From: Armatimonadota bacterium
GTDB lineage: Bacteria; Armatimonadota; SYMT01
NCBI GenBank assembly: GCA_041690135.1
Contig: JAWLHY010000002.1
Span: 384,001-448,000 of the forward strand
DNA: 64,000 nucleotides
Direction: 5' to 3'
Position numbers and translations under genes: made by a program. Of the stretch, positions 1-64,000 are shown piece after piece (the stretch's first letter is position 1; each line of letters begins with the position of its first letter). Under the pieces are notes generated by a model that saw only the letters and a program-made list of their open reading frames with translations, did not search any database and was not told the origin of the DNA.

Positions 1-141
1 CAGGGCGCGGTGGCGGCGATGATCGAGCATTTGACGGACGCGGTGGTTCCGGCCGAGGCCCCACAGCTCCGCTATCATCCCAATGGCGGCAGCGCGGCCG
101 CCGGGGCTCTCAATGGGGCCGGAGGGGGAGGGGAAGTATGA
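1..141 (+). CDS. 3' end of an unidentified gene (partial, window edge)
   Basis: Frame +1 is open from base 1 to TGA at 139-141, overlapping the ATG at 138 (ATGA coupling). Confidence 0.55.
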   Translation, partial: QGAVAAMIEHLTDAVVPAEAPQLRYHPNGGSAAAGALNGAGGGGEV

Positions 142-2798
142 ATTCGCGAGTCGTTCTGGCCACCGGCCTTACCAGCGTGCTGGTCGGGGGGATCACCCTC
201 GCCGCCGTGGCGAAACCGGATCCCGCTCCGGCGGCCGGCGTTCCCAAGGCAGGTGCTGCTTCGGCGCTTTCCGGACCCGAGGGCGAGAAGTTCTTCGCCG
301 AACAGGTGCGCCCTCTCCTGGAACAGAAGTGCGTGAGCTGCCACAGCGGCGAAAAGCCCCAGGGCGACCTGCGCCTGACTACGCGCGCGGCCCTGCTCAA
401 GGGCGGCGTCAGCGGTCCCGCCGCGATCGCCGGGCAGCCGGGCAAGAGCCTGCTGATCTCCGCGATCAACTTCCAGGGACGGCGCATGCCGCCGCAGGGG
501 CAGATGGCGCCCAAGGACATCGCCACCCTCACCCGGTGGGTCGCGCTGGGGATGCCGTGGCCGGCGGGAGAGCACGCCAGCCTGGAGCCGAAGGCGGAGC
601 ACGGCCCGCCGCAGGTGAACGAGAAGACGAAGCAGTTCTGGTCGTTCCAGCCTGTCCGGCGTCCCGCGGTGCCCGCGGTGAAGATGAAGGCGTGGGTCCG
701 CAACCCGATCGATGCTTTTGTGCTGAAGCGGCTGGAGTCGGAGGGCCTGAAGCCGAACCCCACGGCCAGCCGTGCGACCCTGATCCGGCGCGCCTACTAC
801 GACATGCTGGGCCTGCCCCCGACCCCGGAAGAGGTCCAGGCTTTCCTGAACGACAAGAGCCCGAATGCGTGGGAGAAGGTGGTCGACCGTCTCCTCGCCT
901 CGCCGCAGTACGGGGAGAAGTGGGGACGGCACTGGCTCGACCTGGTGCGGTTTGCGGAGTCGAACAGCTACGAGCGCGACGGCACCAAGCCGAACGCCTG
1001 GCGCTACCGGGACTACGTGATCCGGAGCTTCAACGAGGACAAGCCGTATGACCAGTTTGTCACCGAGCAACTGGCCGGCGACGAGCTGAGCCCCCGCACC
1101 CCGGAGCGCCTGATCGCCACCGGCTACTACCGGCTGGGAATCTGGGACGACGAGCCCGCCGACCCGCTGCTGGCGCTGTACGACGACCTGGACGACATCG
1201 CCAACACCACCGGGCAGACCTTCCTCGGCATGACCATCGGCTGCGCCCGCTGCCACGATCACAAGATCGACCCGATGCCGCAGAAGGACTACTACCGGTT
1301 CCTGGCGTTCTTCAGCGGCGTGCGCCGGTACGGCGTGCGGAGCCACGAATCGGTGGAAGCCGCATCCCTCCGCTCCATCGCCACGGAGGAAGAGAAGCGG
1401 ATGCACCGCGAACGCGTCGCGCCGCTCCTGGCGGAGAACGCCCGCAAGATCCAGGCCGTGGAGGACCGCCTCCTCCCGGACCTCACCCCGGTCGAGAAAG
1501 AGGAGTGGCGGAACCCGTTCGCCCGGTTCGACATCGCCGCCAAGCGGGTGCCGAAGCTGCTGTCGCGCCGCGACCTGGGCGACTATCGCCGCCTGCTGGA
1601 AGAACGGCGGCGGCTCCAGCGCTCGGAGATGACCGACCTGCCGATGGCGCTCTGCGTGACGGAAGAGCGGCAGCCCCGGGAAACGTTCGTGCTCCTCCGC
1701 GGCAACCCGCACGCCAAGGGCGACCCGGTGGAGCCCGGCTTCCTCTCCGTCCTCACGCCGCCGCAGCCGCGGGTCGTGCCGGCGGCCCACGGCGACACCA
1801 GCGGCCGCCGTCTCGCCCTGGCGCAGTGGATCGCCAGCCGCGAGAACCCCCTCACCTCCCGGGTGATGGTCAACCGCGTGTGGCACTACCACTTCGGCCG
1901 CGGCCTGGTGAAGTCCACCAGTAACTTCGGCTTCCAGGGCGACAAGCCGACCCATCCGGAGTTGCTGGACTGGCTCGCTGATCGGTTCAGCAGCCCGGCA
2001 ACGGTTTCTGTCGCTTCCAACAGGGCCGGGCAGGGCAAGGGACAATTGACAATTGACAATTCTCAATTGTCAATTGTCAATTCCCGGTCAGGCGCCGAGT
2101 TCAAGACCGGCTTCGGCTGGCGCCTCAAGCCCCTCCACCGGCTGATCCTGCTCTCCAACACCTATAAGATGTCGTCTCAGGCCCAGCCCGCGGCGCTGAA
2201 GAAGGACCCGGAGAATGACCTGCTCTGGCGGTTCGACATGCGTCGTCTCCAGGCGGAAGAGGTGCGGGACGCCATCCTGGCCGTGAACGGCAGCCTGAAC
2301 CCCAAGATGTGGGGGCCCAGCTTCTATCCCGACATCCCGGCGGACGTGCTGGCGGGGCAGTCGCGGCCCGGTGAGAACTGGGGCAAGTCCTCTCCCGAGG
2401 AGCAGCGGCGACGGAGCGTCTATATCTTCGTGAAGCGCTCCCTGATGACGCCGATCATCGCCAGCTTCGACGGTCCGGAGACCGACTTCACCTGTCCGAA
2501 CCGGTTCTCCACCACGCAGCCGACCCAGGCGCTGGGCATGCTGAACAGCGAGTGGACCAACGAGCAGGCGCACGTGCTGGCGGAGTACCTGCGGAAGCAC
2601 GCCGGTGACGACACCGCCGCCCAGGTAAAGCTGGCCCTCTGGCGGGTGACCCAGCGGGAGCCCACGCCGAAGGAGATCGAGCGCGGCGTGAACCTGATCC
2701 GCGATCTGCAGAAGGAAGACGGCAAGAAGCCCGAAGAGGCGCTGCAAGCCTTCTGCGTCGTCGCCCTGAACCTGAACGAGTTTCTGTACCTGGACTAG
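138..2798 (+). CDS. Planctomycete cytochrome c / DUF1549 (PSCyt2) / DUF1553 (PSD1) protein
   Basis: Signal peptide; CVSCH heme motif; FWSFQP..NPIDAF, YGEKWGRHWLDLVRFAES, CARCHDHK, RVMVNRVWHYHFGRGLV..P.HPELLDWLA motifs. Confidence 0.92.
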   Translation: MNSRVVLATGLTSVLVGGITLAAVAKPDPAPAAGVPKAGAASALSGPEGEKFFAEQVRPLLEQKCVSCHSGEKPQGDLRLTTRAALLKGGVSGPAAIAGQPGKSLLISAINFQGRRMPPQGQMAPKDIATLTRWVALGMPWPAGEHASLEPKAEHGPPQVNEKTKQFWSFQPVRRPAVPAVKMKAWVRNPIDAFVLKRLESEGLKPNPTASRATLIRRAYYDMLGLPPTPEEVQAFLNDKSPNAWEKVVDRLLASPQYGEKWGRHWLDLVRFAESNSYERDGTKPNAWRYRDYVIRSFNEDKPYDQFVTEQLAGDELSPRTPERLIATGYYRLGIWDDEPADPLLALYDDLDDIANTTGQTFLGMTIGCARCHDHKIDPMPQKDYYRFLAFFSGVRRYGVRSHESVEAASLRSIATEEEKRMHRERVAPLLAENARKIQAVEDRLLPDLTPVEKEEWRNPFARFDIAAKRVPKLLSRRDLGDYRRLLEERRRLQRSEMTDLPMALCVTEERQPRETFVLLRGNPHAKGDPVEPGFLSVLTPPQPRVVPAAHGDTSGRRLALAQWIASRENPLTSRVMVNRVWHYHFGRGLVKSTSNFGFQGDKPTHPELLDWLADRFSSPATVSVASNRAGQGKGQLTIDNSQLSIVNSRSGAEFKTGFGWRLKPLHRLILLSNTYKMSSQAQPAALKKDPENDLLWRFDMRRLQAEEVRDAILAVNGSLNPKMWGPSFYPDIPADVLAGQSRPGENWGKSSPEEQRRRSVYIFVKRSLMTPIIASFDGPETDFTCPNRFSTTQPTQALGMLNSEWTNEQAHVLAEYLRKHAGDDTAAQVKLALWRVTQREPTPKEIERGVNLIRDLQKEDGKKPEEALQAFCVVALNLNEFLYLD
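2041..2082. repeat. AT-rich heptamer array (GACAATT x3, CTCAATT, GTCAATT x2) forming a 16-bp perfect hairpin inside the CDS
   Basis: 2041-2056 is the exact reverse complement of 2063-2078; 6x7=42 bp keeps the frame (QLTIDNSQLSIVN). Confidence 0.9.
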
Positions 2799-2831
2799 GT
2801 AACCGCGGTGAAAACAGACCGGAGAAAGCTG

Positions 2832-4298
2832 ATGGCACATCGCAAAGGTGAGTTCTGTGGGCGGACGCGCCGCCAGTTCCTGTGGGAGACCGGCTGCGGG
2901 TTTACGGGTACGGCGCTGGCGGCCATGCTGGGGGAGGACGGCTTCCTGGGCACGCAGGCGGTCGCCGCGGACGGGAAGACGCCTTTCAAGAACCCTCTCG
3001 CCCCCAAGGAGCCGCACTTTAAGGGCAAGGCGAAGTCGGTCATCTTCCTCTACATGTACGGCGGCCCCAGCCAGATCGATACCTTCGACTACAAGCCGCA
3101 GATGAAGGGGATGGACAACAAAACGGTCCAGGTGAAGACCTTCGGCCGCGGCGGCCACAAGAACGTCGGACGGATCGTGGAGCCGCGCTGGAACTTCAAG
3201 CAGTACGGTCAATGCGGCAAGTGGGTGTCGGACCTCTTCCCCCACCTGGCGAAGCACGTGGACGACATCGCCTTCATCCACTCGATGACGGCCGATTCCC
3301 CCATACACGGCTCCGCCATGCTCCAGATGAACACGGGCAAGATCCTGAGCGGCGCGCCCTGCCTCGGCTCCTGGGTGAACTACGGCCTGGGTACGGTGAA
3401 CCAGAACCTGCCCGGCTTCGTGGTGATGCTCGACCCGCGCGGCGGGCCCATCAGCGGCGCCAAGAACTGGAGCAGCGGTTACATGCCGGCCTACTACCAG
3501 GCCACGATGATGCGCTCCAGCGGCACCCCGATCCTCGACCTGAAGCGGCCGGCGGGGCAGACGGAGCAGGTGCAGCGCCGGATGCTGGACGCCCTCCAGG
3601 AGTACAACGAGGAGCACCAGCGACCCCGCGATTTCAACTCCAACCTGGCCGCCCGGATCGCGAGCTACGAGCTGGCGTTCAAGATGCAGGCCACCGCGCC
3701 GGAAGCGGTCGATCTCGCCCAGGAGAGCGAGAAGACCAGGGAGCTGTACGGCCTCAACGATAAGCGCACCGAAGTATTCGGCCGCCAGTGCCTCCTCGCG
3801 CGGCGCCTGGTGGAGCGCGGCGTGCGGTTCATCCAGCTCTACTCCGGCGGCAACCACGTCGATACGACCTGGGACGCCCATAACGACCTGAAGACGAACC
3901 ACGATCTCCACGCGGGTGAGACGGACCAGCCGATCGCCGCGCTGATCCAGGACCTGAAGCAGCGGGGTATGCTCGACTCGACCCTGATCGTGTGGGGCGG
4001 CGAGTTCGGGCGTCAACCGACCGCCGAGTACTCGGAAGGGACCGGTCGGGACCATAACTCCTACGGCTTCACCATGTGGATGGCCGGCGGCGGCATCAAG
4101 GGCGGGGTGAGCGTTGGCCAAACGGACGAACTCGGCAGCGCCGCGGTGGAGGATCCCTTCCACGTGAAGCACCTCCACGCCACGATCCTCCAGTGCCTGG
4201 GCTTCGATCCGAACCGCCTCTCGTACTTCTACGGCGGCCTGGATCAGAAGCTCGTCGGCGTGGAAGGCGCGGAGCCGATCCACAAGGTCCTGGGCTGA
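2832..4298 (+). CDS. DUF1501 family protein (Tat-like RRQFL)
   Basis: KAKSVIFLYMYGGPSQIDTFDYKP, LLARRLVERGVRF, WGGEFGR, GRDH motifs; GGAG RBS before ATG 2832; usual partner of DUF1553 proteins. Confidence 0.92.
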   Translation: MAHRKGEFCGRTRRQFLWETGCGFTGTALAAMLGEDGFLGTQAVAADGKTPFKNPLAPKEPHFKGKAKSVIFLYMYGGPSQIDTFDYKPQMKGMDNKTVQVKTFGRGGHKNVGRIVEPRWNFKQYGQCGKWVSDLFPHLAKHVDDIAFIHSMTADSPIHGSAMLQMNTGKILSGAPCLGSWVNYGLGTVNQNLPGFVVMLDPRGGPISGAKNWSSGYMPAYYQATMMRSSGTPILDLKRPAGQTEQVQRRMLDALQEYNEEHQRPRDFNSNLAARIASYELAFKMQATAPEAVDLAQESEKTRELYGLNDKRTEVFGRQCLLARRLVERGVRFIQLYSGGNHVDTTWDAHNDLKTNHDLHAGETDQPIAALIQDLKQRGMLDSTLIVWGGEFGRQPTAEYSEGTGRDHNSYGFTMWMAGGGIKGGVSVGQTDELGSAAVEDPFHVKHLHATILQCLGFDPNRLSYFYGGLDQKLVGVEGAEPIHKVLG

Positions 4299-4302
4299 CG
4301 CC

Positions 4303-4328
4303 GATTAGGACAAGGATTAGGATTAGGA
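4303..4328. repeat. GGATTA-type hexamer tandem repeat (intergenic)
   Basis: gattaggacaaggattaggattagga directly after the stop codon. Confidence 0.7.
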
Positions 4329-4363
4329 AGACTCGGATCCAGAGGCTGGCGGAATAACATCCT

Positions 4364-5104
4364 GTGTCCGTTTCCACTCACAGAATAGCGATGTGGTCCG
4401 GTCCGCGGAACATTTCCACGGCGCTCATGCGCTCGTGGGGGAACCGGCCGGACACCTTCGTCTGTGACGAGCCGCTTTACGCGCACTACCTGAAGGTCAC
4501 CGGCCTGGACCACCCGGGCCGGGACGAGATCGTCGCGCACCACGAGAACGACTGGCGCGAGGTGGCGGCGTGGCTCACCGGGCCGATCCCGGAGGGCAAG
4601 GTAGTCTTCTACCAGAAGCACATGGCGCACCACCTCCTCCCCGAAATCGAACGGGAGTGGCTCGGCTCGCTCACGCACTGCTTCCTTATCCGCGAGCCGC
4701 GGGAGATGCTGACCTCGCTGATTAAGGTCCTGCCCCGGCCGCGGCTGGAGGACACCGGTCTCCCGCAGCAGGTGGAGCTGTTCGAGCGCGAGCGGGAGCG
4801 GACCGGCGCAACGCCGCCGGTGCTGGACGCGCGCGACGTGCTGGACGACCCTCGCGGCATGCTGGAGGCCCTCTGCCGGAAGGTGGGAGTCCCCTTCACC
4901 GAGGCCATGCTCTCCTGGCCCGCCGGCCCTCGCGCCACGGATGGCATCTGGGCCAGGCACTGGTACAGCCAGGTGGAGCGCACCACGAGCTTCCAGCCGT
5001 TCAAGCCCAAGGGGGAAAAGGTGCCGTCCGAACTCCAGCCCCTGCTGGCAGAGTGTGAGACGCTGTATACTTGCCTGTATCAACAGCGCCTGCACTCATC
5101 ATGA
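4364..5104 (+). CDS. Sulfotransferase-like P-loop protein (aminotransferase-associated)
   Basis: MWSGPRNISTALMRSW, DEPLYA, YQKHMAHH, FLIREP and DGIWARHWY motifs; ATGA overlap with the next gene. Confidence 0.8.
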   Translation: MSVSTHRIAMWSGPRNISTALMRSWGNRPDTFVCDEPLYAHYLKVTGLDHPGRDEIVAHHENDWREVAAWLTGPIPEGKVVFYQKHMAHHLLPEIEREWLGSLTHCFLIREPREMLTSLIKVLPRPRLEDTGLPQQVELFERERERTGATPPVLDARDVLDDPRGMLEALCRKVGVPFTEAMLSWPAGPRATDGIWARHWYSQVERTTSFQPFKPKGEKVPSELQPLLAECETLYTCLYQQRLHSS

Positions 5105-6000
5105 AACAAACCTGGAACGAAAAGAACCGCGACCTGCTCGTGAACATCAACGGTAGGCTGATCCACCGGGATGAAGCCGGGATCAGCCCCTTCGACTCGG
5201 CCGTCCAGGGTGGCGACGCCGTGTGGGAAGGGCTGCGGCTTTACCAAGGGCGCATCTTCAAGCTGCGGGAGCACCTGGACCGCCTCCGCAGCTCCGCGCT
5301 GGCGCTGGCATTCGCGGAGATCCCCAGCCACGAGGCGATCATCGAGGAGATCCGCCGCACCCTGGCCGCGAACCAGATGACGGACGGCGTCCACATCCGC
5401 CTTACGCTGACGCGCGGGGTGAAAATCACCTCCGGCATGGACCCCCGCCTCAACCAGTCCGGCCCCACCCTCATCGTGCTCGCCGAGCACAAGGCGCCCG
5501 TCTACGACAAGGGCGGCATCACCCTCATCACCAGCAGCGTCCGCCGCCCGCCCCCGGACGTGATGGACCCGAAGATCCACCACTGCAACCTCATCCCCTC
5601 GATTCTCGCCAAGATCGAGGCGAATGTCGCCGGCGCGGACGATGCCCTGATGCTGGACACCCGCGGCTTCGTGGCGGAGACTAACGCGACCCACGTCTTC
5701 CTGGTGCACGCCGGGACCGTCGCCACCAGCCGCGACGTCGCCTGCCCGGAAGGGATCACCCGCGACACGGTCCTCAACCTCTGCCGCGAGCACGGCATCC
5801 CGTATCAGGAGAAGGACCTCTCCCTCACGGAAGTCTACCGGACGGACGAGTTGTTCTGCACCGGTACCATGGGCGAGCTGGCGCCCGTGGTCCGCGTCGA
5901 CGGCCGCACCATAGGCACCGGGGATACCGGACCGGTCACCCAGCGCCTCATGGAGCTCTTCCGCGCCCTGACGGCCAGAGAGGGAGAGCCGGTCATTTGA
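5101..6000 (+). CDS. Aminotransferase class IV (BCAT/D-amino-acid transaminase-like)
   Basis: GDAVWEGLRLY, HLDRL, KIHHCN, GFVAETNATH, GITR and GTMGELAPV motifs. Confidence 0.9.
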   Translation: MKQTWNEKNRDLLVNINGRLIHRDEAGISPFDSAVQGGDAVWEGLRLYQGRIFKLREHLDRLRSSALALAFAEIPSHEAIIEEIRRTLAANQMTDGVHIRLTLTRGVKITSGMDPRLNQSGPTLIVLAEHKAPVYDKGGITLITSSVRRPPPDVMDPKIHHCNLIPSILAKIEANVAGADDALMLDTRGFVAETNATHVFLVHAGTVATSRDVACPEGITRDTVLNLCREHGIPYQEKDLSLTEVYRTDELFCTGTMGELAPVVRVDGRTIGTGDTGPVTQRLMELFRALTAREGEPVI

Positions 6001-6066
6001 CCCATGGGGTGTTGTCCTTGCTCGATGAACCGTTAGGGAACGCCGTTGACCCTGGCCTTCGGCCCC

Positions 6067-6090
6067 CTGCCCCCCAATCCTGGGGGGCAG
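6067..6090. repeat. Short palindrome CTGCCCCCCA-ATCC-TGGGGGGCAG (REP-like or terminator-like)
   Basis: 10-bp perfect inverted repeat in the intergenic region. Confidence 0.5.
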
Positions 6091-6324
6091 TACAACCACA
6101 CGACAGGTGCGGGCGACCGGGTCGTGCTGCACTCCCAACATACGGACCAGCAGGGGTAAATCCCGGACTTCGTCAGAGCCGTGCCGATAGGCACTGCCTT
6201 CCCCCGGTTGATTGTGCTGCAATGGCCTCTTATGGTATGGTCAGGCCGATGCACCTTCGCGGAAGCGGTCCCTGAACATATCCAAGGACCTCACCGCACG
6301 GATCGACAGATAGGAACCAGTCCA

Positions 6325-7560
6325 GTGGAGAACGCGTTACAGGTCCTCGGCGAACGTGGGTTCATTCAGCAGTGCACCGACCAGGAGGGATTGACCCGGC
6401 TGCTCCAGGAGCAGCGGGTCACTTTCTATAACGGTTTCGACCCCACCGCCGACAGCCTGCACGTGGGCCACCTGCTCCCCATCATGGCCATGGCGCACCT
6501 CCAGCGCTGCGGCCACCGTCCGCTCGCCCTGGTGGGGGGCGGCACCGCCATGGTGGGCGACCCCAGCGGCAAGACGGAGATGCGCCAGCTTCTCACCAAA
6601 GAGGAGATCGAGCGCAACCTCCAGGGCGTCACGGCGCAGTTCGCCCGCTACCTGGACCTGGGTGAGAACGGCGCCCGGGTGGTGAACAACGCCGACTGGC
6701 TGCTGGGCCTGGGCTACATCGACTTCCTCCGCGACATCGGCCGGTACTTCAAGGTCAACGAGATGATCCGGGCGGAAGCCTACCGGATGCGCCTGGAGCG
6801 CGAGGAAGGCCTCTCCTTCATCGAGTTCAACTACCAGCTCCTCCAGGCCTACGACTTCCTGGTCCTCTACCGCCGTGAAGGCTGCCTGCTGCAGACCGGC
6901 GGCGACGACCAGTGGAGCAACATCCTGGCCGGCGCGGACCTGATCCGGCGGGTGGAGGCGAAGACCGCCTTCGGGCTCACCTACCCCCTCCTGACCACCG
7001 CGCGCGGGGAGAAGATGGGCAAGACGGCTGCCGGCGCCGTGTGGCTGAGCGCGGAGCGGACCTCCCCCTACGAGTACTACCAGTACTGGATCAACTGCGA
7101 CGACCGGGACGTGCGCCGGTTCCTGGCGCTGTTCACCTTCCTCCCTATGGAAGAGGTGAACCGCCTGGGGGCGCTGGAAGGCGCCGACATCCGGCAGGCG
7201 AAGGAAGTCCTCGCCTTCGAGGCCACGAAGCTCACTCACGGTGTGGAAGAAGCGGAGAAGGCGCGCACGGCGGCCCGCGCCGCCTTCGGTCAGCAGGGGA
7301 CCGACCTCTCGGCCGTGCCCAGTTCCACCCTCTCGGCGGAACGGCTGGCAGAGAAGATCTCCGTGGTGGACCTCTTCTGCGAGGCGGGGCTCACCCCCGG
7401 CCGCAACGCCGCCCGCCGGCTCATCACCCAGGGCGGCGCCTACGTCAACGGCCGCCAGGTCACGGATGTGGAGGAGTCAGTCGGCCCCGAAGCCGTGGAA
7501 GACGGTGCGATCATGCTCCGCTACGGCAAGAAGAAGTACCACCGGCTGTTGATCGATTAG
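6325..7560 (+). CDS. tyrS: Tyrosine--tRNA ligase
   Basis: GFDPTADSLHVGH (HIGH), GDPSGK, KMGKT (KMSKS), C-terminal S4 domain; GTG start with AGGA RBS. Confidence 0.97.
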   Translation: MENALQVLGERGFIQQCTDQEGLTRLLQEQRVTFYNGFDPTADSLHVGHLLPIMAMAHLQRCGHRPLALVGGGTAMVGDPSGKTEMRQLLTKEEIERNLQGVTAQFARYLDLGENGARVVNNADWLLGLGYIDFLRDIGRYFKVNEMIRAEAYRMRLEREEGLSFIEFNYQLLQAYDFLVLYRREGCLLQTGGDDQWSNILAGADLIRRVEAKTAFGLTYPLLTTARGEKMGKTAAGAVWLSAERTSPYEYYQYWINCDDRDVRRFLALFTFLPMEEVNRLGALEGADIRQAKEVLAFEATKLTHGVEEAEKARTAARAAFGQQGTDLSAVPSSTLSAERLAEKISVVDLFCEAGLTPGRNAARRLITQGGAYVNGRQVTDVEESVGPEAVEDGAIMLRYGKKKYHRLLID

Positions 7561-7624
7561 GAATCAGGATCAGGATTAGGACAAAGGAAGGTTTCTAATC
7601 CTAATCCTAGTCGTAATCCTAATC
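7555..7624. repeat. Inverted GGATTA/TAATCC hexamer arrays between convergent genes (hairpin)
   Basis: gattaggaatcaggatcaggattagg ... ctaatcctaatcctagtcgtaatcctaatc. Confidence 0.7.
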
Positions 7625-7633
7625 GGCCGTGCG

Positions 7634-9040
7634 TCAGCCGGCAAGGGTGGCTCTCTCACCCAGGCCGGGCACCGAGACCTCCCAGCCCAGCTCGGTGACG
7701 ATCTTCGCCTGCAGGGCGCGGCGCGCTTCGGGTTCTCCGTGCACGATGAAGGTCCGCTTCGGAGCCTCCTCGAAGTCCCCCAGCCACCGCATGATCTCGC
7801 CCCGGTCGGCGTGAGCGGAGAGGGCGTCGATCCGCTCGATGCGCGCGCGGACCGGCACTTCCCAGCCGTAAGCCCGGAACTGCTTCGCCCCCTCCAGTAG
7901 CGCTCGGCCGGGCGTCCCCTCTCCCTGGTAGCCGACGAACAGCACCGTGGTATTGGGTGTGGGCAGCCGGTTCAACAGGTGGTGGCGGATGCGCCCGCCG
8001 TTGCACATCCCGCTCCCCGCGATGATGATCCCCGGCCCCTCGCGTTCGTTCAGCGCCTTCGACTCGTCCCGGGTGTGGACGAAGTGCAGGTTCGGGCCCT
8101 CAAACGGGCAGCGGTCGGCATCCAGCAAAGCTCGCATCTCCAGGTCGTGGTCTTCGTGATGCTTCGCGAAGAGGGGGATGGCGCTGTTAGCCATCGGGCT
8201 GTCCACGTAGACGGGGAGCGCCGGGATCCGGCCCGCGTGGACGAGGTCGTTCAGCAAATAGAGGATCTCCTGGGTCCGGCCGATGGCGAATGCCGGAATC
8301 AGGATGAAGCTGCGCTCCTTCGCGGCCCGGCATACCAGCCGCTCCAGGGCGGTATGCACGTCTTCGTTGCTGTGGTCGCGGTTACCGTAGGTCGACTCCA
8401 CCAGCAGGTAGTCCGCCCGGGAAACCGGTGTCGGGTCCGGAATGATGCTCTGGTGGTACCGTCCCAGGTCGCCGCCGAATAGCACGGTGCCAGCCTCCGT
8501 CTCCGTAGAGGCGTACGCCGAGCCCAGGACGTGCCCCGCGCGCAGGAAGTGCACGCGCACGCCCTCCGCTGGCGAGAAGGCCTCGTGGTAATGGTGTCCT
8601 TCCAGCAGCTTCAGGCACTCTTCCACGTCGCCCGTGTCGTAAAGGGGCACCGCCGGATGGTGGCGCGACCAGCCGTGGCGGTTGGCGTGCTCCGCCTCTT
8701 CTTCCTGCAGCCGGGCGGAATCCATCAGCATGATCCACAGCAGGTCCCGCGTGGCCATGGTGCAGTGAACCGGTCCCCGGTAGCCCTGCTTCACCAGGCG
8801 CGGCAGGTAGCCGGTATGGTCCAGGTGCGCGTGCGTCAGCACCACCGCATCGAGCGAGTCCACCGGCACCGGAAACCGCTCCCAGTTCCGCTTTCGCACG
8901 TCCCGCGGCCCCTGGAACATCCCGCAGTCCACCAGGATGCGCTTGACCCCGGTCTCCAGCAGGTGGCGCGACCCCGTAACGGTGTCCGTCGCCCCATGAA
9001 ACGTGATCGATGTTCCCCCCACTCCCGTGGTTCCATTCAT
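7634..9040 (-). CDS. MBL-fold beta-CASP ribonuclease-family metallo-hydrolase
   Basis: THAHLDH, AGHVLG, ESTYG, PAFAIGRTQE, GSGMCNGGRI, LSAHAD motifs; start chosen by GGAG RBS. Confidence 0.92.
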   Translation of the reverse strand: MNGTTGVGGTSITFHGATDTVTGSRHLLETGVKRILVDCGMFQGPRDVRKRNWERFPVPVDSLDAVVLTHAHLDHTGYLPRLVKQGYRGPVHCTMATRDLLWIMLMDSARLQEEEAEHANRHGWSRHHPAVPLYDTGDVEECLKLLEGHHYHEAFSPAEGVRVHFLRAGHVLGSAYASTETEAGTVLFGGDLGRYHQSIIPDPTPVSRADYLLVESTYGNRDHSNEDVHTALERLVCRAAKERSFILIPAFAIGRTQEILYLLNDLVHAGRIPALPVYVDSPMANSAIPLFAKHHEDHDLEMRALLDADRCPFEGPNLHFVHTRDESKALNEREGPGIIIAGSGMCNGGRIRHHLLNRLPTPNTTVLFVGYQGEGTPGRALLEGAKQFRAYGWEVPVRARIERIDALSAHADRGEIMRWLGDFEEAPKRTFIVHGEPEARRALQAKIVTELGWEVSVPGLGERATLAG

Positions 9041-9140
9041 TTCTGGTTGTCTCCCTGGTCTGGGCTTGTTCAATTGGCCCTTATCTCATGAACGCCAGCA
9101 TACCCGGATTCGACACGGTCATTTGGATGGACACACGCGA

Positions 9141-10379
9141 TTAACCGAACAGCAGCACGGCCACCCCGGAGAGGATGGAGATGCCGAACAGCACGGCGAT
9201 CTCCCGCAGCAGGCGGGGGTGACCCAGGGTGGCCACCATCCCCGCCTTGAAGATCAGGTTCGACATGGCCGCGATCACGATCATCTGCCAGCCCCGCTGC
9301 GGATCGAGCTGGCCCGCATGGACCAGGCCGGAGGTGGAAAGAGTAATGGCATCCATGTCGGTCAAGCCGGAAATGCCTGCCACCAGGTAGAGCGCGGAGT
9401 TGCCGAGGTAGTGACGGACCGTCGCCACCAGCAGCAGGATGAGCGCGTACATGGCCCCGAAGAAGATGGCCGCCTTGAGTTCCGCCGGGTTCTCCTGCTC
9501 CGGTAGCTCCGATTGTTCCCGGGGGATGCGCCACCACCAGAGGGCACAGAGCACCACCGACACGGCCATCATCACGGCGATCCGGGGCCCCGCGATCGGC
9601 AGGAAGCCCGGCGCGACCACCTGGATCTCGACCAGCACGCGGATGTACACGATTGTCGAGGCGATCATGATGACCACGGCGGCGGGCCGGGCCCCCTCCG
9701 GGGCCTCTTTGGTCCGCCGCGCGTAACCGGCCGTGGTGGCGGTGCTGGAAATCACGCCGCCCAGGATGCCTCCCAGCACGATCCCCGCCTGTTGCCCGAA
9801 GAACTTGTAGAGGATGTATCCGCCGAGGCTGATGCCGACGATCAGCACCACCAGCCGCCAGATCTCATACAGGTTGATGACGTCGAACGGGCCGAAGGTC
9901 TGGTCCGGGAGCACCGGCAGAATGATGAAGGCGATCAGAACGAACTGCATGATCGCCCGGACATCCTCGTCTTCCAGGCGCCGGACGAAGCCGTGGAGCT
10001 CCGGCTTGAACTGGAGGAGCACCGCCACCCCGCCGCCGACGGCGATGGCGACCACCTGGGGACCGTACACCAGGTAAGCGCCGACCATGTACATCAGCGC
10101 CAGGGCGAACTCGGTGGTGAGGCCGGCGTCCGCGGCGCCCTCCCGCATCTTCTGCACGTTGCCGACGACGGCCAGAAGCACTACCGCCAGCAGGCCCGCG
10201 GCTACGATCCACCCGCCGAGGGCTTGCGCCAGGAGCCCCGTGATCGTCCCCAGCAGCGTGACCAGGGGGAAGGTCCGGAAGCCGGCCAGGCGCGACTCGG
10301 CTCGCTCACGCTGCATTCCCACCAGCAGCCCGAGCATGAGCGCCAGGCCCAGCTTCACAAAGATCGGGAACGTCTGCAT
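9141..10379 (-). CDS. MgtC/SapB family membrane protein with DUF4010
   Basis: GLLVGMQRE, AGFRTF, GLTTE, GGVISSTATT, SGLTDMDAITLS; many TM segments. Confidence 0.88.
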   Translation of the reverse strand: MQTFPIFVKLGLALMLGLLVGMQRERAESRLAGFRTFPLVTLLGTITGLLAQALGGWIVAAGLLAVVLLAVVGNVQKMREGAADAGLTTEFALALMYMVGAYLVYGPQVVAIAVGGGVAVLLQFKPELHGFVRRLEDEDVRAIMQFVLIAFIILPVLPDQTFGPFDVINLYEIWRLVVLIVGISLGGYILYKFFGQQAGIVLGGILGGVISSTATTAGYARRTKEAPEGARPAAVVIMIASTIVYIRVLVEIQVVAPGFLPIAGPRIAVMMAVSVVLCALWWWRIPREQSELPEQENPAELKAAIFFGAMYALILLLVATVRHYLGNSALYLVAGISGLTDMDAITLSTSGLVHAGQLDPQRGWQMIVIAAMSNLIFKAGMVATLGHPRLLREIAVLFGISILSGVAVLLFG

Positions 10380-10506
10380 CCGCCATCCATCGTCCCGGCG
10401 CGACCTCCACCAAGGAGCCAGGCCTGGGCCTGCACCCCCACCGAAAAGCCGGGCGCTCGGGAATGATGTCAGTTTATCCCAGACGCTCCATCACCTTAAA
10501 CCCGGC

Positions 10507-11739
<1,233 letters not shown>

Positions 11740-11766
11740 CTACCCTTCCCTTTCTTGCCGGAAGGT

Positions 11767-13071
11767 TTACGCTCCTGCCGCGAGGCGTGCGAGGAGTTCG
11801 CCCTGGGGCAGGGTTTCCTGACCGCCCCCCTCCATATCCTTGAGCGAGGCGACCCCCTGGGCCACCTCATCCTCGCCCAGGATCACCACGTAGCGGGCGT
11901 TGACCCGGTTCGCCGCCCGCATCTGCGCCTTCATGCTGCGAGCGCGGTAGTCGGTGTCCGCCGCCACCCCGGCCTGCCGCAGGTCGTTGAGCAGCTTGAG
12001 CCCCGGAAGCCGCGCCGCGTCTCCCAGCGTGACCACGAAGACCGGCCGCCGTGCCTCCACGGGGAATTCCACGCCCAGTGCCTCGCACGCCAGGAGCACC
12101 CGCTCGATCCCGCAGCCGAAGCCGATGCCGGGCGTCGGCTCCCCACCGAGATCCTCCACCAGGCCGTCGTACCGGCCCCCGCCCAGGATCGTCGACTGCG
12201 CGCCGAGGCCGCTGTGCGTGATCTCGAAGCTGGTCTTGACGTAGTAGTCAAGGCCCCGGACCAGCCGCTTGTTGCGCACGTACTCCACACCGAAGGCGGC
12301 CAGCGCCTCCTGCACCGCCGCGAAGTGGCCGGCGCAGCTCTCGCAGAGGTGATCCACGATGTCGGGGACCACCGGCTCCAGCACGGTCCAGTCTTCGAAC
12401 TTGCAGTCCAGGATCCGCAGCGGGTTCGTCTCATAGCGCCGCTGACAGTTGCCGCACATGGAGCCGATCCGCTCCCCAAGGGCCTGCCGCAATGCTTCAC
12501 GGTAGGCCGGCCGGCATGCCGGGCAGCCCACGCTATTCAGTTCCGTCCGCTCGCCGCGGATACCGACCCGGTGCAGGTAGGTCAGACCGAGGGCGATCAC
12601 CTCCGCGTCCAGGGCCGGGTCATCGCTGCCCAGCGCCTCGATACCCGTCTGGTGGTGCTGCCGGAGCCGTCCCTTCTGCGGCCGCTCGTACCGGAAATTC
12701 GGCGCAATGTAGAACAGCTTGGTCATCGGCGCCTCTTTGCCCAGGCTGTGCTGGATGTAGGCGCGCAGTGTCGGCGCGGTTCCTTCCGGCCGGAGCACGA
12801 ACGTCTCCCGCTCCTTCTTCTCTCCGGCGTCGTCCGACTCGCCCGCTTCGGACGGCTTCCCCCCGGAGACGCTGAACATCTCCTTGGAGACGATGTCGGT
12901 GTGCTCTCCCACGGCCCGGACGAACAGGTCCGTCTGCTCGAACGCGGGCGTGCGGATCTCTTCATAGCCGAAGTCCGCACAGGTGCGCCGGAAGGTCCCT
13001 TCCACATAACGCCAACGGGAGACTTCCACCGGCAGGATATCCTGGGTTCCTCTGGGGGCTTTGTATTTCAT
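11767..13071 (-). CDS. hisS: Histidine--tRNA ligase
   Basis: PRGTQD, LRPEGTAP, FRYERPQKGRLRQHHQ, LVRGLDYY, GGGRYDGL motifs; anticodon-binding domain. Confidence 0.97.
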   Translation of the reverse strand: MKYKAPRGTQDILPVEVSRWRYVEGTFRRTCADFGYEEIRTPAFEQTDLFVRAVGEHTDIVSKEMFSVSGGKPSEAGESDDAGEKKERETFVLRPEGTAPTLRAYIQHSLGKEAPMTKLFYIAPNFRYERPQKGRLRQHHQTGIEALGSDDPALDAEVIALGLTYLHRVGIRGERTELNSVGCPACRPAYREALRQALGERIGSMCGNCQRRYETNPLRILDCKFEDWTVLEPVVPDIVDHLCESCAGHFAAVQEALAAFGVEYVRNKRLVRGLDYYVKTSFEITHSGLGAQSTILGGGRYDGLVEDLGGEPTPGIGFGCGIERVLLACEALGVEFPVEARRPVFVVTLGDAARLPGLKLLNDLRQAGVAADTDYRARSMKAQMRAANRVNARYVVILGEDEVAQGVASLKDMEGGGQETLPQGELLARLAAGA

Positions 13072-13083
13072 GATCCAGCCTCA

Positions 13084-13153
13084 TCAATTGCAAACTGCAA
13101 ATTGTCAATTTCAAATTTCAAATTTAAAATTTGCAATTCTCAATTTGCAATGT
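13084..13153. repeat. AT-rich heptamer array (consensus about CAATTT/G) in the hisS 5' UTR
   Basis: tcaattg caaactg caaattg tcaattt caaattt caaattt aaaattt gcaattc tcaattt gcaatgt. Confidence 0.85.
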
Positions 13154-13189
13154 CTTTTCCCTTGAGCCGGGAAAGGGCGCGGCATCCAC

Positions 13190-13226
13190 AAAAAAGCCGC
13201 GGCGGCCCGGAAGGGCGCCGCGGCTC
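13190..13226 (-). terminator. Intrinsic terminator (candidate attenuator) upstream of hisS
   Basis: Minus strand GAGCCGCGGCGCCCTTCCGGGCCGCCGCGGC-TTTTTT. Confidence 0.85.
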
Positions 13227-13249
13227 GAAACGGGGCGACTGCGGAACGA

Positions 13250-13345
13250 TCAGCAGGCGCGCGCGAGCCGCGGCTCACCGTGAAGGTGTCCGTGATGCGC
13301 CCGCCCGGCATCGGCCGACCTGCGTTCCAACGTGCAGTCGTACAT
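13250..13345 (-). CDS. Putative His-rich leader peptide MYDCTLERRSADAGRAHHGHLHGEPRLARAC (31 aa)
   Basis: 4 His codons within 6 codons; lies upstream of hisS and of a terminator; ATG 6 nt after a -10 box. Confidence 0.7.
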   Translation of the reverse strand: MYDCTLERRSADAGRAHHGHLHGEPRLARAC

Positions 13346-13351
13346 CGCACA

Positions 13352-13381
13352 ACTATAGCACGAGCAGCTTTCCAGGGTCAA
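13352..13381 (-). promoter_or_regulatory. sigma70-type promoter TTGACC-18-TATAGT with extended -10 TG (hisS leader)
   Basis: Minus strand ttgaccctggaaagctgctcgtgctatagt-tgtgcg-ATG. Confidence 0.7.
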
Positions 13382-13442
13382 AGCTTCGCAAACCCCATGA
13401 GAAACCGTTCTCTTATAGGGCTGGGAAGGGCACCCCACTCAC

Positions 13443-13480
13443 GTTGACGGTGGTTTGATGATGCTTTGACGCTGATTTGA
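13443..13480 (+). promoter_or_regulatory. Four TTGA direct repeats at exact 11-bp spacing (candidate operator)
   Basis: TTGA at 13444, 13455, 13466 and 13477. Confidence 0.5.
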
Positions 13481-13700
13481 TCCTTGTAGTCAGGAGAATC
13501 AGTAGGAGATGTTAGAGATTAGGACAAGCGGCCAGGCCGTGTGGAGGCAGACAACACAGAGGATGGCAGTCTCCACCTTCCCCGCGGCACTATGCGCTGC
13601 CCGTCCGGTAGACGCTCTTGAACGAACGATCTGCCAGTGGCGCGTGCGTCCGGAGACAACGATCCGGCGCCAGGCTCATGACAGTCACCAGGAAACGCCG

Positions 13701-14783
13701 ATGCCTCTCATTCTCACAAGACTTCTCAAGGCCTCCAACGCCATTCCCATCGGAGTGGCGTTGGGCCTGGCCTTAGCGGGGGGACCGGTCTGCGCACAGA
13801 CCGTACCTGCATCCTCGGGCGCGGATGGCGCCTTCAATGCTGCCGGCGACGTAATCCTACCCGCCGGCACCTACAACTTCACCACCTTCAACATCGCACC
13901 CGGAGCCACCGTAACCGTGGCGGGAAGCGGCGTGCTCGACATCCGGGTACAGGGCACTGCCGTGATCGAGGGCAGCCTGAGGCTTGACGGCCAGAATGGG
14001 AGTAACGGAGGGGTGAACACGGCTCTTCCGGGTGCGGGAGGGAGTGGTGGCGGTGGAGGCGGGGCGGCCGGCGGAGTGGGCGGCTATTATGCGGGTGTGG
14101 GGCAGAGTGGTTCCGGTCCCGGAGGGGGCGGAAGTGGAGCGAATTCTGCCGACGGTGGAGGCGGTGGAGGGGGTGGGCATGCCGCTCCGGGTGCTAACGG
14201 TGGTAACGGGCTTTACTTCGATACTGGCTTGATCGGCTCCGGGGGAGCCGGAGGGGCAGCCTATGGAGTAACCGCCTTCACCGAGTTGGCCGGAGGGTCC
14301 GGAGGCGGCGGTGGTGGCTACGGCAGCGCGTTCAACGGTTCGGGAGGCGGAGGAGGTGGCGGTGGCGGGGCCGTCCGGATTGCCGCCTCGCAGCTTCAGA
14401 TCGCCGGAGCGATCACTGCCAACGGCGGGAACGGCGGGAACAATGCCGCTGGTACCGACGGCGCCGCCGGCGGGGGCGGCAGCGGGGGCATGGTCTGGCT
14501 ACAGGCGTCTTCGGTCATTCTCTCGGGCGTGGTTCAGGTGAACGGAGGGCTCGGCGGCACGGCTTCCGCGACTTCCCGCGGCACTCCCGGAGCGGGCGGA
14601 AACGGCGCACGGGGTCGAGTCCGGATTGACACGAATGCCCTCACCGGTACGGCTCCAGCGGGAACTTACCTGTCTGAGTATCCCCTGGACGCCTCGGCCG
14701 TGCCGGAACCCGGGGCACTTTTCCTCTTTGCCGGCGCCCTTCTGCCACTTGGGCTCATTGCAAGACGTCGCTCCGGCAGGTAG
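13701..14783 (+). CDS. Glycine-rich PEP-CTERM surface protein
   Basis: Signal peptide (..GPVCAQ); GGGGG-rich repeats; C-terminal VPEP-GALFLFAGALLPLGLIA-RRRSGR. Confidence 0.88.
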   Translation: MPLILTRLLKASNAIPIGVALGLALAGGPVCAQTVPASSGADGAFNAAGDVILPAGTYNFTTFNIAPGATVTVAGSGVLDIRVQGTAVIEGSLRLDGQNGSNGGVNTALPGAGGSGGGGGGAAGGVGGYYAGVGQSGSGPGGGGSGANSADGGGGGGGGHAAPGANGGNGLYFDTGLIGSGGAGGAAYGVTAFTELAGGSGGGGGGYGSAFNGSGGGGGGGGGAVRIAASQLQIAGAITANGGNGGNNAAGTDGAAGGGGSGGMVWLQASSVILSGVVQVNGGLGGTASATSRGTPGAGGNGARGRVRIDTNALTGTAPAGTYLSEYPLDASAVPEPGALFLFAGALLPLGLIARRRSGR

Positions 14784-14832
14784 CGACATACACCAGGGCG
14801 GACCGGCGGGCATCCCCCGGTCCGCTCTTTGA

Positions 14833-16587
14833 TCAATTGAGCTGGACCTCCAGTGTCTCTTCGGGCCGGATGACAACCGTCTCTCCCTCGGGCGTGCGGA
14901 GGTGATACAGGTCGCGTTCCAGAGAGTAGAGCGTGCCGGTGACCGGATCCCCGTGGAGGGTGTTGACCCGGTAAAGCTTACCGATCTCCAACTGCCGTCC
15001 CATCGAGTCCCCTCGCTGGAGGGCCTCTCTCCGCCGGCGCAGCCGCTCCTCTTCTGCCGCTCGCAGCCAGTCCCGTTCCTGGGGCGTCGGGTCTACCGGC
15101 TCCACATCCCAGCCATCCCGCTCGTGCAGTTCCAGGATTTCCCCGTCCGGGTCGCGCCGCACGGTGTAGGTCCCACCCTCATACCGGAGGAGGTGTCCGA
15201 CCGTGGCTTCTCCGTCGACCGGCACAAAGCGATAAGGGCGCTCCAGGGGAATCCGGGTGCGGTCTTCCACCCAGTTGGGAAGGTCCTCTCCGGATGAAGC
15301 TTGAGCCGTCGCCGGAGGAGCGTCCGGATCGGCGGTGAGGGTGAGCGTCGCGGCGCGCAGGGTCTCGTCCCACGCCACCTTCACCATGCGCCCACCGAAG
15401 CGCTCCTCCCGCTCGCGACTCTCCGCTTCCCGAAGCGATTCGGTCAGCGTCTCCAGCGCCCACGAGGCCGCGCCGGGGGCATACTCGTCCAGGAGCAGGC
15501 TCACGCGCGCCCCGTTCGCGCCGCCGGTGAGCCACTCTTCGGTGGCCGCGGTGAAGGAGAGCTGAACTGCGTGGAGGTCCTCCGGCGGCCCGATCAGTTC
15601 GTAGGTGGTCAGCCCGTCCGCGGTTTTCCCGACGGAGCGCAGCCGCCCATCCACGAGCGGCGAGTCGTAGAACTCGCATGGTCCCTCCCGGCGCAGGAGT
15701 TCCACCACCTGGTCGCGCGTGAGCCCCAGCCCCCTTACCACGGGTGCCGGCGGGGTAGGCGCCGTGACGGTCACTTCCGGTACCGCTTCCGGGGGGCTTA
15801 CCGCTGGGGCGGAAGCCGCGGGGACCGTCGCGGGAGGGGTGGAAGGCTCCGGGGCGGGACGGCCGAGCCACAGTGCGAGACCATAGCCGACCGGCGTGCC
15901 GATGCCGGGAATGAGCAGCCACGGCAGCCAGCGCGGCCGCCGTTTGCGCTGGGTCGTCACCGCCTCGGGGGTGGGTTCCGGCTCGGGTTGGCCGGGCGCA
16001 CTCACCGCGACCGCGGCCGGTTCGGCATCGCCTTCCACCACGATCTCCAGGGCTTCCTCTTCCGGTTGTGCCTGTTGCATCGCCCGTCCGCAGCGGGGGC
16101 AGAAGCGGAAGTCCGCCGCGTTCGCGGAGCCGCACGCGCACGTCCAGGCGGCGGCTGGCGCCGTAGTGGCGGTCCCGTTAACGGTGCTGCTCTGGGCGGT
16201 CTCTTCGCGGGCCGCCGGGGCGGGCACCGCGGAGGCGGAAGCCTCCAGCCGGTGCACGGCGGCTCGGGCGCGGGCATGCGAGGCATCCAGCACCAGGGCA
16301 CGGCGGTAGGCACCCAGGGCCTCCGTCGGATGGCCGGACTGCTCCAGCGCTTTGCCCAGGTTGAACTGGAACGCCGCGGACCCGGGTTCCAGTTGAGTGG
16401 CGCGCCGGAGACAGAGGACGGCCTCTGCGGTGTTCCCCTCCATCCCGTGGGCCACGCCCAGGTAGGCGCAAAGCTCCGCGTCGTCCGGAGCCTGCTCCAG
16501 GGCGGCGGAGAGACTGCGGATGGCGGCGGGCACATCCCCGGCCTGCAAAGCGTGCAGGGCGGCATCGCGGGCGGAAGTGGGTTGCAT
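14833..16587 (-). CDS. TPR / zinc-ribbon / single-TM membrane protein, function unknown
   Basis: N-terminal TPRs (YLGVA..FNLGKALE..A..AYRRAL); WTCACG..FCPRCG; TM segment; Pro-rich linker. Confidence 0.75.
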   Translation of the reverse strand: MQPTSARDAALHALQAGDVPAAIRSLSAALEQAPDDAELCAYLGVAHGMEGNTAEAVLCLRRATQLEPGSAAFQFNLGKALEQSGHPTEALGAYRRALVLDASHARARAAVHRLEASASAVPAPAAREETAQSSTVNGTATTAPAAAWTCACGSANAADFRFCPRCGRAMQQAQPEEEALEIVVEGDAEPAAVAVSAPGQPEPEPTPEAVTTQRKRRPRWLPWLLIPGIGTPVGYGLALWLGRPAPEPSTPPATVPAASAPAVSPPEAVPEVTVTAPTPPAPVVRGLGLTRDQVVELLRREGPCEFYDSPLVDGRLRSVGKTADGLTTYELIGPPEDLHAVQLSFTAATEEWLTGGANGARVSLLLDEYAPGAASWALETLTESLREAESREREERFGGRMVKVAWDETLRAATLTLTADPDAPPATAQASSGEDLPNWVEDRTRIPLERPYRFVPVDGEATVGHLLRYEGGTYTVRRDPDGEILELHERDGWDVEPVDPTPQERDWLRAAEEERLRRRREALQRGDSMGRQLEIGKLYRVNTLHGDPVTGTLYSLERDLYHLRTPEGETVVIRPEETLEVQLN

Positions 16588-16794
16588 AATGAAATGATCG
16601 GAGATTCGGAGGGATAGACGCGAGGGAGAAGATTGAATGTTCCCGAGAGGAAAGCCGTACGCACCGGGCCGGCCGGCTCCCGCCCCGGTAGCGAAAATCC
16701 CGGTAACCGGAGTGACGACAACTGACTACCCGCTGCATAAGATGAGATGCGGCCGTTCGAAGGGGACGGTTGAGTGGAACTCGTGGAGACCGGA

Positions 16795-17544
16795 ATGACT
16801 GCAGATCATCACTCGGAGACCCGGAAGATCGCCCTAGTGACGGGGGCCAACCGGGGAATTGGGCTGGAAACGGCCCGCCAGTTGGCGCAGCAGGGTTACC
16901 AGGTATTGATGGGCGCCCGTGACCTGGAGCGGGGCCAGGCGGCCGCGGCCGGGCTCCGGGAAGGGGGGCTGGAGGTCGAGGCCATCCGGCTAGACGTCGG
17001 CAGCGAGGCGGACCACCGCGCCGCCGCGGAGCTGATTGAAGCCCGTTATGGGCGCCTGGATGTACTGGTGAACAACGCCGGGGTGTTGATGAAGGGTGAC
17101 GGCCTCCCCGGTAAGGTGACTATGGAGGCGCTGCGCGGTAGCTTCGAAATCAACCTGTTCAGCGTGGTCGCCCTCACGCAGACTCTCCTCCCGCTGATCC
17201 GAAAGAGCCCCGCCGGCCGGATCGTGAACCTCTCCAGCATCCTGGGCTCCCTCAGCGTGCTCTCCAGCCCCGATAGCGGGGTAGGCGATGCCTTCAAAGT
17301 GTTGGGCTACAACGCCTCGAAAACGGCGCTCAACATGTTCACCGTGCTGCTGGCGGACGAATTGCGGGACACCCCGATCAAGGTGAACTCCGCCCACCCC
17401 GGCTGGGTGAAGACGGAGATGGGCGGCGAAGCGGCGCTCCTGGATGTGGAGGCGGGTGCCCGAACCAGCGTTCGGCTCGCCACTCTGGCGGAAGACGGGC
17501 CCACCGGCGGGTTCTTCCACCTGGAAGACCGGCTCCCCTGGTAG
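16795..17544 (+). CDS. Short-chain dehydrogenase/reductase (carbonyl reductase-like)
   Basis: TGANRGIG, NNAG, YNASK, HPGWVKTEMGG. Confidence 0.92.
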   Translation: MTADHHSETRKIALVTGANRGIGLETARQLAQQGYQVLMGARDLERGQAAAAGLREGGLEVEAIRLDVGSEADHRAAAELIEARYGRLDVLVNNAGVLMKGDGLPGKVTMEALRGSFEINLFSVVALTQTLLPLIRKSPAGRIVNLSSILGSLSVLSSPDSGVGDAFKVLGYNASKTALNMFTVLLADELRDTPIKVNSAHPGWVKTEMGGEAALLDVEAGARTSVRLATLAEDGPTGGFFHLEDRLPW

Positions 17545-17778
17545 ATTTAGACCGTAAACCTACCCATAATAGGGAGGAGTGTGCCTCCCGCGGGGCGGAT
17601 GGGTAACTGTGCTCCCACCGAGTGTTGGTTCCGGGAACCGACGTGAAGGGGAGAAAGAATGGGAGAGCGGGTGCCCGTAGACCCGGATCACTCCCATTCC
17701 CCATTCCGTCGCTCGTTGGGTCGGCGCCACCGACAGTCTTCAGTCGCGCTTGCCCGGCCCTCCATCGCACCCGTCCTG

Positions 17779-19248
17779 ATGCTTCTCCGCCCTGCCTACC
17801 TCCGCTGCCTGCTTCTGATCCTGCCGCTCGCCGCCATCCCACTCATGGCTCCGCGGGGGCCGGTTGAGGCGCAGGAGGCGGATTACGTCCACAGCGCTCC
17901 GCAGCTTGCACTGGAAGGGCGCGTCCGCTCCGTGGCCCCGGATTATCGCAGCTTCGACCTGGAGTTGGTGATAACGACCTCGCCCTCCGGTCGCCGGACG
18001 CTCTTGCCCGTACCCAGCCTCCGCAAGGTGTGGCTGGCCTCTCCCTGTTACATCTCTCCCCGGGGCGACGGGCAGCGGTTCCTGACGCCTCGCGACATTC
18101 CCGCAGGCACCGTGGTGGCCATCCTGGGCGTACAGGGGAAGGGTGGAGATCTGGTGGCCGGACAGGTATTTGTGGGCGGCACCCTCCCCAAGACTCTACC
18201 GGCCGCCGTACCCGTGCCGGAGATTCCCGAGGATCCGGATGCGATCATCCTCCCGCCGCTCCGGAAGGGACTGGCCAAGTTCGAACCCGCTTCCGGCTGC
18301 TACCTCGGCGCGTTCGTCATGCGGGACGAAAACGTGAATGGCAGCATGGCGGCCTGGGAGCGGAGGGTCGGTAAGGGTCACGCCTCCTACCTGCGTTACG
18401 TGGGGTACGGAAAGCCCTTTCCCCACGAATGGGTGCAGGAGGTGCGCCGGGTAGGAGCCGTTCCGAACCTGGCTTGGGAGCCCAACGCCGGCCTTCAGCA
18501 TGTAAAGGACGATGCCTACCTGCGCAAGTGGGCCCAGGCGGCGGCCAACTCCGGCGGTCCCGTCTTCCTACGCTTTGCCAGTGAGATGAACGGGGGCTGG
18601 ACCGCTTACTCCGGCAATCCCACCCTCTATAAAGCCAAGTTTCGCCTGGTGGCGCGGGCGATGCGGAAGCTGGCGCCGAATGTGGCGTTGGTCTGGACGC
18701 CCTATTGCACACCCACCGGTAACATTCCGGACTACTACCCCGGTGATGCCGCCGTGGACTGGGTAGGCGTGAATATCTACAGCGTTCACCACCACAACGG
18801 CCGGGTTACGGAACTGGCCGAGCACGAGGACCCGCTTCGCTTCCTTAAAACCGTCTATGATCGCTACGCGAAACAGAAGCCGATCCAGATCTCCGAGTAC
18901 GCGGCCACCAACTTCTGCCTGGCGTGCAAGCAGTCCATGCCGGAGTTCGCCATCCGCAAGATGCAGCGGATGTACGGCAGTCTCCAGAAGCAGTTCCCGC
19001 GCGTCAAGATGATCTACTGGTTCAGCATGGACACCATCGCCAGCCGGGCCGCGGAAAACAACTACGCCGTCACCGGCGATAACGACGTGCTCCACGCCTA
19101 CCGCCGGATCACCCACCAGCCCCACTTCCTGGCCCGTCTCTCCCCCAGGCTGCTCGCCGTCGGGAAGCGTCGCTCCGAGGTCTCCCTCCCCCTTCGCTCC
19201 ACCAAAGAGGCCTCCGCCGCCACGCGCCGTGAACGGAAAGACCCCTGA
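17779..19248 (+). CDS. Glycoside hydrolase family 26-like protein with N-terminal beta-barrel domain
   Basis: LAWEP, LRFASEMNGGW, YYPGD..VDWVG, KPIQISEY; signal-like N-terminus. Start uncertain. Confidence 0.8.
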   Translation: MLLRPAYLRCLLLILPLAAIPLMAPRGPVEAQEADYVHSAPQLALEGRVRSVAPDYRSFDLELVITTSPSGRRTLLPVPSLRKVWLASPCYISPRGDGQRFLTPRDIPAGTVVAILGVQGKGGDLVAGQVFVGGTLPKTLPAAVPVPEIPEDPDAIILPPLRKGLAKFEPASGCYLGAFVMRDENVNGSMAAWERRVGKGHASYLRYVGYGKPFPHEWVQEVRRVGAVPNLAWEPNAGLQHVKDDAYLRKWAQAAANSGGPVFLRFASEMNGGWTAYSGNPTLYKAKFRLVARAMRKLAPNVALVWTPYCTPTGNIPDYYPGDAAVDWVGVNIYSVHHHNGRVTELAEHEDPLRFLKTVYDRYAKQKPIQISEYAATNFCLACKQSMPEFAIRKMQRMYGSLQKQFPRVKMIYWFSMDTIASRAAENNYAVTGDNDVLHAYRRITHQPHFLARLSPRLLAVGKRRSEVSLPLRSTKEASAATRRERKDP

Positions 19249-19251
19249 ATT

Positions 19252-19518
19252 GGATTAGGACCGAATGGATAAAGACCGAGGGGATAAGGATAGGGATAAC
19301 GGGGACAGGACGGGTATGCGGTTCCCCGGGCTGCGGGTGCCGGATCCTTTGTCGCAAATACGGACCGCGCTAAAGCGCCTGCGTGTAGGGGTTCTTCATC
19401 CTTATCCGGGTCGAATCCATCCGCCTGTGGTCAGGGCACCCACCCTTACACGGGACTCTTTATCCTTATCCTCATCCTCATCCTTTCCTTATCCTTATCT
19501 TTATCTTTATCTTTATCC
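19252..19518. repeat. Inverted hexamer arrays (GGATAA... / ...TTATCC) flanking about 150 bp between convergent genes
   Basis: Purine-rich array 19252-19309 and pyrimidine-rich array 19460-19518. Confidence 0.7.
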
Positions 19519-19520
19519 AT

Positions 19521-20198
19521 TCAGGGCTCTCGCACGCTCCGGTGGGATTTGACGAACGCCTGGATGCGGCTGATGAGCGCCTCCGGGACCTTCTGTTTCC
19601 GTAGTTCCTCCGCGGGGAGCGTAGCCACCGGAAGTTCACGCGGCACCCGGAGTTGCTCCAGGGCGATCTTCTCGCTTCCCACGAATAGCGTGAATTGGGG
19701 CGGGCGGGCTTTCGGCGCTTCCTTGTAGACGTGCACGCCGAACTTGCCGCCGGGGAGGCGCCGCCACCACTCCTCCAGGACCTTCCGGCTGCCGACCGCG
19801 AAGGTCGCCTCGTACCCCACACGGGCGTGCCGGTCCCACCGGAACTCCGCTTTCGGATCAAGCAACACGGCCGGCCTCTCTCCCTTCACCTGCGCCAGCA
19901 CCTTCAGCAGGCGGTTGGCCTCGCGGGTGCTGTCCAGCCGGTAGCCGAAGGTCTGCGAGTCGTTCGGGCACTCGCTGAAGATCGGGTGCCATCCCTCGAC
20001 GCGCGCGGGGTCGTTCACCAGGTCCAGCGTTCCCGCCGGCCAGGCGTACTGCGCGGCGATCTCCCGTGCCATCGGAACTTTTCCGAACTGCATCACCTCG
20101 TAGAGTGCCGCCGCCTGGGTGGCGAGCAAGGCAGTCAGGATTCCACTGATCTTCAAAATCCAGCGGAAAGAAAGCATCCGGTATTCTCCAAAACTCAC
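19521..20198 (-). CDS. Hypothetical secreted protein
   Basis: 225-aa ORF with signal-like N-terminus; 4-bp overlap with the upstream ORF. Confidence 0.65.
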   Translation of the reverse strand: MSFGEYRMLSFRWILKISGILTALLATQAAALYEVMQFGKVPMAREIAAQYAWPAGTLDLVNDPARVEGWHPIFSECPNDSQTFGYRLDSTREANRLLKVLAQVKGERPAVLLDPKAEFRWDRHARVGYEATFAVGSRKVLEEWWRRLPGGKFGVHVYKEAPKARPPQFTLFVGSEKIALEQLRVPRELPVATLPAEELRKQKVPEALISRIQAFVKSHRSVREP

Positions 20199-20644
20199 TT
20201 CTTCGGCGCGGCAGGCTTCAGGTAGTCCTCTACCGGGATCACGTGATAGTACCAGGTACGTGGGTCCTGCCTGCCGTCGAGGTGCGAGGTGGTCAGGTGG
20301 ATCTCGGCCCGCTCCGCGAGATCCCGCTTCAGGTGCACCCTCGCCACCTGTTGACCGCCTTCCTCCCGCGTGGCGAGCGCCAGCGAGAGATCCACGTTGC
20401 CCTTTCTGTCCTGGCTGGGGACCACCAACTGCACCGCACGGAGGGGCTTCAGCCGGCCCGCGTCGGCGATCCGCAGGTTCACGGTGACCCGTCCGGTGCC
20501 GTGATCCGTGGCCTCCACCTCATACTTCAGCCCGAGCTGTTCCTTCGTTTCGCCGAGTTGAAAGCCCAGGGCCCAGGCCGCGCTGGCGGTCAGCGCCAGG
20601 ACCGCAAGGGTAAGGGTCAACGAGTAAAGCGTGTGTCTGCGCAT
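20195..20644 (-). CDS. Hypothetical secreted protein
   Basis: GGAGGGAGG RBS; signal peptide ending AWA; 149 aa. Confidence 0.75.
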   Translation of the reverse strand: MRRHTLYSLTLTLAVLALTASAAWALGFQLGETKEQLGLKYEVEATDHGTGRVTVNLRIADAGRLKPLRAVQLVVPSQDRKGNVDLSLALATREEGGQQVARVHLKRDLAERAEIHLTTSHLDGRQDPRTWYYHVIPVEDYLKPAAPKK

Positions 20645-20777
20645 GGCGTACCTCCCTCCCGTGAGGAGTAGCGGCGGTATCTTGCCGGTTCCGGAGGATA
20701 GATGCGACCCCTCCGCGCCGGGTTACACCTCCAGTCCGGAGAAGGACGAAGCACCCATGTGGAGCAATACTTCGGAC

Positions 20778-21233
20778 ATGGCAGAAACACGCGGCAAGCG
20801 GCGTCAGCCCCCTCACAACAATACCTCTGAACGCATCCAGGCACCCCTGGTTGCCGAGCGGGAAGGCGTGAGTGTGCGGGTTATGGGAGTCCATTCCCTC
20901 CCCTACGTTCGGGACACGCTCCTGGTCGAAGTGATGGTGAACCTACCGTCACAAGAGGTTTCCGCGGCGGACTTCAACGCTCCCAGCAATATCCAGGAAT
21001 GGAGTGAGGACTGTGGCCAGTATGAGTTCTGGCTGAACCAGGACGGCTCGGAGTTGATTGGGTACTGGTTGGATCCCCCGGTGCAACCCGCGCCCACGCG
21101 CTTTGCATTTCTCCTGTATGGTTGCCCGGTGCCGTTCACGCTAACCACCCCCGCTGGAAAGGTTCGGATCCACCGGTCAACCCCGGTCCCGCCACGCTTG
21201 CTGCACCTGATCTGGATTGAGGACCTAGCTTGA
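20778..21233 (+). CDS. Hypothetical protein
   Basis: Globular-looking ORF (EFWLNQDG..RFAFLL..TPAG..PPRL); start uncertain. Confidence 0.55.
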   Translation: MAETRGKRRQPPHNNTSERIQAPLVAEREGVSVRVMGVHSLPYVRDTLLVEVMVNLPSQEVSAADFNAPSNIQEWSEDCGQYEFWLNQDGSELIGYWLDPPVQPAPTRFAFLLYGCPVPFTLTTPAGKVRIHRSTPVPPRLLHLIWIEDLA

Positions 21234-21253
21234 GGCCTCAAGGGAGCGAACGC

Positions 21254-21667
21254 ATGGAAACATGGCGGTCGAAGGCCCTGGAACTAATACCCGAACTTTC
21301 AGAGGAGATCAGCGAAGCGGAAACCCCCATGAGGCTGTGGAGCGAGATCCGCCTCCGGTTTGAGGAAGCCTACCACGAGCCCCGGAACGAGGACTTGATC
21401 CGGCGGATCTACGCGTATGCCGCCTGGGGACATGAGCAGGGAGAACGTCACCCCACGGCCCGGATGGATGTTCCCACCGCGGTCGCTACCGCCTTCTACG
21501 AGAGCATTCCCACAATCCCGGTGGCTCGGGAAGACATGCCCCGGTGGTTCACCCGGCAAGAGTTCCTCGACCTGAAGCACCTGTTCCGCTACCTCATCAG
21601 TGAGGATGAGTATCAGCGACTGCTTGCCCTGTTTCCCGTGGAGGGTCGCCACTACTCTGAACGTTAG
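21254..21667 (+). CDS. Hypothetical helical protein (DUF7674/immunity-like)
   Basis: GGAG RBS; LIRRIYAYAAW..AVATAFYESIP pattern. Family assignment tentative. Confidence 0.6.
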   Translation: METWRSKALELIPELSEEISEAETPMRLWSEIRLRFEEAYHEPRNEDLIRRIYAYAAWGHEQGERHPTARMDVPTAVATAFYESIPTIPVAREDMPRWFTRQEFLDLKHLFRYLISEDEYQRLLALFPVEGRHYSER

Positions 21668-21703
21668 TTAGTTACGAACGGCTCCGAAGCCGGCCATTCC
21701 GAC

Positions 21704-21732
21704 TTGCGCCCGTCACGGGAGCACCCTATACT
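21704..21732 (+). promoter_or_regulatory. higBA promoter TTGCGC-17-TATACT with inverted repeat CCCGT-c-ACGGG in the spacer
   Basis: ATG lies 7 nt after the -10 box (probably leaderless); the palindrome is a plausible antitoxin operator. Confidence 0.65.
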
Positions 21733-21739
21733 GAGGATT

Positions 21740-22033
21740 ATGCGCGTCATAGCCCTTCGCACACTGCGTGAGTTCTGGACGACACATGCGGATGCAGAGG
21801 ACGCGCTAAGAGCCTGGCATGCGGACGCGCAAAGAGCGGTCTGGAAAACGCCAGGTGATATTCGTGCCACCTACGCGACCGCGAGTATCATCGGGAACAA
21901 TCGCGTAGTCTTCAACATCCGCGGGAACACCTATCGGCTGATCGTTGCAGTCAACTACGATTACGGCATTGTCTATATCCGGTTCATTGGCACGCACGCG
22001 GAGTATGACCGGATCGATGCCGAGACGGTTTAG
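21740..22033 (+). CDS. higB: Type II toxin HigB
   Basis: MRVIALRTLREFW..NRVVFNIRGNTYRLI..IRFIGTHAEYD. Confidence 0.93.
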   Translation: MRVIALRTLREFWTTHADAEDALRAWHADAQRAVWKTPGDIRATYATASIIGNNRVVFNIRGNTYRLIVAVNYDYGIVYIRFIGTHAEYDRIDAETV

Positions 22034-22043
22034 GATTAATCCG

Positions 22044-22421
22044 ATGGAATTGCGCCCCATAAGAGACGAAGCCGACTACGAAGAGGCACTGGCAGAGATT
22101 GAGCGACTCTTCTCCGCGCAGCCAGGCACTCCGGAAGGAGACCACCTCGACGTAATCACCACCCTTGTGGAAGCGTACGAACGCCGGCATCATCCCGTGC
22201 TGCCACCAGATCCGATCGAGGCGTTGCTCTATCACATGGAAAGCCGGGGGTTGACCCGGCGGGACCTGGAGCCTTACCTGGGCAGCCGAGCGCGCGTGGC
22301 CGAGATCCTCAATCGCCGCCGTGCCCTGACCATCGACATGATCCGCCGCCTTCACACAGGGCTGGGCCTGCCGGCGGAGATCCTCATCCAGCCGTACGCG
22401 CTCCAGGAGCGAGCCGCGTAG
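22044..22421 (+). CDS. higA: Type II antitoxin HigA (HTH)
   Basis: PIRDEADYEEAL..LVEAYE..PDPIEAL..GSRARVAEILNRRRALT. Confidence 0.92.
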   Translation: MELRPIRDEADYEEALAEIERLFSAQPGTPEGDHLDVITTLVEAYERRHHPVLPPDPIEALLYHMESRGLTRRDLEPYLGSRARVAEILNRRRALTIDMIRRLHTGLGLPAEILIQPYALQERAA

Positions 22422-22450
22422 AATGGCGCGGCTCCGCTCCGGCAGCCCGC

Positions 22451-22783
22451 TCAGTCCTGGACCGTCAGCACCAGCCAACCGCCCTCTTCCCGCACCGGGT
22501 AGGTGCGCAGGCAGTGGGAAGCGTCGTTGAGGCAGGCCCCGGTCGCCAGGTTGAACTTCCACGAGTGCAGCGGGCAGATGACGGTGCACCCTCCGGTCAC
22601 CCCTTCAGCGAGCGGTCCTGCCTCGTGCGGGCACTCGGCCTGCACTGCGTAGAGGCCTCCATCCCGCAGGCGGAAGATGGCGATGCTGTGCTTCCCGACC
22701 TGAAAGCGCTTGCCTTCTCCGGGCGGAATGGCTTCGATACGGCCGACCGTGAGGTCGGTAGGAGGTTCTTGAATGGTCGGCAT
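22451..22783 (-). CDS. nirD: Nitrite reductase small subunit (Rieske 2Fe-2S)
   Basis: CPH..GPL..G..CPLHSW motifs; downstream of nirB. Confidence 0.85.
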   Translation of the reverse strand: MPTIQEPPTDLTVGRIEAIPPGEGKRFQVGKHSIAIFRLRDGGLYAVQAECPHEAGPLAEGVTGGCTVICPLHSWKFNLATGACLNDASHCLRTYPVREEGGWLVLTVQD

Positions 22784-22812
22784 GGCGTATATCTCCGGTG
22801 TTCGGGCAGGCG

Positions 22813-23170
22813 ATCCGCGAATTGGGCGAATAAGGTGAATAAGGATGAACGTTGGGCCACTTCTCGGGTGGTTAATGTTCAGGCAATCCGGCTGTCCGGC
22901 TTGCATATCAGCCGACGGTGAGCATCAATCGGCACATCACCTGTGCCCAGATCCAGAGATTTCTGAAAAACAAGGGCTGTCATGGCGAGGAACGGTGGAC
23001 TTGCTGCAACTTCCCCGATCTCGCAGAGCTTCCAGTCGAAGTGCATTACTTTCGTCTTTGATGTCGTGAGTGACGTGGCCAGCCCCCTGGTCAGGGCCGT
23101 GTTGGATTAGGATTACGATAAGGATAAGGAGTTCGCGTACAAGACCGGTCTCCTGACCAGGGGGCCTGCC
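22813..23170. repeat. Repeat-rich spacer between nirB and nirD (9-mer GCGAAT array, inverted CCCCCTGGTCAG pair, GGATTA array)
   Basis: 22813-22849 resembles the reverse complement of 51774-51803; 23072-23098 and 23153-23170 match 51492-51517. Confidence 0.6.
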
Positions 23171-23325
23171 CTAGCTTCGCCGGGTAAACTCGCGTCGGGT
23201 GCCGGGGAGCAGAGTCAGGACGGCTGGGCTCCGGCAGTGCGGCGGCTGTGGTCTGGGAAGTCGGCTGGGGTCTATCCCTCCTCGCAGTGACGGCGAAATT
23301 CATTACAATTCTCCAGCCGGGCGCC

Positions 23326-25752
23326 TTACACGCGGGCGGCGGCGATGGCGTCGATGGGGATGAGCTCGCTGGTGAACTGGGCGGGATGGTAGGGGCGGAC
23401 CGCCTCTTCCCAGGGGTCCACGTAGGCGTCCACGGCCTTCTGGATCTCGGCGTCCAGGTAGTCGCAGATCCCCTCGCTGTCCTCCACCAGGATTGCCCGC
23501 AGCTTCTCCACGCCGTACCGCTCCACGAAGGCGTGGGTCCGCTCCATGTACTTCCCGTGCTCGCGGTAGTACTGCATGAACCGTCCGGTGATCCGCAGCA
23601 CCTCTTCCTGCGTCTTTACGGTGCAGAGGAGATCCCCCGCGCGGACCCGGCTTCCGGCGGCCCCGCCGATGTAGATCTCCCAGCCGCCGTCCACGGCGAC
23701 GAAGCCGATGTCCTTCACCGTCGACTCCGCGCAGTTGCGGGGGCAGCCGCTGGCGGCCAGCTTCACCTTGTGCGGGAACTCGATCCCCTGGTAGCGGCGC
23801 TCGGCCGCGATCCCCAGCGCGGTCGAGTCGCCGACGCCGTAGCGACAGAACTCGGCGCCCACGCACGTCTTGCAGGTGCGGAACGCCTTGGTGTAGGCAT
23901 GGCCGCTCGGCATGTCGAGGTCACGCCAGATGGCGGGAAGGTCTTCCTTCTTCACGCCCAGGATGTCGATCCGCTGACCTCCGGTGACCTTGACCATCCG
24001 TGCGTGGTACTTCTCGGCCACGTCCGCGATGCGGCGCAGCTCCGCGGGGGTGGTCACGCCGCCGTACATCCGCGGGATCACGGAGAAGGTGGCGTCCTTC
24101 TGGATGTTGGCGTGGACGCGGTCGTTGATGTACCGGGCATCGCGCTCGTCTTCGTACTCGTCGTTCCAGAGCGACTTCAGCAGGGAGGCCAGGCCCATCT
24201 TGCTGGCCGCGTCTTCCTCGCCTCCGGCCAGCTCGCGGAAGACGGCGCTGACGCTCTTCAGGCCGCGCGCCTGGATCTCGCGGACCAGCTCCGGCTTGGC
24301 GTAGGGCACCCCCGGCACGTACCAGTTATCGCGCGGGTCCGGCGTGGCGTTGGTGGCGTAGGCGTCGATCAGCTCCTGGACCACCGGCTTGCAGCCACCG
24401 CAGCCGGTGCCTGCCTTGGTGCAGGCGGCCAGCGTGGAGAGGGAGCAGCGGCCGTTGCCGATGGCGGTGAGGAGCGTCTTCTTGTTGACCTGGTGGCAGG
24501 AGCAGATGAGTGCCTCGTTCGGCACGCTCCGGATGTCGCCCTCGCCGCTCTCCTGGCTCGGGAAGAGGAGCGTGGAGCGCCGCTCGGGCACGTCGGCGCC
24601 GCGCAGGAAGAGGTCGGTGAGGGTGCCGGTGTTGCTGATGTCGCCCAGCAGGCATCCCGCCATGAGTTGACCGTCGCGGACGATCAGTTTCTTGTAGATC
24701 CCGGCCGCCGGTTCCACGTAGCTCACGATCTCGTCGCCGGGCTGCATGTCCGAAACCCGGCCCATGGAGACCAGTTCCACGCCCATCACCTTGAGCTTGG
24801 TCGCCACCCTGGAACCGAGGTAGAGGGAGTTCGGCGAGACGCCGGTGAGCACGTCCGCAGCGACCTGCGCCTGCTCGAACAGCGGCGCCACCAGGCCGTA
24901 GAGCATTCCCCGGTGCTGGGCGCACTCGCCCACCGCGAAGATGTCGGGATCGCTGGTCCGCATCTGGTCGTCCACCACCACGGCGCGTTCGACGGTAAGG
25001 CCGCAGTCGCGCCCCAGCTCCGCGTTCGGACGGATGCCGCAGCTCACCACCACCATCTCCGTCTCCAGGACTTCGCCGTCCTTGAACCGGAGACCGGTGA
25101 CCCGGCCGTCCCCCTGGATCTCGCTGGTCATCGCCTGCAGGCGGACGGAGACCCCCATCTCCTCCATGGTCTTCTGGAGGATGGCGCCGCCCGCGCCGTC
25201 GAGTTGCTGTACCATTAGGTGCGGCGCCACTTCGACAATGGTCACCTCCACGCCGTGGGTAAGGAGCCCGCGTGCCGCTTCCAGGCCGAGGAGCCCGCCA
25301 CCGATGACGACGGCGCGGGAACAGTCCGCCGCGTAGGAGGCAATCCGCTCGCAGTCTTCCAGGGTGCGGAAGAGGAATACGCCCTTCTTCTCGGTCCCCT
25401 CCATCGGTGGGACGAACGGCCGGGAGCCGGTGGCCAGGATGAGGCGGTCGTAGGGCACCTCCATGCCGTCCGTGCTCACCACCACCTTCCGGTCGCGGTC
25501 GATGCGTTCGATCCGGACCCCGGCGTGCAGGGTGATGCCGTTCTTCTGGTACCAATCCAGGGGATGGGTGAAGATCTCGGTCGCCGGCTGCGAGCCGTTG
25601 AGGACATTCGAGAGCAGGATCCGGTTATAGCTCCCGCACGGCTCATCGCCGAACATGACGATTTCGAACCGGTTCCGGTCCCGCGCCAGGATCTCTTCGA
25701 CGACCTTCGCGCCGACCATTCCGTTTCCGATCACGACCAATCGTTCTGCCAT
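23326..25752 (-). CDS. nirB: NAD(P)H-dependent nitrite reductase large subunit
   Basis: GNGMVG, YNRILLS, GGGLLGLEAA, BFD cysteines, HANIQKDATFSVIPR, CKTCVG..FCRYG, SGCPRNC siroheme/4Fe-4S motifs. Confidence 0.95.
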   Translation of the reverse strand: MAERLVVIGNGMVGAKVVEEILARDRNRFEIVMFGDEPCGSYNRILLSNVLNGSQPATEIFTHPLDWYQKNGITLHAGVRIERIDRDRKVVVSTDGMEVPYDRLILATGSRPFVPPMEGTEKKGVFLFRTLEDCERIASYAADCSRAVVIGGGLLGLEAARGLLTHGVEVTIVEVAPHLMVQQLDGAGGAILQKTMEEMGVSVRLQAMTSEIQGDGRVTGLRFKDGEVLETEMVVVSCGIRPNAELGRDCGLTVERAVVVDDQMRTSDPDIFAVGECAQHRGMLYGLVAPLFEQAQVAADVLTGVSPNSLYLGSRVATKLKVMGVELVSMGRVSDMQPGDEIVSYVEPAAGIYKKLIVRDGQLMAGCLLGDISNTGTLTDLFLRGADVPERRSTLLFPSQESGEGDIRSVPNEALICSCHQVNKKTLLTAIGNGRCSLSTLAACTKAGTGCGGCKPVVQELIDAYATNATPDPRDNWYVPGVPYAKPELVREIQARGLKSVSAVFRELAGGEEDAASKMGLASLLKSLWNDEYEDERDARYINDRVHANIQKDATFSVIPRMYGGVTTPAELRRIADVAEKYHARMVKVTGGQRIDILGVKKEDLPAIWRDLDMPSGHAYTKAFRTCKTCVGAEFCRYGVGDSTALGIAAERRYQGIEFPHKVKLAASGCPRNCAESTVKDIGFVAVDGGWEIYIGGAAGSRVRAGDLLCTVKTQEEVLRITGRFMQYYREHGKYMERTHAFVERYGVEKLRAILVEDSEGICDYLDAEIQKAVDAYVDPWEEAVRPYHPAQFTSELIPIDAIAAARV

Positions 25753-25837
25753 ACTGCTTCTCCTGTTAGCGAACCGGTTTATTGCCCGCGAGCCTGCCCG
25801 TATGGGAATTCGCGGAAAGCGCGGAAGAAACGTGCTG

Positions 25838-27910
25838 CTAGCTCTCAACCTTCAACTCGACGCGGGCGGCGCAGACTTTGAACTCCGGCATCCGGGAAAC
25901 GGGATCCAGCGCGGGGTTCGTCAGGGTGTTTGCTCGACCCGCGCCGCCCCAGTGGAACGGCATGAAAAGGGTGTCGGGGCGGATCGCCGGGGTGATCCGG
26001 GCGGGAGCTTCCGCTACTCCCCGGCGGGTCACCACGCGCAGCGCATCTCCGTCTTTCACGCCCATCGACCGAGCCGTTATCGGGTGGATCTCGATGAACG
26101 GCTCCCGCACCGCGCCGCTCAGGGCGCCGACGCGCCGGGTCTGGGTGCCGGATTGGTACTGCTGCATCACGCGCCCGGTGGTGAGGTACAGCGGGTATTC
26201 CGTGTCCGGCTCTTCCGCGGCGGGGCGATGCTCCACGGGATGGAACCGCGCCCGGCCGTCCGGGGTGGCGAACCGCTCCAGGAACATCCGCGGAGTCCCC
26301 TCGTGTTCTTCGGAGGGGCAGGGCCAGAAGACCCCGTTCTCCTCCGCGATCCGCTCGTAGGTCACCCCGGCATAGTCCGCCACGGCGCCGGCCGTGGCTC
26401 GGCGGAGCTCTTCGAAGAGCGCGCGGGGCTCGGCGGTGAAGGAGGCGTCCCGGCCCAGCCGCTTTGCAAGCGCCACCAGGATCTCCGCGTCGGTCCGCAC
26501 CCCTTCCGGAGGCGCCGCCGCGCGCCGGCGCAGGAGGACCCGTCCCTCCAGGTTGGTCATCGTGCCTTCCTCTTCGGCCCACTGGGCGGCGGGGAGGACC
26601 ACGTCCGCGAGCGCCGCCGTTTCCGAGAGGAAGAGGTCCGCCACCACGAGGAAGTCCAGGCTCCGCATCCGATCCTCGACGTGGGCGGCCCGGGGCGCGG
26701 AGACGACGGGGTTGGAGCCCATCACCAGCAGGTTCCGGACGCCCCCTTCCATACCCAGAGTGTCCAGCAGCTCGTACGCGGAGCGGCCGGGGCCGGGAAG
26801 CTCGTCCGGGTGGATGCCCCACACCCGCGCCACGTGCTCGCGGTCCGCGGGGACGTCGATCCGGCGGTAACCGGGAAGCTGGTCCGCCTTCTGGCCGTGC
26901 TCCCGTCCGCCCTGGCCGTTCCCCTGGCCTGTCAGGCAGCCGTACCCGCAATGGGGCCGGCCGACCTGGCCCAAAGCCAACGCGAGGTTGATGAAGGCGA
27001 GGACGGTATCAACGCCCTTGCTCTGCTGCTCGGCGCCGCGCGCGGTGAGAACCATGCCGGTCTCGGCCGACCCCAACAGGTGCGCCGCTTCCTCCAGCCG
27101 GCGACGAGGCACGCCGGTGATCCCTTCCACCCGCTCCGGCCAGTAGCCCGCGACCACGCGCCGGACCGCCTCCCAGCCGGTGGTGCGCTCCCGGATGAAG
27201 GTCTCGTCGATCAGCCCGTCCCGCACCGCGACATGCAGCAGCCCGTTCGCCAGCGCCAGGTCGCTCCCCGGCGTAAGCTGAAGATGGAGCGCGGCGCCCA
27301 GCGCGGTCCCCGTGGCGCGTGGATCCACCACGATCAGCTTGCCGCCCCGGCGCTGCTGCTCGTCGAAGTACTGCATGATCGGCGGCATGCACTCCGCCGG
27401 GTTCGCTCCCACCAGCAGGATCACATCCGCCCGGGGGATGTCCACCAGCGGGAACGGCAGGCCGCGGTCGACGCCGAACGCCCGGATTCCCGCCGCGGCC
27501 GCCGAGGACATGCAGAACCGCCCGTTGTAATCGATGGAAGGCGTGCCCAGGGCGACCCGCGCAAACTTGCCGAGGAGGTAGACCTTCTCGTTGGTAAGGC
27601 CCCCGCCCCCGAAGATCCCCACCGCGTCCCGGCCGTAATGCTCCTGCGTGGCGCGAATCTCCGCCGCCACCCGTTCGAGCGCCGCCTCCCAGGAGACCGG
27701 CCGCAGGGGCGCGTCCTTCCGCTCCCGCATGAGCGGAGTGGTCAGGCGCTCCGGGTGCCGGAGCAGGTCCACGGAGGTCCAGCCCTTCTGGCAGAGCCCG
27801 CCCCGGTTGGTGGGGAAGTCCCCGCGCGGGACCACAGTGAGCCCTCCGTCGCCGGGAACGAGGTTCATCCCGCACTGGAGCGCGCAATAGGGGCAGTGGG
27901 TGGCGGTCAT
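25838..27910 (-). CDS. nasA: Assimilatory nitrate reductase catalytic subunit (molybdopterin)
   Basis: CPYCALQC..C cluster, NEKVYLLGKFAR, NGRFCMSSA, GQGNGQGGREHG, DPVSRMPEFK. Confidence 0.93.
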   Translation of the reverse strand: MTATHCPYCALQCGMNLVPGDGGLTVVPRGDFPTNRGGLCQKGWTSVDLLRHPERLTTPLMRERKDAPLRPVSWEAALERVAAEIRATQEHYGRDAVGIFGGGGLTNEKVYLLGKFARVALGTPSIDYNGRFCMSSAAAAGIRAFGVDRGLPFPLVDIPRADVILLVGANPAECMPPIMQYFDEQQRRGGKLIVVDPRATGTALGAALHLQLTPGSDLALANGLLHVAVRDGLIDETFIRERTTGWEAVRRVVAGYWPERVEGITGVPRRRLEEAAHLLGSAETGMVLTARGAEQQSKGVDTVLAFINLALALGQVGRPHCGYGCLTGQGNGQGGREHGQKADQLPGYRRIDVPADREHVARVWGIHPDELPGPGRSAYELLDTLGMEGGVRNLLVMGSNPVVSAPRAAHVEDRMRSLDFLVVADLFLSETAALADVVLPAAQWAEEEGTMTNLEGRVLLRRRAAAPPEGVRTDAEILVALAKRLGRDASFTAEPRALFEELRRATAGAVADYAGVTYERIAEENGVFWPCPSEEHEGTPRMFLERFATPDGRARFHPVEHRPAAEEPDTEYPLYLTTGRVMQQYQSGTQTRRVGALSGAVREPFIEIHPITARSMGVKDGDALRVVTRRGVAEAPARITPAIRPDTLFMPFHWGGAGRANTLTNPALDPVSRMPEFKVCAARVELKVES

Positions 27911-29427
27911 GCTTCCACCCCCAGTGGCGGCGTGGGCTCCACTGTTCCTTTCGGACGGAAGCGGTCGACGAAGACCCGCACCAGCCCCTTACAGGAGCCG
28001 CAGCCGGTGCCCGCCCGCGTGGCGCGCATCACGGCGGAGAGGCTGCAGCCGCCCCCCGCGACACACTCGCGGATATCTCCCTTGGTGACCCCGTTGCAGT
28101 GGCACACCGTGGCGTCTTCCGCCATCTCGTCCGGGCTGACCGCGCCGGGCTTGCCCCCGAGATCGAAGAAGAGGGAAGCCCGCTCCTCCGGCACGGGGGT
28201 CCCCCGCTCCAACAGTTGCGTGACATACGGCGCTCGCTCCCCGTCACCCAGCAGGATCGCCCCGATGAGGCGGTTGTCCCGGATGACCAGTTTCTTGTAA
28301 ATCCCCCGCTTCGGCTCCACATACTGGACGACCTCGTCCTCGGGCTCCGTGGCCTCCGGCTCGCCCACCGAAGTCAACTCCACCCCTATCACCTTCAGGT
28401 GCGTGGTGGTCCGGGAGCCGGTATAAACACTCTCCGGCCGCCCGGTGAGGTGGTCCGCCAGCACCCGCGCCTGCTCCCAGGCCGGCGCGACCAGGCCGTA
28501 AGTCATCCTCCGGTGCTCCACGCACTCGCCCACGGCGAAGATCGCCGGGTCGGCCGTGGTCAGGTGGTCGTCCACCACGATGCCGCGCCCCACGGGCAAT
28601 CCGCATTCCTGGGCCAACTCCACGTTCGGGCGGATGCCGCATGCGAACACCACCATGTCGCAGGTGAGGGAAGTGCCGTTGTCAAAAGCCAGCCCCCGGA
28701 CCCGGTCGGAGCCCAGGATCTCGGCGGTGCGCTGGCCGAGATGGACCCGCACCCCCATCCGCTCCACCACCTGCAGCAGGATGGCCGCCGCGGCGGGATC
28801 GAGCTGGCGGTCCATCAACCGGCCGGACTGCTGGACGACGTGCACCTCCAGGCCGTACTGCTGGAGACCGTAAGCGGCCTCGAGCCCGAGGAGCCCGCCC
28901 CCCACCACCACGGCCCGCCGGCTGTGGCTGGCATAACCGGAGATGCGCCGGCAATCCTCCAGGGTTCGAAAAACGAACACCCCCGGCAGCGGCTCCCCCT
29001 CCGGGCCCTTCAGTCCCTGCACGGTCGGCACCAGCGGGCGCGAGCCGGTCGCCAGGATCAGGCGGTCGTAGGCGACCTCCCGCCCCGTCGCGCTGATCAC
29101 CGTCCGGCTCTCCCGGTCGATTGCGGTCACGCGCTCTCCGGCGTGGAGGGTGATCCCACTCTCCTCATACCAGGAGAGAGGGTGCAGGAAGATCTCCGTG
29201 GCCGGCTGGGTGCCGCTGAGGACTCCGGAGAGCAGCACGCGGTTGTAATTGCCGCACGGCTCGTCGCCGAACACGACGATCTCCCACAGGCGGCCACCGT
29301 CGCGGAGCAGGATCTCCTCCACCGTCCGCGCCCCGGCCATCCCATTGCCGACCACCACGAGCCGTGGGCGGGGCGAACCACTCCGGGCGGCAGGCGGCGT
29401 GACCGGACACGACTCCCGAACACTCAT
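27907..29427 (-). CDS. Nitrate reductase electron-transfer (diaphorase) subunit, FAD/NADH + BFD 2Fe-2S (Bacillus NasB / Klebsiella NasC-like)
   Basis: Paralogous to the NirB N-terminal half; CHCNGV..AGTGCGSC; GGAGGG RBS; ATGA coupling to nasA. Confidence 0.88.
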   Translation of the reverse strand: MSVRESCPVTPPAARSGSPRPRLVVVGNGMAGARTVEEILLRDGGRLWEIVVFGDEPCGNYNRVLLSGVLSGTQPATEIFLHPLSWYEESGITLHAGERVTAIDRESRTVISATGREVAYDRLILATGSRPLVPTVQGLKGPEGEPLPGVFVFRTLEDCRRISGYASHSRRAVVVGGGLLGLEAAYGLQQYGLEVHVVQQSGRLMDRQLDPAAAAILLQVVERMGVRVHLGQRTAEILGSDRVRGLAFDNGTSLTCDMVVFACGIRPNVELAQECGLPVGRGIVVDDHLTTADPAIFAVGECVEHRRMTYGLVAPAWEQARVLADHLTGRPESVYTGSRTTTHLKVIGVELTSVGEPEATEPEDEVVQYVEPKRGIYKKLVIRDNRLIGAILLGDGERAPYVTQLLERGTPVPEERASLFFDLGGKPGAVSPDEMAEDATVCHCNGVTKGDIRECVAGGGCSLSAVMRATRAGTGCGSCKGLVRVFVDRFRPKGTVEPTPPLGVEA

Positions 29428-29504
29428 CGCGTCCCTCCGCCCGTTACTTGCATCCGTTCCGCTGCCCGCCAAGACTTCATCGATACCCTCTCCGGCGCGT
29501 CCGC

Positions 29505-29602
29505 CTCCAAAGGCCAGAAGAGGGGTCGAGTCGCGGCATACGCCCGCCTATCTCGACCCCTCCACCTTTGGAAGGAAACTCTGGTGCCCGGCCGCGTCGC
29601 CG
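29505..29602 (-). promoter_or_regulatory. ANTAR-type dual-hairpin leader overlapping a terminator-like stem
   Basis: CGGC-GACGCG-GCCG, then TCC-AAAGGT-GGA overlapping GAGGGGTCGAG..CTCGACCCCTC-TTCT. Confidence 0.65.
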
Positions 29603-29626
29603 GCAACGGCCATTCCAACCGTCAAG

Positions 29627-29697
29627 TGAAGGGTAACAGCGGCATATTGCCGGCTAGTATCGTGAAGATGAACTCTGTGTTACGGCCAACTGGACAC
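29627..29697 (-). promoter_or_regulatory. nas operon promoter, copy 1 of a shared 71-bp block (GTAAC-n6-TTCA box, TG-n-TACCCT -10)
   Basis: Gap-free alignment with 31715-31785, about 55/71 identical by hand count. Confidence 0.75.
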
Positions 29698-29743
29698 GAA
29701 CTGGGGCGGTTCGGCTGGGATAGGATCTGGCCCCCCGCGGGGG

Positions 29744-29783
29744 CTGAAGGTTGGAAGGTTCAAGGTTGAAGGTTGAAGGTTGG
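29744..29783. repeat. GAAGGTT heptamer tandem repeat
   Basis: gaaggttggaaggttcaaggttgaaggttgaaggtt. Confidence 0.75.
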
Positions 29784-29877
29784 GAACCCTAGGGTTCAGG
29801 ACGGGTGGGGTTTGGCGAAGATAGGGTCGAGCTCGGAAACGGTAGGCGCCGACCACAGAATGCCACTTGGTGATGGA

Positions 29878-30060
29878 CACGGGACTCCCTCTCCCGCAGC
29901 GTGGGAGAGGCTTGCGCCCCGAGGGGGTGGGATAGGGGGCATGTGCGTTAATGTACGGCGATACGATCGTGGGTGCCGCTCCGACGAGGGATCAAACTTG
30001 CCGTCCTGCGCACGGGATTCCCCTCTCCCGCAGCGTGGGAGAGGGGGAAGGGGGTGAGGG
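29878..30060. repeat. Two direct copies of the palindromic CCCTCTCCCGCAGCGTGGGAGAGG element
   Basis: Copies at about 29886-29910 and 30020-30044, each preceded by CACGGGA. Confidence 0.75.
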
Positions 30061-30145
30061 CACCCCACACACCGCACTCGCCGATGATCCACCCTTCAAA
30101 ACAACCAAACGGGCGGCGCGAGCTCCCGCTCACGCCGCCCGCCCT

Positions 30146-30182
30146 GGCCGGTTGGCCGGTTGGCCGGTTGGCCGGTTGGCCT
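30146..30182. repeat. GGCCGGTT octamer tandem repeat (4 copies plus a partial)
   Basis: Directly visible just downstream of the narK stop. Confidence 0.8.
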
Positions 30183-30189
30183 TAACCCC

Positions 30190-31554
30190 CTATTCCGCTC
30201 CCGCGCCCACCGGCACGGGTTCCGCGGCCCGGCGGGCGTTGGCGGCCCGCTGGAACGCTTCCCGCTCCTCGGCTTCCGTCTTCTCGCAGAAGCGCACGGC
30301 AAGCGCAAAGACCGACGCGCCGATCACCGCCAGGCCCAGGTAGCCCAGGGCCTGCTGCGTGGTGAGGGATTCCGCCTTGAACAGGAACCCCGCGGCCACC
30401 GCGCCGGCGTTCCCGCCCGCGCCCACGATCCCCGCCACCGAGCCGAGCGCCTTCTTGTTGATGAACGGCACGATACCAAAGGTCGCGCCCTCGGCCATCT
30501 GCACGAAGAGGCTGAAGACCACCATCGACAGGACCGCCACCGGCAGAACGGACATGTTGGAGAAGACCACCAGCGCGATCCCTTCCAGCAGGGTCACGAT
30601 CCCGAGGAAGGCGACGCGGCCCTTCAGCCCGCCCCGGCCGGCGAAGAAGTCCGAGATGACGCCGCCCAGGGTTCGCGCGAAAAGGTTCATCAGGCCGAAC
30701 AGCCCGGCGATGAGGCCGGCGGTCGTCACACTGAGCCCGAACCGGTCGTGGAAGTAGAGGGCGGCCACGTTGTTGATGGTCAACTCCACGCCGAAGCAGG
30801 CGGCATAGAGCACGAACAGCGCCCACACCCGGACGTCGGAGGCGGCGGAGAGGAAGGAACCCGCCGTGACCGAGGCCTTACCCTGCGAGCGCAGGTCGGC
30901 CAGGTTCCCATGCGGCGTGTCCTGCGTCATGAAGTAGTAGGCGATGCCCATCAGCAGGAGCGCGGCGCCGGGGACCACCATCGCCAGGCGCCACCCCAGG
31001 GACTCGCTCACCCCCAGCCCCAGCACCGCCGCCAGGATCAGCGGCATCACCATCTGCGTCACCCCGCCACCCAGGTTCCCCCAGCCGGCGGTGGTGGCGT
31101 TCGCCGTCCCCACGATGTTGGGAGCGAACATCACCGAGGTGTGGTACTGGGTGATGACGAAGGAGGCCCCGATCGCCCCGATCGCCAGGCGCATCAGGAG
31201 GAAACTCTGATAGTCCTGCGCGAGCCCGATGCCCATCACCGGTAAGGAACCCAGGATCAGGAGCCAGGTGTAAGCCCGGCGGGGGCCGATCCGGTCGCAG
31301 AGCCAGCCGATGTAGAGCCGCGCCAGCACGGTAATGGCCACCGAAGCGATGATCGTGTTGCCGATCTGCGCTTTCGTCAGGTGGAGGTCCTCGCGGACCA
31401 CGGCCATCAACGGGGCGATACCGAACCAGCCGAAGAAGCAGAGGAAAAAGGCGAACCAGGTCATGTGGAACGCCCGCATGGGCGGACGCCGGAAGTTGAA
31501 CAGGTCGATGGAAGTAGCCCGCCCATCCGCCGATTGCAGGTGCTGATCGCTCAT
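30190..31554 (-). CDS. narK: NarK/NRT2-family nitrate/nitrite MFS transporter
   Basis: RAFHMTWFAFFLCFFGWF, GTANATTAGWGNLGGG nitrate signature, GIVGAGGNAG; start MSDQ at 31554 with GAGAGGG RBS. Confidence 0.93.
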   Translation of the reverse strand: MSDQHLQSADGRATSIDLFNFRRPPMRAFHMTWFAFFLCFFGWFGIAPLMAVVREDLHLTKAQIGNTIIASVAITVLARLYIGWLCDRIGPRRAYTWLLILGSLPVMGIGLAQDYQSFLLMRLAIGAIGASFVITQYHTSVMFAPNIVGTANATTAGWGNLGGGVTQMVMPLILAAVLGLGVSESLGWRLAMVVPGAALLLMGIAYYFMTQDTPHGNLADLRSQGKASVTAGSFLSAASDVRVWALFVLYAACFGVELTINNVAALYFHDRFGLSVTTAGLIAGLFGLMNLFARTLGGVISDFFAGRGGLKGRVAFLGIVTLLEGIALVVFSNMSVLPVAVLSMVVFSLFVQMAEGATFGIVPFINKKALGSVAGIVGAGGNAGAVAAGFLFKAESLTTQQALGYLGLAVIGASVFALAVRFCEKTEAEEREAFQRAANARRAAEPVPVGAGAE

Positions 31555-31600
31555 AACCGTCCCTCTCGATACGAACCTGGCGCGTTCCGGCGCCCGGAAC

Positions 31601-31693
31601 AAAAAAGAGGGACCAGCGTACGCGTTGCATGCGTACGCTGGTCCCTCCGCCGTTGGAGAATGACCCGACCGGAACACCAGGGCCCCCGTTGGC
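31601..31693 (-). promoter_or_regulatory. ANTAR-type dual-hairpin leader plus intrinsic terminator
   Basis: GCC-AACGGG-GGC (31682-31693) and CTCC-AACGGC-GGAG (31645-31658), the latter overlapping a 17-bp stem (31607-31647) followed by T6. Confidence 0.8.
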
Positions 31694-31714
31694 TTGCTGA
31701 TGCCTACTGACGAA

Positions 31715-31785
31715 TGAAGGGTAGCAGCCTCATATTGCCGGTTGATATCTGCATTGTGAACTCTGAGTTACGGCCCTCCGGACAC
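31715..31785 (-). promoter_or_regulatory. narK promoter, copy 2 of the shared 71-bp block
   Basis: GTAAC-TCAGAG-TTCAC (AC-n9-AC), CCGGCAATATG, TG-c-TACCCT. Confidence 0.75.
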
Positions 31786-31799
31786 TTATTCAGGCCTGT

Positions 31800-32936
31800 T
31801 TACCAGTTCGTGAAGCTCCCGTCCTCGCGGCGCAGCAGCGGTCCGCTGCCGGCCTGGTAGCGGCAGAGTTCCTTCGCGGCTTCCTCGTTGAACTCCACGC
31901 CGAGACCGGGGGCCGTGGGCGGGAGGAGGTAGCCGTCCTGGAATGGGACCTGGACGGGGAACGCCTCCGGCAAGACGGTTCCCGGCAGGCGGGGCAGCTC
32001 CTGAACGGCGAAGTTGCTGGTCGCCAGGTCCAGGTGAAGGCAGGCTGCAGTGGAAACAGGGCCCAGCGGGTTGTGCGGGGCCAGGGCGATGTAGTGGGTC
32101 TCGCACCAGCCGGCCACCTTGCGCGCCTCCGTGATGCCGCCGCAGATGCAGAGGTCGATCCGGCAGTACTGGATCAGGTCTTCCTCGATCAGCTCCCGGA
32201 ACTCCCACTTCGTGGCGAACTGCTCCCCCGCGGCCAGCGGCACCGCGACGTGGCGTGCCAGTTGGTGGAACGAGTGCATGTTCTCGCTCCGGAGCGGGTC
32301 CTCGATGAAGTAAGGGCGGTACGGCTCCAGCGCCCGGCAGAGGCGGACGGCATCCGGCGGGTCGAGGCGGGTGTGGACGTCGATCAGGATCTCCACGTCG
32401 TCGCCCACGGCTTCCCGGATGGCGGCGAACTGGGCCACACCCTGTCGCACCGCCCGCGACGGCTCCAGGATCTCCCCCTCGCTGGGGAGCCCGAACCGGA
32501 TGAAGCGCCAGCCCGCGTCGGCCAGCTCCTTCGCGTGCGCGGCGATCTCCTCCAGAGAGTCGCCGGTGGCGTGAGGGTAGCAGACGACCTTATCGCGGAC
32601 GAGGCCCCCCAGCAGCTCGTACACCGGTACCCCGAACTGCTTCCCCCGGATATCCCAGAGCGCGATATCTATCGCCGCGAGGGCGGAAGCCACCACGCGG
32701 TCCGCCGGGAAAAAGCCGCCTCGGAACATCACCTGCCAGAGATGCTCGATGCGGCTGGCGTCCTGACCCACGAGCAGCGGCTTGAGGTGGTTGACGGCTT
32801 CCGCGCAGGCCAGCTCCTTCCATGTGAGCCCGCCTTCGCCGATACCGTAGATGCCGGCGTCCGTCTCGACTTTGACGAAGAAGAAGTTCCGGTTCCCGCC
32901 CCAGAGGGGGTACGGCTTGATGTCGGTGATGATCAT
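31800..32936 (-). CDS. Mandelate racemase/enolase-superfamily acid-sugar dehydratase (DgoD-like)
   Basis: AAIDIALWDIRGK, DVHTR, FIEDP, AGEQ, GGITE, APHNP.GPV. Confidence 0.88.
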   Translation of the reverse strand: MIITDIKPYPLWGGNRNFFFVKVETDAGIYGIGEGGLTWKELACAEAVNHLKPLLVGQDASRIEHLWQVMFRGGFFPADRVVASALAAIDIALWDIRGKQFGVPVYELLGGLVRDKVVCYPHATGDSLEEIAAHAKELADAGWRFIRFGLPSEGEILEPSRAVRQGVAQFAAIREAVGDDVEILIDVHTRLDPPDAVRLCRALEPYRPYFIEDPLRSENMHSFHQLARHVAVPLAAGEQFATKWEFRELIEEDLIQYCRIDLCICGGITEARKVAGWCETHYIALAPHNPLGPVSTAACLHLDLATSNFAVQELPRLPGTVLPEAFPVQVPFQDGYLLPPTAPGLGVEFNEEAAKELCRYQAGSGPLLRREDGSFTNW

Positions 32937-33123
32937 GAAGGGTCCTTTCGTTCGCGGGTAGGAATCTAACAGTTAAAGGGCGGGGAAACCACTTTGCGCG
33001 TTTGAGGCGCAGTGGGGGCAGGTAGGATCAAACTGTGGGACGCCTTGTCTGTCCCGGCGGTCGGCGGCTCTCTACCTTTTCAACAAGCGAGGGATGACCG
33101 GCCTTCCGAACCAGGGGGAAACG

Positions 33124-33477
33124 ATGTCTATTCCCGAAGAAACTTATGCTGCCTGCTCCTTCGACCGGCCTTATCCCGGCTGCATGCGGGTGCGAATTAC
33201 GGGAGAGTTGGACGCCTGCTCCGCCCCCCAGGTCGAGGAAGAAATCCTCACCGCCCTTACTCCCAGCGCCGTAACGGTGCTGGATCTGGAAGATGTGGAA
33301 TTCATCGACAGCACGGGGATCCGGTTGCTCGTGCGCGTGGTGAGCCGCAAAACGGAAGGGGAACAGGTCTACGTGGTCAGTCCCCGCTCGCGCGGCGTGC
33401 GGCGCGCCCTCGATATTGTGGGTCTCAATCGGGTCGTGCGCACCGTGGAAAGCCTGGACGAGATCCGCCCCGCCTAG
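33124..33477 (+). CDS. STAS-domain anti-sigma factor antagonist
   Basis: GELD..LDLEDVEFIDSTGIRLL..VRRALDIVGL. Confidence 0.88.
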   Translation: MSIPEETYAACSFDRPYPGCMRVRITGELDACSAPQVEEEILTALTPSAVTVLDLEDVEFIDSTGIRLLVRVVSRKTEGEQVYVVSPRSRGVRRALDIVGLNRVVRTVESLDEIRPA

Positions 33478-33511
33478 ATCCCCATCCCCGTCATGGGTTA
33501 AACTCATCCTG

Positions 33512-34255
33512 ATGTACCTGACCCGGAACATGCTGGATGAGGTGGAAACCCGCTATGGCCGCCCGGTGGTAGCCGTGGCGCAGGCGGAGTTCGGCGCCCA
33601 CGCGTTCGGGCTCCTGGAATACTGCGCGCGCAAACACCGCCGCCACGACGTGACGCTGTTCATCCGGCATGCGTCCGACGCGACCCTGGACGCCTCTACC
33701 CGGTTCGCGGTCATCCGGAAGCCCAACTATCCCCGAGGGGTGTTTCGTCCTCCCAGCGGTGGGGTGGAGGCCGGAGAGCCCTTTGAGGTGGGGGCGGCCC
33801 GGGAGGCCCTGGAAGAGACCGGGCTCACGATTCGCCTCGAGCGATACCTGCTGCGGATTGACGCCGAGTTTACCCATGGTGAACGCCGGGCGCCCTGGGT
33901 AACCCATGTATTCCTGGCGACGGCGCTGGACCAGGAGATCTCGCCGCGGGATACGCACGAGATCGCGGAAGCCCGTTGGGCTTCGATCGATACGATGGTC
34001 CGGAAGTACCGGCCCCGAATGCTCGACATGGGAAGTGCGGGGATGCGGTACCGTGTCGAGCTGCAGGATGTGGCGTTACGGCTCCTGGGGTGGCCCGGGA
34101 TAGGAGAGAAGACCGATGAAGCGGACGTCGCTGGCGGCCCTGCACGAGGCACGGGGCGCGGACTGGATGGACTACCAGGGTTGGGAGATCCCGGCTTGCT
34201 ACTCCTCCGTAGCGCAGGAATACCAGGCGCTGCAGGAGGGGGTGGGACTGATTGA
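33512..34255 (+). CDS. NUDIX hydrolase
   Basis: PSGGVEAGE..AAREALEETGL Nudix box; C-terminal tail overlaps the next gene by 140 bp. Confidence 0.82.
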   Translation: MYLTRNMLDEVETRYGRPVVAVAQAEFGAHAFGLLEYCARKHRRHDVTLFIRHASDATLDASTRFAVIRKPNYPRGVFRPPSGGVEAGEPFEVGAAREALEETGLTIRLERYLLRIDAEFTHGERRAPWVTHVFLATALDQEISPRDTHEIAEARWASIDTMVRKYRPRMLDMGSAGMRYRVELQDVALRLLGWPGIGEKTDEADVAGGPARGTGRGLDGLPGLGDPGLLLLRSAGIPGAAGGGGTD

Positions 34256-35219
34256 CCTCTCCTTCCGCACGCGCCTCCGCGTGACGGGCCGGGACCGGCG
34301 CTCCTGGCTGCACGGACAGGTCACCCAGGAGATCAACAAGCTGCCGGACGGCCGCGGAGCATACGCCACGGTCCTCAACCCGCAGGGACATATGGTCTCC
34401 GACCTGTTCGTTTACGCCGTGCCGGACGCCCTGATTCTGGATCTGCCGTCCGGTACCGCCACGCCGATGGCCGAGTACCTCGACCGGTTCCTGATCATGG
34501 AGCGTGCCGAGATCGAGGACCTTACCGATAGCTGGTCCCTGCTTTCTCTCCAGGGGCCGCAGTCACCGTGCGCCCTGGCGGTCGTGCTCGGCGAGGAACT
34601 GTCGCGCCTGGCGCCGTGGGACGTGGTGGAGAGCCAATTCGAGGAGGAACCCCTCTACGTCACCCGGGCCGCGCACTGCGGAGAGGACGGCTACGACCTC
34701 TTCTTGCCCGCGGAGAAGGCGGCGGCGCTCTGGGCGGCGCTTTGCAATCACCGGCCCGATTTTGCCGTCCATTCGGTCGGGTGGGAAGCGTTCAACGTGC
34801 GTCGGCTCGAAGCGGGCATTCCCTGGTGGGGGGAGGAACTGGACGCCTCACTGGTGCCCCTGGAGGCCCGTCTCAATCACGCGATCAGCCTGACCAAGGG
34901 CTGTTATGTCGGCCAGGAGATCATCGCGCGGATCGATGCGCGCGGCCAGGTGAACAACCTGCTAACGGGCTTCCACGTGGTGGGCGACACGCTCCCGTCG
35001 CGGGGGACGGAAATCCGGCACGATGGCAAGAAGGTGGGCCGGGTCTCCACCGTGCTCCACTCGCTGCGGCTCGACCGGCCCGTGGCCCTGGGTTACCTGC
35101 GTCGGGAGTTGCAGGACCCCGGCACCCGGGTCGAGGCCGTAACGGACGAGGGCACAGTCGAGCTGGAGGTCACACCGCTCCCCTTCGTCCCGAATGACTA
35201 TCCCTCCGAGAAAGAGTAA
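34116..35219 (+). CDS. ygfZ: GcvT/YgfZ-family folate-binding protein
   Basis: GLIDLS..G.DR..WLHGQVT and the KGCYVGQE signature. Confidence 0.85.
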   Translation: MKRTSLAALHEARGADWMDYQGWEIPACYSSVAQEYQALQEGVGLIDLSFRTRLRVTGRDRRSWLHGQVTQEINKLPDGRGAYATVLNPQGHMVSDLFVYAVPDALILDLPSGTATPMAEYLDRFLIMERAEIEDLTDSWSLLSLQGPQSPCALAVVLGEELSRLAPWDVVESQFEEEPLYVTRAAHCGEDGYDLFLPAEKAAALWAALCNHRPDFAVHSVGWEAFNVRRLEAGIPWWGEELDASLVPLEARLNHAISLTKGCYVGQEIIARIDARGQVNNLLTGFHVVGDTLPSRGTEIRHDGKKVGRVSTVLHSLRLDRPVALGYLRRELQDPGTRVEAVTDEGTVELEVTPLPFVPNDYPSEKE

Positions 35220-35283
35220 GCTTCATCTGCTATAATGCGGCGGCCCGGGAATCGTTGCCGGGTCGTCGTTCTGACCGGGTCCG

Positions 35284-36498
35284 ATGAAGCGCTCACCTCT
35301 CGGAATCATCTTCCTCACGATCTTTCTCGACCTCGTGGGGTTCGGGATCGTTCTGCCGCTGCTGCCGCGGTTCGCCGCCCAGCACCAGGCGGCGGAGTGG
35401 CAGATCGGGCTGCTGATGGGAACCTACTCCCTGATGCAGTTCTTCTTCGCGCCGGTGTGGGGGCGCCTCTCGGACCGCATCGGCCGGCGACCGGTCCTGT
35501 TGTTCAGCATCACCGGTTCAGCCCTCTCCTACCTGCTGTTCGCCTTCGCGCCGAACCTGACGATGCTGTTCCTTTCCCGCCTGGTGGCCGGGATCATGGC
35601 GGCGAACCTGGCGGCGGCGCAGGCCTACGTGGCCGACGTGACGACGCCCGAGAACCGGACCCGCGGCATGGGGATGGTGGGCGCGGCGTTCGGGCTCGGC
35701 TTTGTGCTCGGGCCGGCGCTGGCGGGCGGCGTCAGCCACTGGGCGATCGGCGCGGGGCACAGCCCGCAGCTGGCGGTCGGATTGGTCGCGGCGGGCTTTT
35801 CCGCTGTGGACCTCCTGCTGGCCGCGGCCCGGCTTCCGGAGTCGTTGCCCAAGGAGCTCCGTCAGAAGGCCCAGGCCCCCTCCGGCTCTCGCCTGGAACG
35901 AATGGCCGCGACCCTGCGGAACCCGGCGACCGCGCTTCCGGTCGGGGTGTTCTTCCTCAGCACGGTCGCGTGGTCGCAGCTCGAGCCGACTCTCGCCCGC
36001 CTCACCCAGGAAGACTACCGCTTCAACGAGGCGCAGACCGGCTACCTCTTCGCCTTCCTCGGCCTGATCGTGGCCCTGATCCAGGGCGGCTACGCGGGCC
36101 GCGCCGCGCGGAAGTCCGGCGAAGGCCGGCTGGTGCTGACAGGCACCTGCCTCCTGGTGCTGGGCCTGGTGCTGCTGCCAGTCGCGCCGCCGCCCCTGCT
36201 GTACGTGGCGGTCGCGCTGGCCGGGATGGGGCAGGCGATGAGCGTGCCGGGGCTCCAGAGCCTGATCTCCAAGGGGGCTTCCGCGGATTCCCAGGGAAGC
36301 ACCCTGGGGGTGACGCAGGGGTTCGCCAGCCTGGGCCGGGTGCTCGGACCGGCCGTCGGCGGGGCACTCTTTGGCCTCAACCACGCGTGGCCGTTCTGGT
36401 TCGGCGCCGCTCTCATGCTGGTGGGTATCGGCCTCGCCGTGCGGATCGTGGGGAGGGCGCGAACGGCGCAGGAGCATGGAGATTCGGTGACGGCCTGA
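35284..36498 (+). CDS. TCR/Tet-family MFS transporter
   Basis: FLDLVGFGIVLP, GRLSDRIGRRPVL, AQAYVAD, GAAFGLGFVLGP; TATAAT at 35231. Confidence 0.9.
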   Translation: MKRSPLGIIFLTIFLDLVGFGIVLPLLPRFAAQHQAAEWQIGLLMGTYSLMQFFFAPVWGRLSDRIGRRPVLLFSITGSALSYLLFAFAPNLTMLFLSRLVAGIMAANLAAAQAYVADVTTPENRTRGMGMVGAAFGLGFVLGPALAGGVSHWAIGAGHSPQLAVGLVAAGFSAVDLLLAAARLPESLPKELRQKAQAPSGSRLERMAATLRNPATALPVGVFFLSTVAWSQLEPTLARLTQEDYRFNEAQTGYLFAFLGLIVALIQGGYAGRAARKSGEGRLVLTGTCLLVLGLVLLPVAPPPLLYVAVALAGMGQAMSVPGLQSLISKGASADSQGSTLGVTQGFASLGRVLGPAVGGALFGLNHAWPFWFGAALMLVGIGLAVRIVGRARTAQEHGDSVTA

Positions 36499-36663
36499 AG
36501 AATCCAACTAAGGTCGCGCGTGCATTCCGCGCTCTCCGGGTAGATAACCCCCGACGCTGAGAGCCGCTCTTTCAGTCCCTGAATCGGCTCTCAGCCCGTC
36601 GTGATGGGCTCTGCCGTTCCCAGCGGACGGCCGGGCTCCCTGGGAACGGGGAGAGCGTGGGTG

Positions 36664-36975
36664 ATGCTGGCGAGAATGTGGCCGTGCCGGGAAGTGTTGA
36701 TCGTCTTTGTGATCTGCGTCGTCGATATGATCAGTTCGGCGGTGCTTTTCCATCACAACCTGGCGGTAGAAGCCAATCCCCTGCTGCGTCCGGTCGCGGA
36801 AGCGGGCATGGGGCCGTTCATTCTCGCTAAAATGATGACGTTCCTGCCGGCGTTGATCGCCGCCGAGTGGTATGCGCGCAAACGGCCGGAATTCGTGCAG
36901 AACCTTTTGCGTTTCGCCGGCACCGCCTACGTGGCGATCTACAGCTTCTTCGTGACGCGGCAGATCCTGGGTTGA
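36664..36975 (+). CDS. Small membrane protein (DUF5658-like)
   Basis: D...S....EANPLL..F...K pattern with TM helices; start uncertain. Confidence 0.7.
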   Translation: MLARMWPCREVLIVFVICVVDMISSAVLFHHNLAVEANPLLRPVAEAGMGPFILAKMMTFLPALIAAEWYARKRPEFVQNLLRFAGTAYVAIYSFFVTRQILG

Positions 36976-36999
36976 CGGGGCCGGATCAACCGGTCCCTT

Positions 37000-37662
37000 A
37001 TGCCCGTTTCCCAGCCTTTCACCGATATCCGCGCGGTCCTCTTCGATCTGGACGGCACCCTCATCCACACCCGGATCGACTTCGCGGTGATGAAGCGCCG
37101 TGTGCTGGACCTGGTGGAGCGCTACGGACTTCCCACCGCGGGCCTGGCGACGGAAGACATCCTGACGATCATCGCACGGGCGTCTTCACGCCTGCCCCCT
37201 TCCTTCGCGGAAGAGGCGGAAGACACCCTCACGGCGATTGAGCTGGCCGCCTGCGAGGGCGCCACCCCCGCAGAGGGCGTGTTCGAGACCCTCCACTGGC
37301 TGCGAGACGCCGGAATCCGGGTGGGGATCGTCACCCGCAACTGCCCGCAGGCGGCGGCGCGCGTGTTGGCCGAGATGCCGGTGCCGCACGAGGTCCTCCT
37401 CACCCGCGCCGATACGCCCCGGGTAAAACCCGATCCGATCCACCTGGAGCTGGCCCTGCGGCGCTTGGAGACCCCGGCGTCGCAGGCGTTGATGGTCGGC
37501 GACCATGTGATGGATGTCCTGGGTGGCAAGGCGGCGGGGATGCGGACCCTGGGGCTGCTCACGCCCGAGCGTCCCCCGGATTTCTTCGACCAGGCGGCGC
37601 CCGACGGCGTTATCCGCACCCTCCCCGAGCTGCGCCAGTGGATCTCTCCCTCATCGTCGTAA
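37000..37662 (+). CDS. HAD-family hydrolase (Gph-like)
   Basis: FDLDGTL, VTRN, KPDP, MVGD...D motifs. Confidence 0.9.
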   Translation: MPVSQPFTDIRAVLFDLDGTLIHTRIDFAVMKRRVLDLVERYGLPTAGLATEDILTIIARASSRLPPSFAEEAEDTLTAIELAACEGATPAEGVFETLHWLRDAGIRVGIVTRNCPQAAARVLAEMPVPHEVLLTRADTPRVKPDPIHLELALRRLETPASQALMVGDHVMDVLGGKAAGMRTLGLLTPERPPDFFDQAAPDGVIRTLPELRQWISPSSS

Positions 37663-38501
37663 ACTGGAATACCCGCGACCTGCTGCGCGCCTGCCTGGAG
37701 TCGCTGCGGACCGCGCTTGCCGCTTCCCCCCTGGAAGCGGAGGTGATCGTGGTCGATAACGCCTCCGCGGACGGCAGCGCGGCCATGGTCGCGGAGCGGT
37801 TTCCCGAGTTCACCCTCCTCGCGAACCGGGAAAACCGGAACTATGCCGCCGGGAACAACCAGGGGATCGCGGCTGCGCACGGGGAGTTCGTCCTGCTGTT
37901 GAACCCGGATACGGAGGTCCCCATAAGTGCTCCGGAAACCCTGGTGCAGGTTCTCCGGGAGCATCCCCGGGCCGGCGCCGTGTCGCCCGCCCTGGTCTAC
38001 CCGGACGGACGGGTGCAGCCGTCCGTCCGCGGCTTCCCCACCCCGGCGGCGCTCACCGGGGAGTTGACCGGGCTCGCTGCGCTGTTCCCCGGATCGCGTT
38101 GGGCGGGATACCGGGTGGGAGACCTGCCGAAAGACCGGATTTCGTCGGTCGACCAGCCGATGGCCTCCGCCTTCATGGTACGGCGGGCAGCGCTGGAGCA
38201 GGTGGGACCATTCGATGAGCAGTTCCCGCTCTTCTTCAACGACGTGGACCTTTGCTTCCGGATCAAGCAGGCGGGGTGGGAGATCCTGTACGAGCCGCGG
38301 GTACGTGTAGTCCACGTCGGCGGCGCCAGCACCCGGCAGGTGCGGGCGAAGGCGATCCTGGCCTCGCACGAAGGCCTGTGCCGCTTCTATGCCAAGCACT
38401 ACCGGGGGCGGATTTTCTGGCCTGCGTATGCAGCCATTGTGATAAGCATCCTCCTGACAGGTCGCCTCCGGGCACTACTGGCAACCCTTAGGGGCGGATG
38501 A
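37638..38501 (+). CDS. Glycosyltransferase family 2
   Basis: IVVNWN, VVDNASADGS, LLNPD, FDEQFPLFFNDVDLC. Confidence 0.92.
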   Translation: MDLSLIVVNWNTRDLLRACLESLRTALAASPLEAEVIVVDNASADGSAAMVAERFPEFTLLANRENRNYAAGNNQGIAAAHGEFVLLLNPDTEVPISAPETLVQVLREHPRAGAVSPALVYPDGRVQPSVRGFPTPAALTGELTGLAALFPGSRWAGYRVGDLPKDRISSVDQPMASAFMVRRAALEQVGPFDEQFPLFFNDVDLCFRIKQAGWEILYEPRVRVVHVGGASTRQVRAKAILASHEGLCRFYAKHYRGRIFWPAYAAIVISILLTGRLRALLATLRGG

Positions 38502-38516
38502 GTATAAGGTGAGATT

Positions 38517-38825
38517 ATGGCGGATGGAATCCGGATCAATGATGCGGCGGTGGAGATCAGTCCGGAGGGGCTGCAGGCGCTGGTGAACCGGCAGGGGGCC
38601 GAGGTTCGGGTGACGAAGCTGGATCTCACCGCCTCGCCGGAGGCGCTGAACGCGCTCCTGTCCGGACTGGCCCCCGAGGGGCAGACCGCTCCTACCGTGG
38701 AGGTTTCGGACGGCCGCCTGCAGCTTTCCGGCACCCGGGAAGGCAAATCCCTGAACCTGGACTTGCAGGTCGGCGGGCTGCACCTCGAGTTCACGGCGGA
38801 AGGTCTCCGCCTGGTGACCGGCTAG
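38517..38825 (+). CDS. Hypothetical protein
   Basis: 102-aa ORF in operon context; internal ISPEGLQAL/ASPEALNAL repeat. Confidence 0.65.
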   Translation: MADGIRINDAAVEISPEGLQALVNRQGAEVRVTKLDLTASPEALNALLSGLAPEGQTAPTVEVSDGRLQLSGTREGKSLNLDLQVGGLHLEFTAEGLRLVTG

Positions 38826-38829
38826 ACCG

Positions 38830-39321
38830 ATGGCTCTACCGGCGGTCCAGATCACTGGCGTGCGGGCCGAAATCGACCCCGTGGCCCTCGCGCGCAAACA
38901 GGTGCGCGTGGAGGTCAGCGCCGGCGTACTCCGTATCTCTGATAGGGGCCTCGCGGCCGTGCTTAGCCCGGCGGGGGTATTGGTGGACCGCATCTCCAAC
39001 GGCCGGATCTTCCTCCGCAAGCGCCAATCCCTGCCCGTGGTCGGTCTTGTGGACGTCAGCCTGGAGTATCACCCCTCCCTTGGGCAGCGGGGACGGATCA
39101 CCTTCGACCTGGTGGCGTTCCGCGCCGGGGTATTCTCGGTCCCCGGCTTCGTGGTGAGCGGCCTCATCGCGGGTGCAGTCCGAGGAAAACCGGGTATCCA
39201 CATTACCGAAGACAACCGCATCGAACTGGACCTGGGGGAGGTACTGGCGGAGGCCGGGATCCGGCTTCCGGCTCCTAAAGCGCTCGGCGCCGATGGGGGA
39301 GTTTTGGAAGTTGCCTTTTAG
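38830..39321 (+). CDS. Hypothetical protein
   Basis: 163-aa ORF, 4 bp after the previous stop. Confidence 0.65.
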   Translation: MALPAVQITGVRAEIDPVALARKQVRVEVSAGVLRISDRGLAAVLSPAGVLVDRISNGRIFLRKRQSLPVVGLVDVSLEYHPSLGQRGRITFDLVAFRAGVFSVPGFVVSGLIAGAVRGKPGIHITEDNRIELDLGEVLAEAGIRLPAPKALGADGGVLEVAF

Positions 39322-39361
39322 GGCGTGAGGCGCGTGACCGTTAGATAGTTGATCCTACTGA

Positions 39362-40147
39362 ATGTCTGAATCGATTCCCATCTACCGTGCCGAGGTGCTG
39401 GACCATGTGGAGGTCGCGCCGGAGCACTTTGTCATGACCCTGGACGCCCCGGAGATCGCGCGCGAAGCACGGCCGGGGCAATTTGTGATGGTCCGGTCGC
39501 TCGGCACCTGGGACCCGCTGCTGCCGCGTGCCTTCAGCGTGTACCACGCTGATGCGGAGGGCGGCTGCATCGACATCATGTACCGTCAGGTAGGCCGCGG
39601 CACCGGCCGGCTCCGGCTGAATGAGCCCGGGGTGCACGTCCAACTGTGGGGGCCTCTCGGCAAACCATTCCAACTGGCGGACGTAGAGCAGGTAGTGCTG
39701 GTGGGCGGCGGCGTGGGGGTGCCTCCCATCGTCTTTTACGCCGAGTACCTCGACCGCCTGCTGGCGCCGGTGAAAGTGGTTGCCCTGATCGGTGCCTCCA
39801 CCGAAACGTTCCTGGTGGGGATCGACCACCTCCAGCGCGCGAACGCGACGGTCCGCGTGGCGACGGACGACGGGACCGCGGGACACCACGGTTACGTCAC
39901 GCAGCTACTGCCGGAATATCTGGAAGACACGCCCACGGCGGTCTACGCCTGCGGTCCGATGCCGATGCTGGCGGCCGTGGCCCGCATTACCGAAGCGCAG
40001 GGGGTTCCGGCCGAGCTCGCCCTGGAGGCCCCAATGGCCTGTGGGGTGGGTGCGTGCCTGGGATGTACGGTTCCCCGCCGTGAAGGGGGCTACGCGCGTG
40101 TGTGTACGGACGGCCCCGTGTTTCGTCCCGAGGAGATCGCCTGGTGA
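39362..40147 (+). CDS. pyrK: Dihydroorotate dehydrogenase electron-transfer subunit
   Basis: PGQFVM, GPLG.PF, GGGVG.PP, ACGP.PM, MACGVGACLGC..VC.DGPVF. Confidence 0.93.
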   Translation: MSESIPIYRAEVLDHVEVAPEHFVMTLDAPEIAREARPGQFVMVRSLGTWDPLLPRAFSVYHADAEGGCIDIMYRQVGRGTGRLRLNEPGVHVQLWGPLGKPFQLADVEQVVLVGGGVGVPPIVFYAEYLDRLLAPVKVVALIGASTETFLVGIDHLQRANATVRVATDDGTAGHHGYVTQLLPEYLEDTPTAVYACGPMPMLAAVARITEAQGVPAELALEAPMACGVGACLGCTVPRREGGYARVCTDGPVFRPEEIAW

Positions 40148-41097
40148 GCACCGTGGAAGTGAAGCGCGAGACCCGGCCGAGTCTCGAGGTGGAGTTGGCG
40201 GGGATGAAGCTGAAGAACCCGGTGATGTCCGCCTCCGGGTGCTTCGGCTGGGGCGAGGAGTATGCCCGGTTCTTCGATCTGAACCGGATGGGAGCGCTGG
40301 TCGGCAAAGCGGTCACCCCGCGCCCGCGGCCGGGGAACCCGGACGTCCGGATCGCCGAGACCCCGGCGGGGATGCTGAATGCCATCGGGCTTCAGAACCC
40401 GGGACCGGAAGGTTTCCTCAACCAGATCCTGCCGCGAGTGCGCCTCCTGGACCTCCCGGTCTGGGTGAACGTCTCCGCCAACTCCCTGCAGGAGTACGTG
40501 GACCTCTGCGACCTCCTCTCCCAGGCAGACGGCGTTTCCGCCATCGAGCTGAACCTCTCTTGCCCGAACGTGGGGCGCGGGGGAGCGGAGTTCTGCGTGG
40601 TACAGGAGGCGGTGCGCGAGACGGTGTCCGCCTGCCGCAAGGTCTGCCGCGTGCCGCTGATCCCCAAGCTCTCCCCCAACACGACCGACGTGGTCGCCCT
40701 GGCGCGCGCGGCGGAAGAGGCGGGAGCCGACGCCGTGTCGCTCATCAATACCCTGGTGGGGATGGCGATCGACATCGACCGGCGGCGACCGGTGCTCGGC
40801 AACCAGACCGGAGGCCTTAGCGGCCCGGCCGTGAAGCCGATCGCCCTGCGGATGGTCTACGAGGTATCCGGCGCCATCTCGATCCCGGTGGTGGGGATCG
40901 GCGGCATCGCGTGCTGGCAGGACGCGGTGGAGTTCCTGATGGCCGGCGCCGCCGCGGTCCAGGTGGGCACCGCGAACTTCTTCAACCCCACGGCCATTCC
41001 GGAAGTGATCGACGGCCTGGAGAACTGGCTGCGCGAGAAGCAGATTGGCGACGTCCGCGAGATCATCGGGGTCGCGCGCCAGCCCAAGCGGCGGTAG
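40144..41097 (+). CDS. pyrD: Dihydroorotate dehydrogenase B catalytic subunit
   Basis: KNPVMSASG, MLNAIGLQNPG, ELNLSCPN, KLSPN, INT, GGLSGPAVKP; GTGA overlap with pyrK. Confidence 0.95.
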   Translation: MSTVEVKRETRPSLEVELAGMKLKNPVMSASGCFGWGEEYARFFDLNRMGALVGKAVTPRPRPGNPDVRIAETPAGMLNAIGLQNPGPEGFLNQILPRVRLLDLPVWVNVSANSLQEYVDLCDLLSQADGVSAIELNLSCPNVGRGGAEFCVVQEAVRETVSACRKVCRVPLIPKLSPNTTDVVALARAAEEAGADAVSLINTLVGMAIDIDRRRPVLGNQTGGLSGPAVKPIALRMVYEVSGAISIPVVGIGGIACWQDAVEFLMAGAAAVQVGTANFFNPTAIPEVIDGLENWLREKQIGDVREIIGVARQPKRR

Positions 41098-41131
41098 AGT
41101 CGGAGGGGAAGCATCCCCGCCGGTGGAGTGT

Positions 41132-41176
41132 GGAGTAGGAGTAGGAGTAAGAGTAGGAGTAAGAGTAGGAGTAGGA
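41132..41176. repeat. GGAGTA hexamer tandem repeat (about 7 copies)
   Basis: ggagtaggagtaggagtaagagtaggagtaagagtaggagtagga. Confidence 0.85.
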
Positions 41177-41302
41177 AGTTCGGTCCGGACGAACGGAGCG
41201 ACAGCATTGCCGCGTGCTGATGGCCCCAATACAGGTGGCGGTTTGCAGGCGCAGGGACGTGGGCATCATCGTGGCTCTGTGTTTGCCATGGACGCGAGGG
41301 GT

Positions 41303-41499
41303 GTAGGGCCGGACCTCTGTCCCGGCCTGGCCATGGACATAGTACCAGTCACGCCGGCCGGAGCAACGACACGGACACGCACCCATCCAACGGCTCTGAT
41401 AAACGGCACAGGCCCAACGCACCCGGCCGGAGGATCAGGCTCACACGGCGTGACGGGTACAAATCCAGGACCAGGCAGGCATCGGAAAGCCTGCCCTAC
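41303..41499. repeat. Inverted pair of GTAG-headed REP-like hairpins
   Basis: GTAGGGCCGG..CCGGCC at about 41304 and GGCAGGC..GCCTGCCCTACA ending at about 41499. Confidence 0.55.
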
Positions 41500-41588
41500 A
41501 TTGCTGCGCCACCAGGACAATGCTGAGGTACCAGGCCCGTGCGCGTGGTCAACGTTATGCCCTATTGTCCGGAGAGGACCGCGTCGCC

Positions 41589-43019
41589 ATGTTGCGCCAC
41601 CTACCGCTGCTTCTGGTCACGGGATTACTCCTTGTCCAACCGGGCTGTCCCGCGGAAGCGGCGCCGCGGCTGACGCTCACGTTGGAAAGCGCCACGCTGC
41701 ACGGCACCCTGCGGGCGCTCCGGGCCTATTATGGTTGGGAATTGACCGGGCCGGACGGGGCGGGGTCAGTAGGCTTCAAGGAGGCTCCCGGCGCCCCGCA
41801 CTCCCGGTTTGCCTGGAAGGAAGCAGACGCAGGCACCGTGCTCCGGTCCGTGGCGGAGGCGTTCCGGCTCCAGGTGGCGATGCCGGCCCCGGACGTGGTC
41901 CGGTTCACCGCCGGTGCCGCACCCGCGCGCGGCGTGAGCTACCGGGGCGAACGGCTCATTACTACGCTCCATGAGGTGATCCAGCGGGAAAAGGTCACCC
42001 AGAAGGGTGCCGCTACAACGCCAGAGGTCACCCGCTCGTTGGAACTGCGGCTCACCCTGCGCACACCCGGTGCCGACCGCCTGTCCCTCTCCGGGCTGGA
42101 AAGCCTCCGCGCCGTCGACGACCGGGGGCGCACGCTGGAACTGCTGGAATTGCCCGACCTCCGCTCCCGCTCGGAAGGAGCCAGCGACCTTCCCGACGAG
42201 CGGACCCTCCCCCTGAAGCTCGCGGGATTCGACCCGGCGGCGACCCGGCTAGTCACCCTGGATGGTAAGCTCACCCTCTTCCGCACGACAGAGACGCACC
42301 GCATCGAGATCCCGAGCGCGGAGGTGCTGAAGGCGGTGACCCGGAAGGCGGGACCCCTGGAGTTGCAGGTCTCCGGCCTTCAAGTCAACGACCGGAGCGT
42401 GTCGGGCGAATACCGCCTTCAGTGGCCGGATGGTTCGGAGATCGTGATGGGGACCGCGGCCGAGCGGGCGACCGGGATCTGCTTCGCGCGCCTCCCGAGC
42501 GGCCGGCGGATGGACCTTCCGGGCCAGGTGGTGGAGCAGTCTTTCACGCCGGGGCAACCGCGAACTGCCCGGGTGCGCCTCGCACCTCTCCAACTTCCGG
42601 AAGAGCCGGTCGCGTTCGTCTGGGAGCTCCCGCTCCGTGCGCGGCCGGATGTGTCCGCAGATTTCCGATTCGCGAACGTACCGCTCCCCTTAGCTGCTGA
42701 ACGGGATGTGCCCAAAGATACCGGTAAGCTGCTCATCCGGTTGGCGCGCAGCATCTCACTGCGGGAAGGCGAACTCTCGGTTGGGTTGGCGCGCCGCGTG
42801 GGGAAGGGCTGGGGTCCGATCCGGTGGACCAGCGTGGAACTGGATCCCTTGGGTGAGGTTCGAATGCGCGGGGTCGCCCCGGCGGAGTACCGGGTTCGGC
42901 TCAGGTTCCGCCGCCGGGACGCGAGTGGGAAGCTCGGAACGCCGACAATGCTCAAGAGTACACCCGCCACCGTCGCGGTGACGGCTGCCCGGGAGAGCCG
43001 GATCCAGGCGGCCCCTTAA
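41589..43019 (+). CDS. Hypothetical secreted protein
   Basis: Signal-like N-terminus (MLRHLPLLLVTGLLL..AEA); long ORF; start uncertain. Confidence 0.7.
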   Translation: MLRHLPLLLVTGLLLVQPGCPAEAAPRLTLTLESATLHGTLRALRAYYGWELTGPDGAGSVGFKEAPGAPHSRFAWKEADAGTVLRSVAEAFRLQVAMPAPDVVRFTAGAAPARGVSYRGERLITTLHEVIQREKVTQKGAATTPEVTRSLELRLTLRTPGADRLSLSGLESLRAVDDRGRTLELLELPDLRSRSEGASDLPDERTLPLKLAGFDPAATRLVTLDGKLTLFRTTETHRIEIPSAEVLKAVTRKAGPLELQVSGLQVNDRSVSGEYRLQWPDGSEIVMGTAAERATGICFARLPSGRRMDLPGQVVEQSFTPGQPRTARVRLAPLQLPEEPVAFVWELPLRARPDVSADFRFANVPLPLAAERDVPKDTGKLLIRLARSISLREGELSVGLARRVGKGWGPIRWTSVELDPLGEVRMRGVAPAEYRVRLRFRRRDASGKLGTPTMLKSTPATVAVTAARESRIQAAP

Positions 43020-43036
43020 AGCGATTTTGGATCAGA

Positions 43037-43879
43037 ATGCCCAGGCCACCCTCACCTCTGTTTCTTCTCATCGGGCTCGCGACGCTCGCGATCGCGGGCA
43101 CGTCTTTGTGGCTCTGGCAGCGGGGCAAGCGGCCCATGCCGCTCTACTTCGGCCTGGGGATGGTAGCCTGGGTGATCGGGTTCGCCCTGGAGCGGGGTTT
43201 CTTCGGCATCACTCGTGAGGCGGTCTTCCTGATTGTCGACCTCACCCTCGGCGCTGATCGGGCCACCGCGCTCCTCTGGATTTATCCCGGGATCGTGGCG
43301 GGCCTGCTCCAGTGCGGGGTGCTGCAACTCGTCATCGACCGCACTCGTGCCCGGGAGGCGGATTGGTATGAGGCGGCCGCCTTCGGCATCGGTTTCGGTG
43401 TCCTCAAGGTGGCTCTCTGGGGGCTTTTTTCATTGGCGGGGGTGCTGTACCTCACCCTGTTCTGGGGCACGCTGGAGGCACCGCAGCAGGCATTCGTGGG
43501 TCAGCAGTTCGGCCGTAATTACGGGCTCATACCCCTGGAAGTTCTGGATCACGGGTTCACCCTGGTCATCCATGTGTTCACCGCCCTGCTGGTGCTCTAC
43601 GGGCGACAGCAGCGCCAGGCGCGTTGGTTCTGGCTGGCCGTATTCTACAGCAGCGCGATCCACAGCGCGGCGCCCTGGGTGGCCGACATTCTGGGGACCC
43701 GCCAGGCGGCGCGCCCGGTGGACCTGGCCCAGTACGAGGCACTCATCGGCAGCTTCGCGTTGGTGGCGCTCCTGGGAATCCGGGCGCTCAAGCCGCGCTT
43801 TGCCGCGCCGAAGCCGTACGAGCCGGAGGAACCGCGCGAGGAGCAGCCGGAACTGCTGGAGATGATTGTCTCCTCTTAG
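43037..43879 (+). CDS. YhfC/PrsW-like intramembrane protease homolog, catalytic motifs degenerate
   Basis: TM topology and spacing match YhfC; AGLLQC and GFGVLK stand where AGxFEE and GHGGxE are expected. Confidence 0.65.
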   Translation: MPRPPSPLFLLIGLATLAIAGTSLWLWQRGKRPMPLYFGLGMVAWVIGFALERGFFGITREAVFLIVDLTLGADRATALLWIYPGIVAGLLQCGVLQLVIDRTRAREADWYEAAAFGIGFGVLKVALWGLFSLAGVLYLTLFWGTLEAPQQAFVGQQFGRNYGLIPLEVLDHGFTLVIHVFTALLVLYGRQQRQARWFWLAVFYSSAIHSAAPWVADILGTRQAARPVDLAQYEALIGSFALVALLGIRALKPRFAAPKPYEPEEPREEQPELLEMIVSS

Positions 43880-43911
43880 ATCCGTCAAAGAGTAAGCACT
43901 TCATTGCACCT

Positions 43912-44106
43912 AGCCGGCGGAGGCCGGCTTCGCCGTGTGTAGGTGCGAGTTCACTCGCCCAGTTGAAGCTGGAGATGATCGTTTCCTCGTAGCCCCCTGC
44001 ACAAACCGGCGAGGTTCCAGGCAATCGTCTTTAGAGGGGTCACGGAATCGTCGCTTCCGTTGGGCGAGTGAACTCACGCCTACAAACGGCAAAGCCCGTA
44101 CGGGCT
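43912..44106. repeat. About 45-bp imperfect inverted repeat pair (REP/REPIN-like) enclosing a copy of the upstream gene's 3' end
   Basis: TGTAGGTGCGAGTTCACTCGCCCA (43938-43961) versus TGGGCGAGTGAACTCACGCCTACA (44061-44084). Confidence 0.75.
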
Positions 44107-44160
44107 GGCGACGGTCAAGTGGTGTTGCACCGGCGATTCCTCGGCAAGGGGGAAGTTTAA

Positions 44161-45048
44161 TTGCCTCGCGCCACGGTTCAGGGAATCGATCTGTACTATC
44201 TGGTGGATGGGCCTCCCGAACGGCCGGTGGTGGTGCTGATCAACGGGTTCAGCGCCCCGCTGGAGATGTGGGCGCCCACGGTTCCCGCGCTCGTGCCCCA
44301 GTTCCGCGTGCTCACCTACGACCTGCGCGGGCACGGCCGCTCGGACCTGCCGTTCGGCGGCTACGATCTCGCGACCCAGGCGGGCGACCTGCTGGGGCTA
44401 TTGGATCACCTGGGGATCGAGCGGGCGCACCTCGTGGGCGATGCCGCGGGCGGAGGAATCGCCGTGGAAGCGGCGCTCCAGCAACCGGAGCGCGTGCAGT
44501 CGCTGGTCCTGATCGGCACGCGCATCCACGGCTGGAAGGAGCCGCCCGGCTCGGTGCTTCCCCCCACGGAGGAGGAGGTCGAGTACAACCGCGAATTCCA
44601 GCGGTGCTTCCAGGAGGAAGGGCTGCCGGAGATCCTGGATCAGTGGTGGATGGGGGAGTGGTCGCGCCCCCTGCGGGAAGACCCCGTCCGGCGACGGGCA
44701 GCCCAGTTCCGCGACCTGATCATGAGCCATCCCGGAGGTGCCTGGCGGGCGACGCTCCCTCCGCGGCCCGTGCCCGCGCACCATCCCCGCCTGGGGGAGC
44801 TCCGGATGCCTACCCTGGTGGTAACGGGTGGCGCGGATGTGCCGGTCGTCAAGCTGCACGCCCAGGAGTGGCTGAAGGGACTCCCACGCGCTTTCTATGC
44901 CGAGATTCCCGAGGCGGGACACATCCCCAGTTGGGAGTTCCCCGACCGGTTCAACTCCGTGTTGCTCCAATTCCTGGCCAGCCCCGCAAACGAAACGGAA
45001 CCGCCCCCGCCTCTTCCGGTTCATGAAACCGGTCCGGAAAACGACTGA
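44161..45048 (+). CDS. Alpha/beta-fold hydrolase with non-canonical nucleophile elbow
   Basis: YDLRGHGRS, HLVGDAAGG, PTLVVTG..D, AGH..E.P..FN; TTG start. Confidence 0.85.
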   Translation: MPRATVQGIDLYYLVDGPPERPVVVLINGFSAPLEMWAPTVPALVPQFRVLTYDLRGHGRSDLPFGGYDLATQAGDLLGLLDHLGIERAHLVGDAAGGGIAVEAALQQPERVQSLVLIGTRIHGWKEPPGSVLPPTEEEVEYNREFQRCFQEEGLPEILDQWWMGEWSRPLREDPVRRRAAQFRDLIMSHPGGAWRATLPPRPVPAHHPRLGELRMPTLVVTGGADVPVVKLHAQEWLKGLPRAFYAEIPEAGHIPSWEFPDRFNSVLLQFLASPANETEPPPPLPVHETGPEND

Positions 45049-45115
45049 AGCTCTCCCAGGCGAGCACCGCGGTCGTCGCCCGGTGTTAAGGAATTTGCCC
45101 GGAAGGAGAGCTGCG

Positions 45116-45886
45116 ATGTTCAGGAAAGCCTATCTACTCGGCCTCACTCTGCTGGTGGGGACGGCTGCCGCGGCCGGCGCGGCCCCGCAGCCGCAGCGGG
45201 TGGCGCTTCAATCCGAGACATGGCGGGACATCCTGAGCGATCTCTTCCGAGAACGGGGAACTCGGGATGGCGGGAGCCTGCTCGGAGACCGAAAGATCGA
45301 AGCAGGCCTCCGGGAAGCGCTGGAAGTGGGGACGAAAAACGCCGTTAAAAAGACGGGGCGGGCCGACGGCTTCTTCCGGAACGCCGACATCCGGATCCCG
45401 CTGCCGAAGCAACTCCGCCCCGTGGAACAGGGCCTGCGTCTCGTCGGGCAGGAGCGGGTGGTGGACCAGTTCGTGCTGAGCATGAACCGGGCCGCGGAGC
45501 GTGCCGCGCCGCAGGCCGCCTCGATCTTCCTGGATGCGATACGGGGCATCCAGTTCTCCGATGTGCGTCGCATCTTCTCCGGCGGCGATACCGCGGCCAC
45601 GGACTTCCTCCGCGACCGGACTTCCCAGCGCCTCGCGACGGCCTTCGATCCGATTGTCGGTAAGGCGATGGACGAAGTCGGCGTGACCCGCCAGTATCGG
45701 CAGCTCACCGGCCGGTTGGAAAACCTGCCGTTGGGGGGCGTCCGCTCCTTCGACCTGAACGACTACGTGGTGGAACAGTCGCTCAATGGCCTCTTCCACG
45801 TGCTGGGCGAAGAAGAAAAGGCGATCCGCCGCAACCCCGTAGCGCGAGTGACCCAACTGCTGAAAGATGTGTTCGGAAACCGGTAA
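45116..45886 (+). CDS. DUF4197 family secreted protein
   Basis: GLREALEVG, DGFF.N..IRIPLP, MNRAAE.A, EEKAIRRNPVAR..LLK.VFG; AAGGAG RBS. Confidence 0.9.
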   Translation: MFRKAYLLGLTLLVGTAAAAGAAPQPQRVALQSETWRDILSDLFRERGTRDGGSLLGDRKIEAGLREALEVGTKNAVKKTGRADGFFRNADIRIPLPKQLRPVEQGLRLVGQERVVDQFVLSMNRAAERAAPQAASIFLDAIRGIQFSDVRRIFSGGDTAATDFLRDRTSQRLATAFDPIVGKAMDEVGVTRQYRQLTGRLENLPLGGVRSFDLNDYVVEQSLNGLFHVLGEEEKAIRRNPVARVTQLLKDVFGNR

Positions 45887-46005
45887 GTGGTGCGTCAGAT
45901 AGGCGCAGGCAGACTCCTGCTACTACGCCCCGAGCCCAACGAGAACTAGCTGCAGTTCTGCACTTTAGGGCAGTGCGGGACTGCAAGCCAGTGCCTTTGG
46001 CACTT

Positions 46006-46153
46006 GTAGGGAACGTCTCGCCGTAGCGTTCCGTGGGCCTGAACATGATCTCGTCCCGCCAACTCGTGATTGTTCGTGCCCAGGGTCGGTCCGGTTTGAC
46101 AGAACGGGTTCAACTTCGTTGACTTCGGAATGGAACGGCGTCACATTCCCTAC
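46006..46153. repeat. Inverted pair of GTAG-headed REP-like elements
   Basis: GTAGGGAACG..CGTTCC and GGAACG..CATTCCCTAC. Confidence 0.55.
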
Positions 46154-46161
46154 GTTCCGGG

Positions 46162-46416
46162 TCACAAAGGCCGAAGTTGACCCCAGAGCCATTCCCCACG
46201 CGCCTCTTCGCAGGCCTCTGCCAGAGATTGGAGCTCCTCCGGGGTCATGGCTGCATGGATCTGCTGAAGCCGCTCCAGAGGGGATACTCCCGGCTCACTT
46301 GACCCGTTACCGGCCAGACGTGCAAACTGCAATCTGAGGTCGGCTATCTCTTCGCGTAGAGCCTGAACCTCATGGGCAGTGGCAATCGGTGTTCCATTGA
46401 GGACCGGAGTACTCAT
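46162..46416 (-). CDS. Small hypothetical protein (coiled-coil; possibly an orphan antitoxin)
   Basis: 84 aa; TAAATT lies 6 nt before the ATG. Confidence 0.45.
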   Translation of the reverse strand: MSTPVLNGTPIATAHEVQALREEIADLRLQFARLAGNGSSEPGVSPLERLQQIHAAMTPEELQSLAEACEEARGEWLWGQLRPL

Positions 46417-46485
46417 ACCTACAATTTACCGCGACTCCGTGAAGCCGGGAGGCACCGCTCGAGCCAGTCCATGGCTACCAGCCCC

Positions 46486-47181
46486 TCATTCATCTTCCCC
46501 TTGTTGCCGATCACGTTCTGACTCAGCTTCTTCCGGGATCGCCGGTTCTGCATCCGCTGCGGAGTCTGTGGCTGTGATGGGAGTTTCGGGGTCGGAATGG
46601 GGCGGCGGTGTGAAGGGTTGCCTCAGAGACACGCTCCAGTCCTCCGGCACGTACTTCAGATCGGCCGAATCCTCCAGGTAGAGGGTCAGCTTCCACCCGG
46701 TGCGGCGCGCAAGGAGTTCTCCGATCGGCTGAAGCTGGTACGAGCCGAAGATGAGGCTGCCGAGCTCAACGCCCTTGCGCACAGCGCGAAGCCGCCAGCG
46801 ATCCTGGCCGCCTCGGAGGAGGATGGCCTCCAGGTTGGCGCCGAGTAGTCTTCGCCGCCGCCACGGGAGGCCGCAGAAGAAACGCTGTTGTTCGAGGAAG
46901 TTGTCCCCGGCCAGGTACGCCACGGTCGTGGCTCCGTGCACCAGCAGCATCGCGGCGAAGCAGGAGAACATCCCGATCAGCAGCCAGTTGGCGTCCGCGT
47001 AGACCCGGTTGCGCACCGTGGCCGCAAGGCCGATGAAGACCACGGCTCCCAGCAGCGAGAGCGGCTGCAGTCCGCCGTAGGGGTGCTGCCGCAGGCGGAG
47101 AGTGCCGTCGGCCAACGGTTCGAATCGCCAGTCGCGGAGGGCCCAGTTCGCCTCGGAACAGAGCTCGGTGGGTGTACGCAT
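46486..47181 (-). CDS. Hypothetical membrane protein (2 TM, acidic tail)
   Basis: 231-aa ORF with two hydrophobic segments. Confidence 0.65.
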   Translation of the reverse strand: MRTPTELCSEANWALRDWRFEPLADGTLRLRQHPYGGLQPLSLLGAVVFIGLAATVRNRVYADANWLLIGMFSCFAAMLLVHGATTVAYLAGDNFLEQQRFFCGLPWRRRRLLGANLEAILLRGGQDRWRLRAVRKGVELGSLIFGSYQLQPIGELLARRTGWKLTLYLEDSADLKYVPEDWSVSLRQPFTPPPHSDPETPITATDSAADAEPAIPEEAESERDRQQGEDE

Positions 47182-47191
47182 AGAATTGGGA

Positions 47192-48262
47192 TTATGGCTG
47201 GAGCCAGCGTTCGAACCATTCCATGGCCGCGGTGCGTTGGTCTGAAGTGACGGCGTGACCCGTGTTCGGAGCCACGATCAGCTTTAGCCGGTCCAGGGCG
47301 CGGTGCTTGCGGTACTCGGCCTCGGCGGCGGCATAGCACTGCCGGACGCCCTCCATGGGGCAGCGATGGTCCTCACCGCCGTTCAGGATCAGCAACGGAC
47401 GGGGGGCGATCGCTTCCAGCATGCGGGGGCAGTCGAACCGGTCGGTGATGCCGGGCAGGACGCGGGCCCAGGCTTCCCGGGTGACGCGGGCATTGACCTC
47501 TTTCTCTCCCAGCGCTGCGGCCACGGCCTGGTGGAACCGGGGCAGGGTATCCGTGCGCGGGCGGAAGTTGCCGCTCTCGAGTTGGTAACCGAAGCGGGTC
47601 ACCCCGATACAGGGGACCGCCACCCGGACGCGCGGATCGGCCGCGGCGGTGAGCCAGGTGTTCATTCCGCCCATCGAGATCCCGATCATGCCGATCCGCT
47701 CCCCATCCACGTCGTCGCGGGTCTGGAGGTAGTCGAGGGCGCGGATCGTATCCGTCACGGTTTCGTACAGCCAGGGATGGCCCTTGCCGGTGCGGTACGC
47801 CCGGATAATGGCTTCCTCGTAGTCGATCTTCGCCAATTCGCCGTGATAGCGGGCGTCGGTAGCACACGCCACGAAGCCGCGGCTGGCGAGCTCCCGCAGG
47901 TAAGATTCGGTCCCTTCCTTCCGGCCGCGGGTGCCGTGCAGCACCAGCACGACCGGTCGTTTCCGAGGCTTCGCGCCTGCCGGCCGGAGGAGCAGCATGG
48001 CGACCCGCTGGCCCGGCTCGGAGGTGAAGAATACCTTCTCCCGGTGGAACGCGCCCGCCATGTCCCGCGACACGACTTCCGGGGCGAGGTCCGCCCGGCG
48101 CGGCGCTACCAGCTTCAGGAACTCGCGGCGGGTTCGCTCCGGGTCGGCGGCTCGGGCCGGCCTTGCCTGCATCAGCAGCGGAAAGCCGCCGGCGAGCGTG
48201 ACGAGTGCGCGGCGGGAGAGGCGGTGGGGGGCTTCCGGGTCAAGCATGGTGACTTCTGGCAT
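47192..48262 (-). CDS. Tat-exported alpha/beta hydrolase (dienelactone hydrolase/acetylxylan esterase-like)
   Basis: SRRALV Tat motif; VLHG, GISMGG, G..D, GH; start uncertain. Confidence 0.85.
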   Translation of the reverse strand: MPEVTMLDPEAPHRLSRRALVTLAGGFPLLMQARPARAADPERTRREFLKLVAPRRADLAPEVVSRDMAGAFHREKVFFTSEPGQRVAMLLLRPAGAKPRKRPVVLVLHGTRGRKEGTESYLRELASRGFVACATDARYHGELAKIDYEEAIIRAYRTGKGHPWLYETVTDTIRALDYLQTRDDVDGERIGMIGISMGGMNTWLTAAADPRVRVAVPCIGVTRFGYQLESGNFRPRTDTLPRFHQAVAAALGEKEVNARVTREAWARVLPGITDRFDCPRMLEAIAPRPLLILNGGEDHRCPMEGVRQCYAAAEAEYRKHRALDRLKLIVAPNTGHAVTSDQRTAAMEWFERWLQP

Positions 48263-48545
48263 GGCGGACCGGAGGGGACCTGGCGGGCTTTCCCGTGGGT
48301 CATGAGGAGAATTAGGGCGCACACCGCACCCTGCGCACCTGTTCGACGGAACCTGTCCAATGTCCCTACCGGGGGCTCCGCGGAATTGGCATTGAGTGCA
48401 AGGGCGTATACTATAGAGTTTTGGATGAGCCGGTACTCCGGCTCCGACCCTCAAGCACGTCGGCCCGCGCGAGGCATTCCGCCCGCCCGGCCGCTCCGGC
48501 GCTTCCGAAACCGGAAGCGCCGGTGACCCTGCAAACCGATCTGGT

Positions 48546-51284
48546 ATGAAGAACCTATACAAAACGTTTCCCCGAACGCTTGCCGGCCTCCTGACCCTTT
48601 TCCTGATGCTGGGCGGCCTGACGGCGCGCGCGGCCCAGGGGCAGACCCCGGCCACGAATTCCGCCGCCAACATCACGGCCGGCGTCAAGGAGACGATCCT
48701 GCCGAACGGGCTCAAGGTCCTGACCAAGGAAGTCCGCAACGCACCGGTCGTTAGCTTTGCCGTCTGGTACAAGGTCGGCTCCCGGAACGAGCACACCGGG
48801 ATCACGGGCGTTTCGCACCTGCTGGAACACCTGCTGTTCAAGGGCACCAAGAAGTACGGCCTGGGCGAAATCTCCCGGACCCTCTTCGTGAATGGCGCCA
48901 GCTTCAACGCGAGCACCTATTACGACTGGACCAACTACTACGAGACGCTCTCCTCCGACCGCCTCGAGCTCGCGATGCAGATCGAAGCGGACCGGATGGT
49001 CAACAGCCGTATCGATAAGGCCGATCTCGACTCGGAGATGTCGGTGGTCCGCAGCGAGCTGGAAGGACGGGAGAACAGCCCAGGGACGCTGCTCTACCAG
49101 GCCGTGCAGGCCGCCGCGTTCCAGGCGCACCCGTACCAGTGGCCGGTGATCGGCTGGCGGACCGACGTGGAAAACGTCTCCCGCGACGCCATCTACAATT
49201 ATTACAAGACGTACTACGGCCCCAACAACGCGACCGTGGTGATGGTGGGCGACTTCGAAACGGAGAAGGCGCTGGACCTGGTGCGCAAGCACTTCGGGAA
49301 GCTCAAGCGGATCCCGGAGCCGCCGCAGGTCTACACCAGCGAGCCGCCGCAGCGGGGCGAGCGCCGCGTGGAAGTGCGCCGCGCCGGATCGCTCCCGATG
49401 ACCTTGATCGCCTACCGGACGCCGGAAGCGAAGCACCCGGATTTCTATGCTCTCGATGCCCTTTCCATCGTGCTGGGCGAAGGTCGTGTCAGCCGGCTCT
49501 ACCAGGCGCTGGTCGAGAAGCAGATCGCTTCGGATGTGGACGCCGGCGCTGCCAGTCTGCGGGATCCCTATCTCATCACCGTCTCCGCCACGGCGCGTCC
49601 TGGGGTGACCGTGGAGAAGCTGGAAGCCGCGCTTCTGGCCGAGATCGAGCGCCTGAAGAAGGAGCCGATCACCGCCGAGGAGTTGGAGCGGGTCAAGAGC
49701 CAGATCGAGGCGAGCTTCGTCTTCCAGAACGACAGCGTCACCTCGCAGGCGAACCAGATCGGCTACTGGGCGATGATCGACGACTGGCGCTATCTCTCCA
49801 CCTACCTGGACCGCATCCGCGCCCTGAAGCCGGCGGACATCCAGAAGGTGGCGCAGAAGTACTTCGTGACGGACGCCCGCACGGTGGGCCATTTCATTCC
49901 CACCGCCGGCGCCGCCCCCACCGCTCCGCCGCCGCGCGAGGCCTCCGCCCGCGTGGAGAAGGCGAAGAAGGGCGCGCGCCCGGTGCCGCTGCCGAAGCCC
50001 TCGCCGGCCCCCCGCGTGGCCCGGCAGGTCGCCCGGTTCAAGCTCGATAACGGCGTCTCCGTCATTGTCCAGCCGAACCATAACAACCCGACCTTCGCCC
50101 TGCGCGGCAGCCTCGGGGCCGGGAGTATCCTGGAGCCGAAGGACAAAGAAGGTCTGGCCGGTATCACCGCGGCGATGCTCTCCCGCGGCACCGAGAAGCG
50201 CAGCGCGCTGGAGTTCGCGGCGGCCCTCGCCAACCGGGGCGCCAGCCTCTCGGCGAGCGGGGGGACGCTGGCGACCTCTCTGTCCGCCCGAGGCCGCACC
50301 CAGGACTTTGATCTGGTGATGGACCTGCTGGCCGAGATGCTGCGCCAGCCCACCTTCCCGGCCGATCAGCTCGAGCGGCTGAAAGGCCAGATACTGGCGG
50401 GTATCGAGCAGCAGAAGGACGATCCGGACAGCCGGGCCAACCGCGCCTTTGAGCGGCAGGTCTATCCCGTAGGCCACCCGCTGCGGCCGGCGACCCTGGA
50501 AGAAGCCGCGAAAGCCGTTGCCGGCCTGACCCGCGAGGATCTAGTCAACTTCTACCGTCAGCAGTACGGGCCGGAGCGCATGATCCTGGTGATATCGGGT
50601 GACGTAACCGCCGAGAAGGTGAAGCAGGCCCTGCAATCTCGCCTGGGCGACTGGCCGAAGAACCCGAACGCGAAGCCGATCCCGCAGGTGGACCTGGCGC
50701 TGCAGCAGAAAGCGGAACGGCTCAACATCGAGATCCCGGACAAGAGCGAGACTGCGATCCTGTTCGGTCACGCGGGGGGGCTGAAGCGGAGCGATCCGGA
50801 CTTCTACGCCACGCAGGTGATGAACATGATCCTGGGCGGCGGCGGCGCGCTGAACAGCCGCCTCGGCGACGTGATCCGCGACGAGCAGGGGCTGGCGTAC
50901 ACCGTCTTCAGCTTCTTCGACTCGGACCTCTATCCGGGGCCGTTCATGATCTCGCTGGGAACCAATCCCGCCAACGCGGAGAAGGCGATCACCAGCCTCC
51001 AGAGCGAGCTCCGCCGCATCCGCGAGCAGGGGGTGACCCAGCGCGAGGTGGATGAGGCGATCGCCTACGTCACCGGACGCTTCCCACTGCGCCTGGAGAC
51101 CAACTCCGGCCTGGCGGAGATCCTCTGGGTGGCGGAGTTCTATAACCTGGGGCCGGACTACATCGACAAGTACGCCGATTACTACCGGGCCGTGACCGTC
51201 GCGATGGTGAACGAGGCGGCGCGCAAGCACCTCCATCCGGACACTGCTACGCTGGTCACCGCCGGACCGCCGCCGGTGAAGTAG
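48546..51284 (+). CDS. M16 family zinc peptidase (PqqL/pitrilysin-like)
   Basis: Signal peptide; HLLEH (HxxEH); HPY, Y.PNNA, IRDEQGLAY; two-lobed architecture. Confidence 0.93.
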   Translation: MKNLYKTFPRTLAGLLTLFLMLGGLTARAAQGQTPATNSAANITAGVKETILPNGLKVLTKEVRNAPVVSFAVWYKVGSRNEHTGITGVSHLLEHLLFKGTKKYGLGEISRTLFVNGASFNASTYYDWTNYYETLSSDRLELAMQIEADRMVNSRIDKADLDSEMSVVRSELEGRENSPGTLLYQAVQAAAFQAHPYQWPVIGWRTDVENVSRDAIYNYYKTYYGPNNATVVMVGDFETEKALDLVRKHFGKLKRIPEPPQVYTSEPPQRGERRVEVRRAGSLPMTLIAYRTPEAKHPDFYALDALSIVLGEGRVSRLYQALVEKQIASDVDAGAASLRDPYLITVSATARPGVTVEKLEAALLAEIERLKKEPITAEELERVKSQIEASFVFQNDSVTSQANQIGYWAMIDDWRYLSTYLDRIRALKPADIQKVAQKYFVTDARTVGHFIPTAGAAPTAPPPREASARVEKAKKGARPVPLPKPSPAPRVARQVARFKLDNGVSVIVQPNHNNPTFALRGSLGAGSILEPKDKEGLAGITAAMLSRGTEKRSALEFAAALANRGASLSASGGTLATSLSARGRTQDFDLVMDLLAEMLRQPTFPADQLERLKGQILAGIEQQKDDPDSRANRAFERQVYPVGHPLRPATLEEAAKAVAGLTREDLVNFYRQQYGPERMILVISGDVTAEKVKQALQSRLGDWPKNPNAKPIPQVDLALQQKAERLNIEIPDKSETAILFGHAGGLKRSDPDFYATQVMNMILGGGGALNSRLGDVIRDEQGLAYTVFSFFDSDLYPGPFMISLGTNPANAEKAITSLQSELRRIREQGVTQREVDEAIAYVTGRFPLRLETNSGLAEILWVAEFYNLGPDYIDKYADYYRAVTVAMVNEAARKHLHPDTATLVTAGPPPVK

Positions 51285-51301
51285 GTTCAACGTTCGGCTA
51301 T

Positions 51302-51341
51302 GGAACATCCCCTTCTCCAAACGAGAAGGGGATGTTCCTTT
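51302..51341 (+). terminator. Intrinsic terminator after the M16 peptidase gene
   Basis: GGAACATCCCCTTCTC-caaac-GAGAAGGGGATGTTCC-TTT. Confidence 0.75.
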
Positions 51342-51908
51342 GTAGACTGAAAATATAAGAGTAATAATATGATGAATGCATAGATCCAAACGAACGTCGC
51401 TGCGAGGAGAGGTAGAAACCAACCGACTTCCCAGACCCTCATCCGCAATACCGCCGAAGCGCAGCCGACTTGCCTCTGCACCCCGGTACCCGACGTGGCA
51501 GGCCCCCTGGTCAGAGCACCCGTCCTTACGCGGCCGTGGCAATCTCGTGGTCAGGGCACCTCTCCTTGCACCGGCAATCAGCCGCCCCACCACCGCCGTG
51601 CATCGGGTACCGTGGTGCAGTCGGGGAGGGGACGCAGGGCCCCGGTCGGGGAGGGCGACCCCGACCCCACTAGTGCACCACCGCACCCTATCCGAACATC
51701 CGAACGCCCGAACATTCCCCCCACAGGCGGGGCCGAACACCTATCCTGGCGGGCGAGACGCCCGCGCTTCTACTATTCGCCCTCATTCGCCGTATTCGCG
51801 GATCACAAGTCACAGATGTAGCAGGAGATCAACACGCGTCTCGGGAATCCGCATTCAAGGAGCGGAAGCCTGCTTCCGTATCGACCGACCGAGTTCCGGA
51901 TCCGCAAA

Positions 51909-53372
51909 GTGAAAGCAACCATCCCAGAACTGCTGCAGAGCGTCGATCTCTTTGCCGGACTGGAGCCGGAAACGCTGTCCGCCATCGTCGCGCGGGCTCG
52001 GTACCGGAGTTATCCTGCCCAGGAGGCGCTCTTTCACGAGGGAGATCCAGGCGAGACGTTGTACATCATCGTGCGCGGTGAGGTAAGCATTCAGCGCGTC
52101 GGCGGCGGCGGAGAGGTCGTCCAGATTGCGCGCAGGGGGCCTGGCGATCCCATTGGCGAGCTGGCTTTGATCGACGGCAAGCCCCGGATGGCGGATGCGG
52201 TGACCGCCGAACCCTGTGATCTGCTGGTCCTCGACCGATCGGGTTTTCTGACGTGGGTGGAGGAGTCGCCGCGGATCGCCCTGGCGGTCATCCACTGCCT
52301 CGCGAGCCGCATCAGGGAAGCGGCGGACGATCTGGAACACCATGTAACCCGGAGTGTCCTGGCGCGAGTGGCCGCCGAACTCCTGGAAATCGCCCCATTA
52401 CAGCCTCGGTCGCGCACCGGCTCGGAAGCCGCGACCCGAATCCGGATCAGCACCCAGGAACTCGCCCAGCGCGTCGGGGCGACGCGTGAGAGCGTCAGCC
52501 GCGCTCTCACGCGGCTGCGGAACATGGGTGCCCTGGAGGCGGGCCGGGTGATCTGCATTCGAGATGAGAAGCTGCTCCGGAGCCAGGTGGAAGTGCCTGC
52601 CTCCGAGAAAGCTCCACTCCTAACAGTGCCTCCCCCTGTGTTCGGGCCCCGGTCGCCCACTACAATCCGGCCGCCCCAACTCCGGTGGGGCGGGGAGCTT
52701 CGCTCTCGCCTATGTGAGATCCCCCTCTTTAGCGCGATGGATCCGGAAGACCTTACCGATTTGATGGCCCGAAGCCGTTGTCGCCAGTTTCCGGCCGACG
52801 AGGTGCTCTACCACACCGGCGACCCCTGCCACACTCTCTACGTGGTGCTGGTAGGTTGGGTCCAGCTCCGCCGGATCGCTCCTACCCGGGAGATCGTCTC
52901 CCTGGCCCGCCGGGGCCCCTGGGAGACCTTTGGAGAACTGGGCCTTCTCGATGGCGAGCCGCGCATGTCGGATGCGGTGACCGCCGCCCCCAGCGAGATC
53001 CTGATGGTTCCCGGCGCCCCGCTGGTGGAGTGCCTGGAACGCTCTCCCCGGGTGGCGCTAGCGATGCTGGCCACCCTGGCGGACCGCTTGCGCGATGCCG
53101 CGAACGCACTCGAGCAGCGGCGCGGCCAGGACGTACTCCGGCGGGTGGCGGCGCTCCTTATGGAGCTATCGCGCGAAACCGCCTCCACACGTTCGGCTGC
53201 TTCGGTACGGATAACCCAGGAGCATCTGGCCGTGGAGGTCGGCGCCCGGCGTGAAAGCGTCAATCGGGCCCTGGGCCGCCTTCGCAATGCCGGTGCGATC
53301 CGTCTCTACGGGGGCCGTTGGCTGGTCTCCGATCCCGCCAAGCTCTCCCGCTTCACTGAAGACCAGCGGTAA
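51909..53372 (+). CDS. Tandem (double) Crp/Fnr-family transcriptional regulator
   Basis: Two full cNMP-binding + HTH units: GELAL..PRMA..GATRESVSR and GELGL..PRMS..GARRESVNR. Confidence 0.88.
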   Translation: MKATIPELLQSVDLFAGLEPETLSAIVARARYRSYPAQEALFHEGDPGETLYIIVRGEVSIQRVGGGGEVVQIARRGPGDPIGELALIDGKPRMADAVTAEPCDLLVLDRSGFLTWVEESPRIALAVIHCLASRIREAADDLEHHVTRSVLARVAAELLEIAPLQPRSRTGSEAATRIRISTQELAQRVGATRESVSRALTRLRNMGALEAGRVICIRDEKLLRSQVEVPASEKAPLLTVPPPVFGPRSPTTIRPPQLRWGGELRSRLCEIPLFSAMDPEDLTDLMARSRCRQFPADEVLYHTGDPCHTLYVVLVGWVQLRRIAPTREIVSLARRGPWETFGELGLLDGEPRMSDAVTAAPSEILMVPGAPLVECLERSPRVALAMLATLADRLRDAANALEQRRGQDVLRRVAALLMELSRETASTRSAASVRITQEHLAVEVGARRESVNRALGRLRNAGAIRLYGGRWLVSDPAKLSRFTEDQR

Positions 53373-53620
53373 TCCTTTTCGCCGCCCATGTCATACTCGT
53401 GACGAGAATCACGTCCGCCTGTGTGCATCATCACGGCCGGCGAGGGTCCACCGTTGGTAGGATAATCCCGGCCGATCTCCAGGTCGTCGAGTCCCGGAAG
53501 GGGCTCCCCAGATTTCCCTGCGTGCCGCCCACTAACCAATCAACTGGCGCGCAGCACCTTCGGATTGAGTGTCCCTCGCGGTGGGGGTGGAGACGGCGCC
53601 GTTGGTGCCCACCGGAACGC

Positions 53621-53656
53621 CAACAAAGCCCGAGCCGTTTGGCTCGGGCTTTGTTG
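53621..53656. terminator. Bidirectional terminator-like hairpin
   Basis: CAACAAAGCCCGAGCC-gttt-GGCTCGGGCTTTGTTG between convergent genes. Confidence 0.75.
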
Positions 53657-53709
53657 TTGCTGTCCGGCCGGAACGGTGGACAGTCCATTCAACGGAACCG
53701 GATCCGCAT

Positions 53710-54498
53710 CTACCGCGGCGCACGGTCCGCCGGCCAGCCGGTTGCCGGCAGTGTCGTCCACTTCTTGCCATACGGGATCGTCTTGGCGTGCCCGTCGAAG
53801 TAGATCGCGTTATAGCCGCGCGAATGATTGTGGTTGCTGTTGGGCGGAATGGCGTCCGGCCCTTCCCAACCGAACGCCCCTCTCTCGAGGAACAGCATTC
53901 TTTCGGCAGGCCGGTCGGCAATCTCGGAAGGAGGCTCATCGTGCAGGCTGCGGTAGCCGTCCGGATAGCGGACGCACGGGAACGGCCCCGAGGCCCCCGC
54001 GGTACTGCCCGGACACCAGGTGTTGAACACCCAGTTCGGGAACCACTGGTACGATTGCCGGCCGGCCGCGATGAACGCCTGGGTGGGTGACGCCGTGGAG
54101 TCGGAGGGGCAATACCACACGTTCATGTTTTTGATGTAGGGGTTAAGCTGCACCGACATCAGCGTCCGGTAGAACTCCGGACCGTAGGCGCATCCGGTGT
54201 AGGCCGGCCCACCATCTCCCGGATTGAAGCCGGCCCAGTAGCCCCCGCAATCGGCGTTACCGAACGGGTTTACCTCCCAGTTTCGCGGGCCGGGATAGGT
54301 TCCCATGGGAAATTTTTCGTCGTAATCCCCCGCGTACATCTTCACGGCCAGGCCGATCTGTTTCAGGTTCGACAGGCAGGAGGTGAGCCGGGCCGACTCG
54401 CGCGCCTGTGCGAATACGGGGAACAGGATCGCCGCAAGTATGGCTATGATGGCGATAACGACTAGGAGCTCAATCAGGGTGAAACCTCGTCGTTTCAT
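53710..54498 (-). CDS. Prepilin-type N-terminal cleavage/methylation protein (DUF1559 / H-X9-DG)
   Basis: [44 protein letters not shown]; CPSD; [13 protein letters not shown]. Confidence 0.93.
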
Positions 54499-54529
54499 TG
54501 TGTTTTCCTTTCTTCCACTGGGCAGCATC

Positions 54530-54805
54530 TCACCGGCCCGAGCCCGCCGGCAGGGCCGTTCCGGGCGGTGTGCCCGCTGATGGCGAGGGGGCGCTCGTTC
54601 CGTTGCCCTTGGATGTAGACGCTGGCGGTCCACTAACCCCACCCATGCGTCGCTGCATCTCCGCCTGAACGTCGGCCGGCATCCGGTTTCCTTCCGCTGT
54701 TGGGGTCGTGGGACGCTCGGATTGGCATCCGGTAGCGCACAATGCTCCCAGCAGCGTCAGGACGGCCAGCATCCAGGTGGTGGACCTGGAATCCCGTTGT
54801 TTCAC
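54530..54805 (-). CDS. Small lipoprotein
   Basis: GTG start after GGAGG; hydrophobic signal ending ATG-C (lipobox); low-complexity tail. Confidence 0.7.
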
Positions 54806-55147
54806 TATTTTTCCCTCCAAACCCACGGCAGTTACTTCTTCGTAAGCCGCGAGGACAAGCAACACTCCACCCTGGACTCTCACCTCCAACGACCTCCGAA
54901 GATTCTGGAGAATGAGACGAGGACAGACCGCCATCCGAGGAACGATCTGTATTGCGGAGATTATACAACCGTAACTCATCTTCCACCACAGTGGTCGAAC
55001 TTCCTGCATGCATTCTTCGCGTTGATTGAGGGTGGTCCAGATTAACTACGGGGAGTTGTCTCGTGACGTAACGGTTATGCGTTGGGTCTGTGCCAGGTAG
55101 ATGTGGCGCCAGGAATGGCGACAGCAGGCGGCGAATCACGCAAGGGA

Positions 55148-58100
55148 CTACCGTGCAGTGGCCAACAACTGGACCTCCACGCGTGTCTTGCGCGGGTCGC
55201 TACTGCGGACCGATAGCGTGCCGGTCGCCCGGCCCTTCTCCGTCGCACTGTACTGCACCGGCACCTGCAGCCGGCCCCGCGGCGGGATCACCTGCGTCCC
55301 GCCTCCCGAAAGGGTGAACCCGGCGCCACTTACCGGTCCCAGCTTTACGGTCAGCGAGGCCCGGCGATCCACGTTACGCAGCAGCAGCTTTTTCTCGCGC
55401 ACCGTGCCCACCCGCACCTTGCCGAAGGAGAGCTTCTTCGCCACCACCAGCTTGCCGCCCGGTGTCGCCCCCGTCTCCGCCACGCTCGGCCCCGCATACG
55501 CGGAGTCCCCGCCCGCGTTGGTGGCGCGGACCCGGTACTCGTAGCGGGTCAGCTCGGAAAGACCCGTATCGTTAAAGGTGGTGGTGTTTGCTCCGGTGAC
55601 CGCCACCAGCAGGAAGCTGCCGTCGTTCGCCCGGCGTTCGATCTCAAAGCTGTCTTTCGTGGTGCTGGTGTCGGTCCAGGCCAGGGAGACCGCGGTGGGG
55701 GAGAGGACGGTGGCCGCGAGACCCGTGGGGGCGGAGGGGGCCTCGGGTGGGGCGGCGGTCACCGATACGGGTACCTGCACGCTGCCGGCTCCGGCCACGG
55801 TCACGGTGACCGCGGTGTTTCCCGCGCTTACCGGGCGGACGGAGACGTCCGAGCTAACCGCGGCAATGCCGGGGTTCTGGCTCACCACCTGGGTAGCCGA
55901 AGAGCGGGTGACCTCGCGCCACTCCCCACCGGGGAGCTGTCCATAAACGGCGAGCGGGGCCGGGTAGCCGCTGTCGAGGGTCAGGCGCTCCGGCACCACC
56001 GTGAGCGCGGTGTACGGGGTGCTGTCCTGGAGGGTCAGTTCCAGCAACGCTTCGCGGACCTCCCCGTCCTCGGCGCGCACGGAGGCGGCCAGGGCAAACC
56101 GGCCGGAGGGGATCGCCTCCACCACCAGGTCCAGCGCGGGAGCCTTGCCGCCGATGCGCGCGGAGGCAGTACCTCCACGGGTGGGCCACAACAGGAGCAT
56201 GCCGTCAATCGTTTTTCCGGGCCAGCTCACGGATACACGCACAGATTGGCCTACTGCTACCAGACCCTCCGCGGCGTCCGTGGAAAGGGTAGGGCCGTCT
56301 TTGCCTGCGCTTCCGAAAGGACGGATGTTCAGGTCGCCCGGCTCGGCAAGCTCGGCAAGTCGCCGTTCGGCGGTGGAGAGTGTCGGGTCGAAGGCCGGGA
56401 AGGGCGCGAAGAAGCTGCTGGTGGTGGCCTGGTTGAGCAGGAACTCCACCCGGTTGGACACCTGCAGATCTCCCGTCTGCTGCAGGTGCGTCAACCGGCC
56501 CGCCAGGACTCCGATCTGGGTCCGCTCCGAGTAAGCTCCCGCGGGGAGACCTCCGATGGCGCTGCGCGAGCCGAGGGTGAGATCGTAGTTGGGAGCCAAC
56601 TCGCCGGGAGCCTGGTCCACGTTGTAGTCCATGTTGAACACGTAGTTCGTCAGGCGGCGGATTCCGGCGAAATTGTCGTTTCCGGAGCGGAAGCTTTCCC
56701 CGGCTCCCCGGTAGGGGCCGTCTTCGTCGTCATACCAGTGCAGGAGCTGGAAGAAAGTGTATTCGGGGCTCTCGGCGTACTCCACGAGGCCGGAGCCCAC
56801 GATGGCGTGCCCTGGAAACGGTGTGGCGGTGCGGAGAAGGCCGGCGGCGCCCGTGGTCACGAACTGGTCGCGCATGGCCCCCCGGTCGAATCGGAGAGCA
56901 CCCCAGCCCGCAAACACGCCGATCTTGCCCGAAGAACGCCGGTTTGCGGCGGCGCAGTGGTTCACGATGGCCGCTCCGCGGTGGGTGGCTCCGATGGTGA
57001 TCAGCTTGTGGATCGGACCATGCCCCCAGTTTTCGAGGGTCCGGAATCCCGTCTCCTCGTTGGCGGAGGCGATCGGTTGGCTTTGCAACTGCGCCGCAAC
57101 CCGCGTGACTACGCCCCCGTAGCTGTGTGTGACCACGTCGGCCTGCGTCGCCGCGACTTCGCGAAGCCGTGCCCACTGCCGGATCGTCCGGGTGAACTGC
57201 GGCAAGAGTTCGCGCGCGGTTTTCACCGCGCCTCCGGCCGCTCCGTCGACCGAAGCGAAGGAGAGGCGCCCCACGTTGAACGGCTTCCCCCCGGCGACCT
57301 GGTAACGGTTCAGGTCGTTGCCGCTCTGGCGGAACAGCGGGAAACTCCACCAGGTGTCGGGGCTGGAGAAGGTCCCATGTACCAGCAGGACCAGCGGTCG
57401 GACGACGGTGATTTCTTTGTAGAGGAGGCTGTCGAAACCTTCCCCCAGACGTCCCGGCACGCAAACGCGGAGCGTGACGTCCCGCGTCTCGTGGTGCTGC
57501 AGGTTGGTGTTCCGCGCGAAATCCCGCGGCGCCCGGTAGAGCGCGAAGGCCCACAGTTTCCCTTCGATCACCCGCACGGGGACGTGCAGCTCTTGCGGGC
57601 CGCGCCCCTGACCATCGCGTTGCCCCCCGCTTTCGGAGAGATCGTAGAGACCCAGGTCCTCCAGGTTCCAGAGACTGCCGGGGTCGTCCGCTCCGGCCGC
57701 GCCCACGGACATGTGGACGTCACCCGCGACTCCTTCGGGCAGCGGCACGCGCACCAGCAGTAGGGTCACCCCGTCGGCGGCAATGCGGGAGACGGAGCGT
57801 CCGAGATGGGGCCAGAGCTCGGAACCCAGGAGCGAGTAGTCCACGCTCGCTGCAGGCAGTCGCACGGGATCGGCTGCGGGGAAAGAGGCATCGTAGAGCT
57901 CCACTTCCGGGCGGGGAAAGGCTGCGTCGTACTTGACGGTCAGGAAATCTTCCGAGTTGGGTAAGCCGGCGCCCCCACCCGCGAAATAGACGCTCCCCGC
58001 GCCGTCTACCGCCAGATCCCGGAGACGCACGCCGGAATACTTGGAGTCGCCGAACTGCCGCTGCCAGCGCTCCTCACCGGCGAGGTCATAGGCCACCACG

Positions 58101-59338
58101 CGGATCTCCTGATGACGGGAGCCGTCCACCGGCATCGCCAGGTACGGTCTCCCCAGGGGGTCGGCCTCGAGGTGCGGAACGAAAAAGGCGGGAGCAGGAT
58201 CGGGGGCGGGATGGGAGCGCGTCCACTGCAGATTGCCGAGTAGGTCGTAGTGGTTGAGCGTGTAAGTGTAGGTGCCGTTGTCGCCGGTGCTTCCGGCAAT
58301 GGTAACGTCTCCGTTCCGATCGACGGTCAGGTCCGAGGGGAAGGTATCGGCATTCGGTGGGGCGGAGTAATCGCGCCGCCAGAGCTGGTTTCCCTCGCGA
58401 TCGTAGCGGAAGGTCACCCAGAAGCTGCGGAAACCTTCGGTCCGGGACGTTCCGGTAACCACGACGCCGCCGGTAGGAGCGGCCACGATCTTCCGCGGGA
58501 CGTCCTGGATGTTCGGTCCCCCGTTGAACGTGCGCTCCCAGGCGAGGCCGCCGTTCACCCCGTACCGCAGCGTCACGAAATCGTAATTGCCGGCGAGGGA
58601 GGTCGACCAGACCGACACATAGGGCCCCTCGTCCTGCGCGTCCAGCACGAGACCCACGGTCCGCTCCACCAGGCGGTCGGGCGCCTGGTAATGCTCTTCC
58701 CAGAGAAAAGCCCCCTCCGGATCGTACTTCAGGAGCGCCACGTCGCTGCCGGCCGTCCCACTAGTCGCCGCGTAGACATAGATATCGCCCGCTGAATCGA
58801 TCTTTAGATCTCCCGCGGTCTGAAAGGGTCGCTGGGCGTCCGTGCGCCGGACCGTCCAGACGGGTTGGCCCTGCCGGTCGTACTTGAGCAGCACCAGGTC
58901 TCTTCGGCCCGCAGCAGCCGAGTGGCCCAGCACGTAAACGTTCCCTTCTCGGTCCAGCTCCAGGGCTACGGGCGAGTCGTCCAGGTTCTCCGGGCCGTTA
59001 TAGCGGTTAACGGAGAACGGAATGCCGGCCTCGTAGTACAGGGTGGCGATGTCCTTTCCGGTCCCCGCACCCTGCGAGGTGCCGGTCACCCACACGCGCC
59101 CACACCGGTCCACCCGGAGAGCGACGGCTTCGTCAATGCCGCGTGCTGCGCCGTCGTACGCGTGCCACCAGGCAAGGACCGGTGGTTCCGCACTGGCCTG
59201 CGTGGCACGCGTCGCAAGAAGCAGCAGGGCTCCCATTCCCAACAGAACGATTAACCTCAGCGTCGATGCGGAGAACACGGTAGCGGCTCCAGTTCCACCC
59301 ATGAACCCCACAGCCACGGCCGGGTGAGGGGAGGTCAT
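55148..59338 (-). CDS. Large secreted multidomain protein: SBBP-like beta-propeller, lipase-like alpha/beta domain, Ig-like, FN3, C-terminal Ig/choice-of-anchor-D-like domain
   Basis: Repeated D..G..YV.G.S..D...LKYD..G...W; VLLVHG, THSYGG, LITIGATHRG; PSAPTGL..LAWTD..YEYRVRATN; LSFGKV..SSDP. Start uncertain. Confidence 0.8.
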   Translation of the reverse strand: MTSPHPAVAVGFMGGTGAATVFSASTLRLIVLLGMGALLLLATRATQASAEPPVLAWWHAYDGAARGIDEAVALRVDRCGRVWVTGTSQGAGTGKDIATLYYEAGIPFSVNRYNGPENLDDSPVALELDREGNVYVLGHSAAAGRRDLVLLKYDRQGQPVWTVRRTDAQRPFQTAGDLKIDSAGDIYVYAATSGTAGSDVALLKYDPEGAFLWEEHYQAPDRLVERTVGLVLDAQDEGPYVSVWSTSLAGNYDFVTLRYGVNGGLAWERTFNGGPNIQDVPRKIVAAPTGGVVVTGTSRTEGFRSFWVTFRYDREGNQLWRRDYSAPPNADTFPSDLTVDRNGDVTIAGSTGDNGTYTYTLNHYDLLGNLQWTRSHPAPDPAPAFFVPHLEADPLGRPYLAMPVDGSRHQEIRVVAYDLAGEERWQRQFGDSKYSGVRLRDLAVDGAGSVYFAGGGAGLPNSEDFLTVKYDAAFPRPEVELYDASFPAADPVRLPAASVDYSLLGSELWPHLGRSVSRIAADGVTLLLVRVPLPEGVAGDVHMSVGAAGADDPGSLWNLEDLGLYDLSESGGQRDGQGRGPQELHVPVRVIEGKLWAFALYRAPRDFARNTNLQHHETRDVTLRVCVPGRLGEGFDSLLYKEITVVRPLVLLVHGTFSSPDTWWSFPLFRQSGNDLNRYQVAGGKPFNVGRLSFASVDGAAGGAVKTARELLPQFTRTIRQWARLREVAATQADVVTHSYGGVVTRVAAQLQSQPIASANEETGFRTLENWGHGPIHKLITIGATHRGAAIVNHCAAANRRSSGKIGVFAGWGALRFDRGAMRDQFVTTGAAGLLRTATPFPGHAIVGSGLVEYAESPEYTFFQLLHWYDDEDGPYRGAGESFRSGNDNFAGIRRLTNYVFNMDYNVDQAPGELAPNYDLTLGSRSAIGGLPAGAYSERTQIGVLAGRLTHLQQTGDLQVSNRVEFLLNQATTSSFFAPFPAFDPTLSTAERRLAELAEPGDLNIRPFGSAGKDGPTLSTDAAEGLVAVGQSVRVSVSWPGKTIDGMLLLWPTRGGTASARIGGKAPALDLVVEAIPSGRFALAASVRAEDGEVREALLELTLQDSTPYTALTVVPERLTLDSGYPAPLAVYGQLPGGEWREVTRSSATQVVSQNPGIAAVSSDVSVRPVSAGNTAVTVTVAGAGSVQVPVSVTAAPPEAPSAPTGLAATVLSPTAVSLAWTDTSTTKDSFEIERRANDGSFLLVAVTGANTTTFNDTGLSELTRYEYRVRATNAGGDSAYAGPSVAETGATPGGKLVVAKKLSFGKVRVGTVREKKLLLRNVDRRASLTVKLGPVSGAGFTLSGGGTQVIPPRGRLQVPVQYSATEKGRATGTLSVRSSDPRKTRVEVQLLATAR

Positions 59339-59447
59339 CTTCAGGGCGCGCTATTTTTCAAAGAAAGATGCCGCCCGGAGTGCCGTTTCGGGAGAGGTTC
59401 ACTCCGTGGGCGCAGATTACCTGCCTGGAGTACGTTCTGGAGATCGT

Positions 59448-60911
59448 CTATTCGATGGACCTTCCAGCAGGGTAGTCCGCGCCGGTCAGGCTTCTCCGGC
59501 AGGAAGCCCGCCATGTTTCGAGCCGCTCCCGCATCCGCTCCACCCGCTCCGGCATCTGCGGGGCCAGATCCCGCTCTTCACCGGGGTCGGCGGGGAGGTC
59601 GAACAACTGGAGCCGGTCGAGGGTCTTCTCCCGCCCGCGCCCTGCCAGCGTGGCGACCAGCTTGTACCGGTCTTCCAGCCAGGCGACCGTTGCACCGTTT
59701 TCAAAGCTGATGGGACGGTTCCGCTCTCGTCGGCGGTCTTCCAGCAGGGGGCGCAGGCTCATTCCGTCCTGTGGGCGCACCGCCGGCTCTGGAAGGCCCA
59801 GGTAATCGAGCACGGTGGGGAGGGTGTCCTGCGTCGCGCAGGGCGCGGCTACCGTCTTCGGCTGGGGGAAGCGGTCCGGCCACTCCAGCAGCCCGGGCAC
59901 CCGGATGCCGCCTTCCCACAGGTCCCGCTTGCGACCCTTGAACGGTCCCGATGATCCGGGGTCCACCCCGGCACGCCCTTCGGGACCGTTGTCGCTGCAG
60001 AACCAGAGCATGGTGTTTCCCGCGACGCCCAGGGTGCGGAGTTCCCGGCGCAGGCGACCGACCTGCTCGTCCAGCGCGGTGATGCAGCCGTAGTAGTGCT
60101 GCTCGTATCGGGAGGCGCCGGGGTAGAGCTTCGTGTGCTCGGGCCCTGCCACCACCGGCCAGTGCGGCGCGTGGAACCAGACAACCGCCAGGAACGGCTG
60201 GCCGGCGCGGGCACTCTCCCGAATGAACGGCAGCGCGCGGTCGGTGAGGATCCGAGAGTCGTCACCCGGCAGCGGCTCCGCCACCTTGCCCGCTTCCGTC
60301 CAGTAGGCGGTCCCGTAGACCTCCGCCTGGGCCGGGTCGGCGACCGGGTCCCACCACTTGTTTCCGGCGTTCTTGGGCTTCAGGTAAGGGTCCCAGGTCG
60401 GGACCTTCGACTCGGTGGAGAAGCAGGTGTCGAAGCCGTGCTCCCAGGGCGGCGCATAGTCCGCCGCTCCCCGCGGGCCACCCCGGTTGGCGTCCTTCTC
60501 CGTCCGGGTCAGCGTGCCGACATGCCACTTCCCGAAATGACCGGTCCGGTAGCCGCGCTGCCGCAGGATCTCCGCCAGCGTGACCTCCGGCGCCCGCAGG
60601 TGTCCCGAGTTCGCCCCGAAGATGCCGTAGCGGTACGGGTGCCGCCCCGTGAGCACGCTCCCGCGCGTGGGCGAGCAAACCGTCGGCGCGTAGAACCGGT
60701 CGAACCGCACCCCGGAGCGGGCCATCGCGTCCAGGTGCGGCGTCTTCAAGACCGGGTGGCCGTTGTATCCCACGTCGCCCCAGCCCAGGTCATCCGCCAT
60801 CACCAGGACTACGTTCGGTGCTGCGTGCTTCTTCTTCTGTCCCGCTGCAGAAGCGCAGCTCAGAGCGGCCGCAACCAGGATTACGAGGGTCAGGACTATC
60901 GTGCGCACCAT
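59448..60911 (-). CDS. Formylglycine-dependent sulfatase
   Basis: PNVVLVMADDLGWGD, CSPTR...LTG, GKWH, SDNG, EGGIRVP; signal peptide. Confidence 0.93.
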   Translation of the reverse strand: MVRTIVLTLVILVAAALSCASAAGQKKKHAAPNVVLVMADDLGWGDVGYNGHPVLKTPHLDAMARSGVRFDRFYAPTVCSPTRGSVLTGRHPYRYGIFGANSGHLRAPEVTLAEILRQRGYRTGHFGKWHVGTLTRTEKDANRGGPRGAADYAPPWEHGFDTCFSTESKVPTWDPYLKPKNAGNKWWDPVADPAQAEVYGTAYWTEAGKVAEPLPGDDSRILTDRALPFIRESARAGQPFLAVVWFHAPHWPVVAGPEHTKLYPGASRYEQHYYGCITALDEQVGRLRRELRTLGVAGNTMLWFCSDNGPEGRAGVDPGSSGPFKGRKRDLWEGGIRVPGLLEWPDRFPQPKTVAAPCATQDTLPTVLDYLGLPEPAVRPQDGMSLRPLLEDRRRERNRPISFENGATVAWLEDRYKLVATLAGRGREKTLDRLQLFDLPADPGEERDLAPQMPERVERMRERLETWRASCRRSLTGADYPAGRSIE

Positions 60912-61321
60912 CACATCCCTCCAGGCCGGTTCACGGCACACCCCGCTCTGGTTTCTCTTTCGTAATCGTCCCCCGTTGTGCCTTCTTCGGGTGGGCGAAG
61001 GAGTGCTGCCGACTCGTGAACCCACCTTGGCACATCGTCAATTCCGATCCGTCCAACGCTCCCACCGGATCCAACACGGGTTCCGATCAACACCAGTCGA
61101 GGCGGTGGCCGGAGAGCAGGATCCTGGGCAACTGCGGCTTTGCACTCGCTCATCAAGTCCATCAGAGGGCAAGTACAGCCCTAACTCCGCCGGGTGTACG
61201 GTTGCCCCTACATTTCTCCTTACCGTTACCCCGCCGCCAGTCCGCACACTGCAACCGCTGAGGTTTTCTCCGTGTCCATCCGCCCGATCCGTGCCATCCG
61301 TGTCTCAAGCTGAAACACAGC

Positions 61322-61350
61322 AAAAAGCCCGGGCCAAACGGCCCGGGCTT
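61322..61350 (-). terminator. Intrinsic terminator of the PQQ-propeller operon
   Basis: Minus strand AAGCCCGGGCC-gttt-GGCCCGGGC-TTTTT. Confidence 0.8.
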
Positions 61351-61363
61351 CGGTCACGCAGCG

Positions 61364-61405
61364 GAAATTTGCAATTTGCAATTTTCAATTGTCAGTTTGC
61401 AATCT
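61364..61405. repeat. AT-rich heptamer array (third copy of the CAATT family)
   Basis: gaaattt gcaattt gcaattt tcaattg tcagttt gcaatct. Confidence 0.8.
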
Positions 61406-61433
61406 CCGGAATCGCCGCAATCCCCCTGGCAAC

Positions 61434-62978
61434 TTACTTACCGATTGCGTAGAGGTGCGTCGGGGTGGCGACGTACAGGACGCCGTTGGCAACTACCGGT
61501 GACGAGTAGATCGGCGCGCGGAAGTCGATCTTGCCGATCTCTTTCAGCGTCTTGTCGGCGGCCAGCATCACGAAGTCGCCATCCTCGGTGCCGACCATCA
61601 CCTTGCCGTCCGCCACCAGCGTGGAGGACCAGATGTGGCTCTTGGTGTCGTACTTCCAGTGCTGCTTGCCCGTCTCCGCGTCCATGCAGTAGATGAAGCC
61701 GCTGAAGTCCGCCACGTAGAGGAGACCGTTGTGGATGGACGGCGTGGACAGCGAGCGGTTGATGCCGTTGAAGCGCCAGATGGTGCCGTTCTTCGTGATG
61801 TCGCCCGTCTTGCTGGCGTCGATGCAGACGAAGCTGCCGACCCCCTCGCCGTGCTCGGGGTCCTGCCCGATGGGGACATAGACGCGGTTCTTGTAGAACA
61901 CGGGGGTGGCGATCACTTCGCTGGGGCCTTCCGGCGTGGCGTACTTGATCGGCTTGCCGTCCTTCATCCGGTACTCGGCGGGGTTGCAGTCGTAGCGGAA
62001 CAGCTCCTTGAAGATGTTGATCCCGTCCTCGGCAGCCACCGGCTTCGTGTCGTAGCCGTAGCAGATCCCGTCGCCGCCGCCGAAGATGATCATCTCCTGG
62101 TTGCCGACCTTGCCGAAGGCGGCGGAGGACCAGTTGGAGTGGAGGGTCTTCGCGGAGACGCCCGAGGACTCTTCCGCCAGCAGCTCGCCGGTGTTCTTGT
62201 TGAGCATGCAGAGGGCGGGAGCGCGCGGGTTGGGGATGGTGGTGTGGGTCCAGTCCACGCCATTGGAGGTGGTCACCACGAGCTTGTCGCCGAAGATCAG
62301 CGGGCCGCAGTTGGTGATGTTGTGCGGGAAGACGCCCAGCTCTTCGCGCATGTCGAAGCGCCAGATGATGTCGGCCTGCAGCGGGCCGGCGGGCACCGGG
62401 GGCTTGCCGGGCTCGGCGAGATACTTGGCCTCGTCCTTGAACGGGCCGTCGTTGCCGTTCGCCAGGCCTTCCACATCGAGACACATCGCCTCGCAGCGGT
62501 TGGTGACGATGTAGACGCGGTTCCCCTCCACGGCGGGGGAGGAGCAGATGCCCAGGAACTCCCAGTCGGAGACCTTGCCAGTGCCGAGCTTGGGCGCGGT
62601 GAGCTGCCAGAGAAGCTTGCCGGTCTTCTCATCCAGGCACATCAGCACGCCGCGGTCCCCCTGGATGGCGGGGTCGCGGGGCGTCTCGTTGTTGGTGCCG
62701 ACGAACACTTTGCCGCCGGAGACGGCGGGGTTGCCGTAGGTCTGCGAGCCGAGCTTGGCCACCCACTTCACGTTCTTGGTGGTGGCCATGTCGATCTCTT
62801 CGGTGTTGCCCTTGTAGCGGCCCACGTCCCAGGTGGCTGGGAAGCCGGTGCCGTCGCTGACCATGTTGCGGGAGGAAGTACCCCCCCACATCGGCCAGTC
62901 GGCGGCCATCCCGACCATCGGCACGGCCGCCAGCGAGAGCGCCGAGGCCGCGTAGATATGGCGGATCTTGCGTTGCAT
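61434..62978 (-). CDS. PQQ-like beta-propeller repeat protein (BamB-like, secreted)
   Basis: DWPMWGG..RN, YGNPAV..GKVFVGTNN, repeated S.P...G..Y..D..TG...W units. Confidence 0.88.
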   Translation of the reverse strand: MQRKIRHIYAASALSLAAVPMVGMAADWPMWGGTSSRNMVSDGTGFPATWDVGRYKGNTEEIDMATTKNVKWVAKLGSQTYGNPAVSGGKVFVGTNNETPRDPAIQGDRGVLMCLDEKTGKLLWQLTAPKLGTGKVSDWEFLGICSSPAVEGNRVYIVTNRCEAMCLDVEGLANGNDGPFKDEAKYLAEPGKPPVPAGPLQADIIWRFDMREELGVFPHNITNCGPLIFGDKLVVTTSNGVDWTHTTIPNPRAPALCMLNKNTGELLAEESSGVSAKTLHSNWSSAAFGKVGNQEMIIFGGGDGICYGYDTKPVAAEDGINIFKELFRYDCNPAEYRMKDGKPIKYATPEGPSEVIATPVFYKNRVYVPIGQDPEHGEGVGSFVCIDASKTGDITKNGTIWRFNGINRSLSTPSIHNGLLYVADFSGFIYCMDAETGKQHWKYDTKSHIWSSTLVADGKVMVGTEDGDFVMLAADKTLKEIGKIDFRAPIYSSPVVANGVLYVATPTHLYAIGK

Positions 62979-63055
62979 TCTGGGTTACCTCGTACTGGTC
63001 CAGGAGGAGAAGCGGAAATGCCGGGGGAGCGGTGCGTCGCTCCCCCGGCCCGAAA

Positions 63056-64000
63056 TTACGAATTCGGGGTAATCGACAGGTTGTCGATGTAGACCCGGAA
63101 CAGGTTGTTCGGCGTGAACCCGAAGAGGCCCGGCGCCCCCTCGGTGTGGGCCTGCTTGTGCTCGACCTCAACGTTCCAGGCAGCGGGCTCGGCTTCGCCC
63201 TTCTTCCACGCCTTGGCCCGCACGATCCCGGAGCCGTCCGGCTTCGTGTCCACGCGCATCTTCAGGCGATACCAGGTCTTGGGCGTCCAGGCGAACTTGG
63301 CGGACTGCTTGATGCGCTCCTGGTTGGAGCTGATCTCGATCTCCTGCGCGTTGCCGAGGAGTTGGACCATATACCGCTGGTTGATCAGGCCCACGGTAGA
63401 CATCGTGCGCCGGTTGCCGTCCGTGCGCACATCCGCCTCGATCGTGTAGTTCTTCTCCGTGGGGTGGCCGAGAAAGACGGTCGACCGCTGGAAGAACTGG
63501 TTGTCCAGGGTCTTCGCCAGCGCCTTGGTGCCGTCCACGTCGCGGACTTCCCACTTCAGGCGCGCGCCGTTCCAGGGCAGCGGCGGGAAGGCGAACTTCA
63601 CGCCTTCCGTTGCGTGGTCCACCGCCAGGTTGTAGCCCTCGAAGTCTTCCTTCACCGGCGCGGTCTGGAGCACCCGGCCGCGGATGTAACCCTTGAGGCC
63701 GTTCAACGTGGCTTCCCAGGCGCCGGCGGAAGCGGGGGCGCCTGGGGCGGCCATCAGCTCCCCCTTGGCGTTGAAGCTGGCGTTCATCTCCGCGCGCACG
63801 CGGGCCGTCGGCGGGATATACTTCGCCCATTTCGCCTGCGAGGCGTCGAGCCAGCCGGTCGGGATCCCGTTGGCGTCGATTCCGCGGATACGGAACTTCT
63901 GGGGCTGACCCGGCCGCAGCAGGACTTCGGAGGGGATGATCTGCAGCGCCACCGGCTGGCCGGCCTTCGGGTATGCGGGCGTCGGGGCCGGAGCAACCTG
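63056..64000 (-). CDS. C-terminal part of a large secreted protein (probably the PQQ-propeller partner; lectin-like beta-sandwich C-domain), partial at window edge
   Basis: The frame stays open to the window end; high-GC3 codon usage; EDFE..W..KAWKKGEAEP..W..GLFG..YIDNL pattern. Confidence 0.7.
   Translation of the reverse strand, partial: QVAPAPTPAYPKAGQPVALQIIPSEVLLRPGQPQKFRIRGIDANGIPTGWLDASQAKWAKYIPPTARVRAEMNASFNAKGELMAAPGAPASAGAWEATLNGLKGYIRGRVLQTAPVKEDFEGYNLAVDHATEGVKFAFPPLPWNGARLKWEVRDVDGTKALAKTLDNQFFQRSTVFLGHPTEKNYTIEADVRTDGNRRTMSTVGLINQRYMVQLLGNAQEIEISSNQERIKQSAKFAWTPKTWYRLKMRVDTKPDGSGIVRAKAWKKGEAEPAAWNVEVEHKQAHTEGAPGLFGFTPNNLFRVYIDNLSITPNS

Follow-up and report, generated by a model that had tools for sequence, protein, structure and literature searches.

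A candidate leaderless histidine leader-peptide attenuator upstream of hisS, and a paralogous leader upstream of hisHAFI, in a family of Armatimonadota

Introduction

In Escherichia coli attenuation at pheM-pheST, as in the T-box control of hisS in Firmicutes, a low level of charged tRNA raises expression of the synthetase through suppression of a terminator. The pheM reading frame is led by a Shine-Dalgarno (SD) sequence. A T-box (RF00230), by comparison, reads uncharged tRNA directly and requires no translation, and there is no T-box match at the hisS gene described here. Several related systems are on record. The HisL leader peptide of E. coli is 16 residues long and is encoded with a run of 7 contiguous His codons, and its transcript forms a 14-bp terminator stem followed by a U run (PMC10989985). 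In Bacillus, a His leader peptide has been predicted before a hisS paralog (hisS*) and before hisZ (Naville and Gautheret 2010, PMC2965389). For mycobacteria, a preprint describes leaderless poly-Cys small open reading frames (sORFs) in which ribosome pausing unmasks a downstream ribosome-binding site (bioRxiv 10.1101/834739), and the Corynebacterium ilvBNC leader is presented as an actinobacterial case of a leaderless sensor sORF (PMC11857589).

The locus described here precedes hisS of a soil bacterium of the Armatimonadota (GenBank assembly GCA_041690135.1, contig JAWLHY010000002.1) and lies in a stretch of 64,000 nucleotides, the whole of which was analysed and is called the window below. 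Like enterobacterial hisL, it has a short His-rich peptide, a terminator with a U run, and alternative pairings predicted to sense His-tRNA. A second leader in the same genome, before hisH, has a hisL-like layout of 17 codons with 6 His and a stop two codons after the His run. Unlike hisL, the hisS leader does not match RF00514, its His codons are interspersed, and its start, which lacks an SD, is predicted to be leaderless. The segment that we call region 2, moreover, lies inside the open reading frame (ORF) of the hisS-type leaders, 4 to 6 codons before the stop, and the targets are hisS and hisHAFI, with hisG and hisD not covered.

The Bacillus hisS*/hisZ leaders are alike in being sORF attenuators with His codons before a gene of the HisRS family and in having two His-related targets per genome, and they too are computational predictions. 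There, however, a T-box remains on the main hisS and the leader stands on paralogs, whereas here the sole detected hisS carries the leader; the Bacillus case also belongs to another phylum, and a leaderless start is not described in the part of the article that is available. The actinobacterial leaderless sORFs resemble ours in being unannotated, in standing at the 5' end of the transcript (a prediction here), in being rich in the cognate codon, and in placing several loci under one signal, termed a "ribulon." They differ in that our locus has an intrinsic terminator 118 nt before hisS in place of unmasking of a ribosome-binding site, would sense His and not Cys, and has a synthetase among its targets. 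In view of the published Bacillus hisS-paralog leader (PMC2965389) and the mycobacterial leaderless sORFs (bioRxiv 10.1101/834739), the element is less novel than it was first taken to be.

We found no description of the hisS leader element itself in the literature on hisS leader peptides and attenuation or on Armatimonadota attenuators. The understanding of the attenuation mechanism would be left unchanged by it. What it would do is to bring leader-peptide attenuation of the classical type to a phylum whose regulatory biology is almost unrecorded, to suggest that an essential single-copy synthetase gene may share its sensor with the matching biosynthetic operon, and to add candidates from outside the actinobacteria to the leaderless sensor sORFs.

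Architecture of the hisS leader

The hisS gene (11767..13071, minus strand, ATG at 13071) encodes a histidine--tRNA ligase of 434 amino acids, assigned through Pfam and TIGR00442; its product scores 453 bits against the latter, for which the cut-off is 287. It is the single match to this enzyme in its own genome, G000, which comprises 9.1 Mb in 25 contigs at 65% G+C. Since the upstream neighbor (13509-14783, plus strand) is divergent from hisS, the 437-nt intergenic region belongs to hisS.

Within that region, and on the minus strand throughout, a TTGACC -35 hexamer (13376..13381), read directly from the sequence, is followed after an 18-nt spacer by an extended -10 element, TG-c-TATAGT (13352..13360), the hexamer of which (13357-13352) ends 6 nt before an ATG. 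The promoter is thus where the original prediction had placed it. A promoter scan rated it at 10/12 with the extended TG, and the leader region contained 2 promoter-like sites compared with 0.2 expected from shuffles. The transcription start site (TSS) would fall at 13345 or an adjacent position.

The ATG at 13345 opens an ORF of 31 codons plus TGA (13250..13345), encoding MYDCTLERRSADAGRAHHGHLHGEPRLARAC. Its presumed sensor is the cluster CAT CAC gga CAC ctt CAC (13280..13297), and the H-H-G-H-L-H previously read at codons 17 to 22 was confirmed, with His at codons 17, 18, 20, and 22. Two segments of the ORF are predicted to take part in the switch. Region 1 (13285..13304), drawn from the RNAalifold consensus of our covariance model R1, is the His-codon stretch that would pair with region 2 as an anti-antiterminator. 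Region 2 (13257..13279) would pair either with region 1 or with the 5' arm of the terminator; it has the core GCCGCGG (13274-13268), in which the in-frame CCG CGG makes up codons 25-26, and it includes codons 24-27 (GAGCCGCGGCTC, 13276-13265). A small inner hairpin over the sORF stop codon (13235..13260), enclosed by the antiterminator, appeared in constrained folds, and its equivalent is predicted in 7/7 hisS leaders. Regions 3 and 4 form the GC-rich intrinsic terminator hairpin (13195..13226; -29.2 kcal/mol alone), followed by a T6 run (13190..13195) whose first T closes the stem. This terminator had been located about 120 nt before hisS, and the distance from the T run to the hisS ATG is 118 nt. 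The intervening sequence holds an AT-rich palindromic dispersed repeat (13087..13151), which is outside the conserved cassette, and the hisS SD, GAGG (13079..13082).

Distribution in relatives and a second leader on hisHAFI

The cassette, consisting of promoter, immediate ATG, His-rich sORF, in-frame CCG CGG, and terminator, precedes hisS in 4/7 genomes of the family (G000, G004, G005, and G006). In the last three, the -10 box stands 7 to 8 nt before the ATG, the sORF has 25 to 31 codons, of which 2, 4, and 5, respectively, are His, the in-frame CCG CGG comes 5 to 6 codons before the stop, and a CCGCGG hairpin with a T run follows; the two His codons of the G004 leader are non-adjacent. Reading of the upstream regions revealed no hisS leader in G001, where hisS abuts lipA, in G003, where a tRNA gene is upstream of hisS, or in G002. 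A metagenome scan yielded four further contigs with hisS genes 73 to 80% identical, three of which have the cassette, with His at 6 of 25 (L111), 5 of 26 (L112), and 5 of 25 (L113) codons. The fourth contig, L109, has hisS without the cassette. Altogether, homologous sORFs of 17 to 31 codons were present in 11 other leaders.

Beyond these, a DNA profile of the seven hisS leaders, run with nhmmer on 170 loci, matched no further leader, duplicate records aside. The covariance model R1 was built from eight leaders and searched against 61 genomes of the phylum; wherever the leader unit occurred, the gene directly following it on the same strand was hisS or hisH. Outside the family the only R1 matches were in G016 and G040, at about 30 bits, and these were rejected as bare terminator-like stretches without a His sORF. 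Likewise, His-rich sORFs sought before some 100 more distant hisS loci proved to be scattered ORFs without the cassette. Standard annotation would miss these sORFs of 17 to 31 codons and their terminators; R1 finds them, so far within the family only.

The hisH leader was found as a weak hit of the DNA profile elsewhere in the own genome. It reads TTGACG-17-TATAAC-7-ATG, continues with a sORF encoding MLSRFQFHHASGHHHHR up to its stop (17 codons, 6 of them His), and ends in a CCGCGG terminator. The hisH gene begins 42 nt past the terminator and is followed by hisA, hisF, and hisI; each of the four exceeds its NCBIfam cut-off. Leaders precede hisH in 5/7 family genomes (G000, G002, G003, G004, and G005). 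The R1 search gave His counts of 7 in 26 codons for G005, 5 in 25 for G004, and 5 in 28 for G003, and its stricter filters missed the leader of G002, which encodes MLFNPVPLHHHRRPGHEPGCIARAPVA up to the stop and was found by reading the upstream region. None was seen in the upstream region of hisH in G001 or in G007, a member of another family in which hisH has an ordinary SD-led start, and in G006 hisH itself was not found with the query used. In the own genome, hisG and hisD have no His leader. The hisS leader is paralogous to the hisHAFI leader of the same genome. With this cassette on hisHAFI as well, synthesis of histidine and its charging onto tRNA would come under joint control. A FastTree phylogeny of the 12 leaders was poorly supported (0.18 to 0.81), and the order of the hisS/hisH leader duplication is therefore not derivable from it.

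Promoter position and the leaderless start

The close apposition of promoter and start codon is uniform among the leaders. In 12/12, the -10 hexamer ends 6 to 8 nt before the ATG of the sORF and no SD-like motif is found upstream, and in 10/12 a TTGAC(C/G/T) hexamer occurs at a spacing of 17 to 19 nt. The sequences upstream of the -35 hexamer are unrelated among loci, which shows that the promoter belongs to the conserved unit. Within the genome, only 7 sORFs were found whose ATG directly follows a strong promoter, and 2 of them are the His leaders. Genome-wide, the extended -10 motif had no peak 6 to 8 nt before the ATG of long ORFs, and there was no sign that leaderless mRNAs are common. The predicted leaderless start of the leader sORF is well supported by comparison.

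The leaders can also be tied to the genes that follow them. The stretch from terminator to gene contained no sigma-70-like promoter in 12/12 leaders. The spacers measure 51 to 62 nt in 4/7 hisS leaders and 3 to 92 nt in the hisH leaders. In the remaining hisS leaders repeats have stretched them: the window has 118 nt, L003 about 206 nt, and L112 397 nt, and an unrecognised promoter may lie in these longer spacers. The repeat in the window (13151-13087) is 65 nt long, AT-rich, and palindromic, forms a near-perfect hairpin, and has 12 other matches in the genome; it is absent from the spacers of relatives. The metagenome contigs L109 and L112 have the upstream gene and the promoter in common, and in L109 the promoter is fused directly to the post-terminator spacer of L112, the sORF-terminator unit being cleanly missing. 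As L109 retains the promoter without that unit, this promoter is the one facing hisS.

Codon content and reading frame of the leaders

The sORFs are unusually rich in His codons and are so in one frame only. Of the 284 in-frame codons in the 11 leaders of the model alignment, 54 are His; the two alternative frames contain 3 and 5 CAY triplets, and the His background in long ORFs of the genome is 2.7%. Four or more His codons were found in only 0.5% of 33,616 random ATG sORFs of 17 to 35 codons from the own genome. The positions of the His codons shift among leaders and their number stays high, the G004 hisS leader with its 2 excepted, as expected for selection on codon content and not on peptide sequence. 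Alignment of relatives, which had been suggested as a check, accordingly recovered in-frame His codons in every hisS leader (2 to 6 per leader) with the remaining peptide varying. Lengths from ATG to stop differ by whole codons. Such length changes, together with the frame bias, appear to be the marks of a translated frame selected for its codon content.

The CCGCGG core is kept in 10/11 aligned leaders, and the codon before it specifies E, V, W, A, or G and always ends in G. A varying codon with a constant final G before CCG CGG points to a constraint that probably acts at the RNA level. The CCGCGG palindrome occurs in three copies per leader. For the leader as a whole, chance is excluded mainly by the conservation of the arrangement in relatives.

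RNA structure and the antiterminator

Covariation was assessed across 11 leaders for the terminator. Pairing extends to 90% of its cells, with compensatory changes in 5 pairs, among them one from G-C to A-U in L113; only 3/500 shuffles reach this value. The terminator stems therefore do covary among the leaders of relatives, as the original prediction would have it. For the helix of regions 1 and 2 and the terminator taken jointly, 85% of cells are paired with 12 compensatory pairs, a value reached by 0/500 shuffles and compared with 31 to 57% pairing in slid controls, these counts being favored by the fit of the alignment to the model structure. Under the same fitted alignment, helices 1-3 between regions 1 and 2 are 82 to 83% paired, and helix 2 is compensatory in 4/4 pairs. 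The switch had been proposed without the region 1/region 2 helix. Its overall geometry is supported by the comparison, and with that helix added the modeled leader would have the classical four-segment design.

The pairing between region 2 and the 5' arm of the terminator had been given as 10 nt for codons 24-27. The complementarity is present and is somewhat longer, with 11 contiguous pairs between transcript nt 72-82 and 119-129, a length that 10/500 dinucleotide shuffles reach. In the window, the duplex amounts to -29.2 kcal/mol compared with -21.8 +/- 2.6 kcal/mol in shuffles (fraction 0.010). Across leaders, the antiterminator register has 80% of its cells paired, compared with 33 to 52% when slid, and the duplex beats 500 shuffles at a fraction of <=0.05 in 6/12 leaders and fails to do so in the other 6/12. 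The antiterminator has no covariation above shuffles across leaders, because its core is an invariant palindrome. On the alignments at hand, the putative antiterminator is a conserved complementarity only.

Folding with a ribosome footprint imposed, another check that had been suggested, gave a largely concordant result. In 7/7 hisS leaders, the antiterminator formed with the footprint on the early His codons and did not form with the footprint at the stop (-25 to -44 compared with -5 to -9 kcal/mol), a contrast to be read with its control, in which shuffled intervening segments paired with the 5' arm nearly as often (mean 8 to 10 of 11 to 17 arm bases; z -0.4 to -3.7). The proposal that stalling at His codons frees codons 24-27 would hold for the first His codons, at 17 and 18. 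It does not hold for the last one, codon 22, which in the window precedes region 2 by 6 nt; a ribosome stalled there masks region 2 in the constrained fold, and the first His codons are consequently the effective sensors. Minimum free energies of the full-length leader favor the terminator even with a stalled ribosome, both in the window and in L002. Given that the terminator is thermodynamically favored under a stall, the switch must be kinetic, as in classical attenuators.

Proposed mechanism and alternative explanations

We consider it probable that the leader is a ribosome-mediated transcription attenuator that tunes the only detected hisS to the supply of charged tRNA-His. This is the reading of the original prediction, and the comparison with relatives lends it support. 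Transcription would begin with the A of the ATG that opens the sORF, or with a neighboring base, yielding a leaderless mRNA on which a ribosome could load once the 5' end emerges. When His-tRNA is plentiful, the ribosome would pass the His codons and region 2 and reach the stop, and the terminator would form. With no ribosome present, region 1 would pair with region 2, and the terminator (regions 3 and 4) would again form. In either event most transcripts would end at about 13190. When His-tRNA is scarce, the ribosome would stall at codons 17 and 18, covering region 1 and leaving region 2 free. Region 2 would then pair with the emerging 5' arm of the terminator (11 bp, enclosing the small hairpin), and RNA polymerase would read into hisS. 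For the hisS leader we infer the TSS, the translation and stalling in the sORF, which of the alternative structures forms, and how the cell responds.

Three other explanations deserve consideration. The promoter, sORF, and terminator might make up an independent small unit encoding a small protein or a small RNA, with hisS served by a promoter of its own that goes unrecognised in the spacer. The long spacers in the window (118 nt, with the AT-rich repeat), L003 (about 206 nt), and L112 (397 nt) would fit such a separation. Attenuator-derived RNAs and leader peptides of Sinorhizobium, too, can act in trans according to two reports (PMC6614838 and PMC7298713), and the peptide has a loosely conserved shape, M..RFQ followed by G-H-x-H-G-x-P-R. 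The conservation in the C-terminal half, however, lies at the nucleotide level, CCG CGG remaining constant as neighboring residues change. Nor does the placement of the unit suit independence: in 61 genomes it was never found except directly ahead of hisS or hisH and on their strand, four hisS spacers are as short as 51 to 62 nt and those of hisH run from 3 to 92 nt, a sigma-70-like promoter is missing from 12/12 spacers, and L109 keeps the promoter where the sORF-terminator unit is gone. We regard an independent unit as unlikely.

Still less credence attaches to the two explanations that keep the link to hisS and alter the mode of control. In one, the terminator is governed by a bound protein or by uncharged tRNA, in the manner of TRAP or HutP or of a T-box, and the ORF is incidental. 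The conserved CACGG...CCGCGG could be a binding site, and T-box-like elements do occur elsewhere in the genome (88.8 and 88.5 bits). Against this, no Rfam family matches the window region at E <=10 or six further leader loci at E <=1, the position of the start codon beside the promoter is constant in 12/12 leaders, and the in-frame His bias (54 compared with 3 and 5) together with length differences in multiples of three requires translation; we therefore think control by such a ligand very improbable. In the other, the sORF acts on the translation of hisS or on mRNA stability, or the hairpin is a constitutive partial terminator. The mycobacterial leaderless Cys sORFs act on access to a ribosome-binding site (bioRxiv 10.1101/834739), and the terminator here is very stable and favored in full-length folds. 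Yet a GC-rich hairpin followed by a T run, as is typical of intrinsic terminators, closes each of the leaders, and the complementarity of region 2 to the terminator arm is conserved. In the window, moreover, at least 100 nt separate the hisS SD from the leader structures, and the leader is not predicted to pair with it. The chances of this kind of action seem to us just as slim.

If the attenuator reading is adopted, a wider picture can be sketched, and we offer it tentatively, at somewhat less than even chances. The leaders might constitute a family-wide histidine ribulon, a portable cassette of promoter, leaderless His-rich sORF, three-way switch built on the palindrome, and terminator that was copied between hisHAFI and the sole hisS and gained or lost among close relatives (L112 compared with L109). 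If true, the leaderless start would make the coupling of the first ribosome to RNA polymerase obligatory without a dedicated pause site, and with CCGCGG present three times in each leader, a single sequence could act as regions 2, 3, and 4.

Other leaders and T-boxes in the genome

Rfam at gathering score returned 0 matches over the whole window, T-box included. At E <=10, neither RF00514 nor RF00230 matched between 12900 and 13700, where the only matches were chance-level snoRNA and miRNA models on the AT-rich hairpin, and neither matched at E <=1 in six other leader loci. Genome scans anchored on terminators or on promoters, which required an ATG start and T runs and were non-exhaustive, turned up Thr-, Trp-, and Ser-rich candidates that lay inside ORFs or had no plausible target and were set aside.

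Besides the His leaders, one candidate from these scans was convincing. This third cassette of like style reads TAGGCT-7-ATG, a sORF encoding MISRLTLCPIAIISSVN up to its stop, and hairpins, and is followed by IlvA (NF006390, 607 bits). Its sORF has Ile at codons 2, 10, 12, and 13, and the leader contains nested complementary segments and a strong terminator. T-boxes had been cited as the alternative used by Firmicutes. The organism is not a Firmicute, and its genome has two near-threshold T-box matches on other contigs (88.8 and 88.5 bits compared with a gathering score of 93). One of them precedes an ORF whose N-terminus we take to be that of an acetolactate synthase large subunit. The leader-peptide style and the T-box style thus coexist in this genome, and on the wider picture sketched above, the Ile version on ilvA would suggest that the leader style is general in the lineage alongside T-boxes.

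Other predicted attenuators and T-box-like elements in the genome

There are two further predicted leader-peptide attenuators in the genome from which the window is taken. On the minus strand of contig C5 (C5:202507-202645, corresponding to 4008-4146 of locus L172), a His leader with the sORF MLSRFQFHHASGHHHHR-stop has its terminator 42 nt before hisH-hisA-hisF-hisI, and is a paralogue of the leader that precedes hisS in the window. The other is a leader with Ile codons at C2:1234595-1235987 (locus L171), in which TAGGCT-7-ATG opens the sORF MISRLTLCPIAIISSVN-stop. Complementary segments nested within one another follow, and a strong terminator lies directly upstream of ilvA, encoding threonine ammonia-lyase (NF006390, 607 bits). 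This is a second predicted attenuator built in the same style as the His leader of the window.

The genome also contains two T-box-like matches, both just below the Rfam gathering score of 93 for the T-box. The match at C13:135397-135757 (locus L189, plus strand, 88.8 bits) lies about 60 nt upstream of an ORF whose N terminus resembles that of an acetolactate synthase large subunit. The match at C22:48092-48338 (locus L190, minus strand, 88.5 bits) has as a possible target an ORF that begins about 970 nt downstream and whose first part resembles a class I tRNA synthetase.

Surroundings of hisS in the window and in relatives

The 5' UTR of hisS holds one copy of an AT-rich palindromic repeat of about 65 nt (window 13087-13151, units TTGCAAATT / AAATTTGAAATT), which lies 5 nt upstream of the Shine-Dalgarno sequence. 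The repeat exceeds 75% A+T in a genome of 65% G+C, has a predicted fold that is a near-perfect hairpin, and gives rise to chance-level miRNA and snoRNA matches in Rfam. It occurs at about a dozen dispersed sites in the genome, among them window positions ~61365-61403, C13:22894-22958, and C1:1613633-1613710. Its possible identities are a small mobile element, a REP-like element and a protein-binding site. Divergent from hisS is a plus-strand gene (window 13509-14783), the 424-amino-acid product of which had no match in Pfam or NCBIfam.

In G005, another genome of the same family, the spacer of about 200 nt from terminator to hisS contains a long inverted repeat, CGTATTCCGTGTCGCGTATTGCGTAGCG ... 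CGTTACGCAATACGCGATACGGAATACG (L003:1295-1500); this palindromic element is another insertion at the position occupied by the AT-rich repeat in the window. In two contigs of close relatives from a single metagenome, L109 and L112, hisS is preceded by repeats of the TTCGCGTGTTTCGCGGGC type that extend over about 400 nt. Comparison of their hisS upstream regions showed that the upstream gene and promoter are common to both, and that the sORF-terminator unit is present in L112 only and absent from L109. Among the closest relatives, three MAGs carry the label Actinomycetota or Actinomycetes in public records; a genome search groups them with Armatimonadota, and they look like mislabelled bins.
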